NCBI GenBank assembly: GCA_977030845.1
Contig: OZ365110.1
Coordinates: 30,008,001-30,072,000 of the forward strand
Origin: Fimbriosthenelais zetlandica
Lineage: Eukaryota
Direction of reading: 5' to 3'
DNA length: 64,000 nt
Part shown: one piece after another, positions 1 to 64,000 of the stretch
Layout: every line of letters begins with the position of its first letter
Position numbering within the stretch: the stretch's first letter is position 1
The notes under the pieces: model-generated
The model's database searches: none
The model's input: the letters and a program-made list of their open reading frames with translations, nothing else
What the model was told of the DNA's origin: nothing
Program-made: the position numbers and the translations under genes

Positions 1-2178
1 TATCTTATAATCATGCATAGGGGAGAGCACTCGTCTAAACTTTCAATCTATTTACTTTTTTGTGTGTCTGTCTCTTCTACCTCATGCACTAAATTGATTA
101 TTATAATAATAATAATAAATCTGTATTTATATTGCGCTTAACTCGTGAACACAAAAGCGCAGTTGAAGAGGTAGGCCTTTAGTTCCCCTCTGAATTTTGC
201 CAGAGACCCACATCTCCGCAGTCCATGTGGGAGTGCATTCCATAGTCTAGGGGCGACCTTCGAGAAGGTTATAGAGGTTAGTCGCTCTATAGGCCTACCA
301 CAATATCTTTCCAAATGACCTTTTCACATAGGCCTATATAGCCTGTTGTCTCAGGATTTGTGCAGGGCAATGTCATATATATGTCATGTCATATGTCATA
401 TGGCAATGTCATAAAATATAGTCAGTTATTTGACCATAATTAAGATTGTATTGACCTAAAAGTTAGTAGGCTATATAAGCTACATTAAATTGGACAATGG
501 ACAGCGCAGCAATTTCAGTGAACCAATAATTATTCAGATTGAATATCATTTGTACTTGTCTCCTTGAAATATTCAATTCTTGGATGAATGCAACGAAAAT
601 TGTGGGAAAATCATAACTGAAATGTCCCATAAAATAATAAAAACGACATGACGCCTTTTTGGAGATCACTTTCCCATGATCAAATCTGCGGTTCCACCTA
701 TATCAATAAAATTGATCCTAATTTCCCACCCCATCAGTCCCCCACACAATGCTCCTCCCCTCCCCTCATCTCCAATCATAACCTTTCTCACCGCCTCTAA
801 CAATACTGCCGTCTCCAGGCGTGTAACCCAGGTTACCCCACAGCGGGGTGACCATTTTTACCCTTTCAGGCACGAGCCTTGCCCAAACAAACCCTTTTCT
901 CTCTGACCCACTCCCGAAATTGTAGGCTGTCATCGATCAGGCACCTTTTCCCATGTGAAAGTCAGGAGAGAGAAGAATGAGTTGTGATGTTTCCAGGACG
1001 AGTTCCCACCATTATCAGACATGCCCCCTCCCCCTCCCTCACCCATATTTTTGATGGAGAATATGATATTTTGGAAAACTGTTTTGAAATGGACCTTTTG
1101 GAACTGGATGGCGGGCGGGGGTGGGGAGCTGTGAAAGAGGTTCATGCAGACCGTGCAGGATCCAGGATTTGGGAAGGTGCATGGGGGCGTGGGAGGTGGG
1201 TTCAGGAGAGTGAGTATACGATCTCTGATATAGGGCTTGTCCAGACTTGTGGCCCAAAAATTTACTACATGTATTTGAGGAACGAAAAATAATGTCTGCT
1301 GATCCTGACCTCCTGGAGCTCCGGCCCCCGTCTTTTATCTTATATCCTATATCTGCCCCCTCCTCTCACATAGTTCCTTCTACGTCGTTCCTTTCTCCAT
1401 CCATTCTCTTCGGACTATTTTCCCCCGCCTTCCCTTCTCCTCCTATGCCACCCACTCTCCTTCTCTCTTTGTAACTCAACCATAACCCAATCAAACCATG
1501 ACAAAGGGATCCAGCTAAACGTCTTTATCTAATACCAACGCCTCCTGATCCAATTCTGCATCTTCAATCAATTACTCCGGCCCGCATCACCCCAGTCTTC
1601 CCATCCCTGCATCCATTCCGCCTCACGGGGTTCGTTTCATAAAAATAGACGAGGCCCACTATTCGACTTATTACTAAGTTCCCCCATGCTAGACTTAGAC
1701 AAATATAGCTACGTATGTAACTAAACCATAGACCTAATATCATTTTAAATTCACCTCTTTCCAGCTTATAATTCTTATGATAAATGCCAATTTGACATTA
1801 TTATTTTTTAAACAACCCCCGGGGCCTCAGAACTCAGGCTGACTCGCCAACAGCCAGTGCTAAGAAAATATTGCACCATAACAGAGTTCATGGAAATTAC
1901 ATAGAACCCCCAAGGCAGAGGGGCGGGGAAATTGAGTGAGGAAGGGAAAGGGGGAGGCGCAGAGCGAGGAGAATTAGATTATACTGGTCGAGCAGAAGGT
2001 CGGGGGACACGGTGGTAAATCTGTGATCGTGGACCGCATCTTTACTCCAGTGGAGACTCCAATAATGTACATGTTTTTATATCCCAACAATGCTACATTA
2101 TATATTGCAGCATATACATGTATATAGACCATATACCAATTCATATATATTATCTGAACAAAATAATATAGAAATTTC

Positions 2179-2196
2179 ATATATATATATATATAT
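2179..2196. repeat. (AT)9 microsatellite
   Basis: ATATATATATATATATAT read directly. Confidence 0.9.
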
Positions 2197-5100
2197 GATT
2201 ATGCCGGGAAAAATACAAAATGCATGTACAATATTTTCAACATAAGTAGGCCTAAATAGACATGCAGAATTCCTCAAATCCATTGGACGAAATTGAGGAA
2301 TGTAGATTTCATAATATTTTATACGGATTGAAGGCAGAGGGCGCGAGAAATGGAGGATTTCAGAACAGAACACTATTGGGATCCGTTAAAACCCACCCCC
2401 AACCCATACGAGCCTCGAGGGAAATTCCCTGATTGCAGATCCCCGTCTATTTTATCTCGGCATGTATCATTGTGGCCTTCTATGTTTTGTTGCATGCCCC
2501 CATGTTTGTCATACATGCCTTGCTTCTAAATAAGCCTCATTTAGGCTAGATGTACACATGTCAGATGGAAAAAAACGTGAAGGCTTAAAAGAAAAGATAT
2601 TGTGTAGTCATCGAGTATAATTTCAGTCATTGCATGCAGACATGTTTGAGCATTGGCCTATGCCCGGTCTTCATAGCCTACTACTTGTTTTGTCTGTGGT
2701 ATATATTAACCCAGGATATTAAAGTCCGGTGTGGATTAGGCCTGCATGGAATTGTTTCTCCCTTTAAATCTCGAACCAACCCTGACTCCCACGTCTACAT
2801 ATAGTTCTTCCCTGCTTCGCCCCTTCAGCCCCAGTCTCAGATTCCCCGCTCTCCTCGTTCTCATGTAGGCTATATTTGATCCCGCCTCCAGCCGCCATAT
2901 TGTCAACGATTCTGGCACTGAACCTGCCCGTGCCTCCATGGCCACATTCTCCATGCAATCCATGGAATATGCCTTACACCTGTATGCTCAAGGGAGTGAG
3001 GTAGGCTACTTCAATGATAAAGCAAAATGCTAGCTTCCATGCAGAAATTGTTCACACAATGAATCTCATTAGTGTAAAAGCTGTAACATGATATGCCCTA
3101 TGCAAACCCAGGGATCTATGAGGCACCTATCTTTTCATAATGATCACTATAATACCCAAATAAAAGATATTGCTTGGAAATTAGGCCTATACCTTTATAT
3201 CTTTATCATAGCAATAGATATACTCTAGATATATAGGCCTACATGCACTGACACGTAGTATAGCCTATACTAATCGATATAGGCCTAATTATTATGCCCT
3301 ATATACAATTTTAGGCCTACCCTGGTACCGGGTATCAAAATGTACATGTATTTCCTTTCAAGAGCAATTCTTTTCAAAAGCCATACAGTGGAAGATACAG
3401 TGGAAAGTAATGCTGTAATCACAGAACGTGAAGTGATGTCTTAACTTGAGTTACCTCCATATGATTCCACAACACCCACACCGGTCACCATGGAAACCTA
3501 AGCAGATCTCGTCCCGTGTGATCTCGTCCGAGCGTGACGGAGCGTGAAATGGCCACATGTGAGCAGACCCCACAGACACCTGGTGACAATATGCTGAAAC
3601 TTTGGGTGATAATGGATGAAAAGATCGCGGTGATAGCACCACTCATGAATTCAGTCCATAGAAATCATTCCAGGGCAGGAATTATAGCGGAAAGATTAGT
3701 TTTTGTTTGTGGGAATTCATTGTGGAAAGAGTATCATCAACTAATGGACCGAATTCATTTTATTTTACAAAAGAAAAATCATTAGCGTTAAGTGTCTGCG
3801 CTTGAAGTGAAAATAAAGCAGGCATGTTTAATGTATTTCTAATCAAGACTTAACAATAAACACAGGGGATAAAAGAGGAAATTTCAACCTTGATTGATGA
3901 GTTATGCATTGACTTTACTCCAATATTGAAAAAGGGACAACTCTAAAAGAGATTGAATTGAAACTAACAATGGAGAATCCAAACAGAGTTGTTTGTGCAA
4001 TCTTTCTGGTGGAGGCTTGAAATATTAAAAATATGGACTCTTTTTATACTCTTTCATACTAAGGACATTTGTGTAATACTGTACCCAAAACTATTTGTTA
4101 ATCTTGTCCCAATTACAGAGAATCATTTGTCTCTGGCGGGGATGTCGAGTTGGAAGGATTGTGTTTGCATTAAGATATGACCAATTCCCTCCAACATTCA
4201 CCGCTGACGCTCTCATGTAGACTATATACAACTGTGAGCATTATTGTGTACTAAACAATAATATTACATCAATAAATCGCTCCAGTAGTAATGTGACTCG
4301 TGTCTCTTACAATGTCGCTGACATTTGTATGTATACGTATTAAATCACCAATTATTCTTCTTCAACACATCCACACATCCACCAGTTGACCAGGTGAGTT
4401 AATATACCGATTACACACCCATGTGCTCACTGAGGCCAGGTGCTGGAGACGCCAGGTATCCAAGGTGAATACAAATACTCAATGTTACATGGTGTTACTA
4501 CACCCATTGTGCCTGTAATATCGTCCGTGCATGATGCAGCTGGTGGCATGGGGAGGGAGGGGGAGCGTAATGGCAGAAAGCAAAGGGATAGTCCCCTACT
4601 TGCAATGTGACATACAGATGCAAAATGAAAAAACTGCAGATGTCGATGTAATTTGTCCATCTGGAGAGGGTAGCTTTTAATCATCTGTTGGGCCCTTTTC
4701 TTCTGGCTCGAGATGAAACAATTCATATATATAAATTCATTGTAGGCCCTATTTATCATGTCCATCCACTTCATATTTATGGCAGTAAGAGATACAGTCT
4801 TTTCTATTTTGAGCGTAATTATTATATTAGGCGTATATTGAGTGGATATAAGGATTCAAAATAATTTCAGATTTCCTTTGGTTGACATTGAATATAAGAA
4901 CACATATAAAAATCCTAATAGACTGTCAGCTGACAACGGGAGAAAAGAGACCGTAGCGTGACACCACGTGACACGATGCGACACATAACACGTGACACGT
5001 GCAGCCCAGGTGCGCGCGCAGCCAGCCCTCGCCCGTGTCGCGCCCTGAACAAATATTGTACACCAATTATACTCTTAATTTTATCACCATTAGGCCACCA

Positions 5101-7066
5101 GGTGTCCTCTCTGCTGCCATGTGGCAGTGAAAAATATTAAAAAGGAAAATATGTCTAAACCCAGAATTAACCTGAGCACTTCTTAAAAAGATACAAAATT
5201 GAAAACTTATGCAAAATAAGGAATGAGGATATGCCAAAATAAGGAAAGGATAGCCTAGCTATGCCGATCCAGAACATTTTCTTGCAAAACCGAATATTTA
5301 AAAATTGAATTTTGACTTTATTACGAAAAAATGTTGCAGGGAGATTGACTATACAGATTGCCATGTGCTTAACGAAGTATTGCAGACACGAACATCATGA
5401 ACGTTGGTGCCTGAATACACACTCACTTTGTGCACTACTTACTCAGCGCTCACGCGGCTGTGCGGCGTGCACAGAGAAAAATAGTGCGCCTTGTGTTTGT
5501 GGCATAAGTGCGCAATATGGCGGCCGGCTGCGCGCGCAGCTGGAGGGCTGTTTCGCATGAGCTACTCCTCATCCCTGCTGATTAAACGGTCCTTTTGAAA
5601 AGTAGAGTTAGGCTTGTGACTTCTGTGACAGGCCCCCGATGAAAATGAAACATTGACAACTTAAGTTAATTGCCTCGCTAGGCATAGGCCTACACTACCA
5701 AACTGAAAGGGGCATTTCTTTCGCAGCGAAATGTAGGCTATCTAGGCATTTATTATTTCGGGCGAGGGTTTAGGCCTAGGCTACGTTAGGCCTACAAGTT
5801 ACATGTAGGCCTAATTGCTATAGATATAGTCTATATTGTATTTCTTTATGGCACAAATGGTCTGCTGGATTTGAATTATTTTGTAAATTTGCACTCAATG
5901 ATGCAATTAGTAGACTCTTCTATACAGACACATTCTCTGCAGCCTCTCCTTTCCTTCCCCTTCTCTGGACTATAGGCCTAGGTTTCTGTCCAGGGAACCT
6001 TCAGGCTCTAGCCTACTCAGTTTCCTCGATTATGCCCCTTCAACTCAAACTGATGCTATAGAACTAATTCATGTCTTGGGCCTATACTCTCCAGCCTCCA
6101 CCTCCTTCTAGAGCCTCATGAATCCGTTGATAATGAGCATTAGGCCTATGTCCAGACGTAAAGCATATTGTTGACATCATGTTCAAGAACTCAACAAATC
6201 AATCTATGAGTAGGCCTTGGTGTAAATTGTAACAGACATCATGGTAACATTTATAGGCCTAGTCCTTTCTGCCGCTTTTAGGTCCATTTCTGTTTTAGGT
6301 ATTTCTGATAATTTTCAAGTCTACTTTTTCATCTGTTCCCTGTCTGTTTTCAATCCGTTTTCAGTCAGTTTTAATACTTTTTGCTGGACAGGGGCCTGTG
6401 AACTGGCCTCCCTACATTTCAGTTGCTTCCAATTGTAGGCCCTACGTGCCTGCTTCTTGCTTATTGAGCTCCCGTGCAAGCAAATTTTCCCCATTCGAAA
6501 ATCGATTGACACGTGTAGGGTTAGGCCTACATAGGCCTATAGGTAGGCTATATTTAGTTAGAATAGGCCTATAGGCTAGCCTATTCGAAAAAGAATAAGA
6601 TAATGAACCGCTGATTAGCCTGGTTTATCTTTTTCTCAATTTTTTTTCAAGGCCGATGGAATCATGCTTTAATTAGTCTTTAGGCATGTGACCTAGGCTA
6701 CTGTAGGCCTTTTGCATTTTTGAGTTAAATTCTCTAGCCTAGGCCGATTTGAGTTCAAGTCCAGGCATAGCTACAGTATCAGAGTGTTATATTCACACTC
6801 CGGTGGTGGCGCTCTAGTCTGGCGTCTGACTAAACTAGGTCACGCTAACCCAGTTCCTCTCTGTTCACTTCACAGGGCATTCCAGGCTTTTCGCAGCTAA
6901 TTCCCTACATTTCGCACTATTCCTTATCGATACATTTAGTTATGGACATCCTTTTTCATTTAAATTGGAGACCAGCTTTAAAATAGCCGTAATAGTACCT
7001 ATTCAAGTGTTAAAGCTCCGGGTCCGTGTGTATACAGATCCTATTTTAACAGCCCCGCAGTAGTCA

Positions 7067-7137
7067 GCACCGCTGGTGTAGTGGTATCATGCAAGATTCC
7101 CATTCTTGCGACCCGGGTTCGATTCCCGGGCGGTGCA
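7067..7137 (+). tRNA. trnG-CCC: tRNA-Gly, anticodon CCC
   Basis: 71 nt, GCACCGC...GCGGTGCA. Acceptor stem 7 bp; anticodon arm CAAGA-TTCCCAT-TCTTG; T arm CCGGG-TTCGATT-CCCGG; A and B boxes intact. As recalled, it differs from vertebrate tRNA-Gly-CCC by a compensatory A3:T70 pair. Confidence 0.97.
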
Positions 7138-7140
7138 AAG

Positions 7141-7149
7141 TTTTTTTTT
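7141..7149 (+). terminator. RNA polymerase III terminator (T9)
   Basis: Run of nine T starting 4 nt after the tRNA discriminator base. Confidence 0.9.
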
Positions 7150-7289
7150 CTTTGCTATGCTAATACCGCTATCCCTTAATTTAATCTTTTAACAAAAACA
7201 TAAAAACACGTCTATGATCGTCTATTGATTCCATCCACCTAGCCTAATTCTCTCCCAGTATTAAGACCTATTTTAAAAAAAATGGATTT

Positions 7290-8560
7290 ATTGGTCATTT
7301 ATGATTTAGCATTTTAGGCCCGGGATTTTAGGCCTAGTTAATTAGTTAAAGGCCTAGGGCTAGGCCTTGGCCTAAGACAATAAGTCTAGGCTAATACTAA
7401 TAGCTAACGTTAGTTTAGGCTAAATAGGCGTATAGGACCATTAGGCCTAACATTAGGCTATGCCCTCACTAGGCCTATATGATCCTACAGTCTGTTCACT
7501 CTAAGTTGATCCGAAACCACCATACATGTCATATGAACTGTAGTTTCGGATCAACTTAGACTTAGAGTGAACAGACTGTATAGGCCTAATAGCATGGTCT
7601 AGCATAGGCTTACGCTCTAGCAATAGGCTAATCTATAGGCCAATAACTAGTATTAAGGCCTAGGCTATAGGCTTATAGACTAGTTATAGGGACCTAGGCC
7701 TATGATTTAGAAGCCCCTGAATAGGCTACAATGTGAGAAATTTCCATATAGGCTATGCGGCATAATGCCTACTCCTAATATGTAGGCCTATAGGCCTAGG
7801 CCTTCTAAAGACATACCTACAAAAATAGGCTAATCATGGCCTACGCCTAGGCTAGGTGGCTGTCCATAGCCCTAGGCCTATTTAGGCCTATCTAGGCCCC
7901 AAGCCCTATTTGACCTAGGCCTATGTCATGATGTGCATAGTAGGCCTAGATCATATAGGCTAGCCTAGGTCTATGCATCGCATTTTAATATGGCCTAACG
8001 GGCATAGTAGGCCTAGAACCTAGCCTAACCCTATATTGTGAATATTAGGGCCTACAAAACCCACCGTCCAACCAGTAGGCTACCACTTATGCAGTAATGG
8101 ACTAGGCCTAGGACTCCTAGGCCGAACGTTGGAAAGGTGTGGGCTAGTGGTCTAGGTCTAGGTCAGGTGTAGGCTAGGCCTATAGATAGCCTACATACTA
8201 TAGGCCTTTCCTAGGCCTAACAATGAATATATGCCCTAGTCATAGGCCTATGCTAGCCTATAGGCTAGGCAACTTGTGGGCATAGGCCTAGGCCTACAGT
8301 ACATGTAGGCCTTAGCCCTAGACCTAGCGGATTCATAGGAAATGGTTTAGCCAGCTATGCCTAGATCCTTTAGTTAGGCCTAAGTTAGAGGAAAAGACAC
8401 CATGCAGGTTTGCTGCATAGGCCTAGGCCTATCTATAGGCTAACAGCTAGGCCTGTACGTGCTAGGCTTGATAAGGCCCAGCCTAGGCCCACAGTAGGCC
8501 TAGGCATAGCTCTAGGCCTCCTACGGCTAGGTTTAGGCCTAGGGGGGCCTATGCCTTCCC
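7290..8560. repeat. Low-complexity TAGGCCTA/CCTAGG-rich tract
   Basis: Dozens of TAGGC/GCCTA/AGGCCT/CCTAGG words with no fixed period. Boundaries approximate. Confidence 0.75.
7486..7580. mobile_element. Palindromic MITE (Tc1/mariner-like termini), copy 1
   Basis: Arms TACAGTCTGTTCACTCTAAGTTGATCCGAAAC ... GTTTCGGATCAACTTAGA(CTTAGA)GTGAACAGACTGTA. TA flanks CAGT...ACTG termini; the right arm has a 6-bp duplication. A second copy is at 54855-54938. Confidence 0.75.
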
Positions 8561-8739
8561 CTTTTACCAGGGTTCAGAAAGGGGAGGGGCCTTAGTTCTG
8601 TCCTAATTTTGTACTGGAGAGCCAATAAATTTATGCTATTCCCACTAAAAGCCTAGCGGATGCTGGGAGATGGACATTAGAAATCAGTTCCGACAAGAGC
8701 AACGAAACCCTGCCGCGCGTCAAGTCACGCCTCGTCTCG

Positions 8740-8895
8740 TGTGCACGAGACTTCCCGAGATTAACGCCGGCGGCGAGATCTTGCGCCATCTCTCATTACA
8801 TGGGTCCACGGTTACCCTTCTGAGCATGCGCACTAGCGCGACCTAGTTATTCGGAACCAGGTCATGACCCAATTGAGAGTAAACATCATGGCGAC
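8740..8895. promoter_or_regulatory. CpG-rich, probably bidirectional promoter module
   Basis: YY1-like words in both orientations (GCGCCATCT ~8783, CATGGCG ~8887) and NRF1-like GCATGCGCA (~8824). Shares 14- and 18-mers with 15060-15170. Confidence 0.6.
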
Positions 8896-9872
8896 GTCGT
8901 TGCTGTCTATGACGGATCTCGGGGAATGTCAAAGATTTGGAGTGCTACCTCCCTAGAACTTAACTTCTGATTCACGGAAAGGAAGCAGATGGAAGCTACG
9001 ACTAACTTGCTGCCAGGTAACAATTTTGACTAGTTGATTTCATTCTGTTTGGTAGTTTGACAGGCTTGCAATGGCCGTGCTCTAGCCAAAAAAGTAAGAC
9101 TAAGTTAGTAAGTAGGCTACGCCACCATACGGTACCGTAGGCCTACCTGAGCAGCCTAGGCCTAGGGCTAGGCTTAGACAATAGACATAGTCATATGTCT
9201 TAGGCTTAGATCAGCTCCTTCTTCCCAGCTGTGGGAACCCAGGGGATGAATATTTAGGTTTAGTAGGCTACTCGTAATAGTAGTTCCCATTGTAGGCCTA
9301 TTAGTATTACATACATGTAGTTATTCCTAGCATTTAGGCTAGCTTTCTATAGGCTTAGTTTATGTATGTCGTGTTAATGATTATAAAAATGAATGGAATA
9401 ATATAATTAAAATTATAATATAATATTAAGAATTTATATGTTACACCATGTCCCTGATTACACATTTGTGATTTGTGTTACATAATTCTGTGTTAAATTC
9501 TTAATTTGTAATAGCCTATAGTGAACATAATATTATGGCAGACCTGTGTAATGAAGCCTGAAGGGAATTCATTATAATTGGGTATAGACCGCTTCATTTG
9601 ACCATTTTGGGTATAGGCCTAGATATGAAATGGGCCTACACCCAGCTATATATATGTATATTTTTTTTGGCTGGCTCTAACCTGTTGTGAGGTGTGAGGT
9701 GTAGACTACCGGTAACTAACTCAATCTAATTGTGTTCCCAGTGTCTTACAGAACATCTTATTTTTCAGAGCGTTTGTTACATGGGAGGAAAATGTGCCTG
9801 TCAACATAGATCAAGGTTTTGGCAACATCTACAGGTGACATCTGAGTTCCTCTTGCCTGGTGGTACCTGCAA
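8885..9872 (+). other. Possible spliced non-coding or 5'-UTR transcript (exon ~8885-9016; exon from 9769)
   Basis: CCAG|GTAAC donor at 9017 downstream of the promoter module; TTTTTCAG acceptor at 9768. The ATG-initiated frames stop within about 25 codons. Confidence 0.3.
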
Positions 9873-10427
9873 GTAATATTGAATCCTCGTCGGCCAGATC
9901 GACATAAAAATAATAATATTATGGATCACAGAGATGACCCCTGTAAACCCCTGTCATTTGCGACAGCCTTATCTGACGCACGCCCACCATATATATCGGA
10001 CAAAAATATAATCATAAAATTAGGGGCACAAGCTATCACGAATTATCCTGTACTGTGATGTTTGTAACCACTCCATGTGGCAGCCTGCAGTTTGGGATCT
10101 TTAGGTATTCTTTTACCTTAAAATAATTAACATTACGTTCAGATGATACATTGTGTTATGTAGACGTTGAATTAAAAGTTTATTTAAAGTATTGTATTAA
10201 TTGCCTCCTTATATTATGACGAATTGTTGCGGTTTTTTTTTTGAATATAAAGGGCATATTCAACTACTTCGAACAACTACCTGTATGCTCCCCTGACATA
10301 ATCGTGACTGTTTACTGAGGTCCCCTGACATAATCGTGACTGACCACTAAGTTAGCTAGGCTCGCTGTACCCGATCGCACTGTCGCAATAATACTCTCCT
10401 AAAGGAAAATTACTGTAATTCGCCACC

Positions 10428-12650
10428 GACATACAGTGACTGACCACTAGTCCCCCAACATACAGTGACTGACCACTACGGCCCCCGACATACAGTGACT
10501 GACCACTACGGCCCCCCGACATACAGTGACTGACCACTACGGCCCCCAGACATACAGCGACTGACCACTACGGCTCCTGGACATACAGTGACTGACCACT
10601 ACGGCCCCCCGACATACAGTGACTGACCACTACGGCCCCCGACATACACTGGCAGACCGCTACAGTCCCCGACATACGGTGACTGACCGCTACAGTCCCA
10701 GACATACAGTGACTGACCACTACGGCCCCCGACATACACTGACTGACCGCTACAGTCCCCGACATACGGTGACTGACCGCTACAGTCCCAGACATACAGT
10801 GACTGACCACTACGGCCCCCCGACATACAGTGACTGACCACTACGGCCCCCCGACATACAGTGACTGACCACTACGGCCCCCCGACATACAGTGACTGAC
10901 CACTACGGCCCCCGACTTACAGTGACTGACCACTACTATCCTCCGACATACAGTGACTGACCACTACAGCCCCCCGACATACGGTGACTGACCACTACGG
11001 CCACAAACATATTGTAACTGACCACTACGGCCTCCCGACATACAGTGACTGACCACTACGGCCCCCGACATACAGTGACTGACCACTACGGCCCCCGACA
11101 TACAGTGACTGACCACTACGGCCCCCAGACATACAGCGACTGACCACTACGGCTCCTGGACATACAGCGACTGACCACTACGGCCCCCAGACATACAGTG
11201 ACTGACCACTACGGCCCCCAGACATACAGTGACTGACCACTACGGCCCCCAGACATACAGTGACTGACCACTACGGCCCCCAGACATACAGTGACTGACC
11301 ACTACGGCCCCCCGACTTACAGTGACAGACCGCTACAGTCCCCCGACATACAGTGACTGACCACTACGGCCCCCGACATACAGTGACTGACCACTACGGC
11401 TCCTGGACATACAGCGACTGACCACTACGGCCCCCAGACATACAGTGACTGACCACTACGGCCCCCAGACATACAGTGACTGACCACTACGGCCCCAGAC
11501 ATACAGCGACTGACCACTACGGCTCCTGGACATACAGCGACTGACCACTACGGCCCCCAGACATACAGTGACTGACCACTACGGCCCCCAGACATACAGC
11601 GACTGACCACTACGGCCCCCAGACATACAGTGACTGACCACTACGGCCCCCAGACATACAGCGACTGACCACTACGGCTCCTGGACATACAGCGACTGAC
11701 CACTACGGCCCCCAGACATACAGTGACTGACCACTACGGCCCCCAGACATACAGTGACTGACCACTACGGCCCCCGACATACAGTGACTGACCACTACAG
11801 TCCCCCGACATACAGTGACTGACCACTACGGCCCCCGACATACAGTGACTGACTACTACGGCCCCCCGACATACGGTGACTGACCACTACGGCCCCCCGA
11901 CATACGGTGACTGACCACTACGGCCACAAACATATTGTAACTGACCACTACGGCCTCCCGACATACAGTGACTGACCACTACGGCCCCCGACATACAGTG
12001 ACTGACCACTACGGCCCCCGACATACAGTGACTGACCACTACGGCCCCCGACATACAGTGACTGACCACTACGGCCCCCAGACATACAGTGACTGACCAC
12101 TACGGCCCCCGACATACAGTGACTGACCACTACGGCCCCCAGACATACAGCGACTGACCACTACGGCTCCTGGACATACAGCGACTGACCACTACGGCCC
12201 CCAGACATACAGTGACTGACCACTACGGCCCCCAGACATACAGTGACTGACCACTACGGCCCCCGACATACAGTGACTGACCACTACGGCCCCCAGACAT
12301 ACAGCGACTGACCACTACGGCTCCTGGACATACAGCGACTGACCACTACGGCCTCCAGACATACAGTGACTGACCACTACTATCCCCCGACATACAGCGA
12401 CTGACCACTACAGTCCCCCGACATACAGTGACTGACCACTACGGCCCCCAGACATACAGTGACTGACCACTACGGCCCCCAGACATACAGTGACTGACCA
12501 CTACGGCCCCCCGACTTACAGTGACAGACCGCTACAGTCCCCCGACATACAGTGACTGACCACTACGGCCCCCAACATACACTGACTGACCACTACTATC
12601 CCCCGACATACAGTGACTGACCACTACGGCCCCCCGACATACAGTGACAA
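10428..12650 (+). repeat. Minisatellite array A, 30-31 bp unit, ~70 copies
   Basis: Consensus GACATACAGTGACTGACCACTACGGCCCCC(C/A). Two degenerate units upstream at ~10289-10350. Confidence 0.97.
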
Positions 12651-14030
12651 TTGTAAGGTCCACCTACATACAGTGGCTGGCCACTACTGACCATTACTCA
12701 CATGTATAGTCCATGTACATACAGTGACTGACCACTACTCACCTGTATGGTCCCCTACATATAGTGACTGACCACTACTGACAATTACTCACCCGTATGG
12801 TCCACCTACATACAGTGACTGACCATTACCCACCTGTAGGAACCACGTACATACAGTGACTGACCATTACGCACCTGTAGGAACTACCTACATACAGTGA
12901 CTGACCACTACTCACCTGTAGGAACCATGTACATACAGTGACTGACCACTACTGACAATTACTCACCTGTATGGTCCACCTACATACAGTGACTGACCAC
13001 TACTCACCTGTATGGTCCACCTACATACAGTGACTGACCATTACTCACCTGTAGGAACCACCTACATACAGTGACTGACCATTACTCACCTGTAGGAACC
13101 ACGTACATACAGTGACTGACCACTACTCACCTGTAGGAACCACGTACATACAGTGACTGACCACTACTCACCTGTAGGAACCACGTACATACAGTGACTG
13201 ACCATTACGCACCTGTATGGTCCACCTACATACAGTGACTGACCACTACTCACCTGTATGGTCCACCTACATACAGTGACTGACCATTACTCACCTGTAG
13301 GAACCACGTACATACAGTGACTTACCATTACTCACCTGTAGGAACCACGTACATACAGTGACTGACCATTACTCACCTGTAGGAACCACGTACATACAGT
13401 GACTGACAATTACTCACCTGTATGGTCCACCTACATACAGTGACTGACCACTACTCACCTGTAGGAACCACGTACATACAGTGACTGACCATTACTCACC
13501 TGTATGGTCCACCTACATACAGTGACTGACCACTGCTGACCATTACTCACCAGTACGGTCCCCTATATACAGTGCCTGGCCATTACTCACCTTTGGTCCA
13601 CCTACATACAGTGACTGACCACTACTCACCACTACTCATTCGTATGGTCCACACAATTACTCACCTTATGGTCCTCCTACATACAGTGACTGACCACTAC
13701 TCACCTGCATGGTCCCCTACATACAGTGACTGACCATTACTCACCTGTTTGATCCACCTATATACAGTGACTGACAATTACTCACCTGTATGATCCACCT
13801 ACATGCAGTGACTGACAATTAATCACCTGTATGGTCGACCTACATACAGTGCCTGGCCATTACTCACCTTTGGTCATGCACCTACATACAGTGACTGACC
13901 ACTACTCACCACTACTCATTCGTATGGTCCACCTACATACTGTAACGTCACGACCACTACTTACAATTTCTACATACAGTGACTGACCACTACTCACCTG
14001 CACGGTCCACCTATATATACCGTGACTGGT
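12651..14030 (+). repeat. Minisatellite array B, ~41 bp unit, ~30 copies
   Basis: Consensus CCTACATACAGTGACTGACCAYTACTCACCTGTA(T/G)G(G/A)(T/A)CCA. Shares the core ACATACAGTGACTGACCAYTAC with array A. Confidence 0.95.
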
Positions 14031-15059
14031 ACTCTTTGGTATATTTCTTTGTAATCTTAGCATATGAAATTATCCCGTTCTCTTCACTTAAAACATAGAC
14101 GTATAAGTAAACGGAATAGAAACATAGTCATTAGGCATATCCCCAACGATAATACAGCACGACCCTTGTGCACTCAACCTTCCAAGATCTGGCCTTTGTA
14201 TATTATGAAACCAGTCCGTTAGAAGGAGGGTGTTAAATATGGAAACTCGTGTACAAAACTGACAACAAAAATTATTAATGCGCAAACCATGACTTATAAT
14301 GTTAATAATTAATGCCCGGTAGGCCTAACGGTAGGGTTTAAGTTAAACTTAATAAGTAGGCCTACTGATAAAGCCTACCCGGTACCCAGGAACTTAAACC
14401 AATGAAAATAATCATAATAACTTAACTGTACAAGGGTCAAGGCACTCGTAAACCGGAGATCTTATTACAGGGGTGTGGGCCTACATGTACTATTAAATAA
14501 TATAGGCCTAGGTGTCTGTGACTGCATGTACGAGTCTATAGGCCTAGCTACAGGGTATTATAGGCCTACTTATATAGCGGGCCTAGATAGGGTAGCCTAT
14601 AGGCCTAGGCCTACATTCCTCTGTTCAGAGGGAATTGTAGATACTCTACTGTAGATACTCTGTTCCGGTACGGTACGTCGGTAGGCCAAGTCACCTTCCC
14701 TCCTCACACACACTGAGTTTGAATTAAACAGCACCAAAATTAGACAATTGGATGTGCTACCCATTATATCTAAAGGAATTTTATTTCATGCATTTGTAGG
14801 CATACCAACTAGATACTTTCTTTAGGTGTCCGTGTGTCTGGCCTTGCGCTGAGCCGGGCCGTGGGCGGGGCGCCGATCAGCTGTTCTTATTTATGTGTTA
14901 TATGCTGTCAAAATGTCTGACATGGGTCTTTTTGGTCATTAAACAAAGAAATGATGTGTCAGGTTTCGAATTAGTGTATTAGTGTACCTTGTTTTTTCAA
15001 AAGAAATGCAATAAACTTCATTTATTTCGTCATGGTGGTGGTATCTCCCACTCGTTTCC

Positions 15060-15170
15060 AGCGGAAGCGGGTATCTAGGTCACGCGGTTACTCTCAATTG
15101 GGTCAACTTCAGAACGAGGCTCTAACCGTGGACCCAAGTTATGGAAATCCAATATGGCGGGCAAGTAAAT
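15060..15170. promoter_or_regulatory. CpG-rich promoter module, related to 8740-8895 in inverted orientation
   Basis: CTAGGTCACG 15075, TTACTCTCAATTGGGTCA 15088-15105, TAACCGTGGACCCA 15123-15136, YY1-like AATATGGCGG 15151. Confidence 0.6.
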
Positions 15171-16346
15171 TAAATTAGATGAATCTGAATATGATAAAGA
15201 AAATAGCGACGAGAGGAAGTAATCCGATTTGTTACTCGTATCATGGGTGTATAAAGGATTATAGTGTGTTATTTAGATTTTATCTTCCATCAATCCTCCT
15301 GGGGTTAGCCCAAGAGACCCATGCCTACAGGCCATATTTAAAGCCATAGGCCTATATGCGCAAGCGAAGGTAGGGAGCCCTACCTATCCTATAGGCCTAG
15401 CCTACTTTAATTTTCTCATTCCATTCCATTTTTTCAGAGACTATGTATTCACATAGGCCTAGGCCTAGGCTTTAGCTCTACTATAGGCCTGTCTTTCCGC
15501 CGGTCTTTCCATCTTGTCGCTTTCTCGCCCAAATTGAGTTCCTACTTTTAAATCGCTCCGCCTTTGAAGTCACTTTTTCTTTTTGCGTCCTTCAGAACAT
15601 GGTGGAAATACGATTCCTGGAAAAATGTTGTCTGCTATTAGAGAACCTCGCTTTCATCAAAGATCAGCATATTCGCCTGAGAATTGCACTGCTTTGATCC
15701 TAGCGGGGGCAAAGAAAAAAGATCAACTTCTAACAAGTCCCCCTGAGCAGAACTAGGCCTAAATAGGCCTGCTAGGCACGCCATGTTCCCAGCGACACGT
15801 CCTGACGCTCCTCTCATTACATGCTAACATGTCATGCAACATGCATTTCTTGTGATCCATCACTTATTTTGTATTCGGCCCAAATATTATAATAGTTAGG
15901 TTTATTTTCCATAGGATGGTATTTGGCAGGCCTATTAACTACCCAAGCGTTATTCTTCTTTCAAGAAAACTTTCCTTTCAATCAAAAATATTAGGCCTAT
16001 ACATTCATATTATAGGCCTACTTTAAACAAAAAGAATTACTGCCATGGATTTCTGATTCCAACAATAGCGCACATGTAGTCCTATGCGTGGTTATTCATG
16101 CCTTCACTTCCGGCAGACTTTGATCTTTGACGTTACCTTGTAACTAAAGCCGTCACTAAGTAGGCAGGGTATGTTCGGGAGGTAATGTTGCCTTTCTAAC
16201 CCTAACATTAAGGGTACCTTCGTTGTTTTTGGAATTTTCATCTCCCTTGAGATGATTCCAAGATGTCCCCCGAGGGTTGTTACCTTGGAAACATGAGATT
16301 CCATGATTGTGTACGTGTTTATGGCGGAACCATTAGGGGGTTACCA

Positions 16347-16416
16347 CTGGGGTTAGATCTATCAAAGTCAGGTTCTGTGGTAATCCAGGGATTTGGGCAA
16401 AGAGATCTAACCCCAG
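16347..16416. repeat. Perfect 14-bp inverted repeat with 42-nt spacer (possible MITE remnant)
   Basis: CTGGGGTTAGATCT (16347-16360) / AGATCTAACCCCAG (16403-16416). Confidence 0.7.
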
Positions 16417-18129
16417 GGTTTAAACTAGTCTCTGAATAATGATCAAAGAATAACAAGAAAAGAAAGTTCAAACAGGTTCATCAGAAATGTATCCAACAAA
16501 ATTGGAAAATGCTACGTGAAATCATGACCAGAAAATGGTTTCATTGTCATAAGGCCTCTATAGGCCTACTCTATAGGCCTCTATAGGAGGATATTGAGGC
16601 ATTAGGGAGTTCTTTGATGGGCTGGGTTCTTTAGGCAGAATGCCAGGGATTTGTAAGTTTTTGCTGCTGTCTTGGAATCAAGGTGTGAATTATTAATCAA
16701 TCTGAGACGCTAGAGGGCGGTTAAAGGCGGGTAACACCTGTGTCTTTGCGACATGATCTTCACCATTGATCCTACTCCAGGGTAGTGAACTTTGAACTCT
16801 GATCTTCAGGGCCACCTGGTTGTGATCCCACTGCTTGGTGTCTTCTTGCTTTAACTGATACATGTACATGTAGGCTACCCTGGAGTGGAGTGTATGTAGG
16901 AGGCTACTATTTCTATAGTAAAAAAGAAAAGAGAAAAAGTGAAAAAGCGTTCCACCTTCCACCAGAGCAACTCAATAAGCAGACAAAGCCCCCATCAGCT
17001 CATGAATTGCTCAAAGCTCTTATTATGAGTCAATGGCACTGCAACATGACTTCCCACTCTCGCTGCTGCTCGGCTCTATTCGGAAGGGCTCGGCTATCTC
17101 CGGAAATGCTCGGCTCGGATTACATGGAGAGGGTCCCTAGCGAGGAGATCAATGTAGGGCGGGTGTTTTAATCCCTCCCAGAGAGGAGAGTGATACAAGG
17201 CCAGAGGAAACATAATGCAACTGACATAATGCAACCTGAAACATAAACCGACTACAAAAGCCGTAAAACTGCCATTGGAATTACAATATTTTTGATAGTT
17301 CTTTCTGACGCAAAACAATAACTTTTGTTTTTGTCGACTTTCATAAGTCAGAGTGCAGAAAATAGCACCTTCTTTCAACTCAGGGATAAATGTAATGATG
17401 GCAGTCGGAGCTATCTCAGCTCTCCTCCTCCCTACTAAATCTGTCCTGAGGCCAGTATTTAAGTGAAATAAAACCGCGACTAAAATTACAATGAAACAGC
17501 ATTACACGAACGTACGCCATTTTGTAGGGGGGTGGGAAGGGTATCATTGAAATCCGCAAATGACAGCTAGTGCAATATTTATATTATATTCACTTCCATA
17601 TTATTATTTCGGGAAATTTTGCAATATATTAGGCCTAAATTAAGGTTGTGTTGGCGGCCTCGATTTCCATCTCCTCATGTTTCAAGGACTCATGTAAATT
17701 ATTCATACAGCAGGGGATTAGTCTCCACAGGAATCAGAGCCCATCAAGGCAAAACATATGTGTCACAAGCCCCTTACATTGAACCCGAGGCGTGTTTAAT
17801 TGAAAATGAATCTTTATACAGATTTTGCTATGTGCTATATTACGTGCAATCTTCGATCCTAGCAGTCTACGCCTAGCCGAATCTAACAAAGGGAACATTT
17901 GTCGTAGTACATGCAGTTATAGGAATGAATTGTTTCTAATATACAAATTTCCTTATTAGTTTGATTTTGGAAACTAAACCTTAGGCCTATATTTAAACGG
18001 GGATCTCAGTGGAACTTATGGCACTGCGTTCTGCAAGCCGTGTATAGGTCGTGACATCCACCCACGCACCCCACCCATCTCCCCACCATCCAAGCCCCAA
18101 TCATGCAGGTGTGCAAATTGCCATGAAAT

Positions 18130-18270
18130 CCTAGAAGGCCTGGGGCGTTGTTCGGGCGTTCCTAGAAGCCGGAAAGTCGGGCCTGCACGTGCCGCCCGTC
18201 CGCCACCCCAATCGGGTCACTTCCGGCAGCGCGCGCTTCTCCGCTATTTCAATCAGAGGCGCAACAATGG
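18130..18270. promoter_or_regulatory. CpG-rich promoter-like module
   Basis: ETS cores (CCGGAA, ACTTCCGG), CCAAT, CACGTG and GCGCGC in a locally GC-rich patch. Confidence 0.45.
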
Positions 18271-18546
18271 CTCTGCAGAGCCTCCCCTGGTGGGTGATCT
18301 GATGGATATGAACTGTCTTTGTGAAGTGCAGGGGGCTGCGGTCAAGGCCCGTTTTGCTAAAGTCTTTGTCATAAACGTTTGATAATATCACATTATCAGT
18401 TTGTACTGTAGTTTGTACTCTTTAGGCCATGAAACATTCGGGGGAGGTTTGGGCAGGGGCGAAATAACAATCGCAATATTTTGTTTTGGTTTCTGTGCTT
18501 AAATTGTCTCATGTTGCTCCTTTCTTCCGCTTTATTCATTTTATGT

Positions 18547-18587
18547 GCTACAATTAGGTCGACTTAGGCTACAATTAGGTCGACTTA
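18547..18587. repeat. 21-bp tandem duplication
   Basis: GCTACAATTAGGTCGACTTA occurs twice. Confidence 0.85.
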
Positions 18588-19374
18588 CCCTTAATAATTA
18601 GATAGCTAGGCCGATCACTCCAACAATTTTACTGCAGTACCGTTCTATGTACATACAGTTTTCTTTCCAACAGAAGTAGACTCTCTGGTGAAACAAGTAT
18701 AGCATTGACATCAATATGGAACGCATGCGCACGGTTGTCCACGCGGGAGTTCTCGCGGCGGCGAGACAATATGAGAATGACAATGTGCCAATTTGAACAT
18801 GCACATCAAAGTGAGGCCATGTCGGCCATGACGGAAACATGGCGGCTGTCTTTAATTATCCCTGAGTGTGATACATGGTGGAGTAGTAGATCATTTTAGA
18901 CTCAGTCTAGCTCTTTGGGCCATTATGGGCAATCCTAATGCCTCACGTGACTTCAGTGGACGATAATAGGACCAAATGATGGTCTCTGAGCCAAGGTTGC
19001 TTTCTGGATCCAGATCTAAGCTTTTATACGTCATTACACTGGCTATGATAATGGATAACCCGCAGTGACGCATATCCATTTGGCAATAAGCGGATTTGAT
19101 GCAGGATTCATGAAAAATTAGTTTTATAGGCCCATCCTGTACAGTAGGGAACATATAGTATGGTACAAAAAAAGATGAAGCCTCAATCTTTGTATAAAGA
19201 TCGGTTTCCATACACTACCTGTAGCTATCTAACATTTCCACATACTACTTTCACTCGAAAATACTCTTGAACACGTCGGGTACTAGATACACCGTTCTAA
19301 ATATCCTAAAATGAATTATAATTAAACTAGGCAGCATCATCCCATGCGAAATTGATTGTAGCTAAGTGTCTATC

Positions 19375-19570
19375 TGTCGGCCATCTTGTTTTTTTAACAA
19401 GATGGCGGACCGTGATGACTTGTTACTAACGATCTTGCCCGCCTTCCGGGCATGCCTCTCTCACTCAGCCTCGTTCTGACTGGGGGAACACGTGACCAGC
19501 GTCTCGCCAGCGTCCCTAATCAGCGTGATAAATGATGCGGAGGTAATTTCACGGCCGCCATCTTGATAAG
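19375..19570. promoter_or_regulatory. Promoter-like module with three YY1-type sites
   Basis: GCCATCTTG 19380, CAAGATGGC 19398, GCCATCTTG 19557. Shares CTTGCCCGCC and AGCCTCGTTCTGA with the 15.1-kb module. Confidence 0.55.
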
Positions 19571-20897
19571 CTAGTGGATCCTTCTCTCTCCCTCTCCACC
19601 TCACCCCTCCTCCGCATTCCCAACCGCTCGTCTATCAGACTTTCCGACTTGCACAGTTCCGTAATAAAATGTATCTAACATGCCATTGCACAAGCATAGA
19701 CAATGCAAATATGGATAATTGTGTACACTTATAGGGCTAGAATTTGTATTTGTATTGTATTAGTCCATATATCCGATATAATTTTCGGTGAGAAAAGTCT
19801 CTTAAGTGATCATAGATTTCTTTGTTTAGAAAATTTAGATTTGAATGTTTCTGTGAAGAAAGAGTCTTTGCACGTCTATGTCCATTATACGTCCATCCAT
19901 TGCACCTCCCCACACTAAAAACAGATAATGAATAAATGAGGAAATTACACCGTCGGCTTCGTTGTTATGCCGCGCGCGCCGATAGGCGGACTTCCGGTGA
20001 GGGAGGGAGGTAAACTAGCTTTATAACTTGGGTAATATTGTTACTAGGCACCACTCGAACCTGGTTTTCCCCTCCATTTCTATTGTCCTACAATATTTTA
20101 TAAAATGTTTTAAACTATAGCCTGCGCATTAATTGTTTAGCATAATTAAAACATCATATTAAGAGTTCCATTACTGCTCCTGACTCAAATGTTTCATTCA
20201 CGTATCATTTCCTTTATTCAACTTATATAGTCCTTACATTCGTTCATGTTATAAAAGGATTTATATAAAATCACTGATCAAATCCAAGCGATTAAAATTT
20301 TGATAAGAGGTTTAAACGTGTTTAAATGACCTTAGGCCTGACATTTAACAATGCCAACATTCCCAGGAAAACCACGTGATCATAATTAAGGAAAGACCTC
20401 ATTGAGGGGTTATTAATGCAGACACATGCGCGCGACTCATTGTGTATTGTCCTCGGCTTGTCTCTCATTGATCAGAGCGCCCTCTTGGATAAAGGATGAA
20501 GGGCTATTCCCACAGCGATAGGGCCCCACTAGAGGACCCACCGATCCTCTTATGGCGCTCATCTTTGCACATGCGCGTCAGGGATCTACTCATTGCATTT
20601 TTCCCAATAGATCTGCGCGGCTGAGGTCTTTTCAAATTTTCTCCATGTTCCCGTTTTACCTTATCACGGTTTCCGTTTCTCGATTTATAATGTCTGAGTG
20701 GCCTGCATGTATATTTTAGAGAGTATGTCGAAATAATATCACATTAGAAAGTACACCATTTACTCATTTTCAGGTTGAAATTGATATCAACAAATCTCTC
20801 TCCTAATAATCTATTAAAGTACCGGATTTAAACCCCATATAGGAATTGTCAGGTGTGATCATAGCAATGTAATCGCCCTTCTCATGTCAGATTAATA

Positions 20898-20911
20898 GTT
20901 ACCATGGCAAC
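20898..20911. promoter_or_regulatory. RFX X-box
   Basis: GTTACCATGGCAAC matches the RFX consensus GTNRCC(N)RGYAAC. Confidence 0.6.
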
Positions 20912-23900
20912 AGAGACCTGCAAACACCTGTAGCAGGGGGAGATTAGTAACTGTAATCCACACCAGAGGGACATGGTTACGAGAAATTCTCTGGTGCGTA
21001 TCCAACCATGGAAATCGGGTTCTTTTTCATGTCATACCGCCCGTGCAGCTGGAATGTCTTAAATTCTGTGATACGGTATAATATTAAATGTTAATTTTAA
21101 AATGGACAGATTGCAGAAAGCAGATCCAAATCCACTGAATGAAGGGATGGATACTAAAGGAGTAAAAAAGCCAATATAATATTGAATAAATAGGTCATGA
21201 AAGGGATGAGAATGAAATTTTTAGTAGCCTCGAAACAAAACCTGGTAATTTGAAAATACCAATAGAATTTTCGTCCTCGACTTGGTCAATTCAAAGTTTC
21301 TCAGTTTCTGATTTCTTTAAAATGCAAACATGTATTGCTTGTTTCACAACGGTCTAGTAGCCTATTATCATGCTATGCAACCAGTCCCAACATTCCACAG
21401 CATTCTTCCCTTCCTTACTAAACCACCATTAGTTTGTTTTCAACCCATTTTATAACGGGTATTCCCACGGGTCAATCTGAGATCAAAGCCCGCAAATTAT
21501 TTGGTCATCCTTTACGTATTTACTTCATTCAAACCACTCTTCAAACTTCAAGGAGGAAGTCTTGTTGGTTCACATGCATTTAATCGCTCCCTGAAGTACA
21601 CACATTTACTGATTGCAATTGTTGATGTAATGTTTAAGTAGTTTGTTGTTGTCTCTGGTGTTGGTTCGTGTAAACGTGGTTACATGTAGAGACACAAAGT
21701 AAAACTGTGATGTGAGGGGACAAGGATAGGCGAGGATTATACAAAACTTTTAAGACGAACTTTTATTTTGGAAATACGACAAAGAAAAAAATTATTCAGC
21801 TGCATTAACTCTATAATTATTCCCTGGGGATGTGTAACGTTGTTGTCCCCTTCATCACCTCGGCTTTACCTGTAATTCTTAAATTCTGAACAAAGAAGTA
21901 GATCGTCTTTGAAGTCTTGTGTCTGAAGATTTGGATGGGTCAGATATTTCAGCTGTAGTGGTACATATGGGGATTAAGCCTGGGCGGTGCCCTAATCTAG
22001 CGAGAAATGTGTCAGTTAGTTGACGAGTTGGTTAAAATAACATCCTGTAATCTGCCAATATTAAAGGTTTATAGGTGTGTATATATGGATGACGGATTAA
22101 GGCGAGTACAACATGGACGGTTAAAACCCATGCCTGTCCCTCAGGCCACAAGCCTTCATATTACAAAATCTGATGCAGCCAGGTTCTATTTTATTCCTAA
22201 GCCTAATTACGCAGGAAAATATAATTTACTAGTTATAGGAATGGCAAGTGGGCTGTCACTAATCCCGCTACTCTGGTACCATATATGAAATATATTATTC
22301 ATCTCTGTGTATTTCTTATATAATGTTCTGTCTGAATTGTCCACCTATATTATGGCAAAAATATTTACTTGTACGTTTGAACGAACCTCAAGATGGTATC
22401 AGGCCTAGCCTTGCCATGCGATTGTAATGTCTGGTTTGAAAATTGATTTTAAAAGATTTCTGACCGTGTAGACACTTCAGTGTGTCTGATATAGGGTCTC
22501 TGACATGAACAAAATACTGAAATATCCTTGTAATTTCCCCGTCTGTCAATCAAAGGAGCCTGTGTCAGTGGAGAATCCCATTAATTTGTGACATCCATAC
22601 TGCGCATAGCTGTCACAATTGTCAGATGTCACAGCAGGTGAGAGATATGACAGAGACCAGGAGGTACTGATCGTTTTATCAGAACCTACTAGGATACCAG
22701 TAGGGAACCAAGCGATTATTATGGGATGGTACCAGGCCGAGTTGGGAACCAGGAGTGACTATGGCAACAGGCAGGAAGAGTGGCCTAATGATCGAAATTT
22801 GAAATAATAATATTTAATGATTGAAGAACAGTAGAATAATATGGTGATGATATGCATAAAATATAGTGCAAGAGAATGGGTGGGCACCGACAATTAAGCA
22901 TCGATGGCAAAATGTAAGCCTAAATTAAGGGCATATCGTTTGCTGTCTTGCCACTTTCGCATATTCAAACAGCTGGTCTCTATACTGACATCGTCTGTTT
23001 ATTATAAAGGGGAACAAGTTATCATATCACTACTGTGACTGTTGTCATATCACTGCTGTGACACTTGACATTCATCTCATACCCCATCACCCTCCCACTA
23101 ACATTTGACCACCCTTTATAGAGTGCATGCTTGAACATATATGATATATCCTTCACTGGCTATATAATAGGCTCTAAGATGTAAATTAAACATGGGCCTA
23201 TAAGTTAACCTTAGTCCTAGCCTGGTACCTGAGCGAAGGCGTTTATTTTCTCTCTTTGCAACGATTTTCCTTCCTTTTTTCTTCTAGCATTCCAGAGCAA
23301 ACATGACTTGTAAAAGAGGGTATAAAATGAGTTATATGTGCCTATTTATCCTCTATGCACGCCTTGGACACGCCAATTTTCCTATAGCGCAAGTTGTCGT
23401 GTTGTCAGTCGATTTTCAGACCACATGAAAGGCCAGAAATGACCAACACAATGGTCAGTACATTGTCCAGAGTCGGCTTGACCAGTGAAAACTGACAAGC
23501 ACGCTAGGGCGAGGTCAGAAGGGAACTTATCTCCAAGGGAGGGGGCGTGAGAAAGTCAATGGTCATGTTAAGCTCCTTTAGTCAATGATTTATTAATAAA
23601 TAATTTATTTTCAACGCTACATAATATATGCATGTAGCCTATATATTACACATTTAATATTATTTTTCTTATGCCTAATTTCCTTATTCGGTCCCCTTCT
23701 TTCGCTTCACAGAAACATAAAAATGCCGGAAAGTCTAAAATCATCGGTAGTTTACCATTGGCTATATACCGAGAACTTCAAAAAGATGCATATCATAAAA
23801 GATATCATTATTGTTAACCTAATCTTGACGACCCCTATTCTAGGGGATTTTCTATGTGCATCTGATGTATAGAGATCATGGTGCATGATACTTGAGATAA

Positions 23901-26202
23901 GTTCTGGAGGCATTGCCCTTTTTAGATGTAAGCCTACTATAGTAAGACCCCACAGATTACAGATAGGTGGTAGAGATATAGGTGCCCCTACCCCCGGGCA
24001 CTTTCTATAGACCTCCCCGATTCTTAAACCCTTAAGAATTTCTTTTATCCACATGTGTATTTTTGTCTGGGAATATTACGAAATTTCAGTGCTGATATTG
24101 CATCCCCTATCCCATATATTTTCATTTTCCATAGTAAAAGAAACATATGGCGCCACAAAATGACAAGACAGGGCTCTTTTGACGCGCTTTACGTTAATAA
24201 ATTAAATATTCCTTTTAATTTAAGAAGGGATTTTAGATATGAATCCCATTTTTTAGTACAAAATTTAATGTGCATGTCGTTCTTCTAAAGAAGTGCAGCA
24301 GAGCTATCAGTATAATATTATAGTTCCTTGTTAGGACACAGATGTTTGACTGGTCACATCTCATTAGCATATTACCATGGTAATTTCTCACGTTGGTACC
24401 TGACACCACCTACTGTAGACACCACCTGTATGTATATAACACACCTGGGTGGTGTATCTAGTCACTCCTTATCTCTCACCTGCCCAGAGTCACTAGCTAT
24501 CATCCTGTGTATCTAATTACGTGATTTCTGATGAATACTCTATTTTTGAACTCTGTCTATTTTATTCATGAAATAATGCACGAATATTTGTAATATTTCC
24601 ATTTAAACACGAAAATCTTGGAATTCTGTGATGGTGAGGATAATGATTTTTTGGGGACATTTTTTCATGGTCAGTCCCTATCAAATAATTATATTCAGTA
24701 ATGATTTCTCTGTCGAGCAATCTTTGGTTATAAAGAATTGTGGGAATTTAAAACTTTTAAAGTGACACATGAACTTGAACTTGTGCGAAAAGGGTTAATA
24801 AATATACCAGCATGACCATTGGAGACGCGGGTTTTAACATGTGTGACCATAATCATGTGTGGGTCACGGTGGACAAGAGTTCATATGTTGCGCCAGAGGC
24901 TAAAATGCCATAACTGACAATCACTTTATCATCTGTCATTTTTTTACTGGACCCAGTCCAATGACATAGAGATTCAAGTTACAATTGGCTTTGCACAAGT
25001 TTACCTTCTAAAATTACAAAACTATTATATTGATAGTGGAAGCAATTATTCCAAAATAAAATCATCAGGCATTGGCCTATGTTTTTCAATGCCTGCATGG
25101 TAGTGGAACCAACTGTAAATAGGGCATATCATTTGCCCATGATTCCCCAGGTCTTGGATGACCATATTGTTAATGTGTGGCCATTGAGGCATGATATTTT
25201 ATTTTGGTAGCCTATGTCCAAGGTACGTCCAGTCACGGTCAGTGCCTCCACACCTGGCTAGCCTTTGATGTCTCGACTTGGGGACAGGCGGAGTTGGAGA
25301 GGGAAGGTGGGAGGCCCTCCAGGCTTTTCTCTAACCTTTATAGTGCATGCTATATCCACCCTGGAGGGAAACACGTGTTCGTCAGCATTGCTATGTATGT
25401 TCTGTGCACATTATCATATTTGTATAGTGATATTTTACCTAATTCATAAAGATATCGACAAATATATCAACAAATAGGTACATATATGATTGTCTCTGTT
25501 AGCGGAGGCTTTAAAATACATCAAAACTTGGTTGGAAGGTGCACAGTAGTATACAATATTTTAAGTGTAGAATGTACCACCAAAATAAATTGCCACAAAG
25601 TTTTTCAGCTGGAAAAGAGCCTGGAGACAAAGGGACTGGTTGGTCAGACCTGGGAGCCATGTACTCGTTAAATGTAGCATGTATAAGGCCATAGAAATTA
25701 CACTGAAACATTCCTATACTCAATGAAATTGGTTGATCATTCCTTTAAATCAGAAATCCCACTTTAAGACAAGTAGTAAATGAATATATATCGTGAATAT
25801 CTCATGTAGGATTGAAACTTGGGGAAATATAAAGGAAATAATTATAGAAGTCATAAGAAAACTGGTCAAATCCTTTTTTTGCATTTCTAAATGACAATAG
25901 GGAAAGAGAAAATATTTTCAATAGTTGTTTTGGCCTGGTAGAAGTCTAGATATGACCGTGGCCTATAGCCTGGGGATGAGGTATGGATTCATCTATTGTG
26001 CTGTTCACATGTAAAGGCAGGAAATGTAGTAACTCGCATAATGAACTGGAGAAAGGGGCGGAGAGTTCAAGAGGTATAGCCAGCTAGGTCGGATAAGCTT
26101 AGGGCACATGTGAAAGTTCGTCTAATGAGGGCACAAACCATATCCATCTTCAATCCTAATGAACGGAAATCACTGTCATGGTTTTCAACAAATCTCAACA
26201 GT

Positions 26203-26276
26203 AGCTGGTATAGTCTTTTCAGATCAACTTGATACCTATAGACTGGCTATCAAGTTGAGCCGAGAAAGACTTTAGC
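26203..26276 (+). ncRNA. Pre-miRNA-like hairpin (candidate; strand not established)
   Basis: TCAACTTGATA (26224-26234) pairs perfectly with TATCAAGTTGA (26248-26258); AGTCTTT pairs with AAAGACT; weaker basal pairing GCTGG/TTAGC. No match to a miRNA I recognise. Confidence 0.3.
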
Positions 26277-29200
26277 CTATATCATCTTCTCGTTTTTATC
26301 TTTTCTCCATAAGTTGGGATTGGCTCCATATGTATATAATATATATATTATATACATGTATACATATGCCTATAGGCATAGTCCTTATCTAACAGCTGGG
26401 TCATTGAACCGCTCATATGGATTCATTTTATCCATCATTATCCATGCGGTCAGGGTGGTCATAATTATCTCCCGATCCTCTTAATAAATTTATCACCAAT
26501 AACTGATTTAGACTCACTGACTATAGTCTATTGGTATTCTATATAGGTCCTAGGTATACAGTCCTATGCCATTGGCACAAAGCAGGAAAATCCATATTAT
26601 ATCAAAATATCATCTAGCCTAAATTTAGACCCTTTTTTTGTATCTCAATGAGATATTCACACTTCTTTTCACCTGAACAAACCCTTCCATGAAGCGACCT
26701 GAGGAGTCAAGTCTGGTTGTTTATATGTAGCATGAATAATGACCAGTGGCCAGCAGGGGATAATAAAGCCCTCCTAATGGTCACTACATGTTAGTCATGC
26801 CCTGTGGTGGGGGTCGGGATAATTTGGGTGGAATGGGGGCATTAATGGTCATTTAGCTAATGTCACGTTAGGGACCAACAAAGCCCGTTTCCATGCTTAT
26901 TATTGCACGGTTCAACATTTTTGGCCTTGAAATTCTAGTCCATGTATTGCTCTGCTATGTAGGCCTACATTGAAATTTCTTCATTGGTTATATACTCGAC
27001 GTAAAGAATTGCAAGGAAGGTAGTTTCATATGGTGGACTGTGTGGAAAATGGAGAAAAGTAGGCCTAGGCCTATAGCCTACGAAAGGCTGTCCATGGCTC
27101 GGGGCACGTCCCTTTACCCAACTGAGTGGACTGACCTGAGTTATTGATGATGTACGTTGAATACAATGATACCGAATGCTGTCCGTGGAGCCTGAGCTCC
27201 ATGTCTAATTATCTAATAGGAATTCCCTGTTTGAGGCTGACAGAAAGCCATAATGAGAAGCAGTCCCAATTAATTAACATGGTGCCACGTTGGACCCACC
27301 GCATAGCCAACTAAACCCGAAAATGCCCACAGGGCCCTATAAAGAAGGGGGAAGATACACAATTTTGTTCACAAACTATTGGGAAATGACTATGATTTGC
27401 CTGCCTATTTTCATGAGAGGTTGACTTTCATATGCTTATCTTTGTATTCATCCTTCATGTTCACCTCGTCCATGAAGCAAGACCCAGATTTTAGGGACAC
27501 CTGTGAGCCCCCAATCTCCCCTAAACCCTCCCACCCTCCTTTTAAAGGGACAAACACCTGTGTGGAGCTACAACCCCTGCTCTTCATGCACCTGCAAGCT
27601 TTTCCCACCCTTCTTGACGGGTATAATAGCTCCACAAATAGCCAGGGTCGGTCACAAACAATAACCCACCCTCCCCTAGCCGTATGCAGGCCCATGGAAT
27701 ATGGCCTTAAACCATGGGCTTTCCCAGGTTTGGGCGCCGATGTCAGTGCTCTCATGTCACCCCCAAATCCCCCTTTTATCATCCAGAAAATCTACCCATA
27801 TTTGTCCATCAAAACACAGGTCCATTCGATTTATAATTGTGATGAATTACATACTGCATTGAATAGACTTGGCAATGTAGGCCCTAATAATGCACCCAAT
27901 TGAAAGTATTTTTCATATATAGGCCTTAAATTAAGGATTTATGAATGTTCTGTTTTTGGGGATAATTCCTAGAATATTATATGGCATTTTAGATAAGTAG
28001 TATAAAATATTGTACGGAAGACAGATGGTAGATGGCTTGGTATTTTATAGCAAAAAACATTTTTTAAATGTACATTGTATTGTGTCCCAAACTCCACCTC
28101 CCCTGATCTTTTTCACTGGGTGTGAAATTTCTCCCGTGTTTTTCTCACACCTCTCACGGGCCTTCCACCCATACTAGCTGGCACTGAATTGATCGAGCGA
28201 CATGTGCAGCTATTGTATAAATGGTTTTATTCCCGTGACTGGTTGTTTAGAGGCGATAAAATCCGACAACAATGGCCTATCATTGTCACCATCCCTGCCC
28301 CTTCTTTGCCTCGCGTTCACTTCTCGTCCCCCGCGTGATTATGATGTCAATGCGCGAGATGGGTGCGCCGTGAGCTGGCCGCCACGCCCTCACTTGCCAA
28401 TCACGGACGTCAATCATCAAAATGAACATAATATGTGCAGACCTGGGCTGTAAATTATGTAGGAGGTGGCTATAAGAAAAAGTGATTAGTTAGATGACAC
28501 AAGTGGGATGAGATAGTGCAATTCAATGCGAAAATGGTGGAAAAGGTGAAGATTGAAATAATCAAAAGGTTGAATAGGCCTATGGGGAGAACTCTTCGGT
28601 CTATGTGAAAATAATTTAGGTATAGGGCTGTCACGAAGACGCTTATAATGTAGGTGTAAGAACTATAGAATTGAATGGAAAGCACAATCATATTTTAGGA
28701 GATATGATTTCTGACTCTCCTCTTCACTAGACCGAAACTAAGCCCTCTCAGCACGGATGAGAATTATTGTATTGACACCTGAAAGCCCTTAAATGACCCG
28801 GATCGGGGATTAAAGGCTGGGGGCTGACTGAGAAGTATTGTGAATGAGAATAGCAGGAATTCCAAGTATTTATCGGATGGTGGGACGGGGAGGGTGGGAA
28901 GGATGTCGAATACAGTGTTCTGATGCGAAATTGTGGAGATCACAGAAATGGGCTGACTGGTTTGTAAAAAGAAAAACATACAGAAAAAAACAGATGAGAT
29001 GCTAATGATAGGGCTATAAGATTTGGGCTATATTTCATATCACAGTGCTGGTACATAGGAGAGAATTTGGAATATAAAATACCAAAATCTGAAGGCTTTC
29101 CTGAGTCTGAATGCTTTCATATACATACATGTACATGTAAATACAATGTATAACTACTCCTTGGTAATCCGATCGAAGGTAGGCCTATTCTCCTATAGTC

Positions 29201-29617
29201 GTTGTTGTGTTGCGAAGTGGCTGTTGCTAAGGGGTTTATGTTGGGTTTATATCACACTATCTGTTGGGGAGTCAGATGGTAGATGCGGCACCGACTGGGT
29301 CGTCAATGATGGAATTCAACCGAACAAATCATTACAGTTCCAACATTTATTGAGGGTTACAAGTACAATGATAATGGGTGATATTGAGGTTAAGACAACT
29401 ATTACACGTACCTATTGAAGGAAGGGTGTTCTCTCTCTGTGTTTGTTTGAGGGTTAGGTATTTTGATAATATTGCCTATGGTCTCCAGGCTCCAAGAGAG
29501 AGTATATTGTAGAGAGTAGATGGAGGGAATGAAGGAAGAGGCTCTACTGAGACACAGAGGAGAGGATCCCTTTTTATATTGGCTTCTGGACGACCCAGGG
29601 CAGTGAGAATACATGTA

Positions 29618-29682
29618 TACGTCACATAGAAATCGTTTTCTTGTCTACGTCACATAGAAATCGTTTTCTTGTCTACGTCACA
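29618..29682. repeat. 28-bp tandem duplication (2.3 copies)
   Basis: TACGTCACATAGAAATCGTTTTCTTGTC twice, plus TACGTCACA. Confidence 0.9.
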
Positions 29683-30146
29683 AAGGGAAGAATTATGCGG
29701 GGGATAATTGATGTTTATACTTGTTCTTTGCTGAGTTGGAGAAGATCCAACTCTTACTCCAACACATTGTCCAAATGAGGGCAAACATGGACGATATAGG
29801 GATTGAACTCCTATTGCTGCAGGTCCAGAAGATCCAAATAAAAAGAAATAATATCAAAAAATAATGCAGACAGCTAATAACATATATTTATATATTTTTG
29901 TGTAAAAGCACAACCTACCATTAATTAGTGATTTCCATTATTAAATACGGAGGTCTATAGCATACAAACTTAATTTCCTCTATTCATGCACCATAATTAT
30001 ATTCTGTTCAGTGTTTTACTGGATTCTCTTATTCTTTATTGTTCCATTCAGTCAGACTTTAATGCTGCCTTATCTGAATAAAGCTAAAGGCAAAGGCCCT
30101 TTTATATTCAATTCTCTAGAGTACAGAATCTAACGGTGATGCGCGG

Positions 30147-30160
30147 GTTGCCATGGCAAT
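30147..30160. promoter_or_regulatory. RFX X-box beside a four-site E-box cluster
   Basis: GTTGCCATGGCAAT followed by four CAGGTG/CACCTG sites in 30178-30243. Confidence 0.55.
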
Positions 30161-33100
30161 GGGCGAGTTGGTGGTGTCCAGGTGATGCCCACCTGGACGC
30201 TGGAGCTTCTCTCACCTGCCCAGAGTGCCAGGTAAACACCTGGAGGGACGCTGGTAGTCTGCTAGGTACTAACAATGGTCACCTACCCACCCCCTCTCCC
30301 TTGTCTCACAACTCGGCAAAGTTACAAAAGGTGAAAGAGTTAGATTAAACTGTAGTGTGCATGTGTATATTTATGTTTTAATTCGTGTATGCCTATCATT
30401 CTTTGAGGGTTTTTTGTCTGTATATATATATGAAATAATTTCAAATAATTGAAACGTTTTTCATCCATGATCTTTGTGAGAAGGTACATTTTTATCCATT
30501 AACCACAGCCCTTTATGTTCTAAAATACTTCATCTAAAAAGAATGATGCTTCGACGAGATTAAAATCATGTTGTCATATAAAGGTGTATAATTAATACTA
30601 TATGCATTTGGTGATATGAGTTACGATTATGACCGTAAGTATCGTCTGGGTCAATTTAATTTAAAACTTTTACTAGGAAACCCCCCTGTCTTCCTCAGCA
30701 GGGATGAGGGGGTTGGATATGGGGGTGAGGGGTGCATGGCCCCACATGTGGCTTTATACAGAACGCCCGGAACCGTTGTGTGTCTGCGTACCTCTAATCA
30801 GCTGTTACTCTTGTGGTCTGACTTTTGTTATAAGTAGCTGACAACTGTTTTATTCTCTCTCTAATAATAGACCCCTGCTCCCCAGATGCTGCCAATCTGC
30901 CGCCCTTCCCCCAGCCGGACTTCTCCCGCCACATGCTTCTCTAACAGTGGTGTCGGGGTGGGGGGCGGTGGGGGCTAGTATTTGAGATGGAAAAAGGGTG
31001 AAATTAATACTCAGTATTACATTTTTGAGATATTACAAATATTAAAGAGAAACCATAATTTTGCTTATTTTTTCTGAAATTTCTTAATAATATTTCGCTA
31101 CGTGTATTGGACTGCATATTTTACGCCTAAATAACAAGACCAATAGATATTCATATTAACGGGTCATATTCAATCCATGAAAGTGCATGGTTTCAAAATT
31201 ACTTTTTTTTAGCTTAAAATAAATTCTTATATCATTACATTATTGGTACAAATAAAAAACTCGTTTTTTCCAAACATTAAATAATCAGATGATTGCATCA
31301 ATATGTTAGATTTAAAAGAAATAGTTGGGTAAGCCACCTGTCTCGCCTTCTGCTCCTCCAGATGTATCCAGAATGCCTGTGGCCGTTAGGACCAGCGTTT
31401 CTCCGGCGTCTGTTGTTGCCACACACACCCACCTACTCCAGGTGCGAGCTGCACACGCGCATTGCACGTCGCTACAGATGCTTCCTCCTACACTCAACAA
31501 TTAACTACGTCAACATCTGCCCCCCACCCTACCGCGCATGCGTCCTAAAGGGGGCTTCCGGGGGAAATTTATGATGGTTCAGGTGGGTTCACTGTTTTAT
31601 ATTCCAGCAAATTTCTTTCAAACGAATCAGCTATTTGCAATCAGCTAGATTAAAATAAAACATATCAGCTAAAACTGTAATAGGCTAGAACTAATAAAAT
31701 GAAGCTGAACTTCCATTGGGAGCTGGCGCCATTTCTCCACCTTATGGCTCAAACGTGCCGGGAGCGATGGGCATGTGCAGTATCAGCTGGTGAGATAGGT
31801 GATAACTTTTCTTCACGTCTAACTTGTAATTTACACGGGTATCTCTAGATCCGCTGATAGGAAAACATATGGAAGGCGGCGGGTCATTTCTCCTATCAGA
31901 TGAAGATTCTCACCATCAGTGAATAGGCAATACCCAGATGCTTATAAGGGATTTTCTGTCAGAATGTTCATATTTAATCAAACAATATACCGTAAGAACT
32001 TCAATAAGCCTAATAACATACTGTGCACAACGGGATAAAGATAGATGATTTACGACACAATTGGCGATATTGCACAACCACAAACATGACAGGGTTGTGC
32101 ATGGCGTTTTCCTATTCCGAACCTCATCTTTTTTTTAAAGTGGTGACTCCATATTGTACCTGAATCATATTATAATGTTCTAATGACTCAGTAATCATTA
32201 TAACTGTCAGTAACACTGCAGGTGGCTAACGTATTCATTCCAGTCACACCCTCTTCCGGTCACTCATTTCTATGGCTCGAGGCTATATCACGCATTCATT
32301 AAGAATAATTTTTCACGTGCTACACAATTGGGAAGGCAAAAATCTCAAAATCGTAAACAAAAAAAACAAGCAAACAAACCTATAATTCATAGAACAATAT
32401 ATAGGGCGATATCCATAGATTGGTTTACAGAAATGAATCTAAATCTACTATATCCCTGCCTGGGTCAGTGGGACTTGTTCCTATACTACTAGCTTACATC
32501 ATTGAAATAGATCTTGAAGTTCTAACCTAGCCCAGTGAAGTGGAAATCCAGATCCATGGTGATTTATTAGGTGAGCGTACAGGTAAAAGCATCGCGTTAA
32601 TAAGCTGATAAAGTTACCTGAAGTGGTAGTTATACACTCCTTCATTAGCAGTGGAGAGTTATTGAAAGATAAGGAAATGTTTGACTCACAAATCACTTCT
32701 ACACCTTTAATATAGACATAGACTGGTAATTTACTCTTCAGTCGTAGCCTATTTTTAGACTAGCCGAATACAACTATACACTGTAGGCCTATGGATTTGA
32801 ATGAATTTGAAAGTACCAGTATATTCAATAATATACTGTAAATATTTCAACCATGAGGCATGACATGAGGCTACTTTTCTGTACTGCCAGATGATATTCC
32901 ATAAATTGCTATATCTTTTCAATTGCGGAACCAAATCCCTTATTGTGCAACCTGTTAGTTGAGCAAAAACGTTGGATTATTAAAAAAACGAAAGGTAAAA
33001 TGAACGAAGCCATTTGTCGATGAGCTTATCAGTGTTTTTTAAATCAAGTTTCCGCCTCGTTTGTCCTGTGACCACCAGGTGTCCTCCAACAAAGTTGTAT

Positions 33101-34799
33101 AGAGAAGAATGGGGGAATATAGCAGCTGGGGAAAGCCTACAAGTCAGGGATAAGGTCCAATCAAAACAAAAGCTGCACAAGCGACATCTGTCAATCAATC
33201 AAGGTGAATTCTGCTCACCTGGACGACGTATGTGACGTCATCTATCAGCTGCTGGTAGCTCAATCTAGCTAATCACACATTTAACTGATCTCATCAAGAA
33301 AACATTTTGATTTTCATCAATGTTTTATGTCGTAGGATGGACCGAAAAGGTTTTTCTTCAGGAGACATCAATACAACCTTTCTCCACCATGTCCCCTTTC
33401 TACCTGACCCTTCTCGCCCCTTCCCATCTCTCCCTGTCCTTGTACAACGCTGTCAGATGTAGAACAATCGGGGGCCACACAGGCATTGAGTTTCTAAGAT
33501 CCTAATTATCAGGTGAGAGACAGGTGAGTTAATTAATGATCTCATTAACCAATATCAACTTACACCTGCGTCTCAGGCCTGTGTATGTACCAGCCTGTTT
33601 GATCCCACTAGTTTCAGTCAGATTTCTTGAGCACTGATCTATATCAGGCTCCGAAACCTGGAATTTGGGGTAGTTTTATATTAGATAGGGTGAGGTTTTT
33701 TCTATAGGTGACGGGTAAATGTGCCCACAAACTAATCCGATTCTCCAATTTGTCGCCATCCGGGGCCTGTTTCAAAAGGAAATGCAATGCTAAGTCTATG
33801 CCTATGGCTGATATTCGTATTTGATACAGGCGCCTGATCCACCATTTCTAATAACATCCAATGATTGAATTTGTATCCGTGGTTACCCTTACCTAGGTGT
33901 TAGAGACTTAAAAGTACAAGTATTATTTTTAAGAACTGAAGTTAGTTTAAAAATGGTAGAGAGTTTATGGAGCTTTTTGACTTTGTTTATTGATGGGTTT
34001 TATTGGGGTTTGTCTAGCTTAAAGAGCCCCTCTTACATGTCTGAGCTTTAACAATGGTATAGGGCGGAGCAGGTGCATGGATGGGTGGGGGAGACACAGC
34101 TAAAGAGTAGATGGCAGCTGCTGGCTAGGTTGCTCATATCGGGTAGGTTGACTTGTAGTTTATAATACATGTATCTAAATAAACCTCCTGAATGTATGAT
34201 ATCAGTCACCATTTTAATAATTATAATCCTATATTATTATTTTAATCCCTCTTGTCTAGAATTGTCCTCTTTTTCCCGCTATTCACTTCCCACCCCCTTC
34301 CTCCGCACCCCGCCCTCAATCGGCTTTAAGAAATTAAGATGGGATTTTCATGGAGATCGATATGAATTGCCCATGATTAATGTTAAATACAAGTTTTCAC
34401 CATTTTCGAAGCCCCTATTTTTACTATTAATTTTGAACTTTCATGTTGTGAAAGAAAATTACTCGAGATACTATAATGTTTGTACATGCCAACTGGGTTT
34501 AAACTAAACCATCTCCTGATAGGAAGCATAATATTGATTTAGTGCCGGATCAGTTTTGTGTCAATAACTAAACCAATGCATTCATCCTGTATGGTCCTGT
34601 ATTGTTTCATTAATATTTCCAATTTTAAACGCTTAAATCATTTACAGCAAATTATACCGTACAGCAAATCAAACTAAATAATTTCTCCATTTTTTTTCGA
34701 TATTTTTGTTATTAATATAATATAGGTAGCTACTTGATATCCTAGAAAACGGACACACTTGCTTCCCCTAGAATTAATGTTGTGGGTGTATCGATCCTC

Positions 34800-34970
34800 G
34801 CGCTTTATACTACGCATGCGCGGAAGACGGTTTATCCAATCGTCGGCCAGGTGAGGCGCCACCTGGAGGAAACATCCGGACTCTCTTCATCCCGTCACGT
34901 GACTTACCGAGCAGTCACGTGAGAGGGGTCACGTGCATTTGTGACACTGATTACGGCCGCACGTGCGGAG
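34800..34970. promoter_or_regulatory. CpG-rich promoter with four CACGTG boxes
   Basis: NRF1-like CGCATGCGC, CCAAT, GTCACGTGAC 34894-34903, and further CACGTG at 34916, 34930 and 34960. Confidence 0.6.
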
Positions 34971-35900
34971 GAAAGGCGGGTGGTTGTGTGGGGGTAAAAT
35001 CCGCGTTGTGGTGGGTAGAGATGGGGGCAAGACCAGGGAAGATTGTGATTATAAGGGAAAAATAGATTTGATGACAGAAAATTGTAAAATGGAATTATGA
35101 TTTTAGAAACCTTTGCTGTAGGAGTGAAGGTAAGAGAGATGCAGTCCTTCTTTTCAAAATCGTCTACGGCTGTCAAAAGACAGGAGCTATAGGCCTATTA
35201 TAGCCTAGGTGGCAAAATAATTCATCGTTAGATATTTAGCAATATGGAATGTTTTACAAGTGTCTAAATCATTTTTCTAGTTAATTTTGTTGATATAAGT
35301 TGGGTTTTGGTGCAGCCTGCCTCGCAGCACCAACACAGGTGCTCCCCACCTGGCTATCGTTAGAGGAGCTAGAGAGCCGCCCTGAGCGCCGTCTGGTGAC
35401 AATGGGTGGAAGTGAGAACAATGGTGGATGGGGGCAGGCCGCCAGGGGCACTGAATGCTGGTGAGAGGGCGTGGTAGGCCTATGTACATACAGGTGTTCA
35501 TATTGGTCCTTTATTATGAACCCCTGGTGCCGGCAGGACAGAGGTGTGGCGGCACTTCTCGGAAGAGTTCTAGGCGTGTTGATGTCTTTAAATCTCCACC
35601 AAATCACTAGTTATTTGAAAATGTATAAAACTGAAATCATTTGATATCAAATACCCATTATAATGCCCAATTATTTTCATAAATGACTAATTTTCCCATA
35701 GTAAAAAACAACGTAGGACTATGTGACATTTTGATCAAATCATAATCTATTCAAATGAAGACATTCAGAAACGTATACAGCAGCCTAAGTTACGCAAAAG
35801 TAAATGTGAAATAGTGTGTGTAGGCCTATTGTAACCAATTGAGTGATTCAATGGAGGATTCATGTGTCTGCATGGCTCATTTCCTCACAATGACCACATG

Positions 35901-35914
35901 GTTGCTATAGCAAC
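35901..35914. promoter_or_regulatory. RFX X-box (perfect palindrome)
   Basis: GTTGCTATAGCAAC. Confidence 0.6.
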
Positions 35915-38900
35915 TCTGCCTTTTCCAGGTGTGTGGTGGACTATATAGATGTGAGTCGTTGATGGCCATTTGTTAGGGTCATTTTAACGTCACAGTTAAC
36001 GTGACGCCATAATGATCCAAGGTCAGCCACGAGCATGCGACGTTTAATGTCAATGACGAACGTCATGCGAGATCACATGATGAGGTGACGTTTGTCATGG
36101 TAGATTAGTACGACGTCATGGATCAGCGTCCCTAACAGGGGTTGGTAGGACAAATGGGGTAATTTGTCATGATTAATGTGGTGATGAAAACACTTTTTTG
36201 TTCAACTTTCTTGATTTTACCCCGATGCTCGTTTTCTTCTCCGTCTAAAGGCATTAGAGAAAGATTTCCAAGCTAAAAGATGTCCATTTACAGAAATCTG
36301 TTAGCGGCATTGTAAAATGTGTAAGTGTTTACTTAACAAGATGAATGACAATACTTTAACCTTTGCCCTTTGCAAATACTACCCCCATTTTACCAAAAAC
36401 AGTCATTAATTCAAATTTCCCTTTAAAAGCTTTGCAGTGGTATGGCATGAATTGGCGCTTTAAACCAGCAGCCTTTGCCCCATCAAAGATGAAAGCAAAA
36501 AGTTACAGCAAGCTATACACACGCTTTCACTGTCTAAGGGCAATTAATTTAAATTTTTTAAATTTCTTTTCTGATAAAATTAGGAATGGTAACATTGAGG
36601 TGGGGGCAGGTGCTGAATGTGTAAGGTATTTTTCCTCCGTCCATCTGTCCTAACGTCGGACAATAGTGACCATTGTAAGCAGGGCTGAATCCCAAGCTTC
36701 TTCCCGATGGTTGCTATAGTAATGACAGGTGCGCCCCAGGTGTGGGGGATCGGAATCGGAATCGCTCTCATTTGATGTAACTTTCCTCCTCGGTCGGTAG
36801 AGATCTGACTTATAAAGGGGATTGCTTGTAATCATGTATCCAGGTATGGATATCTCTCTAGGGGTCCAGTCAGTATATATAATGAGAGAAGACCAGCGTT
36901 CCATAATTATCTTAAGTACATGGATGTATAGTTTCATTTTCTGAACAATTAACAATATATTCATGGTTGGTTCATGCTCATGTTCTCGGAACGCACCCAA
37001 GACATGATTAAGGATTGATTTGAGGTACAAAGTAGTCTATAGGTGAGGTGTGATTGTCAGGTGGGCGATATACAGGTGTCCATCAATCATTTACATCATA
37101 AGAGCACCACCTGGTGGAATGGAGATGGGAGGGGATAATGTTATGTAATATATTCTCGCCTTACTACCTATTACCTCATGCCAAATTCCTCTATAAATGA
37201 TACCAGTAGAGCGGGCTTTTCAGTGTATACGTTTGTATAGCCTATACTTGTGATTTCGCTGAAAATCTCATTTCTTTTTTAATATAATGCACAAAATGAA
37301 TGACTAGTCCTATATAATATATTACATATAATATTATGAATACTAATACTTAATTTTCATAATAGGCCTAGTTCATATGGTGTCCATAAAGCTGTCGGGG
37401 ATACCATTGATATCAATCCACACCTCATCGTAAGAGGCTTGTTTAACTTGTACCCCCACAGGTGTTCCCACACCTGGGTTTTCCGAGCACCCTGGTAGGC
37501 TGGGGTACTTAATAATACCCCCTTTTATTGGGACTCCGCCCCATCAACCCTTTATGTACTAATCTATACAAGTTTCCTTCACTTACACGCTCCTCAACAC
37601 CTGCAGACTATCTTCTCGGAAGCTCCGAGATTGGGTCCCTTGTTAAACTGCAGGATTTAATATGGCATTGTATTTTGGCATTCATGCAAGGTGGGGTTCC
37701 ATATACATACGATTATATCTCTACCCTAGTGAAATATACCCTAAATGTGATAAATACGATAGACTACCTTATATCCTGAGGTGCAAAGATGTGGCCGTGG
37801 CGTCTTGTGGGATTAGGCCTATGTGGCCATTTTTCGGGAGTAGCTATGGCCTAGTCTCGCCTATTCATCTTTGAGTTTGTCAAATATTTAGGAAAATGTT
37901 AATAATTGTCCTGCTTTGTTGGCAGTTTAAATCATATTGAAATTTAATAATAGAGTGTGTCTTACATGTGTAGGCCTAATAGAGTAGTTAGTTGTCTGGA
38001 TCTGCATGTAGATGTCTTACGTTAAGGTAATTCCTGCTATATATATATGCAACACCCCCACCCCCGCCCCTCTTTTAACCCTTTAACCACCTCCTACCTT
38101 GTAACACCTTGAGGACACTAGGTGTTACGTCGAGAGTTTCTATGACAACATTAGGTCGCAGCGCCCTTATATTATTCCGGGAGTACGTGTTTATGTGCCT
38201 TGAAAAGAGACCTATTATCGCTCAGTTGGAAGTTCTCCCCTCCTGCAGTGAAACCTCTCAATAGTATACCGTATTTGGCCCGAGATGGTACTTCACGTCA
38301 AAAGTTTCTCTACTTTTGCTGTAGGCCTAGATTTATTCAATCATAGCGCTAGGAATCGTATAGGCCTATTATATGTTAAAATATCACAAGGCCTAGCTGG
38401 TAGGCCATATTGTAAAAAGAGATGATCAAACAACATAATATGAGTCTCTCTTCCTTTGCCTAGGTCTATATCAGAGGCATATTTCTTACCAAAATTAATT
38501 GTTACAGTATAGATTGCTCGTAAGTAGGCCTAATATTATGTATCAAATGTCATTAGCGAAGCCTATACTACATCCGACGACTTTGGCTTCGAGTTGTTCC
38601 CGCCAAATTCCAGCTTGGCATGCGGAAGAGCATCTGTCATGCGAGGTAATGACAGTTGCCACTAGGGGGCTCTGTATGTCAGCGGGTGACTTACATACAG
38701 ACACCAGGCATAATTAATTCATATCACACTCATTACCCACCCCTAATAAGCTTAATTACTTAATGGACTAATGTGAGTAAAAAAGAGCAAATGCAAACGC
38801 TTTTAAAATCTGTCCATTGTCATTTTTTTCGGAATATTAATGAAAAAGACTGCGTGGAAGTTAAGTGACTTAAGGTAAATTTGAATGAGCCTCAATTAAA

Positions 38901-39572
38901 ACTGTGGCTCACTTTAATTTCTATTGTTGTCTCCTGAATTGAAGAGTTTTTTAAGAGTATAATTATGACAAGATTCATGATAACATTCTATGTTCCATGA
39001 TAAATCTGGACTTCGAAACTAGTTCCATGTCAAAATTCAAATTGTTACTATTAATTCTGATCTAATTAAAAGGGCCGAACAAGAGTACTCTAGAAATGAA
39101 CATCCAATCTGCTTGCCTATGCAATTGCCAGCATGAAATGCTGACCAAGGTTAATTCAGGGATTGCTATATAGTAACGCCAGTTTAGTGATAAAATAACG
39201 AAATAAAATCATAAAATGTTCTGTCCTTCCGTTTCTGCCAATATACCCTCCATAAGAAAAACCTCTGATAATAATATAGGCCTAGATTTTTATCATCTTT
39301 ACATGGCATATGTATCAACTGTTGTCTGAAATATTAATTATTTAACTTGTGTTATCGCCAATGACTGGCATAAGGGCGGAGACTGTGCTATGTGTATCTC
39401 CTAGTCGTTTGATAAGACTATCAGAATGAATAAATGAGTGAGTAGGTGTGTATGATATAGGCGTGGTCAGTTGTACATAGATACACACACCTGTCTACCA
39501 CTCTATCCTCATCCTCTCACCTGCCGGACTCCTTCCAAACAGGTGGCGGCCTTACGGCCCTCCAGTAGAAAA

Positions 39573-39721
39573 GGCGCGAAAAGATAAAAGCGCGAAAACG
39601 GCAGCAGACGACATCTGCACCGCTTCCAAAATGCCAATGGAATGGACAGTTTGTTTGAAGCAATTAAAGAATTATCTTCAGTCCAATATGGCCTCCCCGG
39701 TGTGACTTTGAAGCGGGAAAA
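39573..39721. promoter_or_regulatory. E2F/CHR-like motif cluster
   Basis: GGCGCGAAAA 39573, GCGCGAAAA 39590, GCGGGAAAA 39713; TTTGAA at 39654 and 39707. Confidence 0.4.
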
Positions 39722-42165
39722 TTGTGAGTTCGAGGAGGCAAAATACGTGCCTGTGGTGAGAATGTTCCAATGACTCCTTCCGACCTATACTTTTCCAGAA
39801 CGCAATAATATAAAGAGGCGCCCCAGTCTAAAATAATCTGATATAAAAATTGAAATAATTATTTATTTTCGTTATAAAGCCAGCACTCATTTAGACTTCT
39901 AGAAAATAATAGATTAAAACAATACAAAATGTTATTTTTCTGTTCATATTTAATGCATATCGTGTCGCAAGAGATTAAACGTGCCTGTTTCCAAAATATT
40001 TGAGACAATCTTATACTTAGCATTTGACTGTCAGTTTGGAAAGCAGACGGTAAAGTGCCTACTTCCACTTCCTCTGCTAGTTTTAGCGGCAATTACGACA
40101 CCTGTCACGAAATACGGCGTCATGTGACAGTTGATACGCCTATAGGCTTAGCTCCTGGTCAAGATTTCAGTGCCCACGATTTTTAATGTCTTGTTTGTCA
40201 TTATTTTTCGACAAAATTAATTATTTGTTGAATAAGAGAGACATTTCATTGGAAATGTGCAACATTTTGATCAATTCAACGAAATTGAAATAATTATCGA
40301 AACATGTAGATATTTCAAACCGAATCCTTAATTTTGCTACGTAAATCAGCAGCAATTATTAAAGAAAGGGCAATCCAAGAGACACACCTATAAACTACTT
40401 CATGAAATATAGATCTGTATCTTAGCATCCATAAAAGAACAACCGTTATCCAATCACCTGCAACCTGGAGGTCAGAGGGAGGCTGGTGACCCCCTGACCT
40501 ATTTGTTTTATGGATGAGCCGTTTTTTCTCACCTGCCCCAACAATATTATCTACCCAGAATGCACCTGAGGGACAGGTGACGAGCTAGCCGACAGGTGGA
40601 GCCACAAACGGTCTATATGAGGTCTAAATTTGCCCGTCATTAATTAAAGAAACATAACCATGTAAATCTTTATAAATATCCTCTAAAATATATTATTTAA
40701 AGTTATGATAGATAAGTTCCATTCCAACTTGCTGGTTGTAAATAAACATGATAATTCTATATTGTCATGTGAAGAGGATGTATCGATTTTATTTCTATTA
40801 AAAGTTTTTGAAATATCTTACCGATTTCGTGGGGCAGGTGTGTCGCAATCCATCCAGCAGGTGGAGCGTCCCGAGGTCGCAATGACCCGGATCAAGTGCC
40901 ACCGATCCTATTGTTACGAAGGCTATAAGAGGAACAGCTGTCAAGGAAAAAGGGCCCCAAGAAAATTTTACTATGCACACGTGTGAGGCAAGGATGGATG
41001 GGTGGGAAGGAAAGTTAAAAGGCGCACCTGCCCGAAAGATCCTGTAAAGGATTGGAATGTACTTGGTCTGAGGCATCTGTGGATGCCTCACACCAAATAG
41101 AGATAAGGCATATACAATTGAGTAGTTTCTTAACACAGACTTAACATTGGTTTTAAATTTAGATCTGTTTTGAAAGTAGTTCTTTGCTCGATCTCGCCAA
41201 GAATCTCCTTAATGTGTTTTTATCAGTATGCCACTATGGTAATTTTGGTATCTAACCAAACTCAAAAGGTAGGGAACGATGGTTGGTAGTGGCGGCAAAG
41301 AGTGTAGACTCTTTGGTGGCGGACCGGATCAGTCGCGCCACCTCCCGTTACAACTAAGAACTATATTAGATACAGTTACCAACGTTACGGACTATCATGT
41401 ATAGAGGGCGCTTCAGTCCTGGTCTTCACTTAGGACTTTTCATTCAAATTTAAATCCTTTCCAAGTTAGTAGACTAGCACTGGAAGGGGGTCACCCAATT
41501 GGCAAATACCTCACTATTATTGAGGGGTTATCTTCCTTTTTTTTTCTTTTTTCTTTTTTACCTCAGTCAGATAAAAAAAACGCACTTTCTTATATATTTT
41601 TTTATTTCTGATGTACTGTGCATTAACTCTAACCTGAGACACACCGATCATAGGCCTAATTATTATGAGATATACATGTAGCGAGAGTAGGCCTATCCAT
41701 AGTTCATTCTGTGCTAGCTAACACTTTACAACAAATTTTAAATGATTTATAGGCCTATTATAAGTGAGATAATGAAACATAATGGCCATACCTTATCCTT
41801 GCATGGCAAGTCATAGGCCTAGGCTACATGTTACACACCCGTAGCCACACTTGGTCACAAACGTTAGAGACAAAGTATATACTGAAAGAGCTGATATTAA
41901 TTGCCATCCACCACCTGCAGAGAATGTAGGCTAATATTATTTTCCTCTAATAATAAGCGTATAAATTCACTTTACCATGCATGTCATGCATGAAGCTGCA
42001 TTTCATTAATATAACGTCTGTAAATAGCTCTTGCTGCTGGACTACAAAAAGGAACCGATAAAAAAAACAACGACTTCCGGTGACCTAGTGCCATTGCGGA
42101 GATAGAAAAACTCTCCAATCAGACGATCTTTGGTTATAAGTAAAAAGAATCCCACTTAGATGGGT

Positions 42166-42171
42166 TTTATT
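42166..42171 (-). terminator. Candidate poly(A) signal of the DUSP gene
   Basis: AATAAA on the minus strand ~250 nt past the stop codon. Confidence 0.4.
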
Positions 42172-42423
42172 CAAGGAAGGTGTAAAGAAATGAATCAATT
42201 ATGTGCGGTATAGATCTATATGAAGCCTATTATTAATGTCAATTGAGTCGAATCGGCGCCAGGACACCGGAAGTAGCGCGCCACCTTTTTATAGAAGCAC
42301 AGCAATGCTTGCAGACCCAATAAAAATGTAAATATCAATCTAAATTGAAAATATTCCCTCCTTTCATAGACTATGATATATATTTGTGCTGAAATTGAAT
42401 GAAGCTTTTCAAAAAGCTTTAGT

Positions 42424-43110
42424 CTATATGAACGAAGATCCCTTCTTATGAAGAAGATCCCTGTCCCTAGCAAATTCTATAAGCTGCTTTTTGAATCCAT
42501 CATTTGCTAAGACCACTGGTCTCTCTATTTTAATCCTTCGTAAGGCCTGCAGTAAGGTAATTTCCTGGGCCACCATAAGATAAGCAATACAGATTGCCCC
42601 ACTTCTATTCACCCCCAACTCACAATGTACCAATACCCTGCCTCCATTATCTCTAGCATGATCAATAAACTCCTTGGCTTTGTTAAAATGACGCAGAATA
42701 GGATAGCCATCATTATCTCTTGCTTGAAACTCATGGTAATTAGAAACTCCAGTTGCTTCTTGATCATAGGGAAGGCTCCGTTCTGGATGGCTCACCGGAT
42801 CAGCGGCACAGTTGAGCACATGTGTGATCCTGAATCGTCTAAGAATCCGGGGTGACCGTGCTTCACGGAGGTTTCCAATGAAGAGGTAATCCAGGAGTTC
42901 AGCCGGCGCATCTGAGCACTTGATTCCCCCTTTTCTGGGAGCTGTCAGTATGGTTTGCATCTTTTCGAAGTAGTCCGCGGTTTCCTTGCGAAGTAGACGT
43001 TCATAGTCACTGTACATCAGGGTCTCTGGTGTTTGTAAGAGGGACGCTGCCTCAGCGTTGAACCTTTGCCGTCTGTCCTCACTTTCAGGACTCCTCCTGG
43101 ACATTAGCAT
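42424..43110 (-). CDS. Atypical dual-specificity protein phosphatase (VHR/DUSP3/DUSP13/DUSP26-like), 228 aa, single coding exon
   Basis: DSPc hallmarks: LFIGN, ITHVLNCA, general-acid loop FQARDN, P-loop VLVHCELGVNRSGAICIAYLM, and RP..LANDGFKKQL. No rhodanese domain. In-frame TGA 13 codons upstream; a likely 5'-UTR splice acceptor at 43271-43272. Confidence 0.95.
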   Translation of the reverse strand: MLMSRRSPESEDRRQRFNAEAASLLQTPETLMYSDYERLLRKETADYFEKMQTILTAPRKGGIKCSDAPAELLDYLFIGNLREARSPRILRRFRITHVLNCAADPVSHPERSLPYDQEATGVSNYHEFQARDNDGYPILRHFNKAKEFIDHARDNGGRVLVHCELGVNRSGAICIAYLMVAQEITLLQALRRIKIERPVVLANDGFKKQLIEFARDRDLLHKKGSSFI

Positions 43111-46100
43111 CTTATTTTCTGGTTTCTCTTCCCGGAAGGCGATGCCTCAGAATGGCGGTTTAGTTGATGGAAATTGTTGGCTGAAATATGCTTCAGCCAA
43201 TACCTCTTCTGATATAGGGTTTAAAGTTGACTGACTTTTCAAGGCAGGCTTCTATACGTGTGTTTAACGTCTGTAAGTATATTAAGTGAAACATGATTTC
43301 AGTTTGATATCGTCACATTCCTTAAATCAGACGTCATTTATATGTCAGACAGGTGAAATTTGAGTGGAAAATGCTTGGAAAGAATGTGAGACTGAATACT
43401 TAATCCAAATTTATCATACAGTAATGATATTGCAATTCGAAATTATCTAGTCTAATTCGTCTAAAAGTCTATTTCTACCATCAAGCGAAATTTATCAAAA
43501 CGAGCAAAGGAAGGAAAATCCTAAATAAATCTTAATAATTATATCATTTAAATATAAATGAGGACAACATGTTTGATATTTCATACGGGGATAAACTGGA
43601 ATGAGGATTTTTATTTTGGAAGAAGTGACTGATTTATGGTTCCTTGATAAATACCTTCTTTGTGTTACCTTTCAGTACAGAAATTACCTTAGCTTGTGAT
43701 GTAGGAATAAACGGTAGCTTGGATGAACGTAAGCCAACGGCCGAAACCATTGCCTCAGAACCTGTCAGCATATCAAGTCATATATATTCCATTTCTTTAC
43801 CCCACATACTTTTTTTAATTCAACATTTAGGGTTTATATCCCAGATTGTCAACATACTTTGAACAGGCAAATATATCCAAAGCTTTGCCCGTTTAAAAAC
43901 AGTCATGTATTATAGTTTGAATTCTATTCTTTTGGCCCATTTTCTCAGTAATATCAGATGTTTCCCTATAGACTAACTCTCTTTCCTCAAAATTGAAAAA
44001 TTGTGGAAAACGTAAAAAGGATAACTATTTAATTTCCTGAATGTACAAAAACAAAGGTACGGGTATGCAATTTTATTATCAAGGGTAAATTGATAAAAAG
44101 AAATAGGTTAGCTAAGTTGGCTGCGATGAGAAAAGCCAAGAGGGAACTCTTGGAAACTTAGAGAAAGTGTACTAAGATGGAGGCTGTCCATGGAGATTGA
44201 GCACAAGACTAGCTGCAGTGAGAACACGGCTGTATTATAAAGGAGTGATAACACGTGCTCTACTGATATAAAACATGCAGCAGTAGAAGGTTTTACTACC
44301 TTCTTATTCACTAAAGAGAATTCCTCAGAAGAGCTTCCCATGTAGAGGCATCTTCTCTCATAGCGTGGAGGGGTGAGTAGGTTGGAGGGGTTGGGGGATA
44401 GGTGGGGGGGGGGTGTATATATATCAAGAGATCGGGAGGATCCAAGTGGCGCAGTCAGTGTATTAAGGATTTCAGAAAATGCATAACATTACCTTCATTA
44501 GAATTGAACTGAGGGTGTTTACCTATAAATTTTCAGACCTTTTACAAAATAATTATTCATATGTAAGGATTTTCCTTCAGTATACATCTTACACAGACAC
44601 AGAAAAAAAAATAAAGGAGATGTCAGGGCATGAACCATGCTGAGAATTAGGATGGGGTGGATTAAAATCAGACAAGGAGTACCGTGAGAAAGAACTCATG
44701 TTCACACACTCAGGTGAGAGGATCAGACACATAGTGGGGGGTTAAGTTCGAACACGGGTGGAGTAAACATACATTTTTTAACCCACCATATATTGCAAAG
44801 GGTGGAGCTTATCTCTACGGAAAGCATTACAAAAACTTACGATTCTCTAGATGCCCATTTTTGGTTACTGAACCTGTTTTCTCCCATCCTCCCATACCTA
44901 CTAACCATGATCCAAGCCTTGGACTGATAGAAACAGATGGGATCCACATCTTTACTCTCCCTCGCTATGTCTTACAGACATAACACCTTTCTTTCACTCT
45001 ACAACTTTTTCCCAGTTGGAAACGGGAGGGAGGAGGTGTAAGGGGTAGTCAGAATAGGTGATCACCAGGATATATCTAGAGAATATCTACGTGTTAAATA
45101 TGACGCTCTTAACAAATTAAAAAGAAACACATATAAATTATAGCAGCTCTGCCATATAAATGTGTCTTTCTAACAGAGTGTTGGAGATATATTACATAGC
45201 TAGCTATCAATATTTATATTACATACGTGTACATGTACACACGGACTATTTTCCCTCCTGTTTTATTGTTTAGATGTGTAACTAGGTAACTCTGGAAGAT
45301 TTGGACACAGCTATAGGGGAAGTCTAACCACTATGATGTATGGGAAAGTCTGGGGTAAACAAGATTTCTCCCTTCTGGCAGGCTTCCAGAAACCAGACAT
45401 ATTTATTACATTGTTTCCTGCAACCTTTTCTCATAATTTAAATAAAGCCGAGGTTTCCAAGAAGAAGATCAATATGGAATTAAAAAATTACTACGCCTGA
45501 TGAGAAACAGAGTTAAATTGTTAAATGTGTTAAATTGCGTCAAGTATTCAACATTTTCTTATATTTGCTGTGACTGGAAAAAATAATATTTTTTAGGAAT
45601 ATTTAATTGTCTGAGTAATAATGATTAAGGAAAAGTAACATCCATGACTTTATATTTGTGGTGTCTACATATAACACTCTATGTCTATGTCTCCACCCAT
45701 TCACACATACCAGAAGTTCTTAAGTATATTTATGTCCCACTAATCTTTCCTGAGTTGTAACTGGCTTGCTTAAAAAATACAGGCAAGGGCTGAGCAGGTA
45801 AGAATTGCTCATGGAGTGTCGCCGTGTAAATATCGGTAGAAATATCAGGGAAATATAACTTGCAACAAAATTAAAATGTGTTAAATATGGTCAAGGATGA
45901 CAGGGTTTCTAACTAACTTACAAATGTACCAACCTGTACCTGGAATTCCAGGTGAATATTGACCACGGAAGAGCATTCAGTGGACCCAGTGCAAGTCTGG
46001 GTCTTTATGGGTGATCCTGCTTCCCCTGCCAAGTCACACCTGTGACTGGGTACAGGTCCAAATCCACGTGTTCCTCTTCCTCCTCCTGTTACTCTCCCAT

Positions 46101-47945
46101 GTGAATTCCAGTTCTTTGAATTCCAGTTCCAGTTCACTATCCAGTCCAAATTTCGTGTGGCCTTTTGTCCTCTCAAGTAGCTCTTGATAATTGTGTAGTA
46201 CCTATTTTTTTCCCTATTCTTGTAATGGAAGTCCAATTTTTCTTTTCCCTCCACTTGACAGTACCTGCAGGCCTGTACAGTAAGCTTCCACAACCTGAAC
46301 TCTAAAATGTAGATGCACTCCAAGATTCTTTTTGGGTATTTTTCAGGCAGTGGCACAACTTGTGTCTGGGACAGCCGTTCTTGGAGGTGAATCTTTGTGG
46401 AGCTAATTGCGTTGTGGTGTTATCTGTTTGTGTGTATTGTATGTGTATATAGATGAAGCCACTCTAGCCGCCTGGAGAAAGCCTTGTTGTTGAGTGCTGG
46501 AGGAGTTGGAGGAAGAGGGTGGATGTATGAGGGGTTGGAGTAGAGGGGTGAGATGCTGGCTTAGCATGGAGGAAGAAGGGTAAATGTTGGATGATCCACA
46601 TATAGGGGGGATACTCTCCATTTATGTTTGATGAATCGTCCATTTAGCGAGTATAGTTATTATGCCCTATTTTTTTTCGTCTTTTTTCTGTTACTGTGCT
46701 CCGCGAGTCGTCGGTTCATTCAATACGTAATTTAGTCGTTTAATTTTGTACATATCACCCTCTGGTATAGTACCGACATTTTGTATATCTTTCTGTTGTG
46801 CCCTCCACAGTTCCCCACTTGGTGTATGAACCAAGAGCGAGTTATTTCGAGGATTTAATGGCCGGCTTTCTGAGGTTGAGAGTCAGGAGAGGTCACCGTC
46901 AGGAAATTTGTTTTTATGTAAAACATTCTAGGTCCCTATCTTATTTTCAGTTGCCTAACTACTCCCTTTTGCATATTTAAATACTGTTAAATATCCCAAC
47001 GTTTTACTATTTCGCGTTACAATGTTAGGTCGAGGTCGAGTTCCAATCGTCCGAGTTATTACGGATATCTGAAGTTGTGATTAAGATAAAAAGAGGCCAA
47101 TCCATAATCAATAAGCAAAATTAACTGAAAACGCCCCTCTTCACACACAAATGCATGACATTGTACATTTTGTATATTAAGATTTATAAATATCCATTTG
47201 CAGTATTATGCCTATATCCCTTTTTGTATGTTTTTTTCCTTGAAAGAAGGAACTAATGAAGGTTGCCGAAAAATATTGCACTTGTTACATTACAATCCTA
47301 CATACGTGTGCGCCCTCTAGACGCCCTGACTAGAGATCCGTGTGTTTATGTTACCCCCCAAACCCGAGAACCCGGCGAAACCCGAGCGATCACGTAGTAG
47401 TTCCCTATCCAACTTAACCTGGGATTATTACTCCTGGTTCACTGGATCAGTGCTAGGAAAATTGTTACACTAAAATTTTTCAGATAACGCACTGACAATG
47501 TTCAGATATTTGTACAACTTTCTTTGTTCCATTTTTATTTGGATAAACTCCAAACAAGCATCGACACATAGAATGGGTTTAATAGCTGATGCGAGTTTAG
47601 CTACAAGTAGCAAATTTAGCTACACAAATTGGCTACAGGATTGACACAAATAAAAACAATGCAATGTCCAAACCTTTGTGTAATTGCCAAAGCATTCCGC
47701 AAACCCACAATAGCTTTACCAATTAAACCCTTTAATAACAAAACATTCCAAAAATACTCAGATAATCGGTTACCTCCACAACTGATTATTCTACCTGCAC
47801 AGTAAAAATCTACACTTCACTATGTTGAAAGGCTTTAAGATTACTGTCAATATTAGAGCACTGTGATATAAGTGACGTCATGCTCCCCCCCCCCCCCGAC
47901 CCCACCCCACCCTTTATCTATTATACACAAGCCCGATATTTTATA

Positions 47946-47951
47946 TTTATT
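47946..47951 (-). terminator. Candidate poly(A) signal of the CARD-PDZ gene
   Basis: AATAAA on the minus strand ~140 nt past the stop codon. Confidence 0.3.
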
Positions 47952-48093
47952 ATATATGAAGAAACTGGGATATTATGATAATGACTGTATCACCTATAGG
48001 AACACGGGAACAAAATCTATTCCTAACCCTCATTACGCGCCTTCACTTCATCACTCATGATACAATAGCGTCACTGACCTCTATAGTTAGAGT

Positions 48094-49962
48094 TTAAGGG
48101 ATATTGGCAAGTCTATCGCATGGTAGGACAGTAAAACTGTGTATTTGTCTTGCAGATTCCATCAATGAATCCATGTGATCCATGGTCGTAACGCGTTTAC
48201 CATTAATTTTATAAATAGTAAAACCTTTTTGCATGGAACCAAACTCCTCGGCCCGCGATGCAGCTGATCCCGCTGATATTTCTTTGATATAAACTTGTTC
48301 GTCTCCTTCCCACCGAGGGGCGACACGTCCATCTTCTAAGCCAATCCCACAATCACAAAAGAGTTTGATGGATTCGGTCAACACGATTCTTCGTTTAGAA
48401 CGCTGTGATACCCCAAACATGGCATTCACATTTAAAACGAAAATTCCAGGAGATTTCACTTCGTCGAGGTATTTGGGTGGTTCTGATGCTAAATTAAAAA
48501 AGATAAGGAATATGAGCCTGCAGGAGTAATTAAGCACACAAGGCCATGTATACATGTAGCAAAATTCTCTACATGTATATATACGTGAGACTATCGTATC
48601 TCTAAAATGATAAACCTTTTTATGACAATATAAAAGACAAGGTATACATCAGCACCACATCAAGGGAGTTTGCTCTCCACCCAACCCCATGCCTTTTCAC
48701 GATCTATGACAATTATGCATATCACTGACCTTTTTCTGACGCTTGCCACGGATCTTGGGGAAGGCCTCCAACCGCTCCCTTTACCTCTGAAAGGCAGGAT
48801 TTCAATTTGTTATATACTTTCACTGCACTTCCTGCAAGCCTATACTTGTTAGTAAAATTCAACTCGAGCGAAATAAAATTTTCCTCTCAAAAATGGCTGT
48901 TCTTTTACCAGTTCAATATACAAAATCCTATACATCGGCGTACATTGGAAAAAGGCCTACCTGTGACATCTGTGTCAAATGTGTGCCACCCTTGAGGTCT
49001 ACTGGCTGGAACTTTAACCTCTGCAACCATAGCAAATTAAAGCAGTATGAACTATCTGAATTATATTAATTACTAGAATAATATTGCAATATTACAAACA
49101 TCATATTTAAACTGATATGCATTATTCACCTGTATTTTCTTGATCAAACGTCTCCCATGGAATGTGCTTTTGTGTCACCTGTAGGCCTGCTGTAGGCCTC
49201 CTGAACTCTGTCAATGACAATAATGTTGTTATAGATATGGTTATATTGTTTACTATATATAATTATTTTCGTTATTTTATACATACTCATATCGACACAG
49301 TAAAAGAAACTTGAATGTCTACAAAGACTTACTTATAGCTTTATTATAGTCTTCCTTCATGATTTCAGCCAAAGAGCCTTGCCCTGCATACTTTAAGGCT
49401 TCAAGGAAAATCTCAAATGTTTTGCGACTTCGAAAGTTCAGGGTGCGCAGGATCCTGGGATATCAAAATTATAATCTATTACAGAGAATCATTATGTATA
49501 CTGTTGTTATACGCAAAATGTGTATAATATTTTTTTTGCCTGTGACTTGTTACCTGGAGTAGTATTGATTTGGTCATGGACTTAACGTGACTCCTACCCT
49601 TTAAAATGTGTGATAGATGGTCTTGATTATTTCATATATTGTAGGACAGTATCTCAGGAGGCAATATAGATAGAACTAAGAAGACTGACCGTTTAGTAAT
49701 AATCAATAGCTAAAAGAATAGTTAATCAATAGTGCAAAAACAGAATAGTTAATAAAAAGTCTCACCGTTTTATTTTCTCTATAGCTGTGTGTTTTGCCTT
49801 GAGCTTTTGGTAATTATATTCATCATATTTATAGTTTTCGATAAGATAATCCATCATGTCATCAACTTGAGCTGGCAGGATGACATGGAAAAATGGCCAA
49901 TGACGTCTCACCGTCTCCACCGCCGCCTCCACTGCCTCCACACTCTCCCCTCGTCCATACAT
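48094..49962 (-). CDS. CARD- and PDZ-domain protein, 302 aa, 6 coding exons
   Basis: Exons 49962-49766, 49454-49333, 49207-49130, 49020-48961, 48786-48730, 48488-48094. All introns GT-AG, phases 2,1,1,1,1; total 909 nt, open to TAA. N-terminus VRRHWPFF...MMDYLIEN...QKLKAKHTAIEKIKRILRTLNFRSRKTFEIFLEALKYAGQGSLAEIM follows the CARD pattern. C-terminus RIVL...DCGIGLEDG...VYIKEISAGSAASR...MQKGFTIYKINGKRV...DH...SFTVL follows the PDZ pattern. Confidence 0.85.
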
Positions 49963-52900
49963 TGTGTCCTATACCTTTGAGGTGATAGTGATAATTGATG
50001 ATTTCCATCGACAATAGAACATGTAAATTATATGTATTTAAAAATACTTTTTACCAAATTCTATTGGACATCATCACTTTCATCTGCGAAGTTAAATAAT
50101 ATCGATCTAATCGATAAACAGTTAAATATGAAGGCTATGCATATTAATAGGATGTGTAGCAGCAATATGTCGTGACTAAGTCAATGGCCTACCTATGATC
50201 GGGTGTGTAGTTCATATGTTCCAGTAAATCACGGATTGTTGTATAGGTCACTCGTCCGTGTATCGGACCTTTTCCCTGTCTATATGTGTCCCCTGACCCC
50301 CAGGGGTCAATTCATGCAAAAATACAGCTAATTGTGACTTAAATTCGAGGACGAAATATCATTGCGTCAGTTGACACAGTTCCTCATGGCTATTCCGCTC
50401 TTAGGTCGTGTGTGATTCAGTGCATAACAGACAGGTATGAAATGCCTTGGTAATGCCTATCCTGTACAAAATCTTGGTAATTCCCTCTGCGAACAAAATA
50501 GTAACCCCTCCCCCTCGATCTAAGCCCCACCACCAGTCCACTATATCTGCGTTCCACCCCCCTTTTAACTACCTCGTCCACCCCAGCCCCCCTTTCTGAT
50601 ATCCCTTCGACTAGTTTCCTATTTCCTCGGTACATAAAAGTCAGATCTCCGATTACCCTTCCTCCTGTCAGACTAGTCATGTCTCAGCAATTATTCAAGT
50701 TTTACAGAACGACATTTATAGTAACCATGGCCAGTGAATGCTTTATTGACAAAAATCTCGAAGTCGATAGTCACGAAGTGACATGTCATGTGCATGCTAT
50801 ATTTGTTGTATAACATTCATTATGAATTCGTTCCTTTCTTTGTTCCTTCAAAAATGTATTATAGATATGATCATAAAATCACGAGAGGCAGAAGTTGAAC
50901 ATTGAATTCTAAACAATATGAAATGTCATATAATTAGGCCTATATCGATGTTATATTCTGGTGGTCGGAAGAACAAGATATAGTCAATCGCATTCAAGTA
51001 ACTGGCATTTACATCATATATAATTATACGATTCGTCCGTCTGTTGATATTAAGAAATGCTGTCCAAGTAAATGACAGATACTTGAATGTGATTGACTAA
51101 TTCCTATTATATATTATAAACATTTGATGGGAGTCAATATCAGCATAGCTTTAATATTGGTTGTTATGGATGGTCTATCATGGTCGCCAAGTGGTCGTCA
51201 GTTTTGATTTTGGATTCCTATTCTTCTAGTTTGTCAGACGTATGGACAGCTGACAGTTACTTAATAGAATGTAGTTTTTCATTCCTGACAGATAGGTTAA
51301 TAGCATGAATAGGCTGCCTGTCATTATAATGTATAGCATAAGTTAATAAGGTGGCAGACATTATTGACTGTACGACAGAGACATGATATACAACTGACAG
51401 TAAATCAATAAAATATCTCAAAATATATAATGAACCAGATACACGTGTATCTAAAATACACTGCCCTGGAAAAATTGGAAAAATCTTCAAATCTAGGGGT
51501 GGGGGAAGGGTGTCGTGGAAGGGAAAACAATCCTGAATGGTGCAGGGGCGGATGGAGGAGGGGCAATAGGAAAAAGGTGGGGTACAGTGCCCCTGTGGTA
51601 GGAAGATGAGATGGTAAAAAATCAGGTGGCAGGTTTTAGGTCGTTAAAGTTCAGACAGGCCTGTATACATGTATATGACTACATGTATATGACTTTGACG
51701 TTCGATGTCCTATGCGACATTCCAGACAGTGTCATGGAAGCGATCGGTTTCTTCCACTAGAATTGTTTTTTAAAATTGGAAGAATGTTGTCATTTACTAT
51801 TTATAGTCATGTTACGGTACTTCGGTATGATCTCCTGAGTATGGCATCTCCATTTATCATGTCTCCTAGACATCGACTACCATCTGTTGTCTTAATGGGG
51901 AAGAAATGAAGGGACTTTTACACTGTCTCCATGAATATGCATACATTATATTCAAATAATCTGACGACTAGGCCTATTTACGATCTGACGAAGTTCTTTT
52001 ATTGTGAAAATAGTATTTTACCCTAATATAATTGTGTATCTTTAATATTTGAATTTAATTATAATTATTGAACCAATATCATGATGATTCAATTATAAGA
52101 TCTCTTATTACTATTACCAAGACTTATTACAGGAAAAGTTCTGTGAGATGGACTATTATTTCTCGGTTCCTAGACTAGGGTGCTTCCCCCTTTCCCTGTT
52201 GGAGGGTATACCTGTTTCTAGGTAAATAATAACACATGTTATGTGCTGCTGCACATGGTCTAATGATTCTTATGGGCACCGATCCAAAGTTTCATTTCCA
52301 GTCCTATTCATTGTTATACGTCTTATATATCATGTACCCAAAGGCCTATCAGAAATGATTAATATATCCCATATGCCATATACCGTGATGTATAGTGTAC
52401 TCCTTGTGTTGGGCCTAATTAGCAGGCTAATAAATTAGCAGACGTACAGCAATTCCACTTGATTATTTAATCTCAAACCAAACCTTTGGTGCCCCCATGC
52501 ATACCTAACAGAAACTGCCTAGAAATCCCATGAAAATAAGGAAATACAGGAATATCGCTTTATGATAATCAATGACAAAAGTGATTAGTGATTGAACACA
52601 AATCAATCATTTAGAAGAAGATGAATATTTTTATATTTCTTATAGTTCTTAGCGTAATACAATGGGTGTGTTTTAATTTGGTGTTAATTTGTTATTTAAT
52701 AGGAAACGCCCAGGGTTGACGCCAAACTCACCCATTGTATTGACATACCTAGCGCCCTTTAAATGTCACTTGTATCTAACACTAATCCTTTAATAAGCAT
52801 AGTTTAAAAACATTAAAATCGGTTAAATACAATAATTCAAATAAAAAAGGCGGAATGACTCATGCATTTGGTCAATAAATTAGTGCATACGCACACCTAC

Positions 52901-53010
52901 CTCACATATAAACACATACATTATACAGACCATGCAAGCATGGTCTGTGTATGTTAATTTATAGCAGACTGTGTATCTGTGGGTCTCTGATCATCACAGT
53001 ACGTGCGCTC

Positions 53011-53096
53011 TGATTGGTCAGTGAATTTTTGGCCTGTCACTTATAACTGGCTGAGGCTTGCAATCTGCAGTCATCAGCTGCCAGGCAGGAAAGAAG
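53011..53096 (+). promoter_or_regulatory. Probable cPLA2 core promoter and non-coding first exon
   Basis: ATTGG (inverted CCAAT) 53013, TATAA 53042, donor AAG|GTAAGA at 53097; AP-1 TGACTCA at 52856. Confidence 0.55.
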
Positions 53097-53414
53097 GTAA
53101 GACAGGGGTTAAATTCTAGGAGCTTAAGCAGGGCAGAGGCCAGAATAAGGGACAGGAAATGTAGGAGTGTAGATAATAATGGGGAAAATGATAAAACAAG
53201 ATCACTGGGGGGATCAAGTCGTGGTACAAAAAGTGGGAATTGGATATAAAGGGGGTATTTTTCAATTAAAAACAAATTACAAGCCATTAGCCAATGAAGT
53301 CATGGACCAGATTTGCACACATTCAGCATAAAACGGGTATCTGTAAGGTTTCATGATTATCCTAACATATTCTCTTCCGGGGTATTTCCATTCACTCTGA
53401 TTATTTCTTACAGA

Positions 53415-53441
53415 ATGGTGTTTGAATTTTGTTCAATGTAA
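53415..53441 (+). other. Upstream ORF (MVFEFCSM*) in the cPLA2 5'-UTR
   Basis: ATG GTG TTT GAA TTT TGT TCA ATG TAA GAC ATG: same frame as the main ORF, ending one codon before the ATG at 53445. Confidence 0.6.
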
Positions 53442-53444
53442 GAC

Positions 53445-56400
53445 ATGCCTCACAAAAGCCAGTAAGTATTTTTAATAATTTGTATAATGTTACATTTCTA
53501 TTTAATGAAATAGCTGCTCTAAATTTATTATTATATTGCCCAAGAATTTATTATGATCACATTAAAAATAATATCTGTTTAATACTATGAGTGGTTTACA
53601 CAAACCATTACTCAGCATATATTTTTATAAATTAATTATTTATCATATTCCATATTATTGTTCTGCAGGTTCGACCCCTTTCAAGTATTTGAGGTAGGCC
53701 TAATTTATTCATTTCAATTTTTCTTCTGGCTGATTGGAAATCTGGAGAATGTGTGTCACAATTATCTCCCAGAATGGGGTCCAGATGTAAAATGCTATCT
53801 GTATGCACAAGGGCGATGGCAGTCTCTTTAGCCTCTTGTGCAACACTTGATAAGCGTGTAATTCCTTATTGTGGGCAAAGTGTAGGTGCCAGGAGCGTGA
53901 CGCTATATGTTGCCATTGATACAAGACTCATTTGGTCAGACAACTCTTTTTCTGAGTCATGAAAAATATTGGCAATATTGGAATTAATAATCTGTCAGTC
54001 TCTTTGCTAATATATACCCAGTCTGTTCGTCAATTTTATAATGTCACGTTATTGATTCCATTATTGCGTGAATTTAGGTCAAGCATCAGTCTTGTTTGAT
54101 TCTTCACGTTTCCATCCTGTCAGGAAAAAATATCAGCAAAGGATGGATGTCGAATTTATGTAAGATAATTAAAAACATATATCTTATCATATTCTTTTGA
54201 GTTGTCGGGAGTATTTACTGGATATTTTTTGACATTTTATGTGATATTGTGTGTTATTATATAACATTTCTGTTCTTAGTTCACACGCCCTCCCCTGTGA
54301 TACAGCTGCACATGGCAGCAGCCGCAGAAACGACCCAGCGAACAAGGACTGGAGTGAGCGACGTAAACCCACGGTGGGACGAGACGTTTGTCTTCTATCT
54401 CGATCCCAAAAATGATAACATACTTGGTGGGTAGTAAAAAAAAATTGTTGGACATAATGATCATACATTAATTTTCACATTAAAGGTATTCACATATCAA
54501 TGAGATGATTATGACCTATAGCATAGCTGGGGATATATATATAGTGTCATAAAAGTATGCTCGAGTATCCTATATTATATGAGAACATGTCACTTATGAA
54601 ATAAACTACATGTACAGGGAACCTTTCATAAATGAGACTGGTGTACCTATTATCCGTCTGTCTACAGAGATGAGCTTATTTGATGAGCATGCATGGTATG
54701 GTGGAGACCTTGGTAAGATTGCCATCCGCTGTGGGGAGTTGGTTATAAACGAGACAGAACGAAGAACCCTCAGGTTTGCTGGGGTAGGCCTAACTATACA
54801 TTATTTGAATACAATAAAATTGCTCCAATCCAACTTTCTTGGTTACATTTCGTGTACAGTCCGTTCTCTCTAAGTTGATCCGAAACCACAGTACAAATGT
54901 ATGGTGGTTTCGGATCAACTTAGAGTAAACAGAGTGTAAGTAGAAATCATATCTTTTTCAGACATCAGAAGTTGACCTGAAGTTGAGGATAGACTTTGAG
55001 TGAGTCCTTGATATTATTTTTTCATTTGGGCTCAGATGAATCTCGTCAAAAAGGCATTTTATGTCAGATGATTTAGATCTAATGGAATGTGGTCTGTTTT
55101 GTTACTATTAATGGATTTTTATTTGTTTAATTCAGCACCAATCCAAGCCTGCGCTACAGCCTCTGCCTCTCACCGGAAGAGAAAGAGTATCGGAAGTCGC
55201 GGTGTGGCCGGACGGTAGAGGCGATTAAGCGTCTGCTCGGGGACAGGGCGCCCTCTAACGTCAACAAGGTGAGAGTTATGATCGATATTTTTTTTTATTA
55301 AAGACACTTCAAGAAACCAGTACCGCCATCCGGCGTTTTTTCAGGTGGTCTTACAAAAGGAAACCTTTATAATTTGACAAATTTCCCTACAGGATGTCAT
55401 ACTCATAGAGTGGTATTATTCGAACATATAAAATGAATAAAAATACGGTTCCGTCATTTTTGAGTCGTCAAGCATTGTTTTTGGAATGGGATAGCATTGT
55501 CCTATAAAACTGAAACTATGTAAAGTATGTACTTATATATCCTGATTTGCAGGTGCCAACTGTAGCAGTTCTTGGTTCAGGCGGTGGTTTTAGAGCAATG
55601 ATAGGCTTTGCCGGAGCATATAAAGCTTTGGTAGAGTCTGGCCTCCTAGATTGTACCATGTATACTGGATCTCTCTCGGGATCCTCATGGTGAGAATTTC
55701 TTTGTGAACCTTTGTCAAGTTAGGCTTACTGTCATCACTTTGTTTTATACAAATTTGTCCATCACCAATTTAAGCTCCACTTTTCACGATTGGGTTATAT
55801 TGATTGATAGGGATATATTTAGAAATAAGTCGATACTTACGTAGTATAGTTGAAGACGTAGCGCGAAGTATAATTATGTTTAGGCCTACAATTTGTAGCA
55901 ACTCGTCTATATACCTATAGAGTTTGACTATATATCTTATATTACTATTCAATATTTTCAGGTATTTGTCACAGTTATTCTCTCACCCTCAGTGGCCGTC
56001 TGGATCAATCGCTGAGATTAATGATGAGCTCCGAGCAAACGTTGACCACACCTTCCTCTGGCTACTCAAACCATCTGGTAAACTTTTACTTTACAACTCA
56101 TAATTAGCATATCCTTTCACTGTAGCCTATTATTCGTTCTACTTAACACATTCAATTTTCATGAACCACAATTTACCTGACTTGGTAGGTCCGGATTTAT
56201 CGACATTGATCAAAATCGTTAATTTTGCTGTCCATAATTTATAGTTCGTCTTTATTGCAGGTATGGTAAAATATGTAGATAAGCTTTTAGCAAAACGGGC
56301 CACTGGTATGCCTGTCAGCTTCACTGATTTCTTTGGCCACCTTGTAGGAGATACATTATTAAAAGGGGTAAGTTTAAAATTCAAAATTAAATCTTGTCAA

Positions 56401-59400
56401 TGTCAATGTACATGTAGGAATTTAAGCCGGCCACACCCATAGATGATGCTCCATAAACGGTAAGATCTCCCAACGGTAACGCACCTCTCGATCAGTCTCT
56501 GTAGCTAGACGATATAAAATTCGTGACTAACTTGGTCCGGTGCCAAAAGTCGCAATGTATATAGGCCTATAGAAATACTGACTGTACATTTATTGGAAAG
56601 TTTTGAACAGACGTATTCGCGGGCAGGGGATGATTTGGTCCTTTAAACCCCTAGATGCTCTTTATCAATGATGTCATATTCTATTTGTAGCGGATGACGT
56701 CACGTCTAAGCGATCAGCGAGAGCGGGTGCGGGAAGGAGCGACGCCACTGCCGCTCTATACGTGCGTCCATGTGAAGAAAGATGTCTCCGCAAGGGTTTT
56801 TCAAGGTGGGTAGTACATTAATGTACACAATTTCCCCCGTAAGATAACACTTGAAACACGTTCATTCATTCAATTTACATTTTTTGCATAAAAAGAGAAA
56901 AGCAAAAAACAGGTTGTAGACCGCATAGTCTGATTGGAAACTGTTTAAACTTTTCGTGTAGGTATAGGGTGATATTAGTAGACCCTATGTCTCCCCTATT
57001 AATATTGAATTTGCCCCTTAACATGATCACTGAATAAATGTCAAATAATTAATCATCATTCCCGCAGAATGGGTGGAATTTTCTCCCTTCGAGATTGGCA
57101 TGCCCAAATATGGCATCTTCCTGCAGTCACACCTGTTTGGCAGTCGATTCTTCATGGGCAAAGTGACCAAACAGTTCGAGGAACCACCACTTCACTTCCT
57201 ACAAGGTTTCTTAGTGTTCCTATTTGCCATTTGCCCTAAATTCCTTCCTTTCTCTTTTTTTCACCTCCTTTTATCCGTGTTCCTGTCGGAACATGGGTAG
57301 ATGGTTGCAATAATTATTGCCACGCCACGGGTAACTCCTTCGAAGAATATAACCCTTCCCTTATAGTAATTTTATGCATAGGGGCCTACTGTAGTTTGAA
57401 TAAAGGATTGGTGTATGATTTTTCTGACCTTTCATTTTCAGGAATCTGGGGAAGCGCCTTCTGTATCCTCTTCCGTAGATTATTAAGGAAATCCCACAAC
57501 GCCAGTCCTATGTATAAAGTGAGGAAAGAAATGGGTAAGTCCCTTATATCCTATATCCTATACCAGCTGGTTTTGGCTAAAAAAATGTATATACATGTGC
57601 CCTAGATGTAGGCCTATTTAATACCCAACTGAACACTATATAACTACACAAGGAGGTCCATCATAATATATACCATATTAATAAATTTAGTGTCTGTATT
57701 ATGTTTCCTGTAGAAGACAAGCTTGATCGTGAGTTTAAAAGATCACCTGCAAAGCGTCGCCACCCTATCCCGCCAGTCGGTTCCTCTTGCAAACGGCGGA
57801 AGTTGAATGATACGCACTATGAACAAACCGGAAGTCACAATCAGAGGAGCGGAAGTTTCTTGGAAACGCTCCTAGAAAAAGTTTGCACCAGGTACAATAT
57901 GAATAAATAATGTATGATATATCATTTGTAGACATCTAGGCCTATAATTATGTTCTATTGGATTCATTCTTGTCTTTCTGACAAAAACTAACGTCTCGAC
58001 CCCTACCCAAGATGGGATCGAGGAAAATCAACACCTTTTTAATAGGCCTATGCATCATAGCATGGCTTCAAAAGCCTAGTTATGTTCTTTCCGTTTGATT
58101 ATGGATTATCGTGATCTATAGGCTACTATGCCTATGTTTTTCACTATTCGTATGTTCGTATGACTTTATACTTCAGTTCTCGGTTCAGTATCCTGAGTAC
58201 ACGGACAGCAAGGTCTGGGGTGGTGCATAATCCTATGAGGGGCCTGGTGCTAGAAAAATCCTACCCTTTCTCTCCCTTCACCGCTAAAGTTAGAACCATG
58301 ACGCCCATATCTGCTACCGGTAGGCCAAATTTTATATTTATATGCTAGGCCCTTAGGTTATAGGCGATAGACAATAATGATACGTGTATAATGATGAGAC
58401 ATTAACTTTTATATTTACTGTTAGGCCTATATATATTCAGCTGCCCTGTTGGCATTTTCAAACATCTTTCTTGTGTTTCTAGATGAGTTTAAGAACATTT
58501 TTGACCTGCATCCAACCAGCGAAGAATACCAATATTTGGTAGATGCCGGCTTAACATTTAATTCACCCTACCCTCTTGTCCTCAGACCACAGAGATCTGT
58601 AGACATTATATTATCATATGACTTCTCAGCACGCCCTTCAGACACTGACCAACCATTCAAGGTAAGCATCCAATAACAATAAATCTGAACTTATACTTAT
58701 AATATGTAGGCCTATTGTTTTCAATTCACATACAGTACTTACATTACAGTTTCGGTTAAAACTCCTTTTCTTAATCACTTTTTTCATTTTAACCTTCAGG
58801 AGTTGAAGTTAGCGGAGAAATGGGCACGTCTGAATGGAGTCCCCTTTCCACCCATTGATGTTTCGGTGTGGGATCCAGCTAACCCTAGAGACCTCTTTAT
58901 TTTCCGACACCCCACTGATACTCGTTGTCCTGTCATTCTACACTTCGTCCTCATCAACCTTTCCTTCAGGAAATACAAAGCTCCGAGTGAGTTGATTTGA
59001 AAATCGGATTCCCTGCATGAGAAACGATTAAAAAATATTTTTTTTTATTTCCAACATTCTAGTTCCATTTACTAATAAAATTTGTATGCATGCATAGGCT
59101 ATTATTCATTAGGCCTAACCCTACTTACATTGCCTTTTCTGTTAAATTACACAGATGTACCCAGACAGACGGAGGAGGAATTGGAATTTGGAAATTTTAA
59201 CATTTTTGATGATCAATCTTCAACTTATTCCACATTCAAATTCACCTACACGCATTGTGATTTTAACCGCTTGAGTAAACTTATGGAATACAACACCCTG
59301 AACCACCTTGAGGATATTAAATCTGTGATAGTGGAGAGACTAGAGCAAAAACAAAAACCACAAAAATACTCCATCCCGATGAACAAGGACTTTAAACTAT

Positions 59401-59501
59401 TGCCTATGACGAAAGCAATGGACAGATTTAAATTAAAGAAAATCCACAAATTGATGAAAATCCAAGAAGAAATTTGTAGTCCGGTGGATTTGGCAGTTTA
59501 A
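53445..59501 (+). CDS. PLA2G4A: Cytosolic phospholipase A2 (group IV, cPLA2-alpha-like), 765 aa, 18 coding exons
   Basis: Exons 53445-53461, 53669-53693, 54078-54159, 54280-54426, 54668-54783, 54962-54999, 55136-55268, 55553-55689, 55962-56077, 56261-56367, 56691-56805, 57068-57205, 57442-57534, 57714-57891, 58177-58319, 58483-58661, 58800-58986, 59155-59501. All GT-AG, 2298 nt, frame open. N-terminal C2 domain (NPRWDETF); GSGGGFRAM oxyanion loop; SLSGSSW catalytic Ser; WVEFSPFEIG; GIWGSAF; YPFSP MAPK site; LVDAGL catalytic Asp; LRPQR; DFSAR. Confidence 0.95.
54855..54938. mobile_element. Palindromic MITE, copy 2 (in cPLA2 intron 5, opposite orientation to copy 1)
   Basis: TACAGTCCGTTCTCTCTAAGTTGATCCGAAAC ... 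GTTTCGGATCAACTTAGAGTAAACAGAGTGTA. The loop reverse-complements to CACCATACAT..., as in copy 1. Confidence 0.75.
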
Positions 59502-59822
59502 GCTTTTTTTTTGCCGGGGGAGAGAGAGGGGGAGAGGGAGCTAGGGAGAAAAAGAGAGGAGAGATGGATAAAGACTACGGTACCGTAGCCTACTAAGGTA
59601 GATCTGATATTTATTATAATTTTTAATATTATTCAGATATTGTATTCAATTGTTAACGGGAATATGCTATAGACCTATGTCTAGGCCTATTTATGTAGCC
59701 TAGCCCTAGGTTAGGCCTAAAAATATGAGTTTATAAATAATTTAGGTTTTCTACTGTATCCTAACTTGACGTTAGCCTAGCCTAGCCTATTTTGTTAATA
59801 ACCTAATCATGTTTGTAATTTG

Positions 59823-59828
59823 AATAAA
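59823..59828 (+). terminator. Candidate poly(A) signal of cPLA2
   Basis: AATAAA ~320 nt after the stop codon. Confidence 0.5.
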
Positions 59829-60900
59829 AGTCATTGTCCTAAAAGAGGCCCCATTAATAATTATTGTCTCTGTTGATGTGTTATCCCAGATCGGCCAAGT
59901 TCCAAATCCTTCCCGCGCGCATTATTTGCAGACGGTGGCGCCACGGTGGAGGCACTCCAAGTATTAGCCTACTACCGTTGTAACTGAGCTGACCTCTTAT
60001 AGCAGCGGGTGTTAAATTCTACCATTTTCACTAACCAATCTGGCAGGAGCTCACCCTCAAATATGCATTATTTAATCCCTTATTTTCTCGCCAAGTCTTC
60101 AATATTTCGTGTAACATTCAGCAGCAATGGATTCTAAATGTGTTTTTACATTGGCCTGTGGATGCACTGGGTAAGACGTTTATTCTTTTCGGTATAATTA
60201 ACGTAAAGTCTTCCAATGTTTGGGAAAATGTCTCGCCCTTTTGAAGCTTTTCTGCGAATGCACAGTGTTAGGCCTACTGTCGACCTGGGGCAGGCAGATA
60301 AGTGAGGTGGAGATCAGAGCATTAATCAATGGGATACTCTGATATTTTTATTCTTATCAAGATAGATTACACGATGTGTAGATAAGCCCCTGGATAAGTA
60401 ACCTGGTATCTAGGCCTATGACTATGTTATGTAACAAGAACAGACATGTTATCATTATCATGGAATATCAATAAGTCAAATAGAAATAGTAGGCCTACTA
60501 GGCATGCGATCATTCAAGGTACCGTATTTATCTTCACTTCAGTTCTGACTTATGACTATCCGTAACCTAGCCCTAGGCAGTGTATTCTGATAAGCCTTTA
60601 GGCATTTGTGGATGAATTTGTGCTTTTGCCTCCCCTGAAAGTTCTCATAAATTTATATTGACTGGATAGACCTGCGGCTGCACCCACCTTAGGCTACTGG
60701 TAGCTTGTAGGCTTTTCCTCGAGATGTAGGCCTAAGTTGTTTCTCGACTGATGTTCGGTTTGAACATATTGATTGACATACTAGAACTTTGGCTCCTGGA
60801 TAACAGGAATTGTTAAGAGTTATGTCCACATTGTCAAGTCATTGAACTGTCATTTTACATACGTTAAATTATATTGTCATTTTCAAATTGCGCTTCCAGA

Positions 60901-62388
60901 ATGAATTCATCTAAAGCACCATTGGTTACAATAAACGAATCAAGCGAATCACGGGATGAGGAGGACGATATAGGTGGAACAATTCCGGTTGCCCTCAGGT
61001 CCATAGAACAGTCATTGTTTGAGTCTATAGCAAAAGGCGACTGTGAGACCCTAAAGGAACTGATCAGGCTGGGTATTGACCTGAATGATGTCCGTGAGGG
61101 GGAGATTTCACCCATTATGTGCTCTGTAATGAGCCAGCGCCCCACCATTCTCAAGATCTTACTAGATGCTGGAGCAAAGGTGAGCATTGGAGACAACTGG
61201 GAGTCTCTACACTGGGCAGTGCACCTGGGTGATGTGGACTCAGCAAAGCTATTGCTGCAAGCAGGAATAAACCCAGACACAATTGATGCTGACAATTCCT
61301 GTTATACACCACTAACACGAGCGGCTAAAGCAGGTAATATATATGGCATGGTGTTAATAGAAACGCTCATACAACATGGATGCGCTGTTAACAAACAGGG
61401 ATTTATGGGCAACACGGCCCTTCACATTGTCCTGGAGGAAGGCATGTATGAAGCTGTGCCCTTGCTCCTGGAGAAGGGAGCAGACCCCAGCATTGAGAAT
61501 GATTTCAAACGGAGCTGTCTGGAGGTGGTGGTGAGTTCACAGGTAAATGCTGACCTCAAACTAGTGGCTCAGATCCTGGAGGTGTGCTGCCAGAAATGGA
61601 CGACTGAGGAGACGATGCAGTACCACCTGGATGGGGCTCTATATGCTGCAGTGAAGAAAGGTCGGACTGATCTGGTGGCGTTCCTTCTCAAGCATGGCGC
61701 GTCTCCTGAATGTGGATCCATTGGACCCCGCCGGGCAGAGAATGTCCTCCAGTTAACCTGTATCGCAGGTGACAATGTGGAGATGTTGAAACTCCTCATT
61801 GAAGCAGGTGTGCCTTTAAATGAACGAGACAGAAAACTGGCCTATCCCATCCACGCTGCCATAGAACACAGAAGACTGAAAACCCTCAAGTTATTTCTCC
61901 AGCTCGGTGCCAATCCTAACGTGCGGCGTTTTAAAGCCTTGGAGACACCGCTGATTTTGGCCATCAAAAGGGATTATGATGAGGGAGCCTTGGTTCTCAT
62001 TCAGTCTAACTGTGATGTGAACCAACCTGGATATGACAGACTCTCTCCTCTCTATTATGAAGGAGAGACTGTCATGCCGGTAGAGTTTGCCTTGAATCGT
62101 CACCGTTGGATCGTGGTCCGGGCCCTGGTTGTGGCCGGTTGTGACCGAGGTCCCATCAGAATCTGGCTTCAGCGAGTTCTCGAAGAAGGCTATGTGCATT
62201 ACGGAGAAGAAGCTATTCAGGAAGTAAGAAGTCTCATTTTCCAGCCGATGTCGCTGAAAGATCAAGCCAGGATCTTCATCAGAAATCGCTTCTCCAGCGG
62301 GTTGCTGAAACAAGTCCATCGGCTGCCCATCCCTCAAGTATTACGCAGCTTCGTCCTCATGAATGAATTCATTTCAGTGGAATATTAA
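60901..62388 (+). CDS. Ankyrin repeat and SOCS box protein (ASB family), ~495 aa, single coding exon
   Basis: About 10-11 ankyrin repeats (e.g. ESLHWAVHLGDVDSAKLLLQAG, NTALHIVLEEG, ETPLILAIKRD) and a C-terminal SOCS box PMSLKDQARIFIRNRF...VHRLPIPQVLRSFV. The track start at 60874 is a TTG inside a likely intron (donor 60171, acceptor TTCCAG 60899), so ATG 60901 is the probable start. Confidence 0.93.
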   Translation: MNSSKAPLVTINESSESRDEEDDIGGTIPVALRSIEQSLFESIAKGDCETLKELIRLGIDLNDVREGEISPIMCSVMSQRPTILKILLDAGAKVSIGDNWESLHWAVHLGDVDSAKLLLQAGINPDTIDADNSCYTPLTRAAKAGNIYGMVLIETLIQHGCAVNKQGFMGNTALHIVLEEGMYEAVPLLLEKGADPSIENDFKRSCLEVVVSSQVNADLKLVAQILEVCCQKWTTEETMQYHLDGALYAAVKKGRTDLVAFLLKHGASPECGSIGPRRAENVLQLTCIAGDNVEMLKLLIEAGVPLNERDRKLAYPIHAAIEHRRLKTLKLFLQLGANPNVRRFKALETPLILAIKRDYDEGALVLIQSNCDVNQPGYDRLSPLYYEGETVMPVEFALNRHRWIVVRALVVAGCDRGPIRIWLQRVLEEGYVHYGEEAIQEVRSLIFQPMSLKDQARIFIRNRFSSGLLKQVHRLPIPQVLRSFVLMNEFISVEY

Positions 62389-64000
62389 GGGCCTGGGAAC
62401 TATTTTTTAAAGTGGTTTTTGATCGTCTGTTCATGATATTACTCGTGGCTTATTCTATGCCAAGAGTGGATTTATGTTTTTCCAAAGTCGTCCTCACAAA
62501 ATGTCAACCCTGCATTTGTTGGCATCAGCACATTTAACTTTATATTCGATCTGGAAGAAACCATGTATGTTGACATCAGTGTCTTTTTGTAAACATCACT
62601 AAGCTGAACAGACTTTAGTTATTTACCTTTATACACCTATAGTTAAATGAAAGCCATGAAAACCTTATCGTGATATTTTTTTATTTCCCTATTTTGATAT
62701 TTGGTGCCATCATAAAGAATCAAAGTCCTAACCTTCGAAATGTTAATTCCTTAGAATTGTATTTGAAAAACTGTTGTACAAGCTCTTCTGATAAAGACCG
62801 TGGTGCGCTACAATATTGTCTTATGCCACAAAAATCAACGTATTGGCCATATATTTATCTAACCCCATTCCACATATTATTATTGATGAAAATATGTGTC
62901 TCTATAGATATCTAGATGAAGATATTTCTCTCTATATATTTGAATGTATATGTATTTACTAACTGATTTCGTATCCACTTCAGGTCCATCTGAACAAGAA
63001 AGGTTTTAACCTAACCCATTTGTGACAATTTGTATACTCATATTCATATTGCAGTGAACCATGTGTAGTGTTTGAAATAACTTGCTACTGATTCTTGAAT
63101 TTTCCCCCTTTATTTTTGAGGACATAATACTGTTGTATGGTGCTCTTTGCCATGTCTACCATGTTATCTATATTTACAGAATGTTGTTAAGTCTCCTATT
63201 GACAAGTTAAAGTGTTTGGTGTTGGCTGTATCTACAGTGTGCTATTAGCGCTAGTGTTTCCATGGGAAATTATCTACATATCTTGTCAAGATTTAGACGT
63301 TTCAGATGTTGTTTTGATGTTATGGGGATCTACTTTTGGTACATGTTTTGTGATGTGAATTTGAACATGGCAGGAGAGCTCTCCGCTCAGAGTGAAACCT
63401 TTGATGTCACACTATTGCGGAATGTGATCAATGAATCTTATTTTGTTGGAATTTTTTGGGGGGAAGAATTATTATTTTTGGTTTGAATGAAATATGCTTG
63501 ATGAATCTGTCTTATATCGTAATGTATACATGTCAGGTTCCATGAGGGATTTTTGTTCCTATCACGGCTGTATACAAATCTGACTGCATTCTGCCTAAAG
63601 TCATTGTTATTCCGACTGGATGCATTGGATCCTATATAAAGTATATCAAACTGCGGTGGTAATTTAGTCAGAGTTTGCAAATATTAAACAACTCTCCCAG
63701 AATCATATGTAGTCACCCAATAGTGTGATTGACGATACAATTACTGTATTATGTGACCATTATAATGGTGTTGCCACTAGACAAGTTTATAATTAGAAAA
63801 TTTCTCATTATTCTTAGCATATTTTGTTTAACATTCTTTATGAAGTGCAATTTGGTATTATTTTTACTTGTGGATCTGAATAAAAGTACATAATAATGCC
63901 GTTATTAGTTATAATAAATCATAACTGTCTGATAACTTGAGTTAAATGGACTAGTGTTATTACTATGGTTGCTTATCTACCCTCCAAATTCTGTACTGTA

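What the first reader, a model, noticed from the sequence alone, without database searches (positions are those of the whole stretch)
54078..54783. cPLA2 C2 domain lacks most Ca2+ ligands but keeps aromatic loops
Seen: exons 3-5 give ...KGWMSNLFHTPSPVIQL...RTGVSDVNP...EMSLFDEHAWYGGDLG. These align without gaps to human ...KGAFGDMLDTPDPYVEL...RHFNNDINP...EITLMDANYVMDETLG (recalled). In human numbering the changes are D37N, D40H, D43S, N65S and N95H; only D93 remains. Known: D40, T41, D43, N65, D93, A94 and N95 bind the Ca2+ ions that drive translocation, and D43N abolishes it. Both loops remain rich in W/F/Y and the catalytic Arg/Ser/Asp are intact. Inference: a Ca2+-independent, constitutively membrane-docked or protein-recruited cPLA2-alpha-type enzyme that still has a C2 domain (cPLA2-gamma, by contrast, lost it).
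Basis: partly seen in the sequence, partly recalled or inferred. Interest (0 to 1): 0.75.

Follow-up and report, generated by a model that had tools for sequence, protein, structure and literature searches.

The report
Worm cPLA2 without calcium-binding residues
An intact cytosolic phospholipase A2 gene in this (probably annelid) genome has replaced four of the five calcium-binding side chains of its membrane-docking C2 domain, a second species keeps the same rebuilt loops, and so this normally calcium-triggered lipid-signalling enzyme has probably been rewired in this lineage.

Summary
Window 54078-54783 holds exons 3-5 of a 17-exon cPLA2-alpha-like gene with an open frame and GT-AG at every intron. 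Against human numbering the changes are D37N, D40H, D43S, N65S and N95H; only D93 remains. R200, S228 and D549 are kept.

This is not the usual invertebrate state. Among 118 homologues, D43 is kept in 118, D40 in 117 and N95 in 117. None has His at 40 or 95.

It is not decay either. An orthologue in a second, unnamed assembly (ENA ERZ25767047) has the same intron phases and shares H40, S65, H95 and the loop HAWYGG. Between the two species the C2 domain is as conserved as canonical C2 domains are. The pattern is a burst of change followed by renewed constraint.

The Owenia fusiformis homologue from the same spiralian clade still reads DANY in loop 3. A second, very divergent cPLA2 gene 6.2 Mb away keeps the Ca2+ ligands (DMPDPY). 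No alternative C2 exon exists in the window.

Best reading: a catalytically competent cPLA2 whose C2 cannot bind Ca2+ in the canonical way. "Constitutively docked" is untested. The His-His-Asp(-Cys/Ser) replacement might bind another metal or sense pH. No RNA evidence could be obtained. The scan had not noted this on other DNA.

The parts
53669..53693 (+). Exon 2 (provisional numbering): encodes FDPFQVFE, the conserved N-terminal lead-in of cPLA2. Exon 1 with the start codon was not identified.
   Evidence: AG/GT borders and frame. tblastn matches RFDPFQVFEV to mollusc and nemertean homologues. The same 25-nt exon occurs in the second species.
54078..54159 (+). Exon 3: the first C2 beta-strands and the first half of Ca2+-binding loop 1 (GWMSNL). 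Codon 54153-54155 (AAT) is Asn at human position D37.
   Evidence: The intron phase is identical in the paralogue and in the second species.
54280..54426 (+). Exon 4: the second half of loop 1 (F-HTPSPV) and loop 2. Codon 54282-54284 (CAC) is His at D40. Codon 54291-54293 (TCC) is Ser at D43. Codon 54357-54359 (AGC) is Ser at N65.
   Evidence: Gapless HMMER alignment to PDB 1RLW, 1CJY and 6IEJ. Pfam C2 at 27.2 bits..
54668..54783 (+). Exon 5: Ca2+-binding loop 3 (LFDEHAWYGGDLG) and the following strands. Codon 54682-54684 (GAT) is the retained D93. Codon 54688-54690 (CAT) is His at N95.
   Evidence: Identity to the second species' exon 5 is 55%, with D-x-HAWYGG-x-LG invariant.
54962..55268 (+). 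Exons 6 (54962-54999) and 7 (55136-55268): the end of the C2 domain and the C2-catalytic linker (NPSLRYSLCL...).
55553..55689 (+). Exon 8: the GSGGGFR oxyanion/Arg200 motif and the nucleophile elbow, which reads SLSGS here (G226S; S228 kept).
   Evidence: Pfam PLA2_B at E 4.8e-9.
55962..58319 (+). Exons 9-15 of the catalytic domain: 55962-56077, 56261-56367, 56691-56805, 57068-57205, 57442-57534, 57714-57891 and 58177-58319. They include the retained S505-P506-type site (FSPF).
   Evidence: All introns are GT-AG and the frame is open. tblastn to homologues is.
58483..59501 (+). Exons 16-17 and the last exon: 58483-58661, 58800-58986 and 59155-59501 with the stop codon. They carry D549 (VDAGL), R566 and the charge reversal K543E in the basic cluster.

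Best explanation
The window carries a functional cPLA2 gene of the spiralian 'clade B' type. Its catalytic domain is ordinary and probably active. Its N-terminal C2 domain has had the canonical double Ca2+ site removed. In the canonical enzyme, Ca1 is held by D40, D43, D93, N95 and the A94 carbonyl, and Ca4 by D40, D43, N65 and the T41 carbonyl. Here the positions read H40, S43, S65, D93 and H95. The change arose on the stem of a lineage that includes at least one other species, and the new loops have been held under normal purifying selection since. Most likely the enzyme no longer uses the canonical cytosolic Ca2+ rise to bind membranes. The loops keep their hydrophobic and aromatic tips, and their net charge is about -4. 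Canonical loops average about -6.3 when Ca2+-free, which two bound Ca2+ ions would bring to about -2. The domain therefore plausibly binds membrane, or a partner, without Ca2+. Control would then pass to other inputs, such as the retained Ser505-Pro-type site. A second, divergent cPLA2 gene in the same genome keeps the Ca2+ ligands. Shown here: the sequence state, its rarity, its conservation and the intact catalytic residues. Inferred: loss of Ca2+ binding, and the mode of membrane targeting.
For: The gene model has 17 exons, GT-AG at every intron and no stop or frameshift. The ligand pattern is NHSSDH. The 118 homologues read DDDNDN (71), DDDNEN (40), DDDDEN (4), NDDNDN (2), DDDNDD (1) and DYDSDN (1). 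WIN departs from the >=95%-conserved residue at 6 of 16 C2 columns and 8 of 128 catalytic columns (Fisher p = 0.0013). The six C2 departures are D37, D40, D43, Y45, N65 and N95. The fold-core columns V12, G33, P42, P44, T60, P69, W71, E73, F75 and L91 are kept. The second species (ENA ERZ25767047, loci L015 and L018) has the same exon phases. Its loops read I-HTPCPC, INSQTNP and TDSHAWYGGELG. WIN and this orthologue are sisters at 100/100 support, with a stem of 0.50 and tips of 0.30 and 0.29, inside a spiralian clade supported at 100/97. Their C2 identity is 52.3% at a catalytic identity of 72.5%. That is the 44th percentile of 480 canonical pairs with similar catalytic identity. Against canonical homologues, however, their C2 identity lies 2.1 SD below expectation. 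The Owenia fusiformis homologue of the same spiralian clade (sister to WIN with only 90/65 support, unresolved) keeps RDANY in loop 3. Ligand roles come from PMC6550875. D43N abolishes translocation and raises the Ca2+ requirement to millimolar (PMC2133140).
Against: No transcript evidence was available: no RNA or DNA run was listed. Exon 1 and the start codon were not found. No binding or localisation data exist. D93, E94, D66 and two His residues remain in the loops, so weak or non-canonical metal binding is not excluded. In the human enzyme, neutralising D43 gives loss of docking, not constitutive docking. The nucleophile elbow departs from consensus (G226S). K543, which is Lys in 116 of 118 homologues, is Glu here. 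Activity or lipid activation could therefore differ. The Owenia exons 3-4 were out of reach, so the ancestral state of loops 1 and 2 within annelids is inferred from other phyla.
Confidence: 0.68

Rival explanations
1. Metal or pH switch. The former Ca1 site has been converted into a His-His-Asp site with Ser or Cys at position 43. The C2 domain would then bind a transition metal such as Zn2+, or respond to pH through His protonation, instead of Ca2+.
For: Positions 40 and 95 are His in both species, and in none of the 118 other homologues. D93 is kept in both. Position 43 is Ser in the window and Cys in the second species, which also has Cys at 45. In the solved structures the side chains of residues 40, 43, 93 and 95 converge on one ion at 2.1-2.7 A (Table 1 of PMC6550875).
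Against: This is purely geometric and compositional inference. No structure model or binding test was run. Ser43 and Val45 in the window protein are poor Zn ligands. Two conserved His residues could equally act as hydrogen-bond or structural replacements.
Confidence: 0.15
2. The C2 domain no longer binds membrane at all. It is kept as a structural or protein-interaction module, and targeting is done by another protein or by the catalytic domain.
For: The human D43N mutant does not translocate. Canonical phosphatidylcholine binding needs Ca4 and Ca-PC to bridge the phosphate, plus N65 and Y96. N65 is Ser here, and loop 3 is rebuilt. The cationic groove residues 57 and 58 are not basic. The C2 fold-core columns are conserved.
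Against: The loop tips keep the normal hydrophobic and aromatic load. The loop sequence HAWYGG is invariant between the two species, which suggests the loops are still an interaction surface. The catalytic-domain basic cluster is also weakened in the window protein (K543E).
Confidence: 0.2
3. Relaxed selection. After duplication the Ca2+-sensing role passed to the paralogue, and this copy's C2 domain is drifting towards loss, as happened in cPLA2-gamma.
For: A paralogue with the ligand residues D37, D40, D43, N65, E93 and N95 lies at G000:C10:23.848-23.855 Mb. The WIN/REL clade has a long stem branch.
Against: C2 identity between the two species is at the median of canonical pairs. Ten of the 16 C2 columns conserved at >=95% are intact; all six that changed lie in or beside the Ca2+-binding loops. 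The remodelled loop residues themselves are conserved. All exons and splice sites are intact in both species. The paralogue is the more divergent copy, with an end branch of 1.95.
Confidence: 0.05

Closest known systems
Vertebrate cPLA2-alpha (PLA2G4A; PDB 1CJY, 1RLW, 6IEJ)
   Same: Both have an N-terminal C2 domain followed by a PLA2_B catalytic domain. Identity is about 45-50%. R200, S228, D549, the GGGF motif, R566 and the Ser505-Pro site are all present. Exon 4 aligns without gaps to the solved C2 domains.
   Different: Four of the five Ca2+-ligand side chains are replaced (H40, S43, S65, H95). D37N and Y45V are further changes. Loop 3 is rebuilt as HAWYGG. The nucleophile elbow reads SLSGS. 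K543 is Glu.
Spiralian 'clade B' cPLA2-like genes (molluscs, the nemertean Tubulanus, the annelid Owenia)
   Same: The window gene belongs to this clade (95/88 support, 100/97). Catalytic identity is about 60-63% to Owenia and Tubulanus.
   Different: All sampled members keep D40, D43, N65 and N95, with D or E at 93. Owenia's loop 3 reads RDANY.
Human cPLA2-alpha D43N and D43N/D93N mutants
   Same: A key bridging ligand is removed. Position 43 contacts both Ca2+ ions (PMC2133140, PMC6550875).
   Different: The laboratory mutant loses translocation and needs millimolar Ca2+. The natural variant changes four ligands at once, together with the neighbouring loop residues, and is evolutionarily maintained.
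cPLA2-gamma (PLA2G4C)
   Same: It is a group IV PLA2 that works without Ca2+-driven C2 docking (own knowledge).
   Different: Gamma has no C2 domain at all (own knowledge; it is lipid-anchored). The window protein keeps a conserved C2 fold.
Naturally Ca2+-ligand-deficient C2 domains, e.g. synaptotagmin IV/XI C2A (Asp to Ser) and novel-PKC C2 (own knowledge, not tested here)
   Same: A C2 fold is retained while acidic ligands are replaced, and the replacement is conserved across species.
   Different: These are different protein families. None is a phospholipase, and the His/His replacement pair is not a feature I know from them.

Membership tests
Group IV cytosolic PLA2 (C2 + PLA2_B) | PLA2_B (PF01735) catalytic domain | tested here: met
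   PF01735 hits exons at 41.5 and 37 bits in the genome search. It also hits single exons at E 4.8e-9 and 1.6e-7. Full-length identity to named cPLA2 proteins is 46-51%.
Group IV cytosolic PLA2 (C2 + PLA2_B) | Catalytic Ser228/Asp549 dyad, Arg200 and the Gly197/Gly198 oxyanion hole | tested here: met
   All are present, and the columns are invariant in 117-118 of 118 homologues. Note that G226 of the GLSGS motif is Ser here.
Group IV cytosolic PLA2 (C2 + PLA2_B) | N-terminal C2 domain | tested here: met
   Exon 4 scores 27.2 bits against Pfam C2 (cut-off 22). HMMER hits the cPLA2 C2 structures at E 1e-9. Ten of the 16 C2 columns conserved at >=95% are kept.
cPLA2-alpha type (Ca2+-translocating) | Ca2+ ligand side chains D40, D43, N65, D93 and N95 | tested here: not met
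   The positions read H, S, S, D and H, so only D93 is kept. Ligand roles come from PMC6550875.
cPLA2-alpha type (Ca2+-translocating) | Phosphatidylcholine-selectivity residues N65 and Y96 | tested here: inconclusive
   N65 is Ser. Loop 3 reads DEHAWYGG. A gapless register puts Ala at position 96, whereas MAFFT places the Tyr at 96 after a two-residue shift.
cPLA2-alpha type (Ca2+-translocating) | Ca2+-dependent membrane translocation and activity | not testable with these tools
   This needs ITC, liposome binding or GFP-translocation assays.
cPLA2-alpha type (Ca2+-translocating) | Orthology with vertebrate PLA2G4A | tested here: inconclusive
   The gene falls in a spiralian clade (B), distinct from a second mollusc clade (A). 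Both relate to the chordate PLA2G4A clade, but the deep nodes are weak (80-89 support).
Ca2+-independent C2 domains | C2 fold lacking the acidic ligand cluster, with the lack conserved between species | tested here: met
   Loop net charge is -4 (WIN) and -3 (second species), against -6.3 +/- 1.05 in 118 homologues. H40, S65 and H95 are shared by both species.
Ca2+-independent C2 domains | Measured absence of Ca2+ binding | not testable with these tools
   This is a biophysical assay.

The most novel reading that the evidence does not exclude
The canonical Ca1 site of a cPLA2 C2 domain has been converted into a conserved His40-His95-Asp93 site, with Ser or Cys at position 43. This would make the domain a Zn2+/transition-metal-dependent or pH-gated membrane switch. 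That would be a change of the triggering ion in a classic Ca2+ effector, kept alongside a paralogue that retains the Ca2+ ligand residues.
Probability: 0.15. Interest if true: 0.75.

Novelty: new variant of a known kind. Interest (0 to 1): 0.5.

Why it matters
cPLA2-alpha is the textbook case of a C2 domain turning a Ca2+ rise into membrane docking and arachidonate release. [quoted passage not shown]

This lineage is a natural experiment in three respects:
- The catalytic machinery and the C2 fold are kept.
- The ion site is replaced, and the replacement is then conserved.
- A second gene in the same genome keeps the Ca2+ ligands.

If the loops still bind membrane, the case shows how much of C2 docking is electrostatic neutralisation and how much is ion bridging. 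If the two His residues bind another metal or sense pH, it would be a new input into eicosanoid-type lipid signalling in spiralians. If neither holds, it is a lineage-specific regulatory rewiring of modest general interest.

Tried and rejected
- RNA or DNA read support: two run searches listed none.
- Three word-indexed protein searches with mixed profiles, built from window, paralogue and Owenia exons plus full-length guides. They returned molluscs, a nemertean, chordates and others, but no full-length annelid protein. The window's own protein is not in that collection.
- Exons 3 and 5 alone against the PDB: no C2 hit.
- Alternative or mutually exclusive C2 exons: tblastn with six C2 domains, plus a D-x-P-D-P-type motif scan of all six frames of the 64-kb window, found only the single exons 2-6.
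- Exon 1: no conserved upstream exon between the window and the second species.
- Metagenome scan for the LxDxHAWY and IxCxELV patterns: no confirmed relative.
- Owenia exons 3-4: they lie outside locus L014 and could not be reached.
- First tree: the paralogue grouped with a cnidarian (Xenia) and was flagged as long-branch attraction. Its position is unresolved with the mixture model.
- Structure prediction of the spliced C2 domain: not run. A spliced protein has no reference form, and long sequences may not be typed.
- Assembly error or chance as an explanation: rejected. Five independent codon changes sit in three exons, and a second species shares three of them.
- Papers: two full-text searches found no description of a cPLA2 with a ligand-less C2 domain.
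Full report
**1. What is at the coordinates**

The window is G000:C10:30008001-30072000 of a 447-Mb eukaryotic genome. An earlier follow-up of this scan called the genome annelid.

On the + strand, from 53669 to 59501, I could assemble a cPLA2-like gene of 17 exons. The frame is open throughout and every intron is GT-AG. It encodes 759 residues plus an unidentified first exon.

The finding's span, 54078-54783, runs exactly from the start of exon 3 to the end of exon 5. They join across split codons as GWMSNL-F-HTPSPV and NDNIL-E-MSLFDEHAWYGGDLG.

**2. Register against the human enzyme**

- Exon 4 aligns without gaps to the solved cPLA2 C2 domains 1RLW, 1BCI, 1CJY and 6IEJ (E 1e-9 to 7e-8). T41 is on T41, Ser is on D43, and Ser is on N65.
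- Exon 4 passes the Pfam C2 threshold on its own.
- Exons 3 and 5 are too short and too divergent to hit the PDB alone.
- Their register follows from a 120-sequence alignment. It also follows from identical intron positions and phases in the paralogue and in a second species.

The result is D37N, D40H, D43S, N65S and N95H, with D93 kept. Y45V and A94E are further changes.

According to the DHPC-bound structure paper, Ca1 is held by D40, D43, D93, N95 and the A94 carbonyl. Ca4 is held by D40, D43, N65 and the T41 carbonyl. Ca4 and a third ion bridge to the phosphatidylcholine phosphate (PMC6550875). D43N abolishes translocation in cells (PMC2133140).

**3. Is it unusual?**

Yes. In 118 homologues that span the C2 domain, the pattern at positions 37, 40, 43, 65, 93 and 95 is distributed as follows:

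| Pattern | Count |
|---|---|
| DDDNDN | 71 |
| DDDNEN | 40 |
| DDDDEN | 4 |
| NDDNDN | 2 |
| DDDNDD | 1 |
| DYDSDN | 1 |
| NHSSDH (window protein only) | 0 of 118 |

The homologues come from molluscs, nemerteans, a chiton, amphioxus, vertebrates, a priapulid, arthropods, a cnidarian and a flatworm. No homologue has His at position 40 or 95.

Of 144 alignment columns conserved at 95% or more, the window protein departs at 14. Six of these are among the 16 conserved C2 columns, and eight are among the 128 conserved catalytic columns (Fisher p = 0.0013). The six C2 departures are exactly D37, D40, D43, Y45, N65 and N95. The conserved fold-core columns V12, G33, P42, P44, T60, P69, W71, E73, F75 and L91 are kept.

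The catalytic departures are mostly conservative. Two are notable:
- G226S in the nucleophile elbow, so that GLSGS becomes SLSGS.
- K543E. Lys543 is present in 116 of 118 homologues and is part of the basic cluster next to the active site.

R200, S228, D549, G197/G198, R566 and the S505-P506 site are present.

**4. Is it decay?**

No. One hit from the last-exon search was an ORF on a 5.45-Mb contig of ENA assembly ERZ25767047. Walking along that contig reached the C2 exons of a clear orthologue. It has the same 25-nt exon 2 and the same intron phases.

Its loops read GGWVADL-I-HTPCPC, RPINSQTNPQW and D-ITLTDSHAWYGGELG. It therefore shares H40, S65, D93, H95 and the rebuilt loop 3, HAWYGG. Position 43 is Cys rather than Ser.

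On a catalytic-domain tree (LG+C20), the two are sisters at 100/100 support. The stem is 0.50 and the tips are 0.30 and 0.29. The pair sits inside a spiralian clade supported at 100/97.

Their catalytic identity is 72.5% and their C2 identity is 52.3%. That C2 value is the 44th percentile of 480 canonical pairs with similar catalytic identity. In contrast, the C2 identity of either protein to canonical homologues is 2.1 SD below expectation. Control sequences scored between -0.65 and +0.3.

This pattern is a burst of C2 change on the common stem, followed by ordinary purifying selection on the new state.

**5. When and where it happened**

The Owenia fusiformis gene (locus L014) is split into two gene models in the public annotation. 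It is the closest named relative in the catalytic domain, at 63% identity. Its loop 3 is canonical, reading RDANYLQD. Its exons 3-4 lay beyond the fetched locus. Its sister relation to the window gene has only 90/65 support and is unresolved in the second tree.

The change is therefore derived within the spiralian clade, most simply within annelids. The taxon of the second species is unknown.

**6. Paralogue**

Searching the genome itself with PF01735 and with window exons finds exactly one other locus, at C10:23.848-23.855 Mb on the minus strand, 6.2 Mb away.

- Its C2 domain has the same intron phases and reads GKLRDK-F-DMPDPY, CDNTKTPEW and LELWEDNVV. The ligand pattern is DDDNEN.
- Its elbow is GVSGS.
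- It is very divergent: about 44% catalytic identity to the window gene, with an end branch of 1.95. Its position in the tree is unresolved.
- A 69%-identical last exon in another data set, Logan ERR14368249, indicates that this paralogue is also maintained in at least one other data set, probably another species.

**7. Other refuters**

No alternative C2 exon and no D-x-P-D-P-type motif occurs in any frame of the 64-kb window. No sequencing run could be listed, so expression and splicing are untested.

**8. Mechanism**

Shown: the canonical ion ligands are gone, while the fold core, the loop length and the loop hydrophobicity are kept. The loops hold 4 aromatic and 7 hydrophobic residues, against family means of 3.5 and 7.0. 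Their net charge is -4 in the window protein and -3 in the second species, against -6.3 +/- 1.05 for the family.

Inferred: the domain cannot bind Ca2+ in the canonical mode. The enzyme is therefore uncoupled from the canonical micromolar Ca2+ trigger.

Whether the loops dock constitutively is open. The reduced negative charge and the conserved W/Y tip favour it. The D43N phenotype, and the loss of ion bridging to the phosphate, argue against it.

The side chains at positions 40, 43, 93 and 95 converge on one ion in the solved structures. They are H, S or C, D, and H in both species. A change of metal, or a pH-sensing role, is therefore a reasonable minority hypothesis.

**9. Comparison and novelty**

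By domain content and catalytic residues this is a member of the group IV cPLA2 family. It fails the Ca2+-ligand criterion of the alpha type.

As far as I know, Ca2+-ligand-deficient C2 domains are known in other families, such as synaptotagmin IV/XI C2A and the novel PKCs. cPLA2-gamma lacks the domain altogether.

Two full-text searches found no description of a cPLA2 that keeps a C2 domain stripped of its ligands. [quoted passage not shown]

I rate it a new variant of a known kind, of moderate interest. It would rank higher if the His pair proves to be a new ion or pH switch.

Noticed in passing
G000:C10:23847900-23854600 (minus strand; loci L009-L011): This is a second cPLA2-like gene in the same genome. 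It is very divergent (about 44% catalytic identity). It keeps the Ca2+ ligands (DMPDPY, N65, E93, N95) and has a GVSGS elbow. A 69%-identical last exon exists in Logan run ERR14368249.
   Followed up: partly
window 55680-55689 and 58540-58560 (codons for G226S and K543E): The nucleophile elbow reads SLSGS instead of GLSGS; the second species has GALSGS. Lys543, which is Lys in 116 of 118 homologues, is Glu in the window protein but Lys in the second species.
   Followed up: partly
window 56078-56260: This intron splits what is a single exon in both Owenia (L014:3369-3587) and the second species (L018:11569-11874). That implies a lineage-specific intron gain here, or parallel loss in the others.
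   Followed up: no
window 60868-62385 (+): A single open frame of 506 codons encodes ankyrin repeats followed by a SOCS box, so it is ASB-like. It lies 1.4 kb downstream of the cPLA2 stop codon.
   Followed up: partly
window 10426-13910: Two adjacent minisatellites lie here. One has a 31-bp unit in about 72 copies (10426-12648, 90% matches). The other has a 41-bp unit in about 29 copies (12686-13910). They explain the GC-rich, strongly C-skewed block seen in the composition profile.
   Followed up: partly
L014 (Owenia fusiformis CAIIXF020000012.1:32119844-32141135): The public annotation splits one cPLA2 gene into two models, of 571 aa and 320 aa (P0004). The exons are collinear with the window gene.
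   Followed up: partly
P0123 (Ladona fulva) and P0142 (JGI metagenome protein): Two other cPLA2-like proteins show partial loss of ligands. The dragonfly model reads KPSPY and LMDKR. P0142 has the pattern DYDSDN. These may be independent smaller losses or gene-model errors.
   Followed up: no
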